From: Eledone cirrhosa | Lineage: Eukaryota | Direction: 5' to 3' | Assembly (NCBI GenBank): GCA_964016885.1 | Contig: OZ024746.1 | Location: 46,872,001 to 46,936,000 of the forward strand | DNA length: 64,000 nt | Part shown: positions 1 to 64,000 of the stretch, piece by piece | Numbering within the stretch: the stretch's first letter is position 1 | Layout: every line of letters starts with the position of its first letter | Position numbers and translations under genes: made by a program | The notes under the pieces: model-generated | What the model was told of the DNA's origin: nothing | Databases searched by the model: none | Seen by the model: only the letters and a program-made list of their open reading frames with translations

Positions 1-915
1 TCTTTTTTTCTATTTTAGTTATATATGATGGTATTTTTAGTGGTGTTTTGTTCTTGTTAATATCTCTGCTATCACCAAGATAATGCTTCACTGTCATTGC
101 TAAGGCATATAAACAGGCGTTGATTTGCCAAAATGTTGGGCTTTTTATCCGTCGTAATTATTCATCCCCTATTTCGTCAATAACACGTATTATTTCATTA
201 TTTGGTTTTTTATTCACCATTGTCATTTTAACACGTTCAGCCAGAGAGATATTTATACATGAGTTAATTTCTCTATGGAAGATTTCGTTGTGGGAAATTT
301 TCAATTGTTTATACTTTTGATTATCATTATTGATAGTATTTTCCACAACAGTCGAGGTAGACTCGGATGGTATACGTGGTGTCACATTTATTCGATTATT
401 ATTATTATTTCTTCGATTATTATTATTATCGATAGTGTTTTCCCCAGCATTCGAGGTAGACTTAGATGGTACAGTGTCAAGTTTCTTACAGGCATAGTTG
501 TTTCAAGGTGCTGTTCGACCTGGCTGCTAGGAAGTCTAGTAGCATGGCGATGTGTAACACGTGTTGTTGATTCCATGTCTGTTGTGCAATTAATAATATT
601 TATCTTATTTTTACGTTCAACAAACGTCGCTTGGCGTAATTATTTCGCTGTGAAATAATTTAGCTCTGGGTGCATTTCGTCCCAGTGTAGCTTCATTCTA
701 TTCAAATAGCCAATGGAGGGATTGTTTTTTGCCATTTTATAACAATTAAATAAATCATTATTAAGTTCGCAACTCCAAGAGAAATGCTATTTATAATTTC
801 GGTTTCTTCTGTAGCTACAACTAAATAAAGTTTGATTACCTTCTTTGTTATTTGTCTTCGATACTTCTTTAATTTTTTTGTTGATGTTGTGTTCAGCCAT
901 GCTGTTTGTAGCAAA
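1..915 (-). mobile_element. Degraded N-terminal ORF region of an R4/Dong-like (RLE) non-LTR retrotransposon
   Basis: Broken minus-strand frames (LNRMKLHWDEMHPELNYFTAK*LRQATFV; ORF 158-385 REINSCINISLAERVKM..KKPNNEIIRVIDE) resemble the R4/Dong pre-RT domain; imperfect ~100-bp-period duplication at ~331-480. Family call from memory. Confidence 0.4.
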
Positions 916-1119
916 TCCTTGTAAAATGAATTATGTATTTAGTCGGATATCTCTACGAATTGGGTGTCTTCAGAAGGGATAGTTAGAAGAACAACCAGTT
1001 ATTCAACCTGGCTGTAGTTGTGGCATTACTGTCGGAGATAGTATTCATCTTAAATTTAATAAATAGTCTCCCACACCAAAATATGCGACTGATCGCTTTG
1101 ACTGATGGATTATATGTGT

Positions 1120-1187
1120 ATGTATGTATGTATGTATGTATGTATGTATGTATGTATGTATGTATGTATGTATGTATGTATGTATGT
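1120..1187. repeat. (TATG)n microsatellite at the 5' junction of the RTE
   Basis: Direct reading. Confidence 0.95.
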
Positions 1188-3995
1188 ACACCATGTTCCA
1201 ACAAAAGAACAAATTCAAAACCACATGGATGCATCCTGCATCTAAGGAATGGCATATTTTGGACTACGTCCTAGTCAGGATGCGTGACAGACAGGATGTG
1301 CAGTGTGTTCGTGCTCTTGGTGGAGCTGAGTGCTGGATGGACCACCGCCTGGTACGCGCAAAAGTGAAACTAATCACTAAACGTAAAATCCGGGCTCCTG
1401 GTGTTGTCCTGCCCAAAAGATTGAATGCTGCTCGTCTTAAGGATAAAAATGTGAAGAGGACATTGGAAGAAGAGATGCAGGCTGCAGATCTTGGTGAGGA
1501 TTGGCCGACCCTTAAAAAGTCGGTTTATGATGTAGGCAGGCGTGTTCTGGGATTGGTGCAGAGAAAACATCAGGACTTGTTTAATGAGAATGATGTACAT
1601 ATAGAAGACTTGTTGGCTGATAAGAGGCGTACTCTGTCACGCTACTTGACCGCAAAACCACAGGAGAGGAATACGTTGCATGAGGAACTCAAGGATGTAA
1701 AATCACGTGTTAGGCGGAGTCTTTCTCAGATGAAGGATCAGTGGTGGAGTGAGAAGGCTGGTGAGTTACAAACTGCGTCAGATTCCAATAACACAAAGCT
1801 GTTGTACAGTCTCTTGCGTGAGGTTTATGGAACGTCTTCTTCTCTGGTGACACCGCTTCGCAGCAAGATGGCAAAGAACTTCTTCGTGACTCACAAGGAA
1901 TTCTACGACGGTGGCGAGAGCACTTTGATGATCTTTTGAATCAGCCGTCTGTCGTCAGTGAAAATTTCCGCAATCTCATTCTAGAAAGTCCTGTGAAAGT
2001 AGCTCTCGCAGAACCTCCGACGTTTGTGGAGGTTGCAGTGGCTATTTCGAAGCTGAACAGTGGAAGATCTGCAGGTATGGATGGCATACATGCTGATCTC
2101 CTACGATATGGTGGTGAGAGACTCCTGCAACATCTTCACTCTTTGTTTGGCAGGATATGGGCTAATGAATCCGTACCTGAGGACTGGAGAGATGCAGTAA
2201 TGGTGGTCTTGTACAAGGGAAAGGGTAACAGGAATGATTGTGGGAACTACAGAGGTATATCATTGCTTTCTGTCGTAGGGAAAGTTTTATGTAGGGTGCT
2301 TCTGGACCGTCTGCTGACACACATTGCAAATTGTGTTCTTCCTGAAAGTCAATCTGGTTTTCGTGCTAGACGCGGCACTACTGATATGATCTTCTCAGCT
2401 AGACAGCACCACGAGAAGTGCATGGAACAAGGCTTGGGTCTGTATCAGGTTTTTGTCGATCTGACAAAAGCTTTCTATACTGTTAACAGAGATGCATTAT
2501 GGAAGGTTCTCCAGAAACTTGGTTGCCCTGATAAGTTCCTTGCTTTAGTTAGGTCTTTCCATGACGACATGAAGTCTTGGGTTAATGTCGGAGGTAACAT
2601 GTCGGAGCCTATCTCAGTAACAAATGGAGTGAAACAAGGGGATATTCCAGCACCGACCCTGTTTGCCATATACTTTGTAATGGTTTTCTGTATTGCATTC
2701 AGGAATTGCGAGCATGGTGTTTACATCCGATATCGAACCCCAGGCAGCATATTTAACATCAGGCGCTTTGCTGCAAAGACAAAAGTATTTACTTCAATCA
2801 TAAGACACCTCTTGTATGCAGATGATTGCGATCTTGTAGCGCACACAGAGAGTGATATGCAGCACATTTTGAATGATTTTCTGACGCTTGCACTGCCCCA
2901 GGATTGACTGTCAGTCTCAAGAAAACCGTCGTCATGTACCAACCTGCTCCTGGTAAGCAGTACACTGAACCAAATATCCATGTGTATGGTAAACGACTTG
3001 GAGTGGTTGATCAGTTTGTCTACCTGGGAAGCACTGTCAATCGATACAGCAACCTTGACAGTGAAATCACACTTAGGATTAGGAAAACAAGTGATGCTTT
3101 CGGAAAGCTAGAAAGGCGACTCTGGGGTCGGCGAGACATATACAGGAGGACAAAGGTAAAGGTGTACAAGGCATGTGTGCTCTCTTGTCTTCTTTATGCC
3201 TGCGAGACCTGGGTCACATATCGACACCACCTTAAGCAATTGGAGCGTTTCCATCAGATGTGTCTCAGACGGATCCATGGCGATCACTGGAGGGACCACA
3301 TCAGTGATGTCGAGATTTTGGAAAGCTCTATGTGTGACAGTATAGAAGCTCTTGTGCTTAAGCAACGACTCCGTTGGAGTGGTCACCTTGCCAGGATGAA
3401 GGATTCTAGAATACCAAAACAACTCTTTTATGGAGAGTTGGTTAAAGGAAAACGACCGCCACATAAACCAAAAAAGAGGTATAAGGATTCCTTGAAAGCT
3501 TCTTTGAAAGACGCTAACATCTCTGCTGATACATGGGAAAATATTGCTGCTGATTGTAATAAATGTAGAAAGACTGTATATGAGGGAAAAGTTGCCTTTG
3601 AGGCATCTCGAATCGCATACGAGAAAGTAAAGCGGGATGTGAGGAAGGGCATCGTTGTTGCACTTCCAGACGTCGAGGGTCCTCCTATGGTGCTGACATG
3701 CAGCGTCTGTGCGAGACTCTGCCTAAGCAAAGCTGGACTCGAAAGTCATCTTCGCAGTCATAAAGTAAGACCAGTGGTTGACTACCAGGCTGCTGTTGGA
3801 GATGCTACTCATCATGCTTCCCAAACATATGGTAGAGAATGTAAATCAGCAGGAGGGCTCAAGCGACATGCAAAAGTACACGAACTCCAACCACAGCCGA
3901 CTATTCCCAGTGAATGTTTTGTTTGCCGACTCTGTGCAAGACATTTTAGATCATTGGCTGGGCTAAAAAGCCACATTCGATCGCAGCGCTGTTAG
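1188..3995 (+). pseudogene. RTE ORF2 split over three frames (ORF track 1124-1939, 1936-2907, 2904-3995)
   Basis: Contiguous EN-RT homology across frameshifts near ~1870 and ~2880; stop at 3995. Confidence 0.9.
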
Positions 3996-4004
3996 TTGCT
4001 ATCG

Positions 4005-4178
4005 CGTGTGTGTGTGTGTATAGATATGTTTATGTGTGCGCGTGTATGTGTATATATATATGTATATGTATATTATTATTGTTGTTTTCGTTATTATTAT
4101 TGTTGTTATTATTATTATTATTGTTATTAATGTATATGTGTGTGTGTATATATATATGTGTGTATATATGTATATGTA

Positions 4179-4259
<81 letters not shown>

Positions 4260-4280
4260 TATATATAGATAGATATATAG
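4005..4280. repeat. Compound (TG)/(TTA)/(TA) microsatellite inside the RTE 3' UTR
   Basis: Direct reading. Confidence 0.85.
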
Positions 4281-5234
4281 ATATATTTCTTTTTTTTATT
4301 TTTATTTTATTTTTTATTTATTTGTTAATTTTTTTTCTCCTCGTGCAATGGCCATACTCGATAACGAGGGGGCAGCCATCATCATGTATGTATATATGTA
4401 TGTATGTATGAATACAGTCAAATTCTCTTTCTTGTTTTTCACTGTGATAGATGTATCTGTGCGCGCTCGCATCTGTCTGCATCTTCTCTCCAATCTCTCC
4501 ATCTCTTCTCCGTCTTTCTCTTACTTTACACACGAATCATCCTCTCCATTGGAAATTCAATTTGCTATCACCTGCAATGTGAATATTCAAATAGGTTTTC
4601 TCTTCGTCAATCATAAAAGCAAACGACATTCGCTCTGCATAATCATATTATATATGTAATAATAAGAATACCAAACGTCTATTGAGCTATCTTAGATATT
4701 CCGGAAATTTGTAAGAGGTTTTATAGCTTAAGGAGTGATTGTATAATGTTAGCTAACTAGAGTTAAATTCTGAAGAGGGTAGTCTTTCTGTCTGTCTAAT
4801 ACGCTGTATATATTGCATTTTAGAATCTTCCAAATCGTCTTTTTAAATTCATAGTTTTCAAAACTACATTTCGCTCCACAGGTCATTTTGGCTTCAACAT
4901 GATTCCAAAGAGATTGAATGATATAGTTGCGGGTTAAATCTAGCTTGTGAATGTTATAGCGTGAGGAAACTGTCTCATATTTATTATTTTCATATCATGC
5001 AATCAATGTTCTGTTACAGAAAATAAATTATTTTCAATATTTCACGAGATATGTGCAAGAGTATTGCTGCTTCATATTGTTCTTCTTGAATATATTATGC
5101 CTTTTTGTGTTCTTACTATCATTTATAGATTTGTGTTGTTGGTTGCCTTCATCTTAGCAGCCATTTTGCATTGTTTAATATTATTACACATAACACTTTC
5201 CACATTATATTTTATATATGGAAAAAACTACAGC

Positions 5235-5271
<37 letters not shown>

Positions 5272-5273
5272 AT

Positions 5274-5304
<31 letters not shown>

Positions 5305-5376
5305 CATTATGAAGAGAGAAGAAACATTTAGATATAATTAGTAATAAAATGTATCATACCTAAACTGTTCCTAAAT

Positions 5377-5464
5377 TCCTCGACTACGTAGTTTCGTGGC
5401 ATAAACAAAAACAATATATCAAAGATATAGAGTCCTTGCGAGGTCTGCCGACTTATCAAGAGGA
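5377..5464 (-). ncRNA. Type I hammerhead ribozyme, U3-A8 variant (array unit)
   Basis: Reverse complement of the motif at 6952-7039. Confidence 0.8.
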
Positions 5465-5967
5465 TACCTCATTTTACTAGTCTCAAGAACGCGTCTACAC
5501 GACGTGAGAAAGAATCCCAAAAGGCGGAGGGGGAGATAGTCACGCGATATAACGGTCGAGAAACAGAGCTAAGCCTCCTATAACCACGAAAAAAATACCA
5601 CAGAGGCGGAGGGGGTATTCATATCGAGGCCGTAGAAGAAGTAGTGAAGAAGGCGAGAAGTATGAGTAATGGAAGCTTTCCAGTTGTCCCCACACTTCAA
5701 AGATTGCTCGACCAGAGGGAGTTATTAATACATTTAGAAACACACAGATACATGCGGACACACACATATATACATGAATGCATCCGCACGCAACTGTGAG
5801 TTAAGGGTGCCAACTTCACCGATGTTGCTCAATGAATGACTGGGACAGACCAATTCAGTTTGAACCAGACTGAACCAGTATCAGAGTTAAAAATACATTA
5901 TGAAGAGAGAAGAAACATTTAGATATAATTAGTAATAAAATGTATCATACCTAAACTGTTCCTAAAT

Positions 5968-6055
5968 TCCTCGACTACGTAGTTTCGTGGCATAAACAAA
6001 AACAATATATCAAAGATATAGAGTCCTTGCGAGGTCTGCCGACTTATCAAGAGGA
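5968..6055 (-). ncRNA. Type I hammerhead ribozyme, U3-A8 variant (array unit)
   Basis: Same motif, +591. Confidence 0.8.
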
Positions 6056-6951
6056 TACCTCATTTTACTAGTCTCAAGAACGCGTCTACACGACGTGAGA
6101 AAGAATCCCAAAAGGCGGAGGGGGAGATAGTCACGCGATATAACGGTCGAGAAACAGAGCTAAGCCTCCTATAACCACGAAAAAAATACCACGGAGGCGG
6201 AGGGGGTATTCATATCGAGGCCGTAGAAGAGGTAGTGAAGAAGGCGAGAAGTATGAGTAATGGAAGCTTTCCAGTTGTCCCCACACTTCAAAGATTGCTC
6301 GACCAGAGGGAGTTATTAATACATTTACAAACACACAGATACATGCGGACACACACATATATACATGAATGCATCCGCACCCAACTGTGAGTTAAGGGTG
6401 CCAACTTCACCGATGTTGCTCAATGAATGACTGGGACAGACCAATTCAGTTTGAACCAGACTGAACCAGTATCAGAGTTAAAAATACATTATGAAGAGAG
6501 AAGAAACATTTAGATATAATTAGTAATAAAATGTATCATACCTAAACTGTTCCTAAATTCCTCGACTACGTAGTTTCGTGGCATAAACAAAAACAATATA
6601 TCAAAGATATAGAGTCCTTGCGAGGTCTGCGGATGCATTCATGTATATATGTGTGTGTCCGCATGTATCTGTGTGTTTCTAAATGTATTAATAACTCCCT
6701 CTGGTCGAGCAATCTTTGAAGTGTGGGGACAACTGGAAAGCTTCCATTACTCATACTTCTCGCCTTCTTCACTACCTCTTCTACGGCCTCGATATGAATA
6801 CCCCCTCCGCCTCCGTGGTATTTTTTTCGTGGTTATAGGAGGCTTAGCTCTGTTTCTCGACCGTTATATCGCGTGACTATCTCCCCCTCCGCCTTTTGGG
6901 ATTCTTTCTCACGTCGTGTAGACGCGTTCTTGAGACTAGTAAAATGAGGTA

Positions 6952-7039
6952 TCCTCTTGATAAGTCGGCAGACCTCGCAAGGACTCTATATCTTTGATAT
7001 ATTGTTTTTGTTTATGCCACGAAACTACGTAGTCGAGGA
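6952..7039 (+). ncRNA. Type I hammerhead ribozyme, U3-A8 variant (array unit)
   Basis: Stem I TCCTC/GAGGA; core TTGATAA (6957-6963); stem II GT(c)GGCA/TGCCAC with inner hairpins CCT-cgca-AGG and TATATC-ttt-GATATA; GAAA (7021); palindromic stem III ACTACGTAGT; GUC triplet, predicted cut after 7034. Confidence 0.82.
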
Positions 7040-7542
7040 ATTTAGGAACAGTTTAGGTATGATACATTTTATTACTAATTATATCTAAATGTTTCTTCTC
7101 TCTTCATAATGTATTTTTAACTCTGATACTGGTTCAGTCTGGTTCAAACTGAATTGGTCTGTCCCAGTCATTCATTGAGCAACATCGGTGAAGTTGGCAC
7201 CCTTAACTCACAGTTGGGTGCGGATGCATTCATGTATATATGTGTGTGTCCGCATGTATCTGTGTGTTTCTAAATGTATTAATAACTCCCTCTGGTCGAG
7301 CAATCTTTGAAGTGTGGGGACAACTGGAAAGCTACCATTACTCATACTTCTCGCCTTCTTCACTACCTCTTCTACGGCCTCGATATGAATACCCCCTCCG
7401 CCTCCGTGGTATTTTTTTCGTGGTTATAGGAGGCTTAGCTCTGTTTCTCGACCGTTATATCGCGTGACTATCTCCCCCTCCGCCTTTTGGGATTCTTTCT
7501 CACGTCGTGTAGACGCGTTCTTGAGACTAGTAAAATGAGGTA

Positions 7543-7630
7543 TCCTCTTGATAAGTCGGCAGACCTCGCAAGGACTCTATATCTTTGATATATTGTTTTT
7601 GTTTATGCCACGAAACTACGTAGTCGAGGA
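7543..7630 (+). ncRNA. Type I hammerhead ribozyme, U3-A8 variant (array unit)
   Basis: Identical motif; cut after 7625. Confidence 0.82.
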
Positions 7631-8133
7631 ATTTAGGAACAGTTTAGGTATGATACATTTTATTACTAATTATATCTAAATGTTTCTTCTCTCTTCATAA
7701 TGTATTTTTAACTCTGATACTGGTTCAGTCTGGTTCAAACTGAATTGGTCTGTCCCAGTCATTCATTGAGCAACATCGGTGAAGTTGGCACCCTTAACTC
7801 ACAGTTGGGTGCGGATGCATTCATGTATATATGTGTGTGTCCGCATGTATCTGTGTGTTTGTAAATGTATTAATAACTCCCTCTGGTCGAGCAATCTTTG
7901 AAGTGTGGGGACAACTGGAAAGCTTCCATTACTCATACTTCTTGCCTTCTTCACTACCTCTTCTACGGCCTCGATATGAATACCCCCTCCGCCTCCGTGG
8001 TATTTTTTTCGTGGTTATAGGAGGCTTAGCTCTGTTTCTCGACCGTTATATCGCGTGACTATCTCCCCCTCCGCCTTTTGGGATTCTTTCTCACGTCGTG
8101 TAGACGCGTTCTTGAGACTAGTAAAATGAGGTA

Positions 8134-8221
8134 TCCTCTTGATAAGTCGGCAGACCTCGCAAGGACTCTATATCTTTGATATATTGTTTTTGTTTATGCC
8201 ACGAAACTACGTAGTCGAGGA
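8134..8221 (+). ncRNA. Type I hammerhead ribozyme, U3-A8 variant (array unit)
   Basis: Identical motif; cut after 8216. Confidence 0.82.
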
Positions 8222-8724
8222 ATTTAGGAACAGTTTAGGTATGATACATTTTATTACTAATTATATCTAAATGTTTCTTCTCTCTTCATAATGTATTTTT
8301 AACTCTGATACTGGTTCAGTCTGGTTCAAACTGAATTGGTCTGTCCCAGTCATTCATTGAGCAACATCGGTGAAGTTGGCACCCTTAACTCACAGTTGGG
8401 TGCGGATGCATTCATGTATATATGTGTGTGTCCGCATGTATCTGTGTGTTTCTAAATGTATTAATAACTCCCTCTGGTCGAGCAATCTTTGAAGTGTGGG
8501 GACAACTGGAAAGCTTCCATTACTCATACTTCTCGCCTTCTTCACTACCTCTTCTACGGCCTCGATATGAATACCCCCTCCGCCTCCGTGGTATTTTTTT
8601 CGTGGTTATAGGAGGCTTAGCTCTGTTTCTCGACCGTTATATCGCGTGACTATCTCCCCCTCCGCCTTTTGGGATTCTTTCTCACGTCGTGTAGACGCGT
8701 TCTTGAGACTAGTAAAATGAGGTA

Positions 8725-8812
8725 TCCTCTTGATAAGTCGGCAGACCTCGCAAGGACTCTATATCTTTGATATATTGTTTTTGTTTATGCCACGAAACTA
8801 CGTAGTCGAGGA
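8725..8812 (+). ncRNA. Type I hammerhead ribozyme, U3-A8 variant (array unit)
   Basis: Identical motif; cut after 8807. Confidence 0.82.
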
Positions 8813-9314
8813 ATTTAGGAACAGTTTAGGTATGATACATTTTATTACTAATTATATCTAAATGTTTCTTCTCTCTTCATAATGTATTTTTAACTCTGAT
8901 ACTGGTTCAGTCTGGTTCAAACTGAATTGGTCTGTCCCAGTCATTCATTGAGCAACATCGGTGAAGTTGGCACCCTTAACTCACAGTTGGGTGCGGATGC
9001 ATTCATGTATATATGTGTGTGTCCGCATGTATCTGTGTGTTTCTAAATGTATTAATAACTCCCTCTGGTCGAGCAATCTTTGAAGTGTGGGGACAACTGG
9101 AAAGCTTCCATTACTCATACTTCTCGCCTTCTTCACTACCTCTTCTACGGCCTCGATATGAATACCCCCTCCGCCTCCGTGGTATTTTTTCGTGGTTATA
9201 GGAGGCTTAGCTCTGTTTCTCGACCGTTATATCGCGTGACTATCTCCCCCTCCGCCTTTTGGGATTCTTTCTCACGTCGTGTAGACGCGTTCTTGAGACT
9301 AGTAAAATGAGGTA

Positions 9315-9402
9315 TCCTCTTGATAAGTCGGCAGACCTCGCAAGGACTCTATATCTTTGATATATTGTTTTTGTTTATGCCACGAAACTACGTAGTCGAG
9401 GA
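9315..9402 (+). ncRNA. Type I hammerhead ribozyme, U3-A8 variant (array unit)
   Basis: Identical motif; cut after 9397. Confidence 0.82.
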
Positions 9403-9752
9403 ATTTAGGAACAGTTTAGGTATGATACATTTTATTACTAATTATATCTAAATGTTTCTTCTCTCTTCATAATGTATTTTTAACTCTGATACTGGTTCAG
9501 TCTGGTTCAAACTGAATTGGTCTGTCCCAGTCATTCATTGAGCAACATCGGTGAAGTTGGCACCCTTAACTCACAGTTGGGTGCGGATGCATTCATGTAT
9601 ATATGTGTGTGTCCGCATGTATCTGTGTGTTTCTAAATGTATATATATATATATATATATAATCAGGATAGAACCAGTTTCAAACTGGAATACTCAACAA
9701 AATACTTGATCCTTGGGGTAGTAGAGTATGACTATGTTATAAAGAGCCGGGG

Positions 9753-9849
9753 CCCGACGGCTGAGTTCTTGCCGTTTCAACAGCTAGTTCGAGTAGTTCC
9801 AGACAGCTTGCCGAAGGGCTTCGCGGTTTAATGGTTGTATCATCAGGGA
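9753..9849 (-). ncRNA. Type I hammerhead-like motif with long stem II insert (PLE 3' end family also at 20.3k, 48.9k, 54.4k)
   Basis: Minus: CCC-CTGATGA-tACA..~55 nt..TGTt-GAAA-CGGC aagaactca GCCG-TC-GGG. Confidence 0.6.
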
Positions 9850-10828
9850 GTGGTTTGTTCATATAAGGGTATATATTATTCATCCAATTGTAAATTTTCT
9901 TCGTAGAAGTGTTTTAGATTGTTTAATATGTATAACGAGTAGTTGTGTGTGTAGATATGTAGCTTGGTGAGTGTGTACATGTATGTGTGCGTCTATGTAC
10001 GCACCCGAGTGTATCTGACTTTTGAACTTGAGATAGAATAATCGTTAAGAAAATTGCATATGGTGTGTTTTAGGCACTTCAAATCAGGGGGTGAGAGCAC
10101 ACTCTCTCTAAAAACACCTGATTTTCTCGGGAGATGGGGAGAGTAAGATATAGTGACAGAGCGAGGTAGAGAACGAATCGTGCCGAGAACTAAATAGGTA
10201 TTCTTTTATCGAGTTCAAAAGGATAAAACGCAAAGTTGACGTGGGTAGGATTTTAACTCAGAGTACAATAAGCCGGAAGGCGTACAGCAAAACCTATCCG
10301 ATATTTTAAAGATTTTGCTACTTCGCCGCACGTTTTTTTAAATACATGAAGATGATGCCAAATATGAACCATTCAGTACAATATATTATATCCTTCTATT
10401 AGATGCAATACGATAGTTTTCTAACATGCATCTCAGACTGCAAAGTTTCCTCTTTAAAATAGGTAACCAGCAATATTGATATATTTACAACGTTTCCCCT
10501 GTTCACTAACATGGAAACAAAACTCAATATCGGTATCACAAATTGCACTTTAGATCATTAGATAATTTTTAATGGGCTTAGTAAAAGGCAGAGGCATTAT
10601 AACCGAGTTGAGAATGTAGCTCATGAGTTTAAATATGCAGGTATCTTTTTTGTGTATAGTAGAGTAGAGGATAATTAACTATAGCTAGCTTTTCTGTTTT
10701 CGAAGAATTCGTCTCTCATGCAGAGAAACAGGAGTTATGCATTCTAATTAGGGAAATACGGAAGTACGGAAAGAGCATATGCAGAGGTAACTGAAAACAC
10801 TTCCAGGGAGAATAATTTCATGCTTGTT

Positions 10829-11255
10829 ATACATAAACATATATATGTGTTGCTAAATATATTTATATATATATATATATATATATATAAATCCAAAATT
10901 AAGATAAAATAAATGAATTTAATCTAAATCGAAATTGTGGGTGTCATGTCATACGGCATGCGCCATATATCCTGGAAATTAAGCTCTAAGATAAATCTGA
11001 GCATATTATAATAACTAGAAATTGATTAACATATAAATATACATGAATAATCACAGGAGATAATTTTTGCCCGCGTGTAACCACGCATAGCTAGTATAGG
11101 TAATATTTACCTTAAGTGTGATTAACCTTCCTTGTATATATCCCATTAAAGAAATATATTTCACCAATTAATCAGATGGTAAGTCACGGAAAGTGGATAT
11201 TATTGGATTGTCAACAAGGAAAGTGTAATAATTTCCAGCTATCCGTCCTTACAGA

Positions 11256-11325
<70 letters not shown>

Positions 11326-11356
11326 TATATAGCAACACATATATATGTTTATGTAT
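10829..11356. repeat. 27-bp perfect inverted repeats (10829-10855 / 11330-11356) each abutting a (TA)n tract
   Basis: ATACATAAACATATATATGTGTTGCTA and its reverse complement. Confidence 0.75.
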
Positions 11357-11976
11357 ACATACATATTTGTATTCCGGAAGTATTGAGTGCTAAACAAGAA
11401 AGATACTGGCCGTTTCAAATAATAAAATTGTGATTACTTTAACGTTTTCATATGGTAAGCTAATTAAACAATAATTCCATTCTGATTTCACGGCTAGGAA
11501 TGTTGCCTTTCAACTGTTCCTATGTCTGTGCTCGAAATAGATTTGTTGAGAACATTGTAAGCAATGAGATCAGAATCATTGGATATCGGTCTAAACCCTC
11601 ATTATACACATAGACACACGCACATACACACACACACACAAATATATATATATATATATATAATGCAAATATTTACTTTTTCGACTATATGTGTCATATC
11701 ATTCCATACGCAATAGACGCGATTAGTATTTGTAAGTTGTGCCAGGATCTAGCTTTAAAACAGTACGCCGGATAACTTCAAATAAACTCTTGGCTAGAGT
11801 CCAATCACTGACACTAGTAAAAGAATTATGCATTATATATATATTTATATAGAAATAGGATTTCGCTTCAAGCATAGCGTTATACAAATATGTATAGAAA
11901 TTTCGTATTTCTAAAGAAACACGGTTTTAGGAAGCCGTAGCTATGCAAACACCGGGGCTAATGCCCTCTGGTGGTG

Positions 11977-12068
11977 TCCAGCAGAAGCAAGGGGGACAAC
12001 CGTCTATGCATTTCAGGCTTGACTGGCCTTCTTCAGGACGGTCCCTCCCACCGCTTGTAACTGCTGGA
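11977..12068 (-). ncRNA. Canonical type I hammerhead ribozyme with extended stem I
   Basis: Minus: ACCGTC-CTGAAGA-AGGC cagtcaa GCCT-GAAA-TGCA-T-A-GACGGT (11999-12042); distal pairing TCCAGCAG/CTGCTGGA and AAGC/GCTT. Confidence 0.88.
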
Positions 12069-13356
12069 TTTGAAAACAGTCGACAATATATAGTTTTCTC
12101 GTCTGTGTAAATGAGGTGATTAATCTCATTTGCATATAAAGCTGCATAAGTTGGCTCAACTTATAATAGAATAGAAATAGGACATCTTTTCTTTTGGATT
12201 TTCACCTGTGTACTTACAGGATCATTAGAAGATATCTGTATGAATATCCTATGAATATACAGGTGAAACTCCAGAGTAACAAGATTCATTATCTAACCAT
12301 ACATGTAAATTTACAATACAACACGAAAAGAATTTTGTTTATACAAAATAGATTATATTTTATAAAATAATCATGATTACCTTATTACTTTTTATACTAA
12401 CCGGTTTCGTTGCATTACTCTTCAAAGATTGATGTCAGTTTGTGCTGGTTTTGGATATATTTCACACATTGCTGCATAACATTTCATGATGTAGTCGGTG
12501 AAATATATCCAACAATAACAAATAATATATACAACAATATTAGCCACATAAATTTAACAAAGGGGAATATTGTACTAATTGATAATTTGAAGATAAACTA
12601 CAATTCTTTTTATTTCTCTCTTTCACTTTCTTGTTCTCCCCTCTCCTTGTTTTTCCCCCCTCTTTTTTCTTTCTTTTCACTGGCACATGCACTTTTACCA
12701 CCCTCTTCCAAGCGTTACAATCCTTTTATACGACTACAGCTTTTATATAATAGATTGATTAATATAATTTGGTGTATGTTTTGTCAGCCAACACAGAATA
12801 CAACTCAGGATATGTTACACTATCATTAAAAAGCGTTAATGAAACTCGTCGAGGCCTGTCGATTGAGCAATCGAATAGCAGAATAAGAAACAAAAATATA
12901 CATTTGATGGCGTACAGAATAACAATTTAAAAATAGTTAATAGGTTTACTTCGTTATTTCTCATTGGCAAATATTTCATCAAAAATTCAACCTCGCTCTT
13001 AGTGAAGCAATGTTGCATGGAATATATGAATATTTATGCTACGATATATTGATTAGGTGACATTATTAACGACTATAACGACTAATGTCTTTATATGTTT
13101 AACAGAAAAAACGCTATTGGAAGTGAACGATGTGGTAGTTTTGGTGGAATATTGCAAAAATATTACACGAAGGTTTTTCTATAAATATGTGCGAGAGAGA
13201 TTTCCTGGTCGCTCTATTTTCTGGAGGTAACCGCACAATTTCCTACAAATCGAATGATAATGCTTTGACTAATAAAACTACATTTTTAGATATAGCAAAG
13301 GTGCTGTGCTTTGTAATATTCACCATTTGACTTCTGATTTCGCCAGTGACAACATT

Positions 13357-13470
13357 AATTGTTTCTACTTTTGGCACAAGGCCAGCAGTTGTGCCAGTAC
13401 GTTACTGGTGCTTTATTTTATCGACCCCATAAGAATGAAAGGCAAAGCTAACCTCGGCAGGATTTGAATT
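13357..13470 (-). mobile_element. Octopus-type tRNA-derived SINE fragment (Nin/Deu-like central domain)
   Basis: aattgtttctact..ggcacaaggccagca..ttttatcgacccc..gaaaggcaaag..acctcggc..atttgaa, shared with many copies in the window. Confidence 0.8.
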
Positions 13471-14074
13471 CATTCTGCCAACTCACTGTTCAATATCAAC
13501 AACAATATTCCACAACATAACTATCGAATTCACTACAAATTCTAATAATACCAGCTCTGATGAACATTCATGATGACAGCTGATCTGTAACATTAATAAA
13601 ATAGTATCTCAAAGGTTAAGGTTCTTCTTCCGTGACAGAAAAGATTTCAAACTTGATCACTTTTTTCATCTTCCTATGCAGCGTACAAATATTAAATAGT
13701 ATATAAAGCTTTGCTGTTTGTATATACGCTAATATTCTAGACTACATTTAACGATATACAAATCAACGGTAACATTTCATTTTCAATCAAATTTACTATT
13801 TCAAAGTCCCTCCCTCTCAATATCTATCACTTATACAGTTCCTAAAATGGCTTCTACTAATTTTAATCAGTAGGATACATCACACGTCGACTCAAGTCTA
13901 TCTAAAACACTCACCACTACAGACATTTATCAGTCTTTCTTGCCGGAATTGAAGCCAATTCTGAAATTCAAACTTAATTTCGAACACATCTATCTCACCA
14001 AACGAAGAAAATGATGTAAATTGTATGTATAAAATCATGCACACATCAGACTAAAACAACAACAACAACAATAT

Positions 14075-14212
14075 AATTGTTTCTGATTTAGGCACAAGGC
14101 CAAACGTTTGGTGGGGAGGAGAAAGTCATTTAAATCTACCCTAGTGCGTTACTGGCATTTTGTTTTATAGACCCTCGGTGGGATTTGAAATCAGAACGCA
14201 AAGGGCCGTAAC
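14075..14212 (-). mobile_element. Same SINE family, diverged
   Basis: attgtttctgatttaggcacaaggcc..gatttgaaatcagaac..ggccgtaact. Confidence 0.7.
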
Positions 14213-15290
14213 TATATAACCTGATTAATTGTATAAACTGAACTGAAACTCAAATGGTGCAAGTGTTAATTGGCAACATTTGAAACATGCAATTTCACAT
14301 CATATGGCTTGCAAAATAAATACAAGAACGATTATGATTGTCTTTATCTCTATTTCACTCTTTACTTAATATCGCTGTATAACTTTCCACTCATAGGCTC
14401 TAAGGTGATGTATTATTACTTGTGCCGGTGCGAGTTCTATATTTCCCATTTTGTGAGTTGCACGAAAGAACATTCCATCGGAAATGCTTTCAGTTTGCAT
14501 CTTTTCTCCACTATTATAAAGTTGTGTACAGTATAGAAAAACAATTCTATAAACGTTGCAGTAAAAGTGAACGAAAACAGAGTGGAAGCAGAAATGTCTT
14601 CTTGCTTTACTCCATTGACAAAATTAATAGTTTACTATAGTTTACCATTCAAATTGATCCATGCGTAACACATAAGCCATGTGAGAAGGTTTGTAAATCT
14701 ATTGAAGGATTAAAAATGTAGCGCAAGAGCTGTATCTCTGCATGCTGATATGACAGCTGTAGCTTTGCTTGTAAGGTCTTCCGAAGACGTACAGAATGTT
14801 GGAGGTTTTAAAGAGCCGCTGTCGAGAACACGGTTCTATTTAATAGTCAGCTATTGTCTTCCGCGGATGCGAGTGAACATCCATCACATATATATGTATA
14901 TTGAGCGTGTGTGTGCATATCTGAGCGTAAATATGTGTGCATGTGTGTGGGTGTTCATGTACGAACATACATTAAACATAGTCTGCGATATTTTAGAGTT
15001 GTAACTATTTAGGAATAGAAAGATTGGAGAAGATATAAACGGAAGTATCGTTTTACGAAATCGGAGACGTTGCTTGTAAATTGATATACGGTGACAGTCA
15101 TAAAACCTTATAAACTTGTACACTTTTAGAGAAACACATACATAAACATACAAATACATAACACACACATACACACACATACATATATTATATATACATA
15201 TGCATATACATACATATATATATATATATAGCCAGACGCTGGCCGGGGGACGCTGTATACCAGCAATCTTCGTTACTATATATATATATA

Positions 15291-16600
15291 GTTATAGGAA
15301 TAACCAAAAAGTGCTTAGAAATACATTGTTTTATTAGCTAACAGTGTTTCATCCATACACCATGGCAGGAATCATCAGAGACTATAAACATGAGTATATC
15401 AGTAGTTGCATGCTCCATCGAGCTGCGTCACCAGAACAAGGTTAAATGACCAGCAGGGGGTCCCGAGGTCAGCGCTATATGGAAAAAGGCAGAATACATG
15501 ATGCACATAATGTCATAAAATGTCTTAAAAATTTAAAAATGACAAATTACACCAAAAATGTATCACTTAAATGGTGCAATAGATGATAAAGAGGTTGGGA
15601 GAGGGTAGCAAGGGATGAGTGAGGGTATTACTCACCATGATCAGAAACAATAAGAAAATAATGAAAAAAATAATAAAAAAGTACAAAAATACAGAGATAA
15701 GAAAAGAGATAAATATAAAAATACAAAACAATAAAGGAACAAACAGCCCGGAAACCCCAAAGAAATATAAGACAAAGCAAAGCATAGATGCATCAAAGCA
15801 CAAGCAGTGCAAAAAGAGGGTGTACAGGCAGATCAAGAGAGTTTACAAGCATGAGTCTGTGAAAAGAATAGTAGGTTAGCAGTGGTGCAGCCTTACATGT
15901 ATGATAGTCCATATGAGGGATGGTGTACTCCAATTATATCGCCTTGTAACAGATCGTTTCTCCTTATCATATCCGCACCCTACGAACCGCATCGATATGT
16001 TCCAGTTCCGAACGTAAGTGAGATAACACTATTTTTCCAAAACCTATACCCAGGGGTATAGGACCATAGGCGGTCTGGGATATACACCTAAAATCTAAAA
16101 TAAAAAATAAATGAAAGTACGACGAGTTAAAGAAATGTATGGTATATATACAGCCGGCACAGATGTGAGGAAATTGAAAACACGCCAGATCCGCAGAAAC
16201 TGGCATTCCCCAAAATCCTCACGTTTGGTCGCTCAATCCAACGTGCCAGGTGAAATTCACTGTATTTCCAAGTTGGCGTTCAACCAATGTACGTCACTGT
16301 ATACAACTGTACGACAGTAAATGCAAATCGTGATGGCTAGCCCGTTACATATAGAGAAACAGTGTATATAAGAAACTCCGCTTCCAGAATCACATATGGC
16401 AGAATGAGCATATATTGTTATAATGCTAGGCGGGTTTATTATAGTGAGTGCAAATTTCTGTAGAATATATTGATGGAGCATACAACTACTGATATACACA
16501 TGTTTATAGGCTCTGATGATTCCTGCCATGGTGTATGGAAGGAACACTGTTAGCTAATAAAACAATGTATTTCTAAGCACTCTTTCGTTATTCCTATAAC
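15291..16600 (-). mobile_element. 5'-truncated Penelope-like element with decayed GIY-YIG remnant and inverted pLTR
   Basis: ~129-bp inverted arms 15291-15419 / 16472-16600, each with an HHR core; minus-strand remnants VTYIG*T (~16280) and ETICYK..TIPSYGL (~15950-15905). Confidence 0.7.
15330..15388 (-). ncRNA. Minimal type I hammerhead in pLTR (mirror copy at 16503-16561 has GAAA>GGAA)
   Basis: CTGATGA-tTCC..GGAt-GAAA-CA c TG-T-T-AGCT; imperfect stem I. Confidence 0.6.
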
Positions 16601-16916
16601 TATAACGGCTCTGTAGTATACTAGCTATCCTACATTGAGCTAAAACCACACTGTCATACCAAGCGCAATATATCTGCATGTCTGGGCATATTGATATATT
16701 TGTCAACGAAATATATATATATATATATATATGTTCCGAAGAGATTGTTTTCGTAAAAACCGGAGCATGCAGCAGAAAGCTCTCAACATTCGTAGTTTGT
16801 AGTTACGATGGAGATTCAGTATAATAATAATATTAATATAGATGCTGATGTTATATGAATAATATAAATTATGAATAAACGATTTATGTAACATCAGCAT
16901 CTTTATTAATGTTATT

Positions 16917-16989
<73 letters not shown>

Positions 16990-16995
<6 letters not shown>

Positions 16996-17249
16996 GAAAA
17001 ATCAGTGATGCATCTGAATTCAATTTATTGTGTGTTACAATTGTTTCGCTGGCGGACAGTTCGAGACACTATCATTGTGTGGATCTGTCTGATTCCGGAT
17101 CCGCAGGTTCGACGGACACATCTAATGATTTCGGAGCAAATTATCTTTCAGATCGAGACAGATCCATACAATGATCGAGCTGTCTGCCGGCGAAACAATT
17201 GTAACACACAATAAATTGCGTTCAGATGCATCACTCATTTTTCGTTTTA
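16990..17249. repeat. Imperfect inverted repeat (~100-bp arms), each arm carrying an HHR 3' half
   Basis: GAAACAATTGTA (17192-17203) with palindromic stem III and mirror at ~17035-17056; no intact CTGANGA found. Confidence 0.7.
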
Positions 17250-17332
17250 TAGTATATCACACTCTGCTCTGTAAGAACATAGAGTGCTCAACCGGCATAC
17301 CGCCTATGGAAGCATCTTATCTACCATCAGAT

Positions 17333-17443
<111 letters not shown>

Positions 17444-17573
17444 TGTAAAATCCTGAGTGCGCTGCCGCGGTCGGAATTTTACACATCTCTATACCCACTC
17501 TACATCTCCGGGTGTATTGAGCACTCACATGATTAGTGGTCTCCTCGGTCTCGGCACCGCAGACTCCCTCTCC

Positions 17574-17640
<67 letters not shown>

Positions 17641-18268
17641 CATACACACACACATATATATATATATATGTGTGTGTGTATCAGCGTAATAAACTTACAC
17701 ATACAAGATTAGATTTACTATGAAAAGTAAACAAATTAATTACACATGTTTTATCTCTGTGTGCACAGAACACGTGGGATCGATCTGGTTAGTTTGTAAT
17801 CTTAGAATTTATCAGAGGAGAAGTCCATAACCTCTGTCCACGGAGATATTCGTGGCTTATAGTTATTTTAATGTATGTAAACTACAACTCAGAGAAACTC
17901 ATCAGTCAAATATACATAAAAGGTATAACACGATCTTTTTAAAATAAACAATATTATTCTTGGTGTGGAAAAGAAAAGAAACAGTTATATCAAGTTATTT
18001 CAAAAGTTTTAACCCTCCTTGGGCAGAAAAAACTATAAGATAGGTCTCATTTTGAATACTTTTCACATTTATTAAAAGATGAAATATATATTACATATGA
18101 AATAGAAAGAAAACATGGTGAAGTGCACTATGTAATATATTAACGAACGCTGGCAACTCAGGTCAATATATTTCGCATATTTATGTTTGGCCATTTCTGA
18201 AATCTTTTTGCTCTTCCACACCGAAAACTAGCACATAGCCATTCCTATAGCCATTCCGAACAATAGTG

Positions 18269-18310
18269 CCCTAACCCTAACCCTAACCCTAACCCTAACC
18301 CTAACCCTAA
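18269..18310. repeat. Interstitial telomeric repeat (CCCTAA)7
   Basis: Seven perfect units. Confidence 0.97.
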
Positions 18311-18710
18311 TTAGCTACACGTGTCTACAGCAATTTCATATCTATGCAGATCTAATGAGAAATCTACAAATACTCCACACTTCAGATTTATACCTGTGAC
18401 TATTGGGGCTCTGGGACATGTTAGTAACTGCCTGAATACAGATCTTGAGAAGCTGGGGTTCACAGAAACAGAAAGAACACGACTAGTTAGGAAATTACAA
18501 GTACAATCCATTAATGGAACAGTAAAAATATGTAAAACATTCCAACAATTCTGCATCTAGTAACTACATATACACATGTACAGATACATCCACACATACA
18601 ATAACATCCATACCTGCACTCACATACATGCAGACAAGCATACATATCTACCTAGTTGATGTTGCGTAAATTCCAATGAGAGAGTCTTGTATCTATATTA
18701 GAAACCGACT
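18311..18710 (+). mobile_element. 3' end of an RLE-type (R4/Dong/NeSL-like) LINE with 3' UTR
   Basis: FIPVTIGALG..L.KLGF..LVRKLQVQSINGTVKICKTF is a typical restriction-like endonuclease C-terminus; stop at 18560. Confidence 0.75.
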
Positions 18711-19172
18711 CTCTCTCTCCCTCTCTCTCCCTCTCTCTCTACTGGCAAAGGTTTGTGAAATTATAAAACCACAAGAACATACATACACCCATCAATATAT
18801 ATACGAACAATGAGTAACAACATACAAACTGCTATAAAATTATAGAATCTTGTATATTTGTTCAATGTGTTTTAGGCTGCCACGCATAAATTTACAACAG
18901 AACATATATGAATAAATGTTTAATATTATTTTTCTAGTTCGGGTGTAGCTCATAAAAACGATATCTGATGTAGCAGAATGTTCCACTTTGTTGCACAGTT
19001 GAAGTCTTAAAGCAACACAACATATGTTTTTTGTACTCGTACGTGATAATTCATATTCTTATGCTTGATATGAAATTTGAAATATATCCACAGTCCTAAT
19101 CGACGTATCTCGAGCATACGTAATGCATTATTATTATACATTTCTTCGTGCATCGTAAATTACGAATAATTC

Positions 19173-19238
<66 letters not shown>

Positions 19239-19377
19239 ATGCGTGTCTGTATATATGTATATATCTATATATATACATACATCCACACATACATACACAC
19301 ACACAGACAGACACACACACACAGACACATACAGACACACGCACACATACATATATATATATATTTATATACGATAT

Positions 19378-19562
19378 TAATTGTTTCTACTTTAGGCACA
19401 AGGCCAGCAATTACCCAGTGCATTACTGGTACTTTATTTTATCGACCCCGTAAGGATGAAAGGCAAAGTCAACCTCGGCGGGATTTGAACTCAGATCGTA
19501 AAGGGACGTAACTATGCTGGAAAGCATGGCGTCCAACCCTCTGCCGATACTGCCAATCCACC
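19378..19562 (-). mobile_element. Near full-length Octopus-type SINE
   Basis: Minus: tRNA-like head (ggtggattggcagtatcgg), B-box-like GAGTTCAAATCC, central domain, tail agtagaaacaatt. Confidence 0.88.
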
Positions 19563-19566
19563 GATA

Positions 19567-19805
19567 AATAAATGGAAACTATATTTATAAAACCATATTT
19601 ATTTCATTATACATATTTCAGGGATACCAAATTAAATTATGGTATGCCTTCATCAGACAAAATACAATATATACGTCAAAGCTTATTTGTAAAACTGTTA
19701 TATATTGTATTTTGTCTGATGAAGGCATACCATAATTTACTTTGGTATCCCTGAAATATATATAATGAAATAAATATGGATTTATAAATATAGTTTCCAT
19801 TTATT
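19567..19805. repeat. Inverted repeat, ~107-bp arms and 25-bp spacer, one HHR per arm
   Basis: Arms 19567-19673 / 19699-19805 with few mismatches. Confidence 0.92.
19708..19772 (+). ncRNA. Type I hammerhead (mirror copy on minus at 19600-19664)
   Basis: TATTTTGT-CTGATGA-AGG c ATACCA..TGGTAT c CCT-GAAA-TATATA-T-A-ATGAAATA; 8-bp stem I with two G-U pairs; cut after 19764. Confidence 0.8.
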
Positions 19806-20193
19806 AATATCGTATATCTACTCCAAATACTTGTCGAGTGCTTTCTATCAGTTATAAAAATATTTACTTGTTGTATCCCAACAATTTTAAATAGAACTTT
19901 TGCATATATTTATATATATATATACATACATATATATGAGTATGTATATGTATATATTATTACAGGGATTTTTGCCGAAAAGTTGAGATTATGCCATTTC
20001 GATGACTAATGCGGAGTTAATCTGTTTTATTTTATTTTATTCAAGTCTATCTCTTTGTGGGTGGAACTATAAGTTGACTGGCAGATAGAGGAGTGCATTG
20101 GGGAGGTAAGTAGAGGGGAAATCTGCGATGACACTAAAGGATATATACACACACAAGCGCATATGAATACATATATACATCCACACATCCAGA

Positions 20194-20523
<330 letters not shown>

Positions 20524-22159
20524 GCACAATTGCACCGCAGAGCAGAGGATGCAGCGAAGAAACCAACGAGTTCTCAACACAAACCCCACCACTGGTCGCT
20601 GGGCAGTCGTTTGCAAGGGCTCATTTGGAACTCTTGGAGTTAGATAGTAATGTGCCAGTGAGCGAAGGATGCCCTCTATTGGATCTGCATCTGCCACGTT
20701 TTGTATCTTCTCCGAGTAACCTACCTTGGCGTGTGCGTTATTATAGTACTCGACGTGCTGGTGGAATATTTCTACAGAGAGAGAACGAGAGAGAGAAAAG
20801 AGAGAGAGCCTCCCAACAAGTAATAAGAATGAACATATTACTAATCCTGTTAAACTGATTTGTTATGCCCAGTTTATTGGATATCACCATAACCCTTACT
20901 CCTTATTGATAAATAGTATGTTTACGTGCTTAAAAAACTTGTTTGTTAATTACATAACCATAACAATATCTAGAAAATCAATGTCAAAAATTAACTACTG
21001 GATGAATTTTATCTGTTTAACGTGTTATTTATTAAAGTTTTACATCAAATATTTAATTAATAGTTGTGAAGGTAAAGGCAACAATGTTGAAAATAATATC
21101 ACAATATAAATCCTATTAAATGTTATGATTTAATGGATACTCACAACCCTTTACGATACTAAGATAAAAACGCATAATAGCAGATACCACTTCAAAATAC
21201 CGGTTTCTTCAGGCTTCTTAGAAATTTTGTAATAATCTCATTCATTTCAATACCATTGCTAATACATTATGTGTAGACAAAGCGAGTGTTTGAGGCCCTC
21301 AATTACACACACAATTGACAATGGCCCAATTAAAATATCTTTAGTTTTATTTTATATGGTTGTTTGTAAAACACGTGAAATATTTTTTTATAAGATGTAC
21401 TAACAATTCTCCTAGAAGCATTCATGAATATGGTAACATAATGCAATCGACCATCCAACATTCAGAAATATAAGAATATATTATATTGAACACTCTTCAT
21501 AAACATTAAACAATATTTGAATGTGATAGAATCCTCATTTCACACGATTATTAAATAACATTTCAACTTAAATATATCTCGTATAAAAGGCATGTAAATA
21601 TTTGCTTGAATATAGATTGCATGTATTAAAGCCTTTGATATGAGTGTTAATACGAATAAATTGGAAAAGATACGTTGGTTAAAAACTTAAAACTAAAGAC
21701 ATCAAACGCGACGTTCTTGTGGTTTTCAGCGTTTAATATTTGTAATTGCACTCGCCATCCTGAGGCACTGTTTAGGTGATTTTAAGTTGTCACTCAACCT
21801 GATAGAAATGGCTCTCAAATTACATACAACCGCCCTTGACTATAAATGTAACTAAGAAGCTGGACACGTTCCACTATTGAAGGTGACAGCACGGGTAGAT
21901 GTGAAACTGGGCACTTTCCACGAATGTTGACAAGGTAAATGGTATTGGAATGTATTATCTCAAATTCATCTTGGAAGACAAGCTCACAAATTAGATCCAT
22001 TTACCCCGAGCACTCTGAAGTGAATATATCTCTATATGTTTCCTGTGAGATATTTATTATTTGATATTTAATGTGTGATATGTAAAGTTTACTTATGTCA
22101 AATTATTATATACATTCAAAATTATCTTCTCTTTCTCTACTTTTTCCTTATTTAATAAT

Positions 22160-22349
22160 TGTTTCTACATTTGGCACAAGGCCAGTAATTATTCCAGTGC
22201 ATTACTGGTACTTTATTTTATCGACCCCGTAAGGATGAAAGGCAAAGTTAACCTCGGCGGGATTTGAACTCAGAATGGCAAGGGCCGTAACTCTATCCGT
22301 CAAAGCATGGCGTCCGACCCTCTACCGATACTGCCAATCCATGCCTTCA
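22160..22349 (-). mobile_element. Full-length Octopus-type SINE with 18-bp TSD
   Basis: TTTTCCTTATTTAATAAT at 22142-22159 and 22350-22367. Confidence 0.92.
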
Positions 22350-23099
22350 TTTTCCTTATTTAATAATGTCTATTTGTATGTCCATCACTATATGCAGTGG
22401 GGTCATTAGTACGATATTGCCACTTTCACTCTGCTAGTCATTATTTTGATTCAGCCAGTGGCAAAAGCAGTAAAGCCCTGAGCAGAATTTCTTATAATAT
22501 TTATTTACTTGTATGCCTCTACGTTTAGAATTTAAATGCCGCTGACTTTATTATCACATTTAAATTTACCCGATTCTATGAAGTATAGTGCTAGTTAAGT
22601 AAAAGAGGCGCGTAAAATGAGTATTCTTTCCCCTCAAATTGGTGCCTTTATACTACAGTAAAGGAGGCGAATTGGCAGAGTCGTTAGACCATTGAATAGA
22701 ATATTCTGCCGTATTTGTTTCGGCTCTCAGCTCTCCGAGTTCTATTTTACCTGATATCCATATACGGCAATAAAAAAGAGGACCAGTTTAGTACTAGGGT
22801 CAATTCTTTCGATATAATTATTTCTCTCTTCCACTTTCTCACTCTCTGATATCTGCTGTATTCAGATCGGGAGAGGATATGGACTCCATCAGGTTAATAA
22901 GAAATACCTTAGAAATGTACGGATGCTAGAGTTTATAAACACGAGAAAGGAATATACTCAACATAAAATTAGAACACAAATAGTACATTGATAAAACATT
23001 ATCGACAGGATCTTGTTGGAACTCTTTCTAACTTATATTTAAGCACTTTCTTGAGTCTGGAAAACACAATGTTGGTAGTTGGCGAATGATGAGTAAATA

Positions 23100-24750
23100 T
23101 CTGTTTACAACAACCTCAACGTTACGCGATGGAGTCCACCCACAGAATGGAGAAGGCGTTTCCCCGGAGGACGGCAAGGGAGACGCGCTGGAAAAACCAC
23201 TCCAGCTCGCGGGGCTCACACCTGCGGCTGGCCAGCTCAGCGCCTATGGTGGTGAGTAAGGAGGTAGCCCTGGAGCCGAGGACACCAGAAGTCTCCACTG
23301 CCGGGGGTACGACCGCAAACCTGTCGGAGAGCGACCGGTATTTAAGGAGATTGGTCCCCTTAGCCCGGCGTGCAGCAGAACCTGGGTCAGTCGCAGACTG
23401 CACCAGTTTGCGGCTGCAGAAAGTGTCGGTGCAAGTGTCATCCCAGACGAGGGGTTTGCCACCGCGGAACGGGAAGATGGTCATGCCATCTGGCCTTTTA
23501 CCGTCCCCTCGATCCAGCTACAAAGTCTCGAGCTGGGAAGGGAAGCCTGCAGCTTCCAAGCCATGCTTAATGACTTCGTTGAGAGCAGCATGGCGTGGAA
23601 TGCGGCTGGCACCGTGACGACAGGAAAGCGGGTAGAGGCCGAAAGAGTGCACGGTGGAACCGCAGCGACATTGGTGTGGCTCGCAGATCTGGAGGCCGAG
23701 CCCCAGGGAAACGCCGATGCGCAGGCTATTATTGTCTAACTGAGTGCCAGTGGAGAAGGAGGGCAGTGCATGGAGCCAGGCACCACTGTGGGGTTTGGAG
23801 GCCGCACGAAAACAAGCACGGCGGTGCTGGTCGAGCTGGCGCGTGTGCCTGTCTGAGGCCAGGCTGCACTGGATGGCATCCCAGGTGTGTTGGGAGGACT
23901 TGACGTCAACAGGGGGAGAAGGAGGAGAGACGTCTACTGAGCTAAGTCCCAGCCGGTCCCACGTCTCACAGTCGGCCTCACGTTCTCTGAACACAGAGGA
24001 TTCTGCTGACGAGGACTCGGCACGAGGTTACTCACGAAAGATGCGCTGGTAAAGCTAGTGAGATCGGGGACCGGAGGCCAAGGCCGCCATACCTGACAGG
24101 TAAAGTGGCCTCTTGCTACCCTATTTCGTCAAACTTGATGTTGCATATCTCCTCGGCTGCTGCTCGGATACAAGTATCCAGGTCAGCGAGGAGAGATGTC
24201 TGGGTGTAGCACGGAGCGCTGCGGAGTGTATAGATGAGCTTCGGCATGGCGAAGCAGTTCCTCAGCAGAAAGAGAGCTGGGTGACCGTCAATCAAGCCCA
24301 GTCGGCCCCCTGATGGTGGAGCGGATGGCCGGTGTGTGGATTGGTGACCTGAGGATGAGGACATCCCCTTTGGGGGTCACCTGAACCTGGCGGAGAATGG
24401 ACCGCACGTCCAAGACGGAGGTTGCAAAGCTCGCAGCATCGAGGCTGACATTCACCACCTCCGACTCGGCCGAGTTGACCTGGAGGCCGATTCCCACCAG
24501 GGCAGGAACCACCGATTGAAGGTCATGGCATACCGTCCGTACGGGCCCGCCCAACGTAGCATCATCCAGATACCAAACGTTGAGAGGGGCCGTGATACTC
24601 CGGGAGATGTGGTCAATACCAAGGGCGAAGAGGAGGTGTCCCAAATGGTCGCCCTGTTGGACCCCAGTGGCCGAGGGTATGAACGTATCAGCAGCAAGAG
24701 CATGCTCAGGGCTCCATATGACAGGTAGGCTAGCGGGTAATTGCATATGT
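23100..24750 (-). mobile_element. 5'-truncated, frameshifted CRE-clade non-LTR retrotransposon (RT + CCHC-like + RLE)
   Basis: GVQQGDHLGHLLF, WYLDDATLGGP, ALFLLRNCFAMPKLIYTLR, HSGAWLHALP, C.CG..C..RIPRHAALNEVI, GKPLVWDDTCTDT, AVETSG, FFQRVSLAVLRGNA; markedly GC-rich. Confidence 0.9.
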
Positions 24751-25545
24751 CAATATGGCACCCCTACGACTTCCACAAGAGAGAGCTACGAGACCATACA
24801 ATACCAATAACCTACTTCAATAAGAAACCATTGTTGGTCTTTGAAATGGATTCAGCAATACTCGCGATGAGATTACGTGATCAATGTTTCCTATTTTAAT
24901 CTATTTCTGATGTATCTACTGACGGTGCTTGTGCACTGACGATGACAATGTGACTGCTAGTGTATTGCCAAACCACTCCATTTCACTAATGATTTGATTG
25001 TCAGATAACTACCATTACCATTATCCTATCTACCAGCGTAAGGTTATTGCATCATAGGACATTAAACTTTTCATTTGTTAAATCAATGAATCCCCAAAGT
25101 GTCAGAGAATTTCATTTAGAATATTCATTTCTTCTAGATCTTGAGCTTGTAAATAGTAAGCGTAAGACAGCTTATTCACATGTTGTTCTAAAGTTGAGAG
25201 ATTACCTTGTGTGTCAAACGTCTTTTCACTAAACTAGTTAATTAGTTTCCTTGCATTCTTGAACTCTACACGTGATATTTAAATGTCTGGTGTAACTACA
25301 TCGTGGTAATGCTTGAGTATGATTGATAACAAACACCTCCACGTACGCATATATATATATATATACACACACACATATATATATATATATAATTCAAGAG
25401 TAGACAAGACAAAAACATACGCAAAAACACAGTCTTATCCGAGTCTTGGAAGCAAATGAGTGTTTCGACGTAAGTCCTTTTTCAGGAAACGAGGAATTTG
25501 GAGGGAGAGAGAGAGAGGGGAGGGGTTGGACGGACGGAACTTTTG

Positions 25546-25580
<35 letters not shown>

Positions 25581-26334
25581 TGTGTGTGGGGGAGGGGTGT
25601 AAAGATAAAGTGAGAATGTATGTGTATTGGAGAAAAACAATAAATATGTAATTAGATAAATAAATAGATAGTTAGATAGATAGATAGATGGATAGATAGA
25701 CGCTACTTAATACAATAGATGCTGCCTGATTATGCCGGTCGCCCGCGTACCAGTAATTGGGAACAGGCTGGCTGGCATTATACTAGGAGGACTGCTATAT
25801 GGCTTTGAAACTCGTCATTGAATTGAATTTATTATTTGTATGCTATATGTGGGGTTGGGTGTAGGATTATAGTTTATTTTTGCCCGAGTTCAAGGATAGC
25901 AAGGGCTTGGTTTAGAATTATTTTCTTTCTATGACCATAATTATATTGATAGGTAGTTTGCTAGCTAGGTAGACTGATTGATTGGTTCTAATGCAAATAT
26001 TTCGTTGTGGTTATTACTGTGGAGAAGGTTATTCCTGTATGTTGAATTTTCCGTTATTTGGCACGATAAATCAATCAATGGGTGATATTGTTAATAGAGC
26101 TGGATGTCTGTATGTCCTACCCAACGAGTCCATCATCATGAATCTCTCCTCCCTTTCTTTCTCTGCAGAGAAGCACTCACAAAAACCCTCATGAACATAT
26201 AAACACACACACACCAATATTCATTATATATATATATATCGACAGTCGATCGACTTTCGTCAAATCGGACCGAGGAAACAATGTTTCCGTTGGTCTTTCC
26301 AATTGCTAGTACTCTCTATCGGTCACAACTCCAG

Positions 26335-26463
26335 GTAGAAGGAGCAACGTGAAATAAAGTGTCTTGCTCAAGGACATAACGCATCGCCCGGTCCGGGAAT
26401 CGAACTCACAACCTCACGATTAGGAATACAATTCTCTAACCAAGTCTCTAACCACTCGGCCAT
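26335..26463 (-). mobile_element. tRNA-derived SINE of a second family (CORE-like domain)
   Basis: Minus: TGGCCGAGTGG A box, GAGTTCGATTCC B box, then gtccttgagcaagacactt. Confidence 0.75.
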
Positions 26464-26465
26464 AT

Positions 26466-26839
<374 letters not shown>

Positions 26840-27604
26840 GTGTGTGTGTGTGTGTCTGTATTATTCTCTGCTTTCAATCTTCCTTTTACACTACTTATTC
26901 TCTTACATATATGGGAACATTCATAGACGGATATTTAAAAGGATGCACACACGCGCGCGCGCACACACACACACTCACAAACACACATACACACACAAGC
27001 AAATAAACAAATACACATATAAAACACTAATTTATTGCAAGACGACAAGTCGTTGAGGTCTTAGTTTAACTAAATACGTACACAGTAGCAGCTGTCACTA
27101 TCAGAAATGGCTTAGACATTGCAGAAAACTATTATTGACCTCCATATACGTTCATTACTTCCACTACCTCTTTACCGCACAGTCACTGAAGCTAAAGCCA
27201 GCTATAGCATCGAAGCTTCCACCACCAACGACAATGACATGTAACTATATAATCATCATCAACATTAATGCAAATATCATAAGTCACTACCAACCGCTAC
27301 TAAGATAATTAGAATCGAACTCCCCAAAGGTTATTATGAACAGCCCTATTCTTGTATCATTAACTTACACCGACTACTCCAACCACACGCATTATAAGCA
27401 CCACCCCTCGCCACACTGATGTGACCACCACAACCACCACCGCCACTCACCAGAATGTGCAATAGCTCAAAAATGCAAGTACTTCAGTAAATATCTACAA
27501 GTCTGTTATTTACATAAATATCATTTGATCGTTTGTCTATTGGTTTGTTTAATGGAAAACATTAGAGATTTTCATTAATACTTTTCATAATATTTCTATA
27601 GCCG

Positions 27605-27765
27605 CAGATATGCCGCTGCGGTTAAGAAACTCCGCCAACGACCACCTCGTTCGGATTCGATTTCGTTGCATTACAGGATGAGTAAGTGTTTCCTATAGCT
27701 ACAGGTTTATCAATGCCTTGCCAAGGAAATTTGACAGACGGAAACTGCCTGGAAGCCAGTCGTGT
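27605..27765 (+). mobile_element. Third SINE family, diverged (similar copy ~31140-31295)
   Basis: gcggttaagaa..ggattcgattt..taagtgtttcctatagc..gacggaaactg..gaagcc..cgt then (CA)n. Confidence 0.6.
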
Positions 27766-27783
27766 ACACACACACATACATGC

Positions 27784-27825
<42 letters not shown>

Positions 27826-28726
27826 GTATATATGTATGTGTGTATTTATGTGTGCATTTGTATGTGTATGCGTGTGTATGTATGTGTGCGATGATTACAT
27901 TATCCAATGTGTCCCTTTATATTCTATGAGTGCGATATATAATTTGAGTCCAATTATACCGGTTTTGTTTTTCTAGTAGGTTCAATAATCACATAAAGAT
28001 TCACTTTTTGCTAGCTATATTCTTCTAATCCACTTTATCTAGAACTATATTATCCAAAATACCCTTCTGTTGATTCAGATAACAGGGAGACGTTTCAGGC
28101 AATTTTGACTATGTTGAGACTTCATCGTAGGTTCGTTCATTTATATTGAGTCGGTATTTATGCGATGTTGTACCATCTGAAAGCTAACATGAAACTCAAT
28201 AATTTATTCATATCATAGATTATAATTAATTGAGAGATAATAGCTCATAGCCGTCTGATAAATTTCTACACTAGAATGTATTCTAAAATCAATCAAAAAT
28301 GTGATGATCATAACGTACAACACAGCAAGTGTTAATGCATCAAAACATACTTTTACAGATAAAGAAAACGAAGAATTATATAAATTGCATACATAAACAT
28401 AGACCAGCAGAAAACAATACTCTTATGTAGAAGAGATAAACATATCAATGAAAAGTATTGAGATATGCAAAAGCAATATTTCTATGTAAGGGTATATATT
28501 TTATTGTGTTTAACGTTGAATATGCTAAAAGAATAGGAGCCATTATTATTCATATTTACAGTCATTTGGTGTGTGTATGAATGGCTTCTATTTTACGTCT
28601 CTATAATTTTCAGTTTCGGTGGATATTTTTGTCTCTCATTTTGTCTGTTAATCATAACTTTGTAGTGTGATAGTTCTATATAATCGTGCGCACAATCTCT
28701 CACTCAAACACGCATATATACACACG

Positions 28727-28855
<129 letters not shown>

Positions 28856-28928
28856 GTAGGTCCCGGGTTGAGTCGGGGATAACCACAGTAAGTAAGGTAC
28901 TCAATACATGGCAGAGTAAATTTTTTTT

Positions 28929-29050
28929 ATTTTATAGAAGGAGCTTCTACAGGACTAGTACTGTTTCATTCAGATGAAATCTTCAGGAAGCTTCCTGAAG
29001 ATTTCATCTGAATGAAACAGTACTAGTCCTGTAGAAGCTCCTTCTATAAA

Positions 29051-29052
<2 letters not shown>
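28929..29052. repeat. Perfect 124-bp palindrome made of two back-to-back HHRs
   Basis: Centre AAG|CTT at 28990/28991; arms checked base by base. Confidence 0.95.
28989..29039 (+). ncRNA. Type I hammerhead (mirror copy on minus at 28942-28992)
   Basis: AGCTTC-CTGAAGA-tTTC atct GAAt-GAAA-CAG tactagtc CTG-T-A-GAAGCT; cut after 29033. Confidence 0.82.
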
Positions 29053-29077
<25 letters not shown>

Positions 29078-29084
<7 letters not shown>

Positions 29085-29265
29085 AATGGCTTCTACGGGA
29101 CTAGGACTGTTTCATTCGGGAGAAATCATCAGGGCTTAATAGTGATTTCTCCCGAATGAAACAGTTCTAGTCCTGTAGAAGCAATTTCTATATTAAATAT
29201 TTAAACCCTGCTATGTATTGAGTACCTTACTTACTGTGGTTACCCCGATTTAACCCGGGATAAAC
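29078..29265. mobile_element. Second, diverged fold-back copy of the same HHR/pLTR family
   Basis: Inverted arms around ~29138; minus core CTGATGA-tttctcccgaat-GAAA; tail 29200-29262 is an inverted homolog of 28860-28920. Confidence 0.75.
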
Positions 29266-29299
29266 TTATATATATATATATGTATATATATATATGTAT

Positions 29300-30590
29300 G
29301 TAAAAGGTAAAGAGAAATAACAACACAATCGGTACAGTATATGGAAGGTATATATTTGGTTAACGCTTGATATAGCAGGAAGAGGGTTTTAACGTTTCGG
29401 ACGCTAGTTCTTCATCAGAAGAAAGAATGAGAAATAAAATAGAGGGGAATTGGAATAAAATTGGAATAAAATTGGAATAAAATGAGAAATAAAATAGATT
29501 GAGGGGAATTGGAAAACATGTCTTTAGATAAAAATAACAGGTCCATTCATGTTGACATCTCTTGCAAAACTGTTGGTGCTGGCGTTTTGTGAATGATTTG
29601 TTTTTTAGAAAAGTGGATGATGGAGCGGGTCTACCTGAAATGGAAAAAAAAATGTTTTGTAAACAGAGCTATACTTGAGCACGTGCGTAAGCATGTGTTT
29701 GTGTGTGTGTGGGTTTTTTTTTGTGTGTCTGTGTGTATGTTTATGTGTGTGTGGGGTGTCTGTGTGTGTGTGTGTGTTATTATAGATCCGTACGAAGCTA
29801 AGAAGAAATGTCTGTGTATATGTGAGTAAAAGAGTGTCTGTGGATGTAAGTACGAAGCTATGAGCAAAAGTATGTTAATATAAGGGTGTGTATCGGCATG
29901 TATTAGTTGTAAGGGAAACTACTAATAATCAAGAGAAAGCGATAGGAATCTAGGGGTGTGATAATGGACGGCGTATTAGAGAAATTGGGGAGGTGAGTTG
30001 AATGCAAGAGGGGAATAGGACCCAAGACGGTGAATCACACTTTGTTCAGTTCTGGTGCGCGAGGCCTGTGATCCATGATGTAAAAGGACACCCAGGACTG
30101 AAACATGTAGGGAATAATGACCAGGAGAACAGAAATGACGGGCGACAGGAGTATCCAAACCGCAAAGGGAACACCGGAGAGCATAGACAACGTGGGTGCA
30201 GGTGAAGGAATGCCGGATACGGAAAGACCCGTTAGGGCCTGTAAGAGTGCTGAGGGTGGAAATAAAGGGACAAGTGTTGAAGCGGGAACGGGAACAAGGA
30301 TGAGAGCCGGCTGGAGTCGTGGGAGAGGACGAAAAGTAATCTGTGAACCAGGAGGTCGCGGAGGTTGCCGGCGCGCTTAAAAGCAGTAATGGGGACCTGG
30401 AGCGAGAAGTGACGGGCTTAGAAGTGAGGATACGGAAGGAACGGAGGATATGTCGCCGGAGTGGTAGGGTGATGGGGTGGTAGGTGAGAGGGAAAGGAAC
30501 ACGTGTGTTGGGAGGGCGGGGGTGAGGTGAGAGGACTGTAGTTGGATCTGTTTCACGGGCGCGGGTAAGAGCAGCTTGGATGCCCCACAT
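29300..30590 (-). mobile_element. 5'-truncated Neptune-type Penelope-like element (Cys linker + GIY-YIG, internally deleted) with degenerate HHR at ~29387-29422
   Basis: ORF 29976-30590: PLTYHP..HPCSRSRFNTCPFI..GPNGSFRIRHSFTC.HVVYALRCSLCG..PVARHF..EQSVIHRLG..P.AFN; minus CTGATGA-agaactagcgtcc-GAAACGTT. Confidence 0.85.
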
Positions 30591-30613
30591 ACTGTTTTAT
30601 TCGAATTCGATTC

Positions 30614-30666
<53 letters not shown>

Positions 30667-32679
30667 CATCTATGTATGTATGTATGTATGTATATATGTA
30701 TGTAAGTATATAGTTGGTAAAGCATGTGTTAGTTAATCACCGATACTATTGTATGTTAGAACATTCAACGAAGTATACTCTGGAGTATATTTATAATAAT
30801 GAAGTACAAGTCAACAGGTTAGGAGTTACTTCATTTATTCATAATCGCTGTTATATATTATTCGACATTATTTATTTATATATATGCTGTATGTCTGAAA
30901 AGAAAAAAAGAGTAGATGGTCACAACTGACCTGGAGCTAGACAATAACAAACAATAATTCAAGATGTGAAAACCACACTTTCATTACTTGCTGTTGACTG
31001 TAATTTGTAAAATCTATATCTTTGTTAGAAATCTATTTTCCTCAATAATAGATGTGATTTATTTGTCTAGATAAGTAGCTTAACGACAGATATGAAGGTA
31101 GACCAGTAGAAGAAACATATAGAATAGAGTAGAAAATAATGGACACATATGGGTAGTTTAAAATTTATCTTGGCAACTACATGGCTCCTGTTTCGATTCA
31201 GCTATGCAATATCTTGGGTAAGTGATTTTTATTATAGCCACGGATTTAGTAATGGTTTCTAAGTTTAAATCGGCAAACAGAAACTGTTCAGAAATCTTAC
31301 TGATGATATATATATATGTAATGGGTAAGATTCAAATTTCAGTCGTAACCAATGCACAAATTACATTGATCTCTCCTACTATATAGGACAACAATAAATC
31401 CCAACATCACTTCATCCTGAAGATGAGATTATAAACGTTAGAAGAGTATATGATGAATGTAAGACAAACCGAAAGGGACTGATTTAAAAATGACTCGTTA
31501 AGACATACAAAATAAGAATTCCATCGTTTTTTATCACCACACACGCACACACAAGCATACATGTATGTGTTGTTTGTTTGCGTTCATGTTTGTATTTATG
31601 TTTGATACAATACAATCGATTAAAAGAAAGGAGATAATGCGTTAAATGAGTCTAACTACTAATTAGCTAATATGTATAATATAGAATGATAAACAAGTAT
31701 ATGACTACAAAAATACTGGGAGCGCTACTGTAGACTAAATGCACTGATGGTGTGCCCAAACACGACTACAGTCCAATGACTAAAACTAATAAAATAATAT
31801 AAAATATATGTGTGCATAGGTAGACACAAATTGCCAGATTGTTAAGTAAACATCGAGAATGTTGAAGCCTAGTTACATGGAGACGGATTACGAAAGAGGT
31901 TGCTAAACAGACGAAGAGTTAAGTAAATAGATATAACTTGCAAGAAGACAGACATATATTCATGCTAGCATATAGAATATTAAAACAGTTGTAACGAGTC
32001 AGGTAGTAACACACTGACACATTTGCATTATGATAGATAATATTAGGGGAGACAGACAAAAATAGGATACAGGTTCTGAAGATTTGAGCAACAAACAGAA
32101 TGACAAACTGAAAGAGGGGAAAAAAGACATACACATAGACAAATAGATTTTCATTGTACAGCTTGACAAATTGAACTAACGAGAGTTAGAAAAATAATGG
32201 AGTAAAGATGAATAGCGCAACAGACTGACATAATGATGGATGGAGAAACGAACAGACATACTGACATACTGCCATAGGGAGGAACAAAGATATAGATAGA
32301 CTAACATTGGGACAAGTAAGTCTAATGAAGCTTGTCTATAAAGACACACTAATAAAGTGAGTTTGCAGGTATCTTACTAATTAAGACACGCAGATACACA
32401 CACGCACACACACACACACATACATAACACAAACACATACACACATACACACATACAAACACACACACAGATACTCGCAAAAACAAAAACACAGTCACAC
32501 ACATGTAGAAATAGTTGGAAACACTGGTGGGCAGAAAAGAAGAAATAAAGAGGCGTTCACTCACATAAAGATAATCAGACACAAAGATATTTGGCATCGT
32601 TTGAACATAATTATGAATAAACAGATGAAATTATAACAAAAGGAATAACAAAGGGAGCAACTTAGTTTGTGCCATTAGA

Positions 32680-32902
32680 ATAATTGTTTCTACTTTAGGC
32701 ACAAGGCCAGCAATTTTTTAAGGGGTGGGGAAAGTCGATTAAATGGACCCCAGTTCATTACTGGTGCTTTATTTTATCGACCCCGTAACGATGAAAGGCA
32801 AAGATAACCTCGGCGGAATTTGAACTCAGATCATAAAGGGCTGTAATTCTATGGTACAAAGCATGGCGCCCGACCCTCTACCGATACTGCCAATCCACTG
32901 CC
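32680..32902 (-). mobile_element. Full-length Octopus-type SINE (longer variant)
   Basis: Family match including head ggcagtggattggcagtatcgg. Confidence 0.88.
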
Positions 32903-33199
32903 AGTGAAATGAAAGAAAAAATGGTGCCAGAAAACTGAAGAAAACAATATACAAGGAAATAATTTCTAGTTAAAAGACAGGAAAAAGGTAAAGAAATGAA
33001 TGTATAATTTAAAAGTAAAAGTTACAGAAGTAGAATGATATAGTTAAATAAAGAAATCAAGAAGATATACTAAACCTACGCTAAGTATACCATCAAGTAG
33101 TTCAAAGAATAGTTTTCACACGTATGCACATATGTATCACTCTGACGGTCTTTCTCTTAAAATAAATATTAATATATATACAGTATATATATATATATA

Positions 33200-33232
<33 letters not shown>

Positions 33233-33635
33233 GTTATTTGCACAAATTAAAGTTAAATCTGTACTAATAATAAATATTTGCTCTACGCGTTATGTATATA
33301 TATCGAGCTCTCTTCCGATTTTGGTCTCCATAATTATTATTATATATATATATTATAATTACTATATATATATATATATATATAAGTTTGTGTGTGCGTG
33401 TGGATGTGTGTGGATGTGTGTGGGTGTGCGTGTGTGCGCACGCGTGTTTAAACACATACACACACACACATATATATATATATATGTTAAGTAATTCCGA
33501 AGGAAAAAGAGTGCTCTATGTATGAGCTATTTAATTAGAAAGTGAACAACACAAAATATATATGTTATCTCTGTCTGACGACCGATCCAGAAACCTTTTG
33601 TAATGCAGTAGTTATATTCTGTGTTGTTCACTTTC

Positions 33636-33710
<75 letters not shown>

Positions 33711-33871
33711 ATACTTTGGGAGGGTCATGTTGCCAATAAGAAACACACGCACCAGTTGCTTTCACTTCAATTTATTATATATTTATAAATTTATAAATTT
33801 ACAAATCTACAACAAACTTATAAATTTCTGGTTGGTTGGTTGGTTCCACAACCAGATAGTTGTTTATATAT

Positions 33872-33916
33872 AGTCATAGTCCTTTCGTCACACACTCTGT
33901 GACCTCTTCAGTGACT
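33872..33916 (-). ncRNA. Minimal type I hammerhead in PLE pLTR
   Basis: AGTCA-CTGAAGA-g-GTCACA gagtg TGTGAC-GAAA-G ga C-T-A-TGACT; perfect stems I and II. Confidence 0.87.
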
Positions 33917-34116
33917 GGGGATTCCTTTCTTTGTTTCTGTGCCTTTCCTTTCTTCTGTCCTACGCCATTTTGTTTCTGTGTGTGTGTTGTGTGCTCAGTT
34001 TGCGCATGCGCCACATCCGGGTGTCTGTGTGTGTTTGTGTTCATTTATCTATTTGTTTATTTATTTACATGTTGTTGGTTGGTTGTTTGTTCTATGTGTG
34101 TGTTTTCATTTTGTCC

Positions 34117-34800
34117 TTAATTGTAAGTTAGGATGTTGCTGTTCCACTCATATTTTCTATTTAATTTTGGTTGTAATTCTTTTATGCTTACTGCCTCTGT
34201 AATTTGCCTAAACATTGCATCTTTTCTGTGTGTGGATTCTATTTTTATTTCTATGTTCTCTAATTTACCCTTGTGTTCTATCTTAGCATGTTGGTAGAGT
34301 ACAGATGATTCTTTATTATCTTGAAGGTCTCGCCAGTGTTCATTTATCCGTTCCCCTATACTACGAGCTGTCTCACCTATGTACACTATATTTTTGTTTC
34401 TACATTGTCCTTCAGTACATCTTATGCTATACACTACATTTCTAGTTTTACAGTTAATATGGGGGCTTATTTTACAGGTTATACATTTCTTATCTATACA
34501 TGAGGGTCTTTGGAACGGGTATGTCTTGCTAATAAGTGTTTTTACGGAGGTACCTGGTCTTTCTACTATCTTAATATTGAGTTTATGTTTATTTAGGACC
34601 CTTCTAAATGTGTAGGCTAGTTCGCCTCTAGGGGTTGTATTGATGAACATTACACTCTGGTATTTATTGCTATCATACCATGAGTTTATTCTATTGGCCT
34701 TGTTCCTAGTTCTTTCTATTCTATTCCAAAATTTGCTCCTATACAAGGGGCAGGTCCCATTTATGTCATTATTTACCATTTTTTCCCATTTGGTTCTGGT
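34117..34800 (-). pseudogene. PLE RT C-terminus, Cys linker and GIY-YIG endonuclease (open frame, 5' truncated)
   Basis: CIDKKCITC..NCKTRNVVYSIRC..C..VYIGETARSIGERINEH..SVLYQH..RQITEAVSIKELQPKLN. Confidence 0.92.
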
Positions 34801-35042
34801 GTGTGACGAAAGGACTATGACTATATATAAACAACTATCTGGTTGTGGAACCAACCAACCAACCAGAAATTTATAAGTTTGTAGATTTGTAAATTTATAA
34901 ATTTATAAATATATAATAAATTGAAGTGAAAGCAACTGGTGCGTGTGTTTCTTATTGGCAACATGACCCTCCCAAAGTATAACAATATCGGTTTCAACAC
35001 ACGATTTCAGATAAAGAATCTTGCTAAAGAAATTCAGAAACG

Positions 35043-35078
<36 letters not shown>

Positions 35079-35452
35079 ACAGGGAGAAAGAGACGATTAT
35101 GAGGAAGAAAAATATATGACAACGTAGAAAATTAACAAGAATGTCGTCCTCAAAGGGTTAACCTTCAACCACGAGTGTTTTGCAAAACATCACAAGGTAT
35201 ATGCTGTTTATGACCCACATTTGCATCTTATATTCTCACTTGTGTTCAGTAGACAAGCCATTCGCCAGCTATTCCACTATTTCTTTCGACCCTCAGGTCA
35301 ACTTGTAGTGTTGTTTACAGTGTTGATAACATTACGCTAGCTTTAATTTCAACTTTCACATAAATCATTTTCCCGAAATAGGTACTATTCGCTGAAATCA
35401 CACACATAAGATATGCTGTGTATGTGCATATAAGTAGACGTGTCTGTTCGCG

Positions 35453-35491
<39 letters not shown>

Positions 35492-35612
35492 ATATATGAT
35501 CGAACAATTCTTGATTCATCGACTTGTGTTGCATTTGTGCAACATTGAAGACATTAAATCCCCAATATATATATATGAAGAAAGAAAGAAAGAAAGAAAG
35601 AAAAAAAGAAAA

Positions 35613-35643
<31 letters not shown>

Positions 35644-38600
35644 AAAACAAAAGACAGCCCGAGAGAGAATTTAAAAGAATTAAATAATTATGTAAATAAG
35701 CATTAAATAATTATATAAAGATCACGTTATACATGAAAACTAATACTTGAAGTTGCACCTAATACTTTTTTACATATATCTTTACAGTACATATCGAAAA
35801 TAAATTAGTTCATACAAAATCAATTACAGTTTTTGTTGCAAAATGTTGGGGTAAACCTTATATCATGGTTATTTTATGTATTTTTGTACTGGCCGGTTTT
35901 GGCTGAGTATCTCTTCAAAATTACATTTGTATTGATGCTGTGTTATCTCTATCACGTGTCGTTACCATGATTTATTTTTTTAAAACAAAGCGCAACAAGC
36001 CATGTGATTAATTTTGCCTAAATACATTTTTGCTTCTTTTAAAATTGTATATTATGAAATTCTTTTACTTTCATTGGCTAAATACCAAACATTGTAGCAG
36101 GTCGAGATTTGAACTTGCTATCTTCCTGTAGCTGATTGCCTATTACGCGATCACGTTTTCCTTGATATTGAAATCTAAACTATAATAAATTAAGGAGTGC
36201 GGGACTGCGTACAGTTTATTTCTTTTAATCTAGTTAGTAAAATAAGTTGGATTACTTTGAATAAATAATGAATGAATATTACATAATTTATCTACTAAAT
36301 TTCGTTATTATTGATTAAATATGAATAATTATGTTACTTATTTTAAGATTCACTTCTTTAAAATGTTCAAATGTCAACACTTCCTGTTAGCGATCGCTTA
36401 AATAAACATTCATATATTTCCGTCACTGATTTTCTCCTAATGCAGTTTATATATAATATCGTCTGTTATTAATGTATCATGGATTACGTTACTGATTACA
36501 TAAGAGAGTGTAACACAGTCTTCGTTCAATTTCTGTGTATATTGTCTATTACGATTTTATTTGATGTATCATATCTACATGCATATATACTTGCGTATAA
36601 TATCAATATGCACACTACACATGCTAACAGACAACCACCCGAAGGGTGGTTTTTCTGCTAGTTCTTATAAATAACCTGATATAGAGTCGTTAAAATGTCG
36701 GATATAATGTTTATCTGTAATCGTTTCGGCTCTCTGAGTTCAAATCCAGTCGAGGTCAACATTGCTTTTCATCTCTTTGATGACGATAAAAAAGTACCAC
36801 TCTAGTATTGGTGACGATTCTTCATCTGTATCTTTTTCTCATTGCCTTCCTCCCTCTCATACTTGCTCCTTTTCTGGAAGAAATGAGTTGTTTTCAGACC
36901 TGGAGAGATATGGGTCCCGGCATGGTTAAATGCCTAAAACACGCAGTATATCACTACAGCGCCCTACGATTAGATCAGCAGCTATGGGTCGATATATATA
37001 TAAATAACCAGCTTAAATCGTAATATTTGAAATTTGTTCCTATGTCAATTTAATGCAACTCTGTATGAGTTTTTCACTGTTTTTCTCCTTTTTTGGCTAT
37101 GGAAATTAACTTCAAACAACATACTCTCATACACGCTTACGTACACATCACCTTCATTCTCCATTCTTCCTTTCTATCATTTATCCCAAAATCTTTTTTC
37201 CATTAACCACTGATCAGAAAACAAACAAAATGCATTTAACATGAAATAAATTTATGCATTATGCAAAATTTGAATAAATTTATATATAAAAATATATATA
37301 AAATAAGATTAATTTATTCACAATATTCCTGTTTATTTTTAATAATAAACCAAATTTTTTATGTAAATGAAAGGAAAGGAGCATTCTCTTCTTCATTTCT
37401 TTGACAATTGGCAACGCAAATGATGTGTTTCGAACTTACAATCGAAAAACTATCTAATTTCCTGAGAACATACACTTGCAGTGCGGCGTTGTTTTAGCTA
37501 GTTCAAATGGAAAATACTGGACAATTTGCTGACGTGGACACATTAATTTTAAAATTTATTCTCGGGAGAGTAAAGTTTATACTGATGAATATTACCAAAA
37601 CATAGCTTGAACTTTCGAGAAAATTTTAAATGGTTTCAGTGGATAGAATCAATTGCAGCATTTGGTCCAGCTCTCTGAATTATAAACTAAAATATCAACG
37701 AATTTTACTTTTCCTTTCGTTGTATTGAGGACTGATACATGAAGTACCAGTGTGGTCGACTCATTTCTCCCTAGTTTCTTCCCCTTTTGTATTAGCTAGA
37801 CTATGCTATGAGTAGAGCTGTGAGAGAATATTGACAGTATCCCTTTCTACAGAAATAGACGGAAAGATTTGCAAGAGAGAAGAGCAAACTCGTCTCACAG
37901 AAAAATTAGTGCGCAACTGGAGGCGTCGAAAGGCGAACTGATTTGCAATATGAAATAAAGAATAAAACATATTGTAAGATGAACGTTTACTGTCTTTGTG
38001 GGCACTTCGACAATACCTACGCTAAAACCATTGATAGAGTAAATGTTCCTTACACAGTAATTGCAAGAAGGAATAGAATAGTAATCATTAATATATTTTA
38101 CGATACTAATGTAAACAAGACAGAAACATTGTATTTATTTTCAAAACTAGTTTTTGTTCTTTTAACTTTCTTTTTTTTTATTCTTTTTATTTTCACTACT
38201 GGTAAGCTTTGGTGAGATACATATGTAATAATTTTCAATAGAAATTTGTTTCATATGAGATGGAAGTTATTTTTCAAACAAGAAAACATAGTAGTAACGA
38301 GAATTCGCCTTAAAGAATGTTTGCAAAATAAACATGGTCTTTTCAAATAATTGAATTAAATTAACTTTTTTTTCACTTGGCTTACTTGCGTACAATCTCA
38401 GGATTATGATTGTTTTCAATATTTTTTCTCTAAAACAAAGAAAAGATTGATTTTATACAAGCAATAAATATGCTTGAAATTGTTTTTCAATTATCAAAAC
38501 AACTTCGTTATAATCATTTGTTTGTCAATAGTCGCTGTAAGAAGAAAGTAAGGTATTCTTCTAAACAAAAGAATTTAGCTTTCCTTTTTCGGGTTGTCTC

Positions 38601-39334
38601 AAATTTGCTACACATTATAAGCAGGTGGCAATCCCATAACCGTGACAATCCCATTGACTTACGTTGTATCGTAATGTAAATAACATCTTAAACAATGAAA
38701 ATGTATAATATTGTTAATGGTTATGTTCAATGATGGTCATTTCACTATTTAATCGCACACGTAAATTCATAACCTAATCAGTATAAATGTCAGTTACATA
38801 ATTGATATGTGAGACGATTCAGTGCAATTGTATATTTATTCCAGAATATAGAACTCACTTGATGGGATAAGTAAAGAATATTTGCTGCCAAACCTCGAAA
38901 AGACCTCAAATGTTACAAAAATCACCTAGTGTTAGGTGTCTAGTTAAAAATAAAATAAGAAGTCGCAATAGAATATTGTGAGCTTTTATGAAAATCAGAA
39001 ATGCCATTGTCAATTTGCTTCAATTTTATTTAATGCTGTCGAGGATATTACAGGCAATTCACGATGAAGTTCGTTAGACTTCAACTTACTTTCGAATTAC
39101 ATCGTTCAATTTGTATCACATCGTTAGCTTCGGTTATCATGTCATTAACGAGTCGAGGAAAAATGTATTTGAGTGACAAAATATGAAACAATTATAAAAT
39201 GCAAATCTCTGCTATAAACGACTGCTCTGCTTCAACATATTCACTTTGATATCACCATATGTTATTTAACATCAATTCACTAAACATCATTCTTTGATCT
39301 AACCATATCACATACATACACACACGTGCAAACA

Positions 39335-39367
<33 letters not shown>

Positions 39368-39428
39368 GCATATAAATGCATATATATATATGCATATAAA
39401 TGCATATATATGTATATATAAATGCATA

Positions 39429-39522
<94 letters not shown>

Positions 39523-39651
39523 TTTATTTATATAGAATGAGAAAATGCGAAGTAGTTTCAGATGTTAAAGTCCTTTATTGGTATATATTTATATATATAG
39601 AGAGAGATATATGTGTGTGTGTGTGTGTGTGTGAGTGTGTGCGTGTGTGCG

Positions 39652-39695
<44 letters not shown>

Positions 39696-39700
39696 TGTGT

Positions 39701-39761
<61 letters not shown>

Positions 39762-39766
<5 letters not shown>

Positions 39767-39851
39767 AGAAAGCGATTTGAAGTATCATCTTTGACTTGTA
39801 ACTTGAATTAAAATACGTATATACACATGCATACATACATTTGTGTGTATG

Positions 39852-39890
<39 letters not shown>

Positions 39891-39978
39891 TACACAAAAA
39901 TGTATGTATGCATGTATATATACGTATTTTAATTAAAGTTACAAGTCAAAGATGATACTTCAAATCGTTTTCTTAACA
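39762..39978. repeat. Inverted repeat (~95-bp arms) centred on (TA)n
   Basis: gttaagaaagcgatttgaagtatcatctttgacttgtaac.. and ..gttacaagtcaaagatgatacttcaaatcgttttcttaac; no HHR core seen. Confidence 0.9.
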
Positions 39979-40257
39979 TCTACGCACATTTTACTTTTAA
40001 TGTAATCAGGTAATATTAAAATATCCCCAGGACATCACTGTAAGATCTGGAGAATGCAATCCCCAAAGAAAAAAAAGAGATCATGGTCGATAAGTTATGG
40101 AGTTTAAACATTTTTTTTATATTTTACAGAGACGCATATGCAGTTGATTAGTTGTGTGAAATAAAGAGTGAGTTTTTAAGCATCATGTCATTTGTTATAA
40201 TGGCTCAATGTAATGCAAAGTTATAGTATAGGTTTATATATAAAAAATAAATACATT

Positions 40258-40288
<31 letters not shown>

Positions 40289-40619
40289 CTATGTATGTAT
40301 GTATATCTGCCTCCACATAAGCACGCGCATTCATATATATATAGCCATATTTAGACACTCACATACATCTATAGGGGCCTCATAGATAAGTTTCCAAAAA
40401 TATTACACGGTTCCCTTTCTGGGGTAGCTATGATATCTGCTTTCATTGCTTATCAAAGTATCATAGATTAATATTACTATATATATTATATGTATATTTA
40501 ATATATATTATGAAATTGCGAATATTGTTCACTAAAGCATGATGTATGTATAGAAATTTGTTTCGTGAAGACATTTGTTTCGTTGTGTCGGCTTGCCCAC
40601 CTGTAAGTTACTTGTAGCG

Positions 40620-41350
40620 GAAGTCATATATACGTTATCTCTTGCTGACATGATGTTGACTGAAGCATATAATCAACAACTGGTTGGTGTAATTGATCGA
40701 CGGAATAGCTGAAGTATGTTGACGTTAATTGTTGAGAAAGCGTTTTCTTTCCTGAACACATTTGACTAAGGTCAGAAATTAAATGAAGAGCTGAAAACGT
40801 TGCACTTTTCAATTGCATTGTAATTGACATTAAATGTACTTTTGATGTGCATTATTACTGTAACTGTTGGTTATGTGTAGTGGTTGTCTTCTTTGGTTAT
40901 TGCATAATCCTCAGGTTACGTTTGACATTATAATGATTCCATCCGCAATGTTTGTTTCAATGAAATATCCTGCAGCTTTTGCTGTAAAAAATATCTGCTA
41001 TCATAGTTTTGGATGTTCTTTGTGTTATTGGAAAATTCTTTATTCAATTTCTTAAGGTTGTAATCAATGTAAATGAAGGAGTAATAATTTAAAAGGGAGG
41101 CATTAAAATTGATATTAATTATGAAACAATTAATAAACGTAGGTGAGAAGTATATGTATCTGAATGGAAATTTACCTTTGAATCTATTGCTGTTTCTTGT
41201 TATTGATAAGTCTGTTTGTGCTGAATTGATTTGTGTATTCCTTATATAATGAGGTTTATTGTATTGATATGATTTCATTCTTGGTAATATTGTTCATTCA
41301 TCTTCTATTAAAGCGGTCGTTGAATTTTGCATTTGCCCTGCGGTGCAAAA
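40620..41350 (-). mobile_element. Possible highly decayed R4/Dong-like pre-RT fragment
   Basis: Broken K/N/Q-rich frames (FLQQKLQD..KRNLRIM) reminiscent of the R4 region before RT; weak. Confidence 0.25.
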
Positions 41351-41814
41351 CATTTCTTTTCTTATCTAGTCTAAATCTAGTCTAGTTTAAATTTTCTCTC
41401 TACGTATAGTAGTTGAATCACATTATGAAATGGAGAATGTAGATCCTGGTTTAATCATAGTGAAATTGAATATGATTACGCACTGAGTAATTGAATATGA
41501 TTACGCACTGAGCAACATATGAAAATATATGCCGATGGCAGGGAGGCAGCAAAGAGAGTGACACTTAACTTATTGCAGCCCATCCACAATGATTTTCTTA
41601 GTCGATGCTGTAAGTCATGCTACTAAGATTATATTATTTTTGAATTATTGTGACTTTCTATTCTGAATTGTTTAGAAGAATTTGTTTAAGGAACAAGCTG
41701 TGAATCGATTTTGTTACCACCAGTGTTGGTTTTATTTCAACTATGTAATCCTCCAGAAATTAGTGTATAGTTTATTCATAGTTGTCGGTTTTAATGGGAT
41801 TAATCTGTTTATGA

Positions 41815-41932
41815 TCTGAGTTCAAATCCCGCCGAGGTTGACTTTGCCTTTCATCCTTACAGGGTCGATAAAATAAAGTACCAGTAATGCACTGGGTAAT
41901 TGCTGGCCTTGTGCCTAAAGTAGAAACAATTA
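41815..41932 (+). mobile_element. Octopus-type SINE, 5'-truncated
   Basis: ctgagttcaaatcccgccgaggttgactttgcctttcatcc..gtagaaacaatt. Confidence 0.88.
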
Positions 41933-42992
41933 ATCTGTTATTGGTGTATTTTAGGGAGTATTTATTCACCTTCGTTAACTATTATGGAATGGTAATGAGC
42001 AAACTGTAATGTTTCAATGTAATGTTTCAACTATATATGTGGTGTGAAAATATCAATTGATCCAAAAGAGAATTAAGGATAAGTGCGTGAATATCAAAAC
42101 ATATGGAAATATATTTCACACGTGTTAGTGTATGTTGCATAAGCTGTTTCATATTTCAATAATTTATCTGAATATACATTAGTTTTTCTTCGTGTTTGTT
42201 AAGAAATATTTGTTCCCCCTCTGTGTCATTGATGACTGTGAATAGAAGTGTAGAAATGAAATGTTGGATATTACAAATGTTAACAGACATAAAAGGAGTG
42301 AATCCTATTTACACGAATGTGTAATTATGTGGACATGTAGTGGTTGTCATTTTTGCGACTTAGTCTGAAGTGGTTTATAGATGTTATCTTTTTTATGTTT
42401 GTTGATAATTATTGCTTCACCATCTGTACGTGTTAATGAGTTGATGAGAAATAACGGAATTCAAAACAACTGCAAAAAAAACAAATTCTATTTACTTGAA
42501 TGATTATTATTATTGAAGTGTCCATTATCCCTGGACTGAGTTGTAAGCCATACACTTAGATATATTTATGACTTCATTAGTAATCTTGTGTATTGTTGAT
42601 ATCGTTGTAAGATACTATAGTTATTCCATCATCAAATGTTCATTTTACATTAAACTCAGCCGCAAATCTGCCAGAATAGGAGCCATTTTAGATGTGGCCG
42701 GTAAAGGTTAAAAATGTATCTATTATATGTGGTCTGTCGTCTGTCTCTCATAGTACTTAAGATGATATTATTTTCTCGTTTACTCCTTCAACATATTTTG
42801 GTTTAGAAATTGTTTCAATATTTATGAAATAGAAAGCTTTTTCAATTAATAGTTGTCTGTGTTTCAATCTTACCTTTGATTGTTGGACACTACCAGAAAA
42901 CAAGGTCAATGAGGGAATGTAGACGAAAAAGTAGAAATAGTGAATTGGGCAGGAATCTTAAATTGTTATAATGGGAAAGGTTTGAATGAGGA

Positions 42993-43094
<102 letters not shown>

Positions 43095-43159
43095 TATTAT
43101 ATTTTGGAGAGTAGTGCTACCAATAAAAACACATTTAGTATTATTATTAGACATCCCTT

Positions 43160-43757
43160 TACGGTCTGAGTTCAAATCCCGCTGAGGTTAACTTTGCCTT
43201 TCATCCTTACGGGGTCGATAAAATAAAGTACCAGTAATACACTAGGTATTTGCTGGCCTTGTACCAAAAGTAGAAACAATTATTAGTTAAGCACGTGAGG
43301 GCGGTAGATTGGCATTATCAACAGAGCATCTGACAACATGCTTCGCAGCATAGACTTACGGCCCTTTTCATTCTAAGTTCAAACCCCGCCGAGGTTATCT
43401 TTTGCTTTCATCCTTAAAATAAAGCACCAGTAATGAACTGGTGTCGATTTAATCGACTTTCCCCTCCTCTTGAAATTGCTGGCCTTGTGCCTAAAGTAGA
43501 AACAATTATTAGTTAGGCAAGTTCGGTGGATTGGTATTATCGGGTGAGTGATCGTCGGACAGCATGTTTTGCGGCATATAGTTACACTCCTTTACATTCT
43601 GAGTTCAAATGCCACCAAGGTTAGCTTTGCCTTTCATAATTTCGGCGTCGATAAATAAAGTACCAATACGCACTGGTGACGATTTTATCAGCTTCTTCCC
43701 CTCCACCCTTGTGCCCCCTCATTGTGCCTAAATCAGAAACCATTGTTAGTTAGGCAA
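43160..43757 (+). mobile_element. Three head-to-tail Octopus-type SINE copies
   Basis: Units ~43160-43285, ~43295-43512 and ~43523-43757, each ending agaaaca..ttagtta. Confidence 0.85.
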
Positions 43758-44097
43758 CAAATTCATTCTACGATTAGTTTAGTAACTGCATTTTTATTCT
43801 GTTGTCAGCTTTAATTGCCAAATCTCTTTCCTCACAGATTCTGTAATGTTCTCAATGAATATTCTTGCTCGTCTTTCTTTTCTCTTTCCTTTCATTGTAT
43901 TCTATATACTTCATCTTCTCGTTTTGTCAACATAAACCTATCAATGTATAATAATGTCTATTTCAACACACGATCTCACTGCAGGAAGCTTGAGAAACAA
44001 GAAACAATCATATATATATGTATATATATATGCGTATATATATGTGTGTGTGTGTGTGTGTGCCTTTGTCTGTCTGCCTTTGTATATTGTGTTAAAG

Positions 44098-44168
<71 letters not shown>

Positions 44169-45502
44169 AATAGATGGAGAATTGTATATATATAAGGAAG
44201 GAAGATATACAGGAAGGAAACAAGATAGCAAGCAAGGAAGTCATCACCCCATGATTGGTAAAAGGATTACCAACATTGCCTTGAGCTCGATCAATTGTCA
44301 CTGCGTCTTTTCTCCGCGGTCTTCTTGTATCAAACGTAGAAATTTTCATTGTATTATTTACAATAATAAATATTATTGATTTCTACCATAACCACAATCT
44401 ACGTGAGACATTGACAGAGCTGAGTCAATTTAATAGACCTGGTACCTGGCTGCTAAGTTATCAAAGAGGAAGGAAATGCCGAGGAAATCTCTACGTAGTT
44501 GCATGAACTATAGTCCCATCTAACAACGTCTACAATTCCATTCAAACAAGAAGCCTATGACTATATATATGCATGTCATTTGTATCTACAGGCGTTGAGG
44601 TCAGTAATGACCGTTATAGACAAGTGTCACTGTTTCTGTCTCTAATGATATATACACATGTGAGAGTGGTGGAGGGGGTATACAGAAGTAAAATGAAAGA
44701 CGCATTATAAACTCTTTATGTATCTATTCATTTATTATAATTTTTTTATTGTTCTGTATCTTTTTAAGTTTCAATGCAAACCATTTTATAGTATTCAAAA
44801 AAAAAAAAGAACTTCAAAATTTCTTTTGTTTAGATTTCTTATGTTCCTAAGAAGTTTCGCGTACTGTGCTGGGTCCAGAATAATAGATGTGTAAGTTGAG
44901 GCATTTAAAACATAATAGTTTCTAAATTTAGATACATTTTTCGTTTCTAAAATAGCCTGCGGAAAGATTGAGTAAAACAGACAAGAACTGTTAGAATAGT
45001 ATAAAATTGAAGCGAATCACCTTTCTTCACTTTCCAGGTAAATGTAGAAGTAAGTATGTTGAAAAAGCTTAGTCTATTCTCAAATACGTTTACATAAAGC
45101 TATTACAAAATCTAGAGGTGAGAATATCCGGTTAGATACCTTATCAAACACACGATTGCTATATCATCAGATTTAACTTATTAAACAAAAAGCTTTATAT
45201 TGGCAGCCTTTATGTAAACTTATAAAACGCGAGATCAAGTCGGCAAATCTTTTCAAGTACGTGACAGATGCTATTGCCAAAAGCTTTTTGTAAAAAGAAC
45301 ATCAAGCTGTTTCACACGTCAATGCACCATATGTATTAATTTATTAGATTTTTATTACATGAATATAAAATGAAATTAAAAGTGTGATTCTGACATTCAT
45401 GCTTTTTGACGTATTGGAAAGACAAGTCTTCAAATGTTCGCCTATGGTGTTTTATTCATCGATATAACACACGGCGAAACCGAAATATATTGCGATGCCA
45501 AC

Positions 45503-45563
<61 letters not shown>

Positions 45564-46345
45564 ATTCATGTTTATCAATAAAACAATGTCCAATAGAGAG
45601 AAAGATGCAATAGTGGTGTGAATCAGTAGCTTCGAGCAAAAATATATATTCTACTTTATGTATTCATTATTTTTCTCCAATTAACATTTCCTCTTTCCCT
45701 AGACAAAGAGAGAGAGAGAGGGAGAGAGAGAAAAACAGGAAAAAAAACGCAAAAAAATGCATAAAGGTACAAAACAATAAACAGTTATAAAAGAGATTAA
45801 TGATTTTGTTGAATAATATTTTACTCCATTTATATGAAGATATTATTTTTGATTGGCAAATCTTATCAATACGTTGCACCTGGAAAGTTTTAGTTTCTAA
45901 AATGTCATCTTCAATTCAACCCGATACAACCATGACGGTTCTGGATAGCCTATACTAGTACATGATTGTGATTCTATACGACATGCTCTTGATAAAATAT
46001 AGTGTAATGGTTATATGGCCTGTACAAAGTCAACAAAGACTTTATTCATTAAAATTATCTGGTGCTTGTTGTTTCGAACATTAAAGAACTGACTGAGATA
46101 ATTACGAATTTGATAATTTATCACTAGTTTCTAACCCCAATTTTCCCTACCCTTGAATAATTATATTTTACCGGAATTATTTGACCCATGATACATTTGG
46201 AATATCCTTTATATCTATTGTTTCCCTATGCGGTCCCTCTTCTGCTAATTTATATACGTTCCTGCCTACACTAGTATCTACATTTCATGACATCTAAATC
46301 TTAGTTACTTGTTTATATTCTATAGATAGAAATCTACCGTCTGCA

Positions 46346-46399
<54 letters not shown>

Positions 46400-47018
46400 A
46401 TACATACACATTAATATATACACTATTCAGCTGTAGCCAAATCGAATCCAATTCGAATTAAATCATATATATATATAAATAATATACTGACATGTCCGAA
46501 TCACAGGCTTGTGTTTCTGAATTATGTTTGTGCGTACTGTAACACACAGGGCATAAGCGTAATCTGTCGGGAAGTGAGTGAATTGTCTTATTGAATATAT
46601 CTGATTATATATACCTTCATTCCAGCTCAAAACAAGATAAATATTGGCGTCAACAGACTCGAAACGTCGTGATTGTCAGAGGAATATAATCTTATGACGA
46701 CTCATTTAAATATTAAATTACAAAACTAATATAAAATGTGGAGTTATATTCTTTCCAATCTGTCATTTCTAGGTACCTTGTAATAAGTATGCTATACATA
46801 TATATATACACATACACATATAAAAACATACACTGATACACATACACATACGTACACAAATATACAAGCACACACACTCCTATATTGTGTGTTTGAAAAT
46901 TATTATAAGAAACTTTGAAATGACAGATCTTTTATATCTACAAGCACTGTTTCAGCCCTTTATTTAGCGCATGTTTAATGTTTATATTACGAGACCTTAT
47001 AAAACATGCACACACACG

Positions 47019-47148
<130 letters not shown>

Positions 47149-47358
47149 CGTATGTGGACCGAGACACAACATCAGCGATTCTATCAAAATAAACTTTTTC
47201 AGTTAACCCCTTTTCAGTTTTATAAAGAGATCGAAGGATAAATACAAAACGAAACACGTGTTTCCTGATCCAGTTGAGGCAACTGGAATTTGGAACAATA
47301 TCTGCTGAACACCTTTTTATCATAGTAATGAAACAGAGTGGTTTCAAGTAGTAAGACA

Positions 47359-47700
47359 TCAACTAAGCCAGAATGTGAAACAAGATAACAGCAGCATTAA
47401 CTCCAGTGATAGCAAACAGTTTGTTAAGGAAATGGCACGTTGGAAGGCCCCTGGCTCTATCGGCCTCCAAAGATCCTGGTATGAGAAAATGAGCAACATG
47501 CATGATAGGATAGCCAAGCACTTGAGCAAGTTCTTGCAGCTAGGAGAAATCCCAAATTGGATAACCAAAGGTTGAACAGTCCTTATATGAGAGGAAAATT
47601 AAAGGAAAATATGGCCGCTAATTACCGACCAATAGCGTGCCTGTCAATCATTCGGAAACAGTTAATTGATATTATTGGAAACAAGATCTACTTTCTACAT
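47359..47700 (+). mobile_element. R4/Dong-like RT N-terminal fragment
   Basis: WKAPGSIGLQRSWY..IPNWITKG*TVLI..NYRPIACLS. Confidence 0.8.
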
Positions 47701-48086
47701 CCAATACGTAAAGAAATGTAATATTTCAGTATGCGAGACGATTCTACGCCACAATTTGATGAATAGAAAACTTTTTAGTAAATTTACTTTGATTTTCTAA
47801 TTCAGTTGTCTGACATCGGAGCCATAGAGTTTTAATTAAACAGGTAATAGTGAGTTTAACCTAATTGTTTAGGAACACAATGTATAATTGACTTTAGTGT
47901 TTGTGTCTCCATCTATTAGTTTTTATATACAGAAACCTTTGTTTTATATTTTGGAAATATAGCGGATTTTAAAGAAGCATATTTAATAATACTATTTACC
48001 CATCTATGTATTACAGAAAAAAAACATGAAAATTAAAAATCGGGATTTTGTTTACGCAATGAAAGTATCTTTTACATACACACACA

Positions 48087-48187
<101 letters not shown>

Positions 48188-48214
48188 CGGCGATGAATTA
48201 GTTTTGCAAGGTTT

Positions 48215-48250
48215 TTTATAAATAGATAAATAAATAGATAAATAAATAGA

Positions 48251-48281
<31 letters not shown>

Positions 48282-48775
48282 ATACATACACAAGCACAAT
48301 AACAACAAACACATATAAACACACACTAGTAAACATAGAATACATTAACCAATACACAGAAACCCAATCACGAACACACATCAAACAAAACACTATACAC
48401 ACACGCAAACGCATGCGCAAAGAAGACAAAATAAAATAAACAAACAAACAAATAAATAAATAAATATATAAACAGACTAAATAAAGATGGCGTAGAAATA
48501 CAATGCAACGGGAGGAATCTATAGCACCACTGACGATGTTGCAGATGTGCAACGAAAGAACTTTGATAAACTATATATATGTATTTGTGTCTATATTGTA
48601 TCTGTATGATTTTTGACCGTTGGTCAGTCAATGGCAACATTGAGGACCGAATAAATTAGATTACCAATATAAAAGACACAGAAGCGAAAAGCGAAAAGCA
48701 ACCAAACAGTGAGTGCGTTCTGTTATTAATTCTGGCAATATTACACAAATATGACCCTCCCCAAATATAACAATA
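48215..48775 (+). mobile_element. Non-coding PLE 3' region (ATGACCCTCCC family) with HHR core at 48530-48563
   Basis: CTGACGA-tGTTGCA gatg TGCAAC-GAAA-GAAC-TT; stem I weak; homologous to 59270-59800. Confidence 0.78.
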
Positions 48776-48796
48776 GATATATATATATATATATAA

Positions 48797-48916
48797 AACG
48801 AAGGAGTTGTGGTAAGGAACCACATGGACCATAACGCACCAGAGTACTCAATACTTAGGGTAGTAGAGTGGGTAGTAGGAAAATGAATGACCCCGACGGC
48901 AGAAGTCATTTTCCTA
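48797..48916 (-). mobile_element. Short TA-flanked PLE tail fragment (20.2k family)
   Basis: cgaagga..tgtggtaaggaacca.atggaccataacgcacca.agtactcaatac shared with 20227-20282. Confidence 0.7.
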
Positions 48917-49190
48917 TATATATATATATATATATATATATACCGGAAAGATACCATATATATATATCTGTGTGTGTGTGCGTAGATACATTAACATAGA
49001 ATCAATACAATTGACTTTTAATTTGATTTTCTATCAAATACACATTAACGCAGGATTTCTCTTTGACCAGTTGTTGTGGTTGGCTGGATGTAGGTACATT
49101 TTCTTTCTATGTGTAGTATCAATATTTTACTCGCGTACGACAAGTTAGTTGAATTCAATAACCAGTATATTAACAATATATTTTGTCGTG

Positions 49191-49264
<74 letters not shown>

Positions 49265-51859
49265 ATATATGTTTCTTCCTCTGTGTGTGTTTGTCTGTGT
49301 TTCTGTGTGTCTCTGTGTGTATGCGTGTGCATGCGTGTGCATGTCTGTGTGTATGTGCGTGTGTATATACATTAAGCTCTAAGTATATAATTCATTTGTT
49401 CCATTTTTATAAGAATATTGTTGCAATCTATTTTGTTACTCCCATTAAAATATTTAAATGCCATAATGTCTGGCTCAATCAAAGTATTACCTACAACATT
49501 TCGAGGATAGAAAAGAAATAAATTCTTGAAATATCCATATTTGACGTAAATCTGGTTTATCTCATTGATGTGATATTTATTTCGATAAAAGAGAAATGCT
49601 TCGTATGACTTCTTTTTTAATAGGTTTATGAAAATGTTCTCGTATATCAACATTGTCCGTCTGTGTTCTATCAGATTTCAGAGAGGTTTATGGAAACTAT
49701 GCCATAAATATAAAGTATTAACAAAGGTTATACTGAAATAATGTTGTTGTTTATGATGATGTCGCTGCTGTTTATGATGATGTCGCTGCTGTTGGTGATG
49801 CTGCTACTAATGATTAGTACGTATATCTGTATTGATCATGCAGAATTATGGTTAATGGAGACACGATCATGGTCGCTATAACTTCATTCTTCAGCCACAT
49901 TTTTCTCATTGGGGGTCAGTATGGGGTTGTATGTCTATTATTACATACAATTTGAGCGATTAATTAGAGATCTCTACGTTTATTTCAACATCAGTTATTA
50001 GGCGGTGGATTGGCAGTATCGGTAGAGGGTCGGACGCCATGCTAAGGTAGAATGATTGGGCTTAAGAGATTAATCATTCCAACTGGAAAGATTCAAAGTG
50101 TCATTTAGTACTAAAGGAGTAACCTTCAACTTTTTTGTTCTGATTCGAGAAATGTTCCATGTAAATGGACGTCAAGGCAACATCTCAATAAATCTCACTG
50201 ATGATTGAATTATCAAATAACAACCTCAATTATACCCATTCTCTTGTTTTAATTACGATTTTTCTCACACTTAGAAGGTGAGCTATTCACTAGTGGAAAG
50301 AAAATGATTAAAAAGACTACAGTACTTGAATAGTATATGCTTTATTGATCCTATGGAGTTGAAATCAGTGCATAAAGAAGCGCAACTAAATACGCAAAAA
50401 GCATTCAGTTCGTCGTACTAAAGATCCATGAGCATGAAAAAATAAGAGCATATGAAATAGGAATATCCAAAATTTACAGTCGTCATTTTTTTCAACACAG
50501 ACATATGTTACGTTTTTAAATCATTTAACTGCAGCAAAATCTAATATTTAATAATGGATTTCAGGATTTTGCTAAAAGTAATCGCCATATATTACTCGAG
50601 AAAATCGTGATGTGCCGAGCCTGCGCTCTGGATTATGAGAACGCAGTATGTGTGTATGTTTCTTTTTGTATTTCATTCAGTTTTGTACTTACGTGTATAT
50701 ACGTTTTATTGAATATATTTCATATCCTCTATTTATTCTTTCATATCTTCATTCTAGTTTTTCATTAGCTAGAATATCAGTAGATACTTTTCAATTTACT
50801 TTGTGGAGTCGGATAAATACGACGTCATATGAAATACACTAATAAATCGGAGTCACTTCCCTCCATCTACACTGACATCCTTACATCTAGTGCAGGTGGC
50901 GTATATGTGTCAGTGTGTTTGTATCTGTGCATATATATATTCGTTATGAATGTACGTGAGAGAATAATAGCATGATAATTGAACAGATCACAATGCCTGG
51001 ATATTAAAATGCTGCTATCTTAATTTAAATTAGATTACTGATTGCTAATGAACCGCTATAGATTTCAGCTGTTAGTTTCTCATGATTTCTCACCTGACAT
51101 TGCAACAACACTGATGCTTAACATGAATTTCCAATTGTTTTCAGAATATAGATTTCTATATACAATCAAGTGAAATGATGTATATCACAAGACACGCTAT
51201 TCACAACTAAAGTTAATTTTATTCCCACCCGGCTGACTACCAGCCATACATTCATATATCTGTCGAAGAAAACATTTAATAACTTATTCGATTATTTTAC
51301 AACGGATGCCTATGATAGGTCGATAAATATGTCGCCATATTGGACATTTGATAATAGTCGCTGAATATAGAAACGTAAACTATACCGATCTTCTTTACTT
51401 GATTGAGTTCATTTAGAAATTGTTTTATTTATTGTTTTCTTTTATTCAGGTTAATCTCGACAATCTTAAGACTCTTTTGATGCAGGTGTTGATAGTGACT
51501 GCAGCTTTATTGTTCGAGTAGCTGGGTAATGGTAGGACGAATAAAATCGATTACATTGCTTGATAATTTAGCATTTACTCTGGTTCGTATAAAAGACGTT
51601 TATTATAACAATGCATTTAGTTTGTAGATGTCGCCAATGTTACTTAATAGTAAAGGCCGTAATAGTGATGATGATGGAGGAGGACTGTAGATGTATTGGT
51701 TTTGTTTAACAACTATGAGTTATTGTTTTGTAAGTTTTCATAATGGAAGTGATTATCAAAATCTCAATGTTTAGTTCATGTTTCATGGCTATTTGTGTTA
51801 ACTTTCCATTATTATTCATTAGATATTTTTGTAGTCCTACAGTAGTTATTTCATAATTG

Positions 51860-53275
51860 TTTTCTAGTTGCATAAGGTCTTGTCTTCCCCGTATTTGTAG
51901 AATGTAGAATGTTTCTTCAATGTAGTCATTATTTCCCTTGTTTTTCGGTTTGATCCAGCTAGTGTTTTTAGTGTATAGTCAAGATAAATGAAACTATAGC
52001 CTGTTACTGGGAACACTTGAGTATTGAAGTCTATTACCTTATTTCCTGCACTTAGATTCTTAGGTAGTAATTTAATCCCTATATATAATTTCTTTGTAAT
52101 CTTTTCTTTCATCTGTGTTGAAACCCGGCTAGTCTATTGACTCCTAATTGTTTGCATGTATGTGTTCGATCTAATTCTCTTATATCAGTTCCTTTATCCC
52201 GCGTGGTATTAGAAGTTTTCATTCGTTTTGATCTCTTTAAGGTTGTCTTGGCACATATTTTAGTCCGAATGTCACGACTGTTTCTTTTGTGAATCTTCAG
52301 CAGTGTTTAAGATATATTTCATCTGCAACGTACAGCTTGAAATCACCCATATGCAATAGATGGTTAGTTTTCTTACCATAGTATTTATAGCCACGCCCAG
52401 TCCTCTTTAGTATATCAGATAATTATGTCAATCCTAGGCAGAAGCTTAGTAGTGAAAGGAAGTCTCCTTGAAATATTCTTCAGTTAGAAGGGATGGACAT
52501 TTGTCTTTCCTTTGTATCTACAGAACTGATTGGCATTTACTCATGGGATTTGTTATGAATAGCCTTATAGTTTGCACCTCTTTGCTTATGGTTAGTATGT
52601 TCAGTATCATCTTATGAAAAACCTTGTCAAAGCCTCCCGGTAATCAATGCATGCCATGTTAAGATTCTTTTATTTATCTGCAGTTTTCTCTATTTGCTTT
52701 GTTGATTAATAATTGTTCTTCACAGCTATATGAGCCTTTTGATCATCCTTTCTGCTCTTCAGGAAATATGTTGTTTTTTCCTCTTGCAGGAGGGCATGTT
52801 ATAGGTCCGTAAGTTGCGTGGTTGATAAGTTACTATTCTTGATTTCAGGATGGCAATTTCTTTAGGAGGCTAATCGGGTGTTATTTTTGCTTCCGTCAGT
52901 CCCTCATTAAACCTTTGGACAAGTACACCATGTGTCCCTGTTAAATATCTCATGTTTGTAATTTTGTCATGTCCCGGTGCTGTTCAGTATGTTAGACACT
53001 TCCTCTGTTGTGATCTCTTCCCATAGTTGTTCAAGTGCCGAGTTACCTGTTCTTACCATACCTGCATGTGGCGATTCGTCTTCTGACCCAAATCCTCCCC
53101 CAAAACTCTTCCACTTATTTTACATTTGGAGCTACATGTATATTATTTTGCTTCAAAATAATTTCTTGGTAGAATCGATTTGGAATGGAGTGAGATGTTT
53201 GGTTTTGAGAAAAGACTGTCGGCGTTTTTCATAGCACCGAATTCTTTGTGCCTTCACAAGGTAAAGCTTCATTGA
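51860..53275 (-). mobile_element. Decayed R4/Dong-like RT fragment
   Basis: Minus: FPEEQKG*SKGSYSCEEQLLINKA, IFQGDFLS, NHLLHMGDFKLY, NLSAGNKVIDFNT..FPV..YSF. Confidence 0.85.
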
Positions 53276-53345
53276 ACTTTGCTATAGGAAAATAATCTAA
53301 ATATTAGGGCATATAAGCCCTCGTAACGGAAACATTCGCCAAAAT

Positions 53346-53417
53346 TGGCACCAGTGAGATTTGAACCCACATCTCCCTACTAGTCGGGCAGAATAATACC
53401 ATTGCACCAATGTGTGC
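53346..53417 (-). pseudogene. tRNA-like sequence (pseudogene or SINE head)
   Basis: A box TGGTGCAATGG, T arm GTGGG-TTCAAAT-CTCAC, ends GGTGCCA then TTTT; anticodon arm not clean. Confidence 0.5.
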
Positions 53418-54337
53418 GTCACATTTTATTCCATTTTAAAGCTATCGATACATAGCAAGAAATAAACAAATGGACCTATATTTAGAAACGATGAGCGAAA
53501 TTTTAAATTTATGAGAAAGTTCAAGCGTTGTCGATTTAAATAATTAATGAATAAATACATACAAACATGCAGACAAATAGACAATCAGACATATACACAC
53601 ACATGAAAGCAGCGATTCTTTGCTTAAATTTTAATCTGTTATTTTAATAAATATTTTGTCTGGGGTTCTTATATATTTGATATATATTTATCCTTATCGA
53701 GCCCTCTTTGGATTTTAGTCCTCAAATGTATTATTATTACTATATATATATAGTATATGTATGTATATATATATATATACATACATATACACACATATAT
53801 ATATTTATATATTTTTTCATATATTTATATATTATACATACATACATATACATATATATATATATACAGTATATATATATTTATATATTTTTTCCTCAGC
53901 TGCGATTGTCTGTTTCTTTCTTACTGCTTCCCCTCTCTCTGTATCTCTCACCTTCTTTTTACCCCCTCTGCCAGTCACACTCTCTCTCTCAGCTGGCCTC
54001 TTCCTCACACTTCCACTCACTCACTCTCTTCTTCTCCCCCTCTCTCACTTCCTCCCGTTTGACCTGTGTGAAATCCTTTTCGCGCTCACATCTCACTCAT
54101 GTCGGATGGTCTGTATCTCTCGTCCATGATTTCACCAAGCTTAAGCTTATAGATATCATGTACTTGTCTCTTCCAATCTTTCCGTTGCAATACCATCTTT
54201 GTTTGTTTACATGTCTCGCTCGCTTCACGCTATTTTACTTGTCCCAATAACTTTATTTAGTTACCAGAGGTATATGATTTTTAAATCGATGAAATACCAA
54301 TGAAGGTTGGAAGATCACTGATGAAGGACTAATTTTA

Positions 54338-54378
<41 letters not shown>

Positions 54379-54380
<2 letters not shown>

Positions 54381-54438
54381 CGAAGGAATTAGCCGTCGAA
54401 ACGGCTTGAGCTCAGCCGTCGGGGTCTTACTTGTTCCT
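54379..54438 (+). mobile_element. 60-bp TA-flanked insert consisting of an HHR 3' half
   Basis: gaattagccgtcGAAACGGCTTGAGCTCAGCCGTCggggtc identical to the 20.3k copy. Confidence 0.7.
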
Positions 54439-55561
54439 ATATATATATATATACATGTATGTGAACATATATAAATATATATATATAGAGAGAGAGAGAG
54501 AGACAGACAGAAAGAAGCAGATGAAAAGTTATTAGTAAAGACGTGTGAGACTATTATTCAACTTAGTTAAGGAAATAGTCTAAATATTATTGTAAATATT
54601 ATTATATGATCGTAAACCGTTTCGATGGTAAAATGGGAAATTAATCAAATCGTATTAACTTTGGTCAAGACTCTTCAGAGACGAAGGTCCACCTTAACTA
54701 AAAAATGAAGAGGAGGGTGCATTGGTGAAGTAGAAGAGAAATAGACAATGAAACCAAATTAATTTTTTAATCAAATTTAAATATTACAATCAAGATAAAA
54801 ATAAAATGAGATTCTTTTTCCTCACCAGTATCCTCCCAGTATCAAATATGTTAACACTAACTTACTGTTGCATTACCGTTTGCGTTTGAAATTCATAAAG
54901 TTTAAAAAGAATATCTTATAATGTCTGGTTGGAAATTCACAGCCTGGAGAATAGAGGGAATATCGTAACGAATTTAGAAATAGAGTAGTTTGAAAAGATA
55001 ATAAGATAGTGAAAATCAGTGCATTATATGATACAAACGAATTGATAGCATAATATGTATACATTTCATACCCAATAGGGAAATATCTGTTAAATCTACG
55101 ACAATCCGAAATCTATTTGTAATATTAAAGCCGTGGGGAAAATAGTTAGACACTTCAAAGAGATCAGTTGCTTGTCTTACTCTCGTGACAATTATAACAG
55201 TAAACAAAAATGCAATATGTGTGTTATAAACTCATCTGTCATCTTCGAACTGGGCTATCACGCATATGTAAGAATCAATATATTAACCCCTTTAGTAACG
55301 AACGTTAATCAAGGAACATTTGCTTCGAAGATACACCTATCAACAATTCGTAATGTAGCAATTCCCCCAAAAGCTAAATCACTTCCGACTTATAAAATTC
55401 GTGATTAAATAAATAATTTTAAACGGATGCAATAGAACTGTGTTATGAAGAACTAATTTCCGTAATTTTACGACACTTTGCCTACTATATCAAGCGTTAA
55501 CCGAATATATCACTTCATTGTACTGTATTGCTTGGTTTGTTTTTTCCGTTTACTTTTTGCA

Positions 55562-55610
<49 letters not shown>

Positions 55611-55665
55611 GTAATAATAATAAATTTTAATAAATCGATAAATATATATATATGTGTGTATATAT

Positions 55666-55780
<115 letters not shown>

Positions 55781-57516
55781 TCCTAGAGCATATCACTACG
55801 AGCATACTTGCATGAAGGTGTATGGAGAGCAGTTGTAAATAGGATTACATGATATGCTCATATGCAAAAAGAATTTTCAAAAAAAATGTTTGTGTCTTAC
55901 AGCGTCGCAGTTCTTGTAATTTGCTCACTGTACTGTTGACATTTCTCAGAGAAGGAAAGGGATCACACGAATTAAATTGAAATTAAAATAGCGTGCATTT
56001 TTATCGTTTTGTTTGTAGATGAATTCCAAGAGGAATGCACGGAACAATTATTTTATTTCAACTTATTATTATTATAGTTGAAACATTGTTATTTAACAAG
56101 TTGTCCAATAAAATCTTTTTCTTTTAGATTTTAATAAATCACTTCAAATGATTTCGCATAATATATTCATATGTATTTCAGCTGTGTTAAAATCCCTTGT
56201 TTGTAACTTGCAGCTAGTTCGTATCTTATCCATTTGTACTTCACCGTTCACACCACCAGCACAGTTATCATATTATAGATGTAAACCGTGTTGTTATTGC
56301 TTAAGTCCAGGTCAACTCTAATTCTTATACATGATGATTAAATTGAAATTTTCCAAGCTGCAAACACGAGGGTATTAGTTTCTTTCTTTCTTTTTTCACT
56401 TTCTTTCTTTTTTCTCTCTTTCCCTCTCTGGGGATAGTTCTTAATTCCTATCATATAATGTGATGGAAACACTCATAGGGAAAAGCTCCAGATATATTTC
56501 TAAAACATATCCTAGTATGATTACAACTATTAGTAAAAACTAGGGATTTGCCAATGCCTATCTCAAAATTGTTTAATCATATTTATACACAAACAATCGA
56601 CTTATTGCATCTGTAAATTGGTTTCTAGAAATTGCTGTAGCCATCTCAGTTCATATATATTGACACTGTCCTTCAGAACTGGAGTAATGGAGGATAGTTG
56701 TTACGAAACGACTGAGGATGTCGTTGACAGTAGAATATCAAAGAAAATACCTTGTAATATATCGTTATGACCTACCTAATTTTGAGTTACATTCCGTTCT
56801 TCTTATTTCGATTAATTAATTACGTCGCGTTAAGTACTAAAATTCATATAATCGATTGGCCACAGACAAGAGAACAAAACCAATAGAAAAATAAAACAAT
56901 TCTATAATCAACCTTATTGAATAATATCAAAGTTATCTTTCAGCTCTCAGATTCGTTGAAGCATTTTCCAATTGATTATATAAATTGACATTTTTGTTCC
57001 AGTGTTTTTCCTTTCTGTTATCTCTTTATAATGTTTTCATGTTTCGAGTCAATTTGTTAGCAATCAAATCTCCAGACTAATAATTGTTCATAGTATATCA
57101 TCTTAAAGCAATATTTAACCTCAGATTTTAAACACTATTATGATACTCCAGCAAACAAAATGGCGTATTTAATTAATCTCACTTCAGCAAACAATCTCTC
57201 GTAATTCACAAGCTTGTGCAAATTATAAAATATCAGAACATTGAGTGGAAAATTAAAATAGCAATTAGATGGATTCTATTTGAAGCAAAATCATAATGGA
57301 AAGAGATTTATCTATTTCATTTATGATTTTCTAAAATATAGTTTCATATACATTCACAAAATATATCAGATGTTTTTATTCGTCATTTTATGACATTATT
57401 ATAGCGTTAAGAATATATGCAACCTGTGTGAATGATTTAAAAACAAATCAGTCAAATATACCTGCATACATACAAGTTAATGAATTTATAGAAATTTATC
57501 TTCAAGAGAGTAAACA

Positions 57517-57704
<188 letters not shown>

Positions 57705-58326
57705 ATTTATGTATAGTGGGCTATGTAGATTTTTGTAGTGCATGTGGTTCATTGTAAGGTAAAAAGTGTAAGCTGTAGAGAGCTGAGAGGAAGAAGCTAG
57801 AATATGACAAATATTATAATATACTCTCTAACACTTCAGCAAACCTCTCCTTGGAATGTTATCATAAATTGTTTCATCAATATCATTCAAATACGTCATC
57901 AGTAATTTCTCAGTGATTTCATCAAACATTTCGCAAGATTTCTTGAAATATTTTCTTTCAAAAATTCAACAAATCCTTCCCGAATTTCCCCAAAGTTCCA
58001 TTATAAAATATTATGAACATCTTCCACAAATATATTTCAATCATTTTTCCAAAAATATTCATCAAAACATTTTGAGAAATTTTCGTTAAAATACCTCAAA
58101 CATAAAGAATTTCCTGAAATCCTTACTTTAAAATTTCATTTTAAATCATCAAAATGTTTCCGAAAAGTTCACCAAAAATATGCATCAAAACATTTTCCAA
58201 ACTGTATCACCAACCTCATCTATTTCATCATATATTTCTTTAACCCCTAAACATATCACCAAAATTATCCCCAGAGGTTTCTCGAAACGTCTTTTCAAAG
58301 ATTTAATGAAACGTTTCACAAATAAT

Positions 58327-58396
58327 TGTTTCTACTTTAGGCACAAGGCCAGCAATTAACCAGTACATTACTGGTACTTTATTTTATCGACCCCGT
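58327..58396 (-). mobile_element. 5'-truncated SINE with 17-bp TSD inside a degenerate AT-rich low-complexity tract (~57830-58730)
   Basis: AACGTTTCACAAATAAT at 58310-58326 and 58397-58413. Confidence 0.88.
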
Positions 58397-59006
58397 AACG
58401 TTTCACAAATAATGTTTCCAATATTTCACTAAGATATTCCTCAAATTATTTTTTATTTTACCCCCAAAATATCACCAAATTGTCCCCCATAGAAAACATC
58501 CTCAACGTTTCACCAAGATGTTTACAAAATGTCTTTCAAAGATTAAATCAATTCTTTTTACAAATGTTTCGAAAAATTCCAAAAGAATGTCATTGAAATT
58601 AAAAGTTTCTTAACAAATTTGATTAAACATTTTTCTACTAAATTTTCAGAAAGATTGTTTCAAAGATTCCATTAAATATTGTATGAAAAACTTCAAAATT
58701 CATAGCGAATGGTCTTCAAAATGTTTTTAATTAAACATACAGTATATTATCAAATATACTATACATACATTCATATATATATACATATATATATATATAT
58801 ATTTTCATTTAAGTTTGGTAGTTCACCACTGGATAGAACTGGTCATTCCGTATAGTTAACCCTGATGTGATAATAGTGAAAGCACTCGACGTTACGCAAT
58901 TCAGCCATCTTTGTTTTGTGTTGAATCCTGTTGGAGTTAAATTTCATTGAGTATCATGACAGGAGGCCGGAATGGCGAAATTCCTTCACAGTTTATATAT
59001 ATATAG

Positions 59007-59845
59007 TTATACTTGGGAGGGTCATATTTGCGTAATATTGCCAAAATTAATAACAGAACACACTCACTGTTTGGTTGGTTTTCGCTTCTCGCTGTCTTTT
59101 ATATCTGCGATCTAACTTACTCGGTCCTAAATGTTGCCATTGACTGACCGACGGTCAAAAATAATACAGATACAATATAGACACAAACACATATATATAG
59201 TTTACATAATTTACATAAATCTTTCGTTGCACATCTGTTCCAAACAAACAACACTGACCTAAGAGAAGTATAAATAAGTAAATAAAATAAAATAAAATAA
59301 GATAAATAAATACATATACAAGCACAATAACAACAAGCACATAAACACACACTAGTCACCCAGCAGACACAACACTATACACACTAGTCACACAGCACAC
59401 ATAACACTATACACACGCAAACGCATGCGCAAAGAAGACAAAATAAAATAAGATAAACAAACAAGCAAATAAATAAATAAATATATAGACAGACTGAATA
59501 AAAAATGGCGTAGACATACAACACAACAGGAGGAACAAAGAATATAACACCACTGACGATGTTGCAGATGTGCAACGAAAGATTTATGTAAATTATGTAA
59601 ACTATATATATGTGTTTGTGTCTATATTGTATCTGTATTATTTTTGACCGTCGGTCAGTCAATGGCAACATTGAGGACCGAGTAAGTTAGATCGCAGATA
59701 TAAAAGACAGCGAGAAGCGAAAACCAACCAAACAGTGAGTGTGTTCTGTTATTTATTCTGGCAATATTACGCAAATATGACCCTCCCCAAGTATAACAAT
59801 ATCTGTTTCGACACACGATTTCATATAAAAAACCTCGCTAAACTA
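59007..59845 (+). mobile_element. Non-coding PLE derivative with ~230-bp inverted arms, HHR core at 59553-59590 and 3' tail, in (TA)n
   Basis: Arms 59007-59238 / ~59565-59797; CTGACGA-tGTTGCA gatg TGCAAC-GAAA; left arm has only the 3' half. Confidence 0.85.
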
Positions 59846-59963
59846 TATATATATATATATATATATATGTAGGAGGTGAGTTTTATTGTAGTACAATAAA
59901 GCAATGCAGATATCGGATAAGTAGCACTCTACAGTTTGTAGGACTGGAGTATAAATAATATAT

Positions 59964-60286
59964 AAGATCAAAAGATGGTTAAAAGAGTTCCATGTATTTT
60001 ATTATGCGCATTTCAAAAACAAATATCATCACGCAATAACATTTGCGTTTTCGTCAGATAAAATAGGGAGACATGATATGAAGGTTAAAACACACTTGTG
60101 AATAGTGCAGGGTTTAAATCAACATATGTTGATTTAAAACTGCACTATTCACAAGTGTTTTTTAACCTTCATATCATGTTTCCCTATTTTATCTGACGAA
60201 AACGCAAATGTTATTGCGTGATGATATTTGTTTTTGAAATGCGCATAATAAAATACATGGAACTTTTTTAACCATCTTTTGATCTT
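59964..60286. repeat. Near-perfect ~320-bp palindrome with one HHR per arm
   Basis: Centre AACAT|ATGTT at 60125/60126. Confidence 0.93.
60185..60255 (+). ncRNA. Type I hammerhead (mirror copy on minus at 59995-60065)
   Basis: TATTTTAT-CTGACGA-aaacgCAAATGTTATT gcgt GATGATATTTGttttt-GAAA-TGCGCA-T-A-ATAAAATA; perfect 8-bp stem I, palindromic stem III; cut after 60247. Confidence 0.85.
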
Positions 60287-60287
60287 T

Positions 60288-60409
<122 letters not shown>

Positions 60410-60518
60410 TGTGCGCGTGCGTGTGCGCGTGTGTGTGTGTGTGTGTGTGTGTGTATTGCCAATACTGGAATTGTATAATCATGACAGTAGCGGTATGTCA
60501 TATATCAAATCATATAAC

Positions 60519-60578
60519 TTATCTGATGAAGACGTACTGGAAAAAAACAAGACAGTACTTTTGAAATATATATAATAA
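60519..60578 (+). ncRNA. Type I hammerhead-like motif
   Basis: TTAT-CTGATGA-AGAcGTACTG..CAGTACtTTT-GAAA-TATATA-T-A-ATAA; short AU-only stem I. Confidence 0.6.
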
Positions 60579-62239
60579 AGCATATATTTTGATTATGTGA
60601 ACACAACAGTTAAAATGTGTGATAGCAAGAAAAGCGGCCAAGGCTATGGCCATACACATAACACAACAACGATAGAAAGAGAAAGATTATATATATAGTC
60701 TATTGAAAATTTAGAGTTGTTTAATGAACCTGTGAGTGTGTATGTGAAGCTCCAGAGTAACACTTCTCGGTACCTATTCATAATAAATGAATATTTAAAC
60801 ACTACAAGCGTCCGTCAACTACATATATATTTATACATATATATGTGTGTGAACTACATACGTATTTTACAGTGTGTGTGTGTATATATATATATGTGTG
60901 TGTGTCTGTGTTAATGTGTAAAGGAATTGTTTTATTTTTATAATGTGTTGTTTTCTGTAAGCGACATTTTTTTGTAAAGCAATATAGATAAATATCATAT
61001 TTTGCATATGAGTGTTATTAATCTCTGAGTGGGTGGTGAATACGCATTTTATACTTGTGTTTATGTTCATGTGTGTAGATGTATGTCAGTGTGTTTGTGT
61101 ATACGTGGGTGTATGTACTTGACTGCATCTGCGTGAGTTAGTATGAGAAAAATGAGGTGTTTGTGTACTTTAGCCTATCTGATATATTAGTGCGAAAAAT
61201 GGCTCGGTGTAAAGGAGATAAACATTGATATTTGTAATTCTTTACTCTGGCAGTAAAATAGCTAAATCAATACCAATGGATACAAAAATACCCACACGAA
61301 TCAATAGTGATTGAAGATGTGACAAACATCGTAGAGCAAGCGATAAAATCTCATGGAATAGAGTATATGAATTGGTTTAGGAAACTTGTCTGAAAATAAT
61401 TAGGCTTTTCCATACCTCTAATGCTTTTTAAAAGGCGTTACATTCACAGTTACATAAATCTCCTCATCCATACCTCATACCTTTATAGCCATGAATCTCA
61501 ATACCGCATATCTATATAGTTTTAAGATGGCTAGTGTTGTTTTCTGTTTGCTGTGTTTCAATAGTGAGTGAGCCCGAAGGAAGTCTGCTCCAGTGATAGG
61601 CTGATGGGCATCAGCGACGGTGAATGTCCATGTATATTACTGTGAGCCTATGTGGAGGGAGAGAGTACGGTACCTGTAAGCTTTGATTGTAGAATCATTG
61701 GCAGCTGTCACTGACTCCCCTCTCTATAACGGAGGTCGTTTGCAGATGCCGGGATGACACTGACTTCTACTTCTGTATTGATTAAGAATCTGACTGGAGA
61801 TCTGATCATAGACATACAGGACAGTTGATCATGTTTGCCGACCACTAGGGTGTTTATTGGTGGTTGGTCCTAGAGTTTCTCCCGGAGTCAATGATGAAGA
61901 GCTATTGAAGTTACAAGGTTACTTGGTATCTTTTGCTTCAAATTTCTTGTGAAAGAAACACATATCACTTTACGTGACCTCATTGTCTTGTGGTTGACCT
62001 CGTGGTGTTGATTCTCCCTCATTACACCCTTTTCCGCCTCCTTCCCACACTTTCACACTACGTATCCCTCTTTACCCCTCTTCCCTACTTTTCCCTATTT
62101 CTTTAACCTGCTGTCTTCCTTCCTCTTTTCCATCCTTCCTTCCCTTGATATTTTTCCTCCCCTTCTTCCACTTCTGCCTCTTCCGACCCACTCTCCCCCC
62201 CCCTTACTCCACTTCCTACCCTCTTTCTCTCTTTCTTGA

Positions 62240-62820
62240 TTTCACCCACCACTTTACCTACCATTTTACCCACTATGAGTATTTTACCCACAATTTTACC
62301 CAATATTATCATTTTCCCTACCACTTTACACACAATAATCATTTTACCCACCTTTTGCCCATTGAAATCGTTTTACCGACCATTTTAGCCACAATAATTA
62401 TTTTTACCCACCATTTACCCACAATAATCCTTTCTTTATTCGGGGTGATCCGTTTTATATTTGGGGGGGGGGCGTTTTTTATTCGGGGGGATCCATTTTT
62501 TATTTGAAGGGGGACGTTTTTTATTTGGGGGGATCCGTTTTTTATTTGAGGGGGGGGGGGGGGCGTTTTTATTTGGGGGGATCCGTTTTTTATTTGAGGG
62601 GGGGGGGCGGTTTTTTACCCACAATAATCATTTTACCGACAACTTGACCCACAATAAACATTTTACCCACCTTTTACCCACAATAATCATATTACCCACT
62701 ATTTACCCATAATAATTATTTTACGCACCATTTACCCACAATAATCCTTTTTCTATTGGGGGGAGGGTCCGTTTTGTATTTCGGGGGATCCGTTTTTTGG
62801 GGGGGGGGTTATTTGGGGAA
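62240..62820. repeat. Composite minisatellite: TTTTACCCAC-type units interleaved with GGGGGATCCGTTTTTTATTT-type units
   Basis: C-rich blocks 62240-62430 and 62612-62750; G-rich blocks 62440-62610 and 62757-62818. Confidence 0.85.
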
Positions 62821-63182
62821 TGTATGTATGTTTGTGTGAATGTATGTGTATTTGTGTGAATTATGTCCGTGAGGATGTATTTTTATAAGTTTGTGTTTGC
62901 GCGATTATAGTTATATACTCATAATAGTTATATACTCATACATATAGATGTATGTATGTGCACACTCATACGCGTCAGTGTGTAGAAAATCGTAATCTCT
63001 CTATCTCTCTCATCACAAACTCTCTCTCTCTTTCTATATATATGGTAGTTGAAGTGGTGGTCGTGGCGACGATATACCGGAAGTGGAACTTTGAAAAGAA
63101 GTCAATTTTAAATTATTTATTAATACGAAATTATTTATTTACGAAATTTAGCACATAAATTATGTTATATTCATTCATTCGA

Positions 63183-63432
63183 ACTGAGTTCAAATCCCAC
63201 CGAAGTTAACTTTGCCTTTCATCCTTACGGGGTCGATAAAATAAAGTACCAGTAATGTACTGGGTAATTGCTGGCCTTGTGCCAAAAGTAGAAACAATTA
63301 TTTATTCAAATTTCAAATCCAGCCAAGGTTAACTTTGCCTTTCATCCTTACGGGGTCGATAAAATAAAGTACCAGTAATACACTGGGTAATTGCTGGCCT
63401 TGTGCCAAAAGTAGAAACAATTATTTATTCAA
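63183..63432 (+). mobile_element. Tandem duplicate (period ~122 bp) of SINE 3' portion
   Basis: Two near-identical ttcaaatcc..gtagaaacaattatttattcaaa units. Confidence 0.9.
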
Positions 63433-64000
63433 AGTAATCCAATTTATTTTACTAACTGGATTAAAAGAAATAAACCGTACGCAGCCATTGCTTTATTATA
63501 GTTTAGATTGTTACTGTTCTTCGATTCAGCTAGCTACTAATATTTCCATACAGACTTTTAGATTTTGATTATTTATTCATTTAATTTAGGGATATATTAG
63601 CCTGTGTTGGCACAGGCTAATATATCGATCATGAGGCACTTGTTTTCCTGGTGGCCCACGTTAACTAGATTCGGTCAATTGTTTTTTTCTTGAGATCATT
63701 ATCTGTATTGATTGATATATCCCAGAGTAAAAATTGTTCGAAATCTTTTCTAATACATTTTTCAACCAGCTCCTTTCGGTCGGTATTTCATAGGTCGGGT
63801 ATAAATGGAAGTACAAAAAAGCAGCAACTATCAAACGACTGTAAACATATTCTCTGGGCCTACGTGAGGATGGCAAGCAACGATGGAATTAATGTTTCCT
63901 AATCTGACGCTGCTTATTATATTATTTGTACTACTTCTTTGATTGACATAACCTCCCATGTTTATCCATTTGCGACACTCATTAGTGCTGCATTGTTTTT

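Follow-up and report, generated by a model that had tools for sequence, protein, structure and literature searches.

A 591-bp unit, tandemly repeated in the window (the whole 64,000-nucleotide stretch of DNA analysed here), carries a hammerhead-type RNA motif that is predicted, from its sequence, to cut itself. We consider it probable that each unit of a likely Penelope-like element encodes one type I hammerhead with a U3-A8 core and a predicted cut at 7034/7035, likely working as a dimer and with a pseudoknot. Comparison of copies shows the hammerhead motif to be real and the tandem element that carries it to be abundant, its cleavage being predicted. We infer that the tandem units are transcribed, and that the multimeric transcripts would be cut at 7034/7035 by a dimer formed of two neighbouring copies, with stems I and II held together by the pseudoknot. 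Cleavage would release unit-length RNA, which the reverse transcriptase (RT) and GIY-YIG endonuclease of an autonomous element would then copy into (TA)n.

Two diverging arms of near-identical units

The insertion occupies positions 5302-9642, as delimited by blastn of the unit against the window, by its ends and junction, and by the flanking repeats. It is composed of 591-bp tandem units that are 99.4-100% identical and arranged in two diverging arms, with (TA)n flanking both sides. The direct arm (6628-9642, plus strand) holds about 5.1 units, and its 3' end lies ~245 nt past the predicted cleavage site, running into (TA)n. The inverted arm (5302-6633, minus strand) holds about 2.25 units and ends ~80 nt past the predicted cleavage site, also running into (TA)n; the two arms share a 6-nt overlap.

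The original prediction had reported a TTGATAA core in all seven complete copies. The core was indeed found at the corresponding sites, namely 6957, 7548, 8139, 8730 and 9320 on the plus strand and 6050-6044 and 5459-5453 on the minus strand. Besides the copy at 6952-7039, identical ribozyme copies lie at 7543-7630, 8134-8221, 8725-8812 and 9315-9402 on the plus strand and at 5968-6055 and 5377-5464 on the minus strand, and the seven do not differ over 140 nt. Since these are near-identical units of one array, they count as one observation and not as independent evidence. An eighth copy (6559-6633, minus strand) is cut at the inversion junction and is without the leader, the 5' strand of stem I and the core. 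On its own, the heptamer TTGATAA occurs in the window at chance level (31 matches, with 28.3 +/- 5.3 expected).

Six-frame translation and the list of open reading frames gave the 591-bp unit only short frames, under ~90 amino acids, its coding capacity being judged by length. Two identical CCCCTCCGCC boxes stand upstream of the ribozyme, at 7393 and 7475, with equivalents in each unit; we take them to resemble GC-box promoter elements and thus a possible internal promoter. Elsewhere in the window, a LINE-like element at 1106-3995, which we assume to be RTE-like, contains endonuclease and reverse-transcriptase frames that are broken by frameshifts, with C2H2-like motifs at its end. The stretches 62253-62751 and 63189-63433 hold unrelated repeats: tandem ones of 21-60 bp and a SINE-like unit of 123 bp that is duplicated.

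The hammerhead motif and its relatives

Each complete copy presents stem I (UCCUC/GAGGA), the core UUGAUAA, a stem II closed by a G-C pair, GAAA, the palindrome ACUACGUAGU and GUC. The layout is that of a type I hammerhead, with UUGAUAA, GAAA and GUC in 7/7 complete copies, which fit the consensus N3-UGA-N-N8-A, GAAA and NUH with its Watson-Crick 3-8 pair. On the plus strand of the copy at 6952-7039, the 5' strand of stem I (6952-6956) is followed by the core at 6957-6963, in which U3 is 6957 and A8 is 6962, and by the 5' strand of stem IIa (6964-6969), which begins with G10.1 and has C6966 bulged. The 3' strand of stem IIa (7016-7020) ends with C11.1 and leads into the core GAAA (7021-7024). 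Stem III is a perfect 10-nt palindrome (7024-7033) and a predicted dimer interface, and the GUC triplet (7032-7035, predicted cleavage at 7034/7035 by established hammerhead numbering) precedes the 3' strand of stem I (7035-7039).

To evaluate the helices we used an alignment (A2) of 16 family-A rows, in which the window copy is joined by 15 out of 18 non-redundant representatives of the family, with young and old subfamilies included. The other three, L095, L119 and L169(-), are truncated or carry a deletion and were not used; L001 and the window copy are near-duplicates. Mean column identity is 83%. In this alignment 91.5% of 591 cells are paired, compared with 36-51% in slid controls, and 33 cells are double-sided, compared with 16.9 after shuffling (0/500 shuffles reach this value). 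Three helices surround the core, with stem I open-ended, and the fraction of paired cells is 93.8% in stem I, 96.2% in stem IIa and 97.5% in stem III. Stem I has double-sided changes at two pairs (CG/UA 7/16, UA/CG 5/16). The closing pair G10.1-C11.1 is G-C in 16/16 copies, a count partly fixed by the search patterns; most core letters are invariant by construction, because these patterns fixed them. In a large subfamily the bulged C6966 is replaced by U, which is the majority state among the first 100 of 949 pattern matches listed.

Gapped hammerhead patterns found four further families, B, C, D and E, all with a long stem II; the four patterns gave 31, 949, 263 and 2 matches, compared with 0, 14, 54 and 0 in controls. 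Family B is ~61-63% identical to old family A over 180-216 nt. Across families the mean column identity is 64%, and there are compensatory changes in stems I, II and III and in the pseudoknot described below. Four more loci (L137, L138, L143 and L200) carry hammerhead-like motifs with canonical cores and a long stem II of a different design. Matches of the architecture pattern in metagenome and viral sequences (25 and 2, the 2 duplicating metagenome records) had mixed cores and unconvincing stems and were set aside as chance.

As the original prediction had anticipated, standard models miss the motif: Rfam gave no match at the gathering score in the window, nor any at E<=10 on 6900-7100.

Stem II is predicted to form a long unbranched hairpin

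Stem II had been proposed to close an insert of ~44 nt with two hairpins, CCU/AGG and UAUAUC/GAUAUA, in a three-way junction. The 44-nt insert and both complementarities are present in the window copy, but they do not make a branch. The minimum-energy ViennaRNA fold of the insert is one extended hairpin beyond an asymmetric internal loop, which accounts for 0.61-0.82 of the ensemble. The branched fold reaches only -6.2 kcal/mol compared with -16.6 kcal/mol for the unbranched one and is therefore 10.4 kcal/mol less stable. The three CCU/AGG pairs have a probability of 0.0000, while those of the long stem have 0.96-1.0. The TATATC/GATATA complementarity is real; it belongs to the tip of this long stem (stem IIb, 6978-7010) and not to a separate branch.

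The copies agree with the folding. Across the 16 family-A copies, CCT/AGG is paired in 58.3% of cells and is unpaired in 9/16 and 11/16 copies at two of its three pairs, whereas 85.8% of the cells of the rival long stem are paired, with three double-sided changes. RNAalifold yields the long stem unprompted. Older subfamilies have AAA instead of AGG, the branched structure does no better than shuffles, and the CCU strand covaries with the leader instead. Folding models and alignment together refute the three-way branch, which we regard as extremely improbable. The comparison supports a stem II in which a short stem IIa passes through an internal loop into a long hairpin without branches.

A putative pseudoknot between leader and internal loop

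The 5' strand of the stem II internal loop (ACCUCG, 6972-6977) is complementary to a leader (UGAGGU) just upstream of stem I. By coordinates and pair counts, the predicted leader strand lies at 6945-6950, just outside the span 6952-7039 of the original prediction. In each of families A-E, a GAG ~10-11 nt upstream of the core can pair with a CUC that follows the core by 11-13 nt and belongs to the 5' side of the internal loop in stem II. Because the pseudoknot strands were not in register in a MAFFT cross-family alignment, the cross-family counts were made by anchoring on the core and the loop. They cover 123 distinct copies of families A-D and 4 decayed copies of family E.

Of the majority pairs in the pseudoknot, 27/30 are Watson-Crick and 30/30 pair when G·U is included. 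The majority pair in the fifth column is G-C in A and B, U-A in C, C-G in D and A-U in E, so that all four Watson-Crick forms occur. Only 2/120 permutations of the families do as well, a modest test because the five families are related. In family A alone, the helix is 94.8% paired and nearly invariant, with one double-sided cell. Copies of a subfamily in which stem I has become UUCCC, losing its CUC (L171, L176, L194), keep both pseudoknot strands; the leader thus follows the loop and not stem I. We conclude that the contact between stems I and II is likely this putative pseudoknot of leader and internal loop. On comparative evidence, the predicted pseudoknot would supply the tertiary contact between stems I and II that marks a type I hammerhead.

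The leader may also fold back on the 5' strand of stem I (6946-6956, GAGG-UAU-CCUC, -3.6 kcal/mol), forming a hairpin that would rival both stem I and the pseudoknot. Families B-D have a weaker leader hairpin of GAG/CUC, which one subfamily of A has lost.

The stem III palindrome as a predicted dimer interface

Stem III is palindromic in families A-D, with a length of 8-12 nt. In family A, the innermost pair of the palindrome is CG in 10/16 copies and UA in 6/16, and the next pair changes from AU to GC in 7/16. The two central bases are adjacent and unable to pair within one hairpin; their covariation therefore makes sense only between two copies. In isolation the stem III hairpin has no fold (0.0 kcal/mol), while its self-dimer reaches -12.9 kcal/mol. 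When only nested helices are considered, a double hammerhead of two adjacent window units has -43.1 kcal/mol, compared with -33.8 kcal/mol for two monomers, a gain of 9.3. The comparison of copies thus supports a palindrome that is kept even in its loop, which would favour dimeric cleavage, a known mode for such motifs (PMC4209133; PMC6765202).

Alternatively, each copy might cut as a monomer, with the pseudoknot steadying a 3-bp stem III and the palindrome being incidental. On paper, ACGU can close such a stem III; a single copy is all that many insertions in the genome contain, and pseudoknots raise the rates of hammerheads (PMC3088659). Against this stand the contrast between the lone stem III and its self-dimer, and the loop bases, which covary so as to stay self-complementary. 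We judge monomer cutting improbable and favour the dimer.

The 3-8 core pair

In the original prediction, U3-A8 was read as a compensatory pairing. This reading holds, since the 3-8 pair is kept and sister families of the same architecture carry C3-G8. The pair is U-A in 65/76 copies of family A, where the 11 exceptions include loci fetched because position 3 differed, and C-G in 21/22 copies of B, 8/8 of C and 17/17 of D. By sequence comparison, the 3-8 pair covaries between families.

The further argument, that covariation among the copies reveals selection on catalysis, finds no basis in the window: the seven copies show none, and no C3+G8 double occurs among the genome-wide variants of family A. 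These variants comprise 12 single changes at position 3, 14 at position 8 and 11 at the free position 7. Variants at positions 3 and 8 are therefore no rarer than at position 7, which leaves no selection signal within the family, and by this measure the changes at positions 3 and 8 in family A are neutral decay.

Family B gives a different picture at the same pair. Among the 100 of 101 matches listed, 58 are C3-G8, 29 U3·G8, 12 U3-A8 and 1 C3-A8 (Fisher p 7e-5 from a hand count, though the copies are not independent). A tree built without the core was reduced to 61 rows by length and flank filters, with one long-branch row removed, and was rooted on C and D. In it, a clade with 100/100 support unites 16 U3·G8 with 7 U3-A8 copies, the basal branches being U3·G8, and two further U3·G8 copies fall among C3-G8 copies. 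In an unrooted tree of 64 rows, 10/12 U3-A8 copies lie inside U3·G8; the bootstraps of both trees are unsettled, and U3-A8 takes 3-4 changes on them. Family B likely passed from C-G through U·G to U-A by way of an amplified U3·G8 subfamily.

The U3-A8 core was already known. It was reported in nature in 2011 (Perreault 2011, PMC3088659) and is found in ~1,300 motifs of Schistosoma Penelope-like elements (Cervera 2014, PMC4209133), and an autonomous element in the present genome also has it. U3-A8 is cited as active in vitro (PMC3088659). In a full double-mutant scan of a type III hammerhead, only G3-C8 rescued activity (PMC9901934). One natural U3·G8 core, the Saccoglossus UUGAAGA, appears in Fig. 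S3 of PMC4209133. The literature searched contained no natural U3·G8 intermediate clade, and an earlier description is possible. The new parts are the pseudoknotted long stem II and the stepwise swap of the core pair.

Is cleavage needed?

The evidence on the core pair also bears on whether catalysis matters. The fold could be real while catalysis is weak or dispensable, the structure being recognised by a Penelope-like protein or cutting only when protein-bound. The amplification of the U3·G8 clade in family B favours this, as it means that a Watson-Crick 3-8 pair is not strictly needed for spread, and so does the lack of depletion at positions 3 and 8 in family A. Penelope hammerheads are slow in vitro (PMC4209133), and 8/9 frog retrozyme dimers did not cleave (10.64898/2026.07.22.740005). 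Protein is required for cleavage by the anole hammerhead, and mutants of this hammerhead remain able to insert; in vitro, hammerhead mutations had no effect on Penelope-like insertion (PMC11167929). On the other side, the return to a Watson-Crick pair, with U3-A8 re-formed and amplified, and the near-absence of C3-A8 suggest selection, although the spread of the wobble core points the other way. Compensatory changes in all three stems and the pseudoknot, at the cross-family identity given above, also speak against dispensable catalysis, and the 3-8 pair belongs to the active hammerhead fold (PMC3088659, PMC9901934). We therefore hold weak or dispensable catalysis to be unlikely, if less so than monomer cutting, and retain the cleaving hammerhead as the preferred reading.

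Taking these lines together, we lean slightly towards an undescribed type I subtype that cleaves as a dimer, has a pseudoknotted long stem II, comprises at least five families missed by Rfam and preserves the path C-G to U·G to U-A. If confirmed, a pseudoknot contact together with a dimer interface would give animal hammerheads a peripheral arrangement of a new kind, which could let these motifs outpace the slow Penelope ones. If the path is true, a wobble core pair is a viable natural intermediate in the exchange of the catalytic 3-8 pair. Copies of family B with C3-G8, U3·G8 and U3-A8 cores are nearly identical in context and form a natural series with which core-pair exchange and the need of Penelope mobilisation for cleavage can be tested.

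A likely non-autonomous Penelope-like element

Copies in the 3.0 Gb genome were counted by exact patterns. Searching with a 19-mer of the motif gave 7,634 exact matches, and its control gave 0; copies of the element are dispersed across contigs. If these are confirmed as hammerheads, thousands of them in one animal genome escape Rfam, so counts of ribozymes and retrozymes in animals are likely too low.

The insertions have stereotyped ends. Of 45 distinct arm ends (loci L001-L042), 24 lie ~+80 and 19 ~+245 past the cut site, with 2 elsewhere, and 39/45 run into (TA)n. In inverted insertions, typically one arm ends near +80 and the other near +245. In an independent run of contigs (X2), the same two 3' ends show up as loose ends. 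Two near-identical inverted insertions lie ~2.55 kb apart at L025-L030 (G000:C1:19618715-19625251), which suggests local duplication after insertion.

Inverted truncated copies, a tail on one end and a (TA)n bias are described for Penelope-like elements (10.1101/2021.04.23.441226), and the one-end tail has been explained by two reverse-transcription start sites (PMC11167929). In the element analysed here, one copy is inverted and 5'-truncated, only one end bears a tail, and the insertion lies in a microsatellite. It also has sequence features of a retrozyme, namely non-coding tandem units with one type I hammerhead each and many dispersed copies. From these sequence features, the 591-bp element is likely a non-autonomous Penelope-like retroelement. 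A satellite array amplified by DNA recombination, with a chance likeness to a hammerhead, would agree with the identity of over 99% between units and with the lack of an Rfam match. It is hardly credible in view of copies that are dispersed over contigs, end at fixed 3' positions, target (TA)n and have inverted arms, of helices that covary, and of a gapped hammerhead pattern with 31 matches and none in the control.

When the unit 6657-7247 was compared with 63 aligned pieces on the ribozyme strand, A>G changes were seen at 22/124 A sites outside stem IIb and at 3/8 A sites within it. Same-strand T>C changes were seen at 18/196 T sites outside stem IIb, and C>T and G>A were balanced (0.18, 0.19). 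The excess of A>G over T>C is a weak hint of RNA editing fixed by retrotransposition.

A candidate helper

GIY-YIG elements are abundant in the genome, with 10,596 candidates, of which 150 were scored. Fifty loci were examined, 30 of +/-1.5 kb and 20 of 9-10 kb around the matches. One family that combines RT and GIY-YIG, found in 6/50 of these loci, carries a UUGAAAA (U3-A8) core with a short stem II; this minimal hammerhead lies in a terminal repeat and has a palindromic stem III. The 3' ends of the family, at ~+82 and ~+145, both run into (TA)n. The six loci are L073 (minus strand), L057, L074, L078, L082 and L084, and L073 has a frame of 938 amino acids. The Cys-x4-Cys-x2-Cys linker of the family fits the description of Neptune or Nematis in 10.1101/2021.04.23.441226.

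No autonomous partner with the 591-bp unit or the long stem II was found in the 50 GIY-YIG loci drawn from the 10,596 candidates, and a local alignment of the post-cleavage region with L073 did not rise above shuffles. As homology to the unit was undetected, the RT and GIY-YIG family is a candidate helper only. Among the protein matches listed, those near hammerhead loci looked like separate neighbouring insertions; at L068, one unit lies near a GIY-YIG match, but a microsatellite separates the two. Five GIY-YIG loci (L083, L067, L078, L091 and L080) contain canonical CUGA(U/C)GA hammerhead-like motifs, and the motif in L083 occurs twice, 511 nt apart.

Comparison with known systems

The element resembles animal non-LTR retrozymes (PMC7229834; 10.64898/2026.07.22.740005) in its non-coding tandems with one type I hammerhead per unit, its thousands of copies and its co-occurrence with Penelope-like elements. 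The unit length is 591 bp here, ~300 in PMC7229834 and 51-972 in 10.64898/2026.07.22.740005. The core and stem II differ from those of the non-LTR retrozymes, and inverted arms with two fixed ends are absent from the descriptions compared. Insertions of Penelope-like elements (10.1101/2021.04.23.441226; PMC11167929) likewise come as partial tandems in AT-rich or (TA)n targets, with one copy inverted and 5'-truncated and with a tail at one of the two ends. The two ends are ~165 nt apart here, compared with 30-40 in Penelope-like elements, and the present unit is without an RT or endonuclease frame.

The PK hammerhead (Zhan 2024, PMC11300833) also joins a hammerhead core to a 6-bp pseudoknot helix, but it differs because its pseudoknot replaces helix II. 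Assignment to this pistol-like class was rejected: stem IIa is present and paired as given above, G10.1-C11.1 is kept, and the pseudoknot is peripheral.

Among hammerheads of retroelements, those of the Schistosoma Cercyon Penelope-like elements (PMC4209133) are alike in being type I with a short stem I, a palindromic stem III and a predicted dimer, G10.1-C11.1, U3-A8 and opposite-strand pairs. In the examples of Fig. S3 of that paper, the terminal loops II are short and A9 is followed by an extra base, neither of which is the case here. Compared with the same source, stem II here runs via an internal loop into a hairpin of up to ~15 bp, and a pseudoknot is supported.

All three hammerhead types have known examples of a pseudoknot that joins stems I and II. 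The type I hammerheads of Perreault 2011 (PMC3088659) share the pseudoknot as the contact between these stems and the natural U3-A8 covariation; many of them have a very short stem II, and the pseudoknot statistics of that study left highly repetitive type I motifs aside. The literature searched describes no animal retroelement in which a long stem II bears an internal-loop pseudoknot, and an earlier description is possible. The motif analysed here departs from those of PMC3088659 in that one strand of its predicted pseudoknot comes from an internal loop within a long stem II, and in having a palindromic stem III as well.
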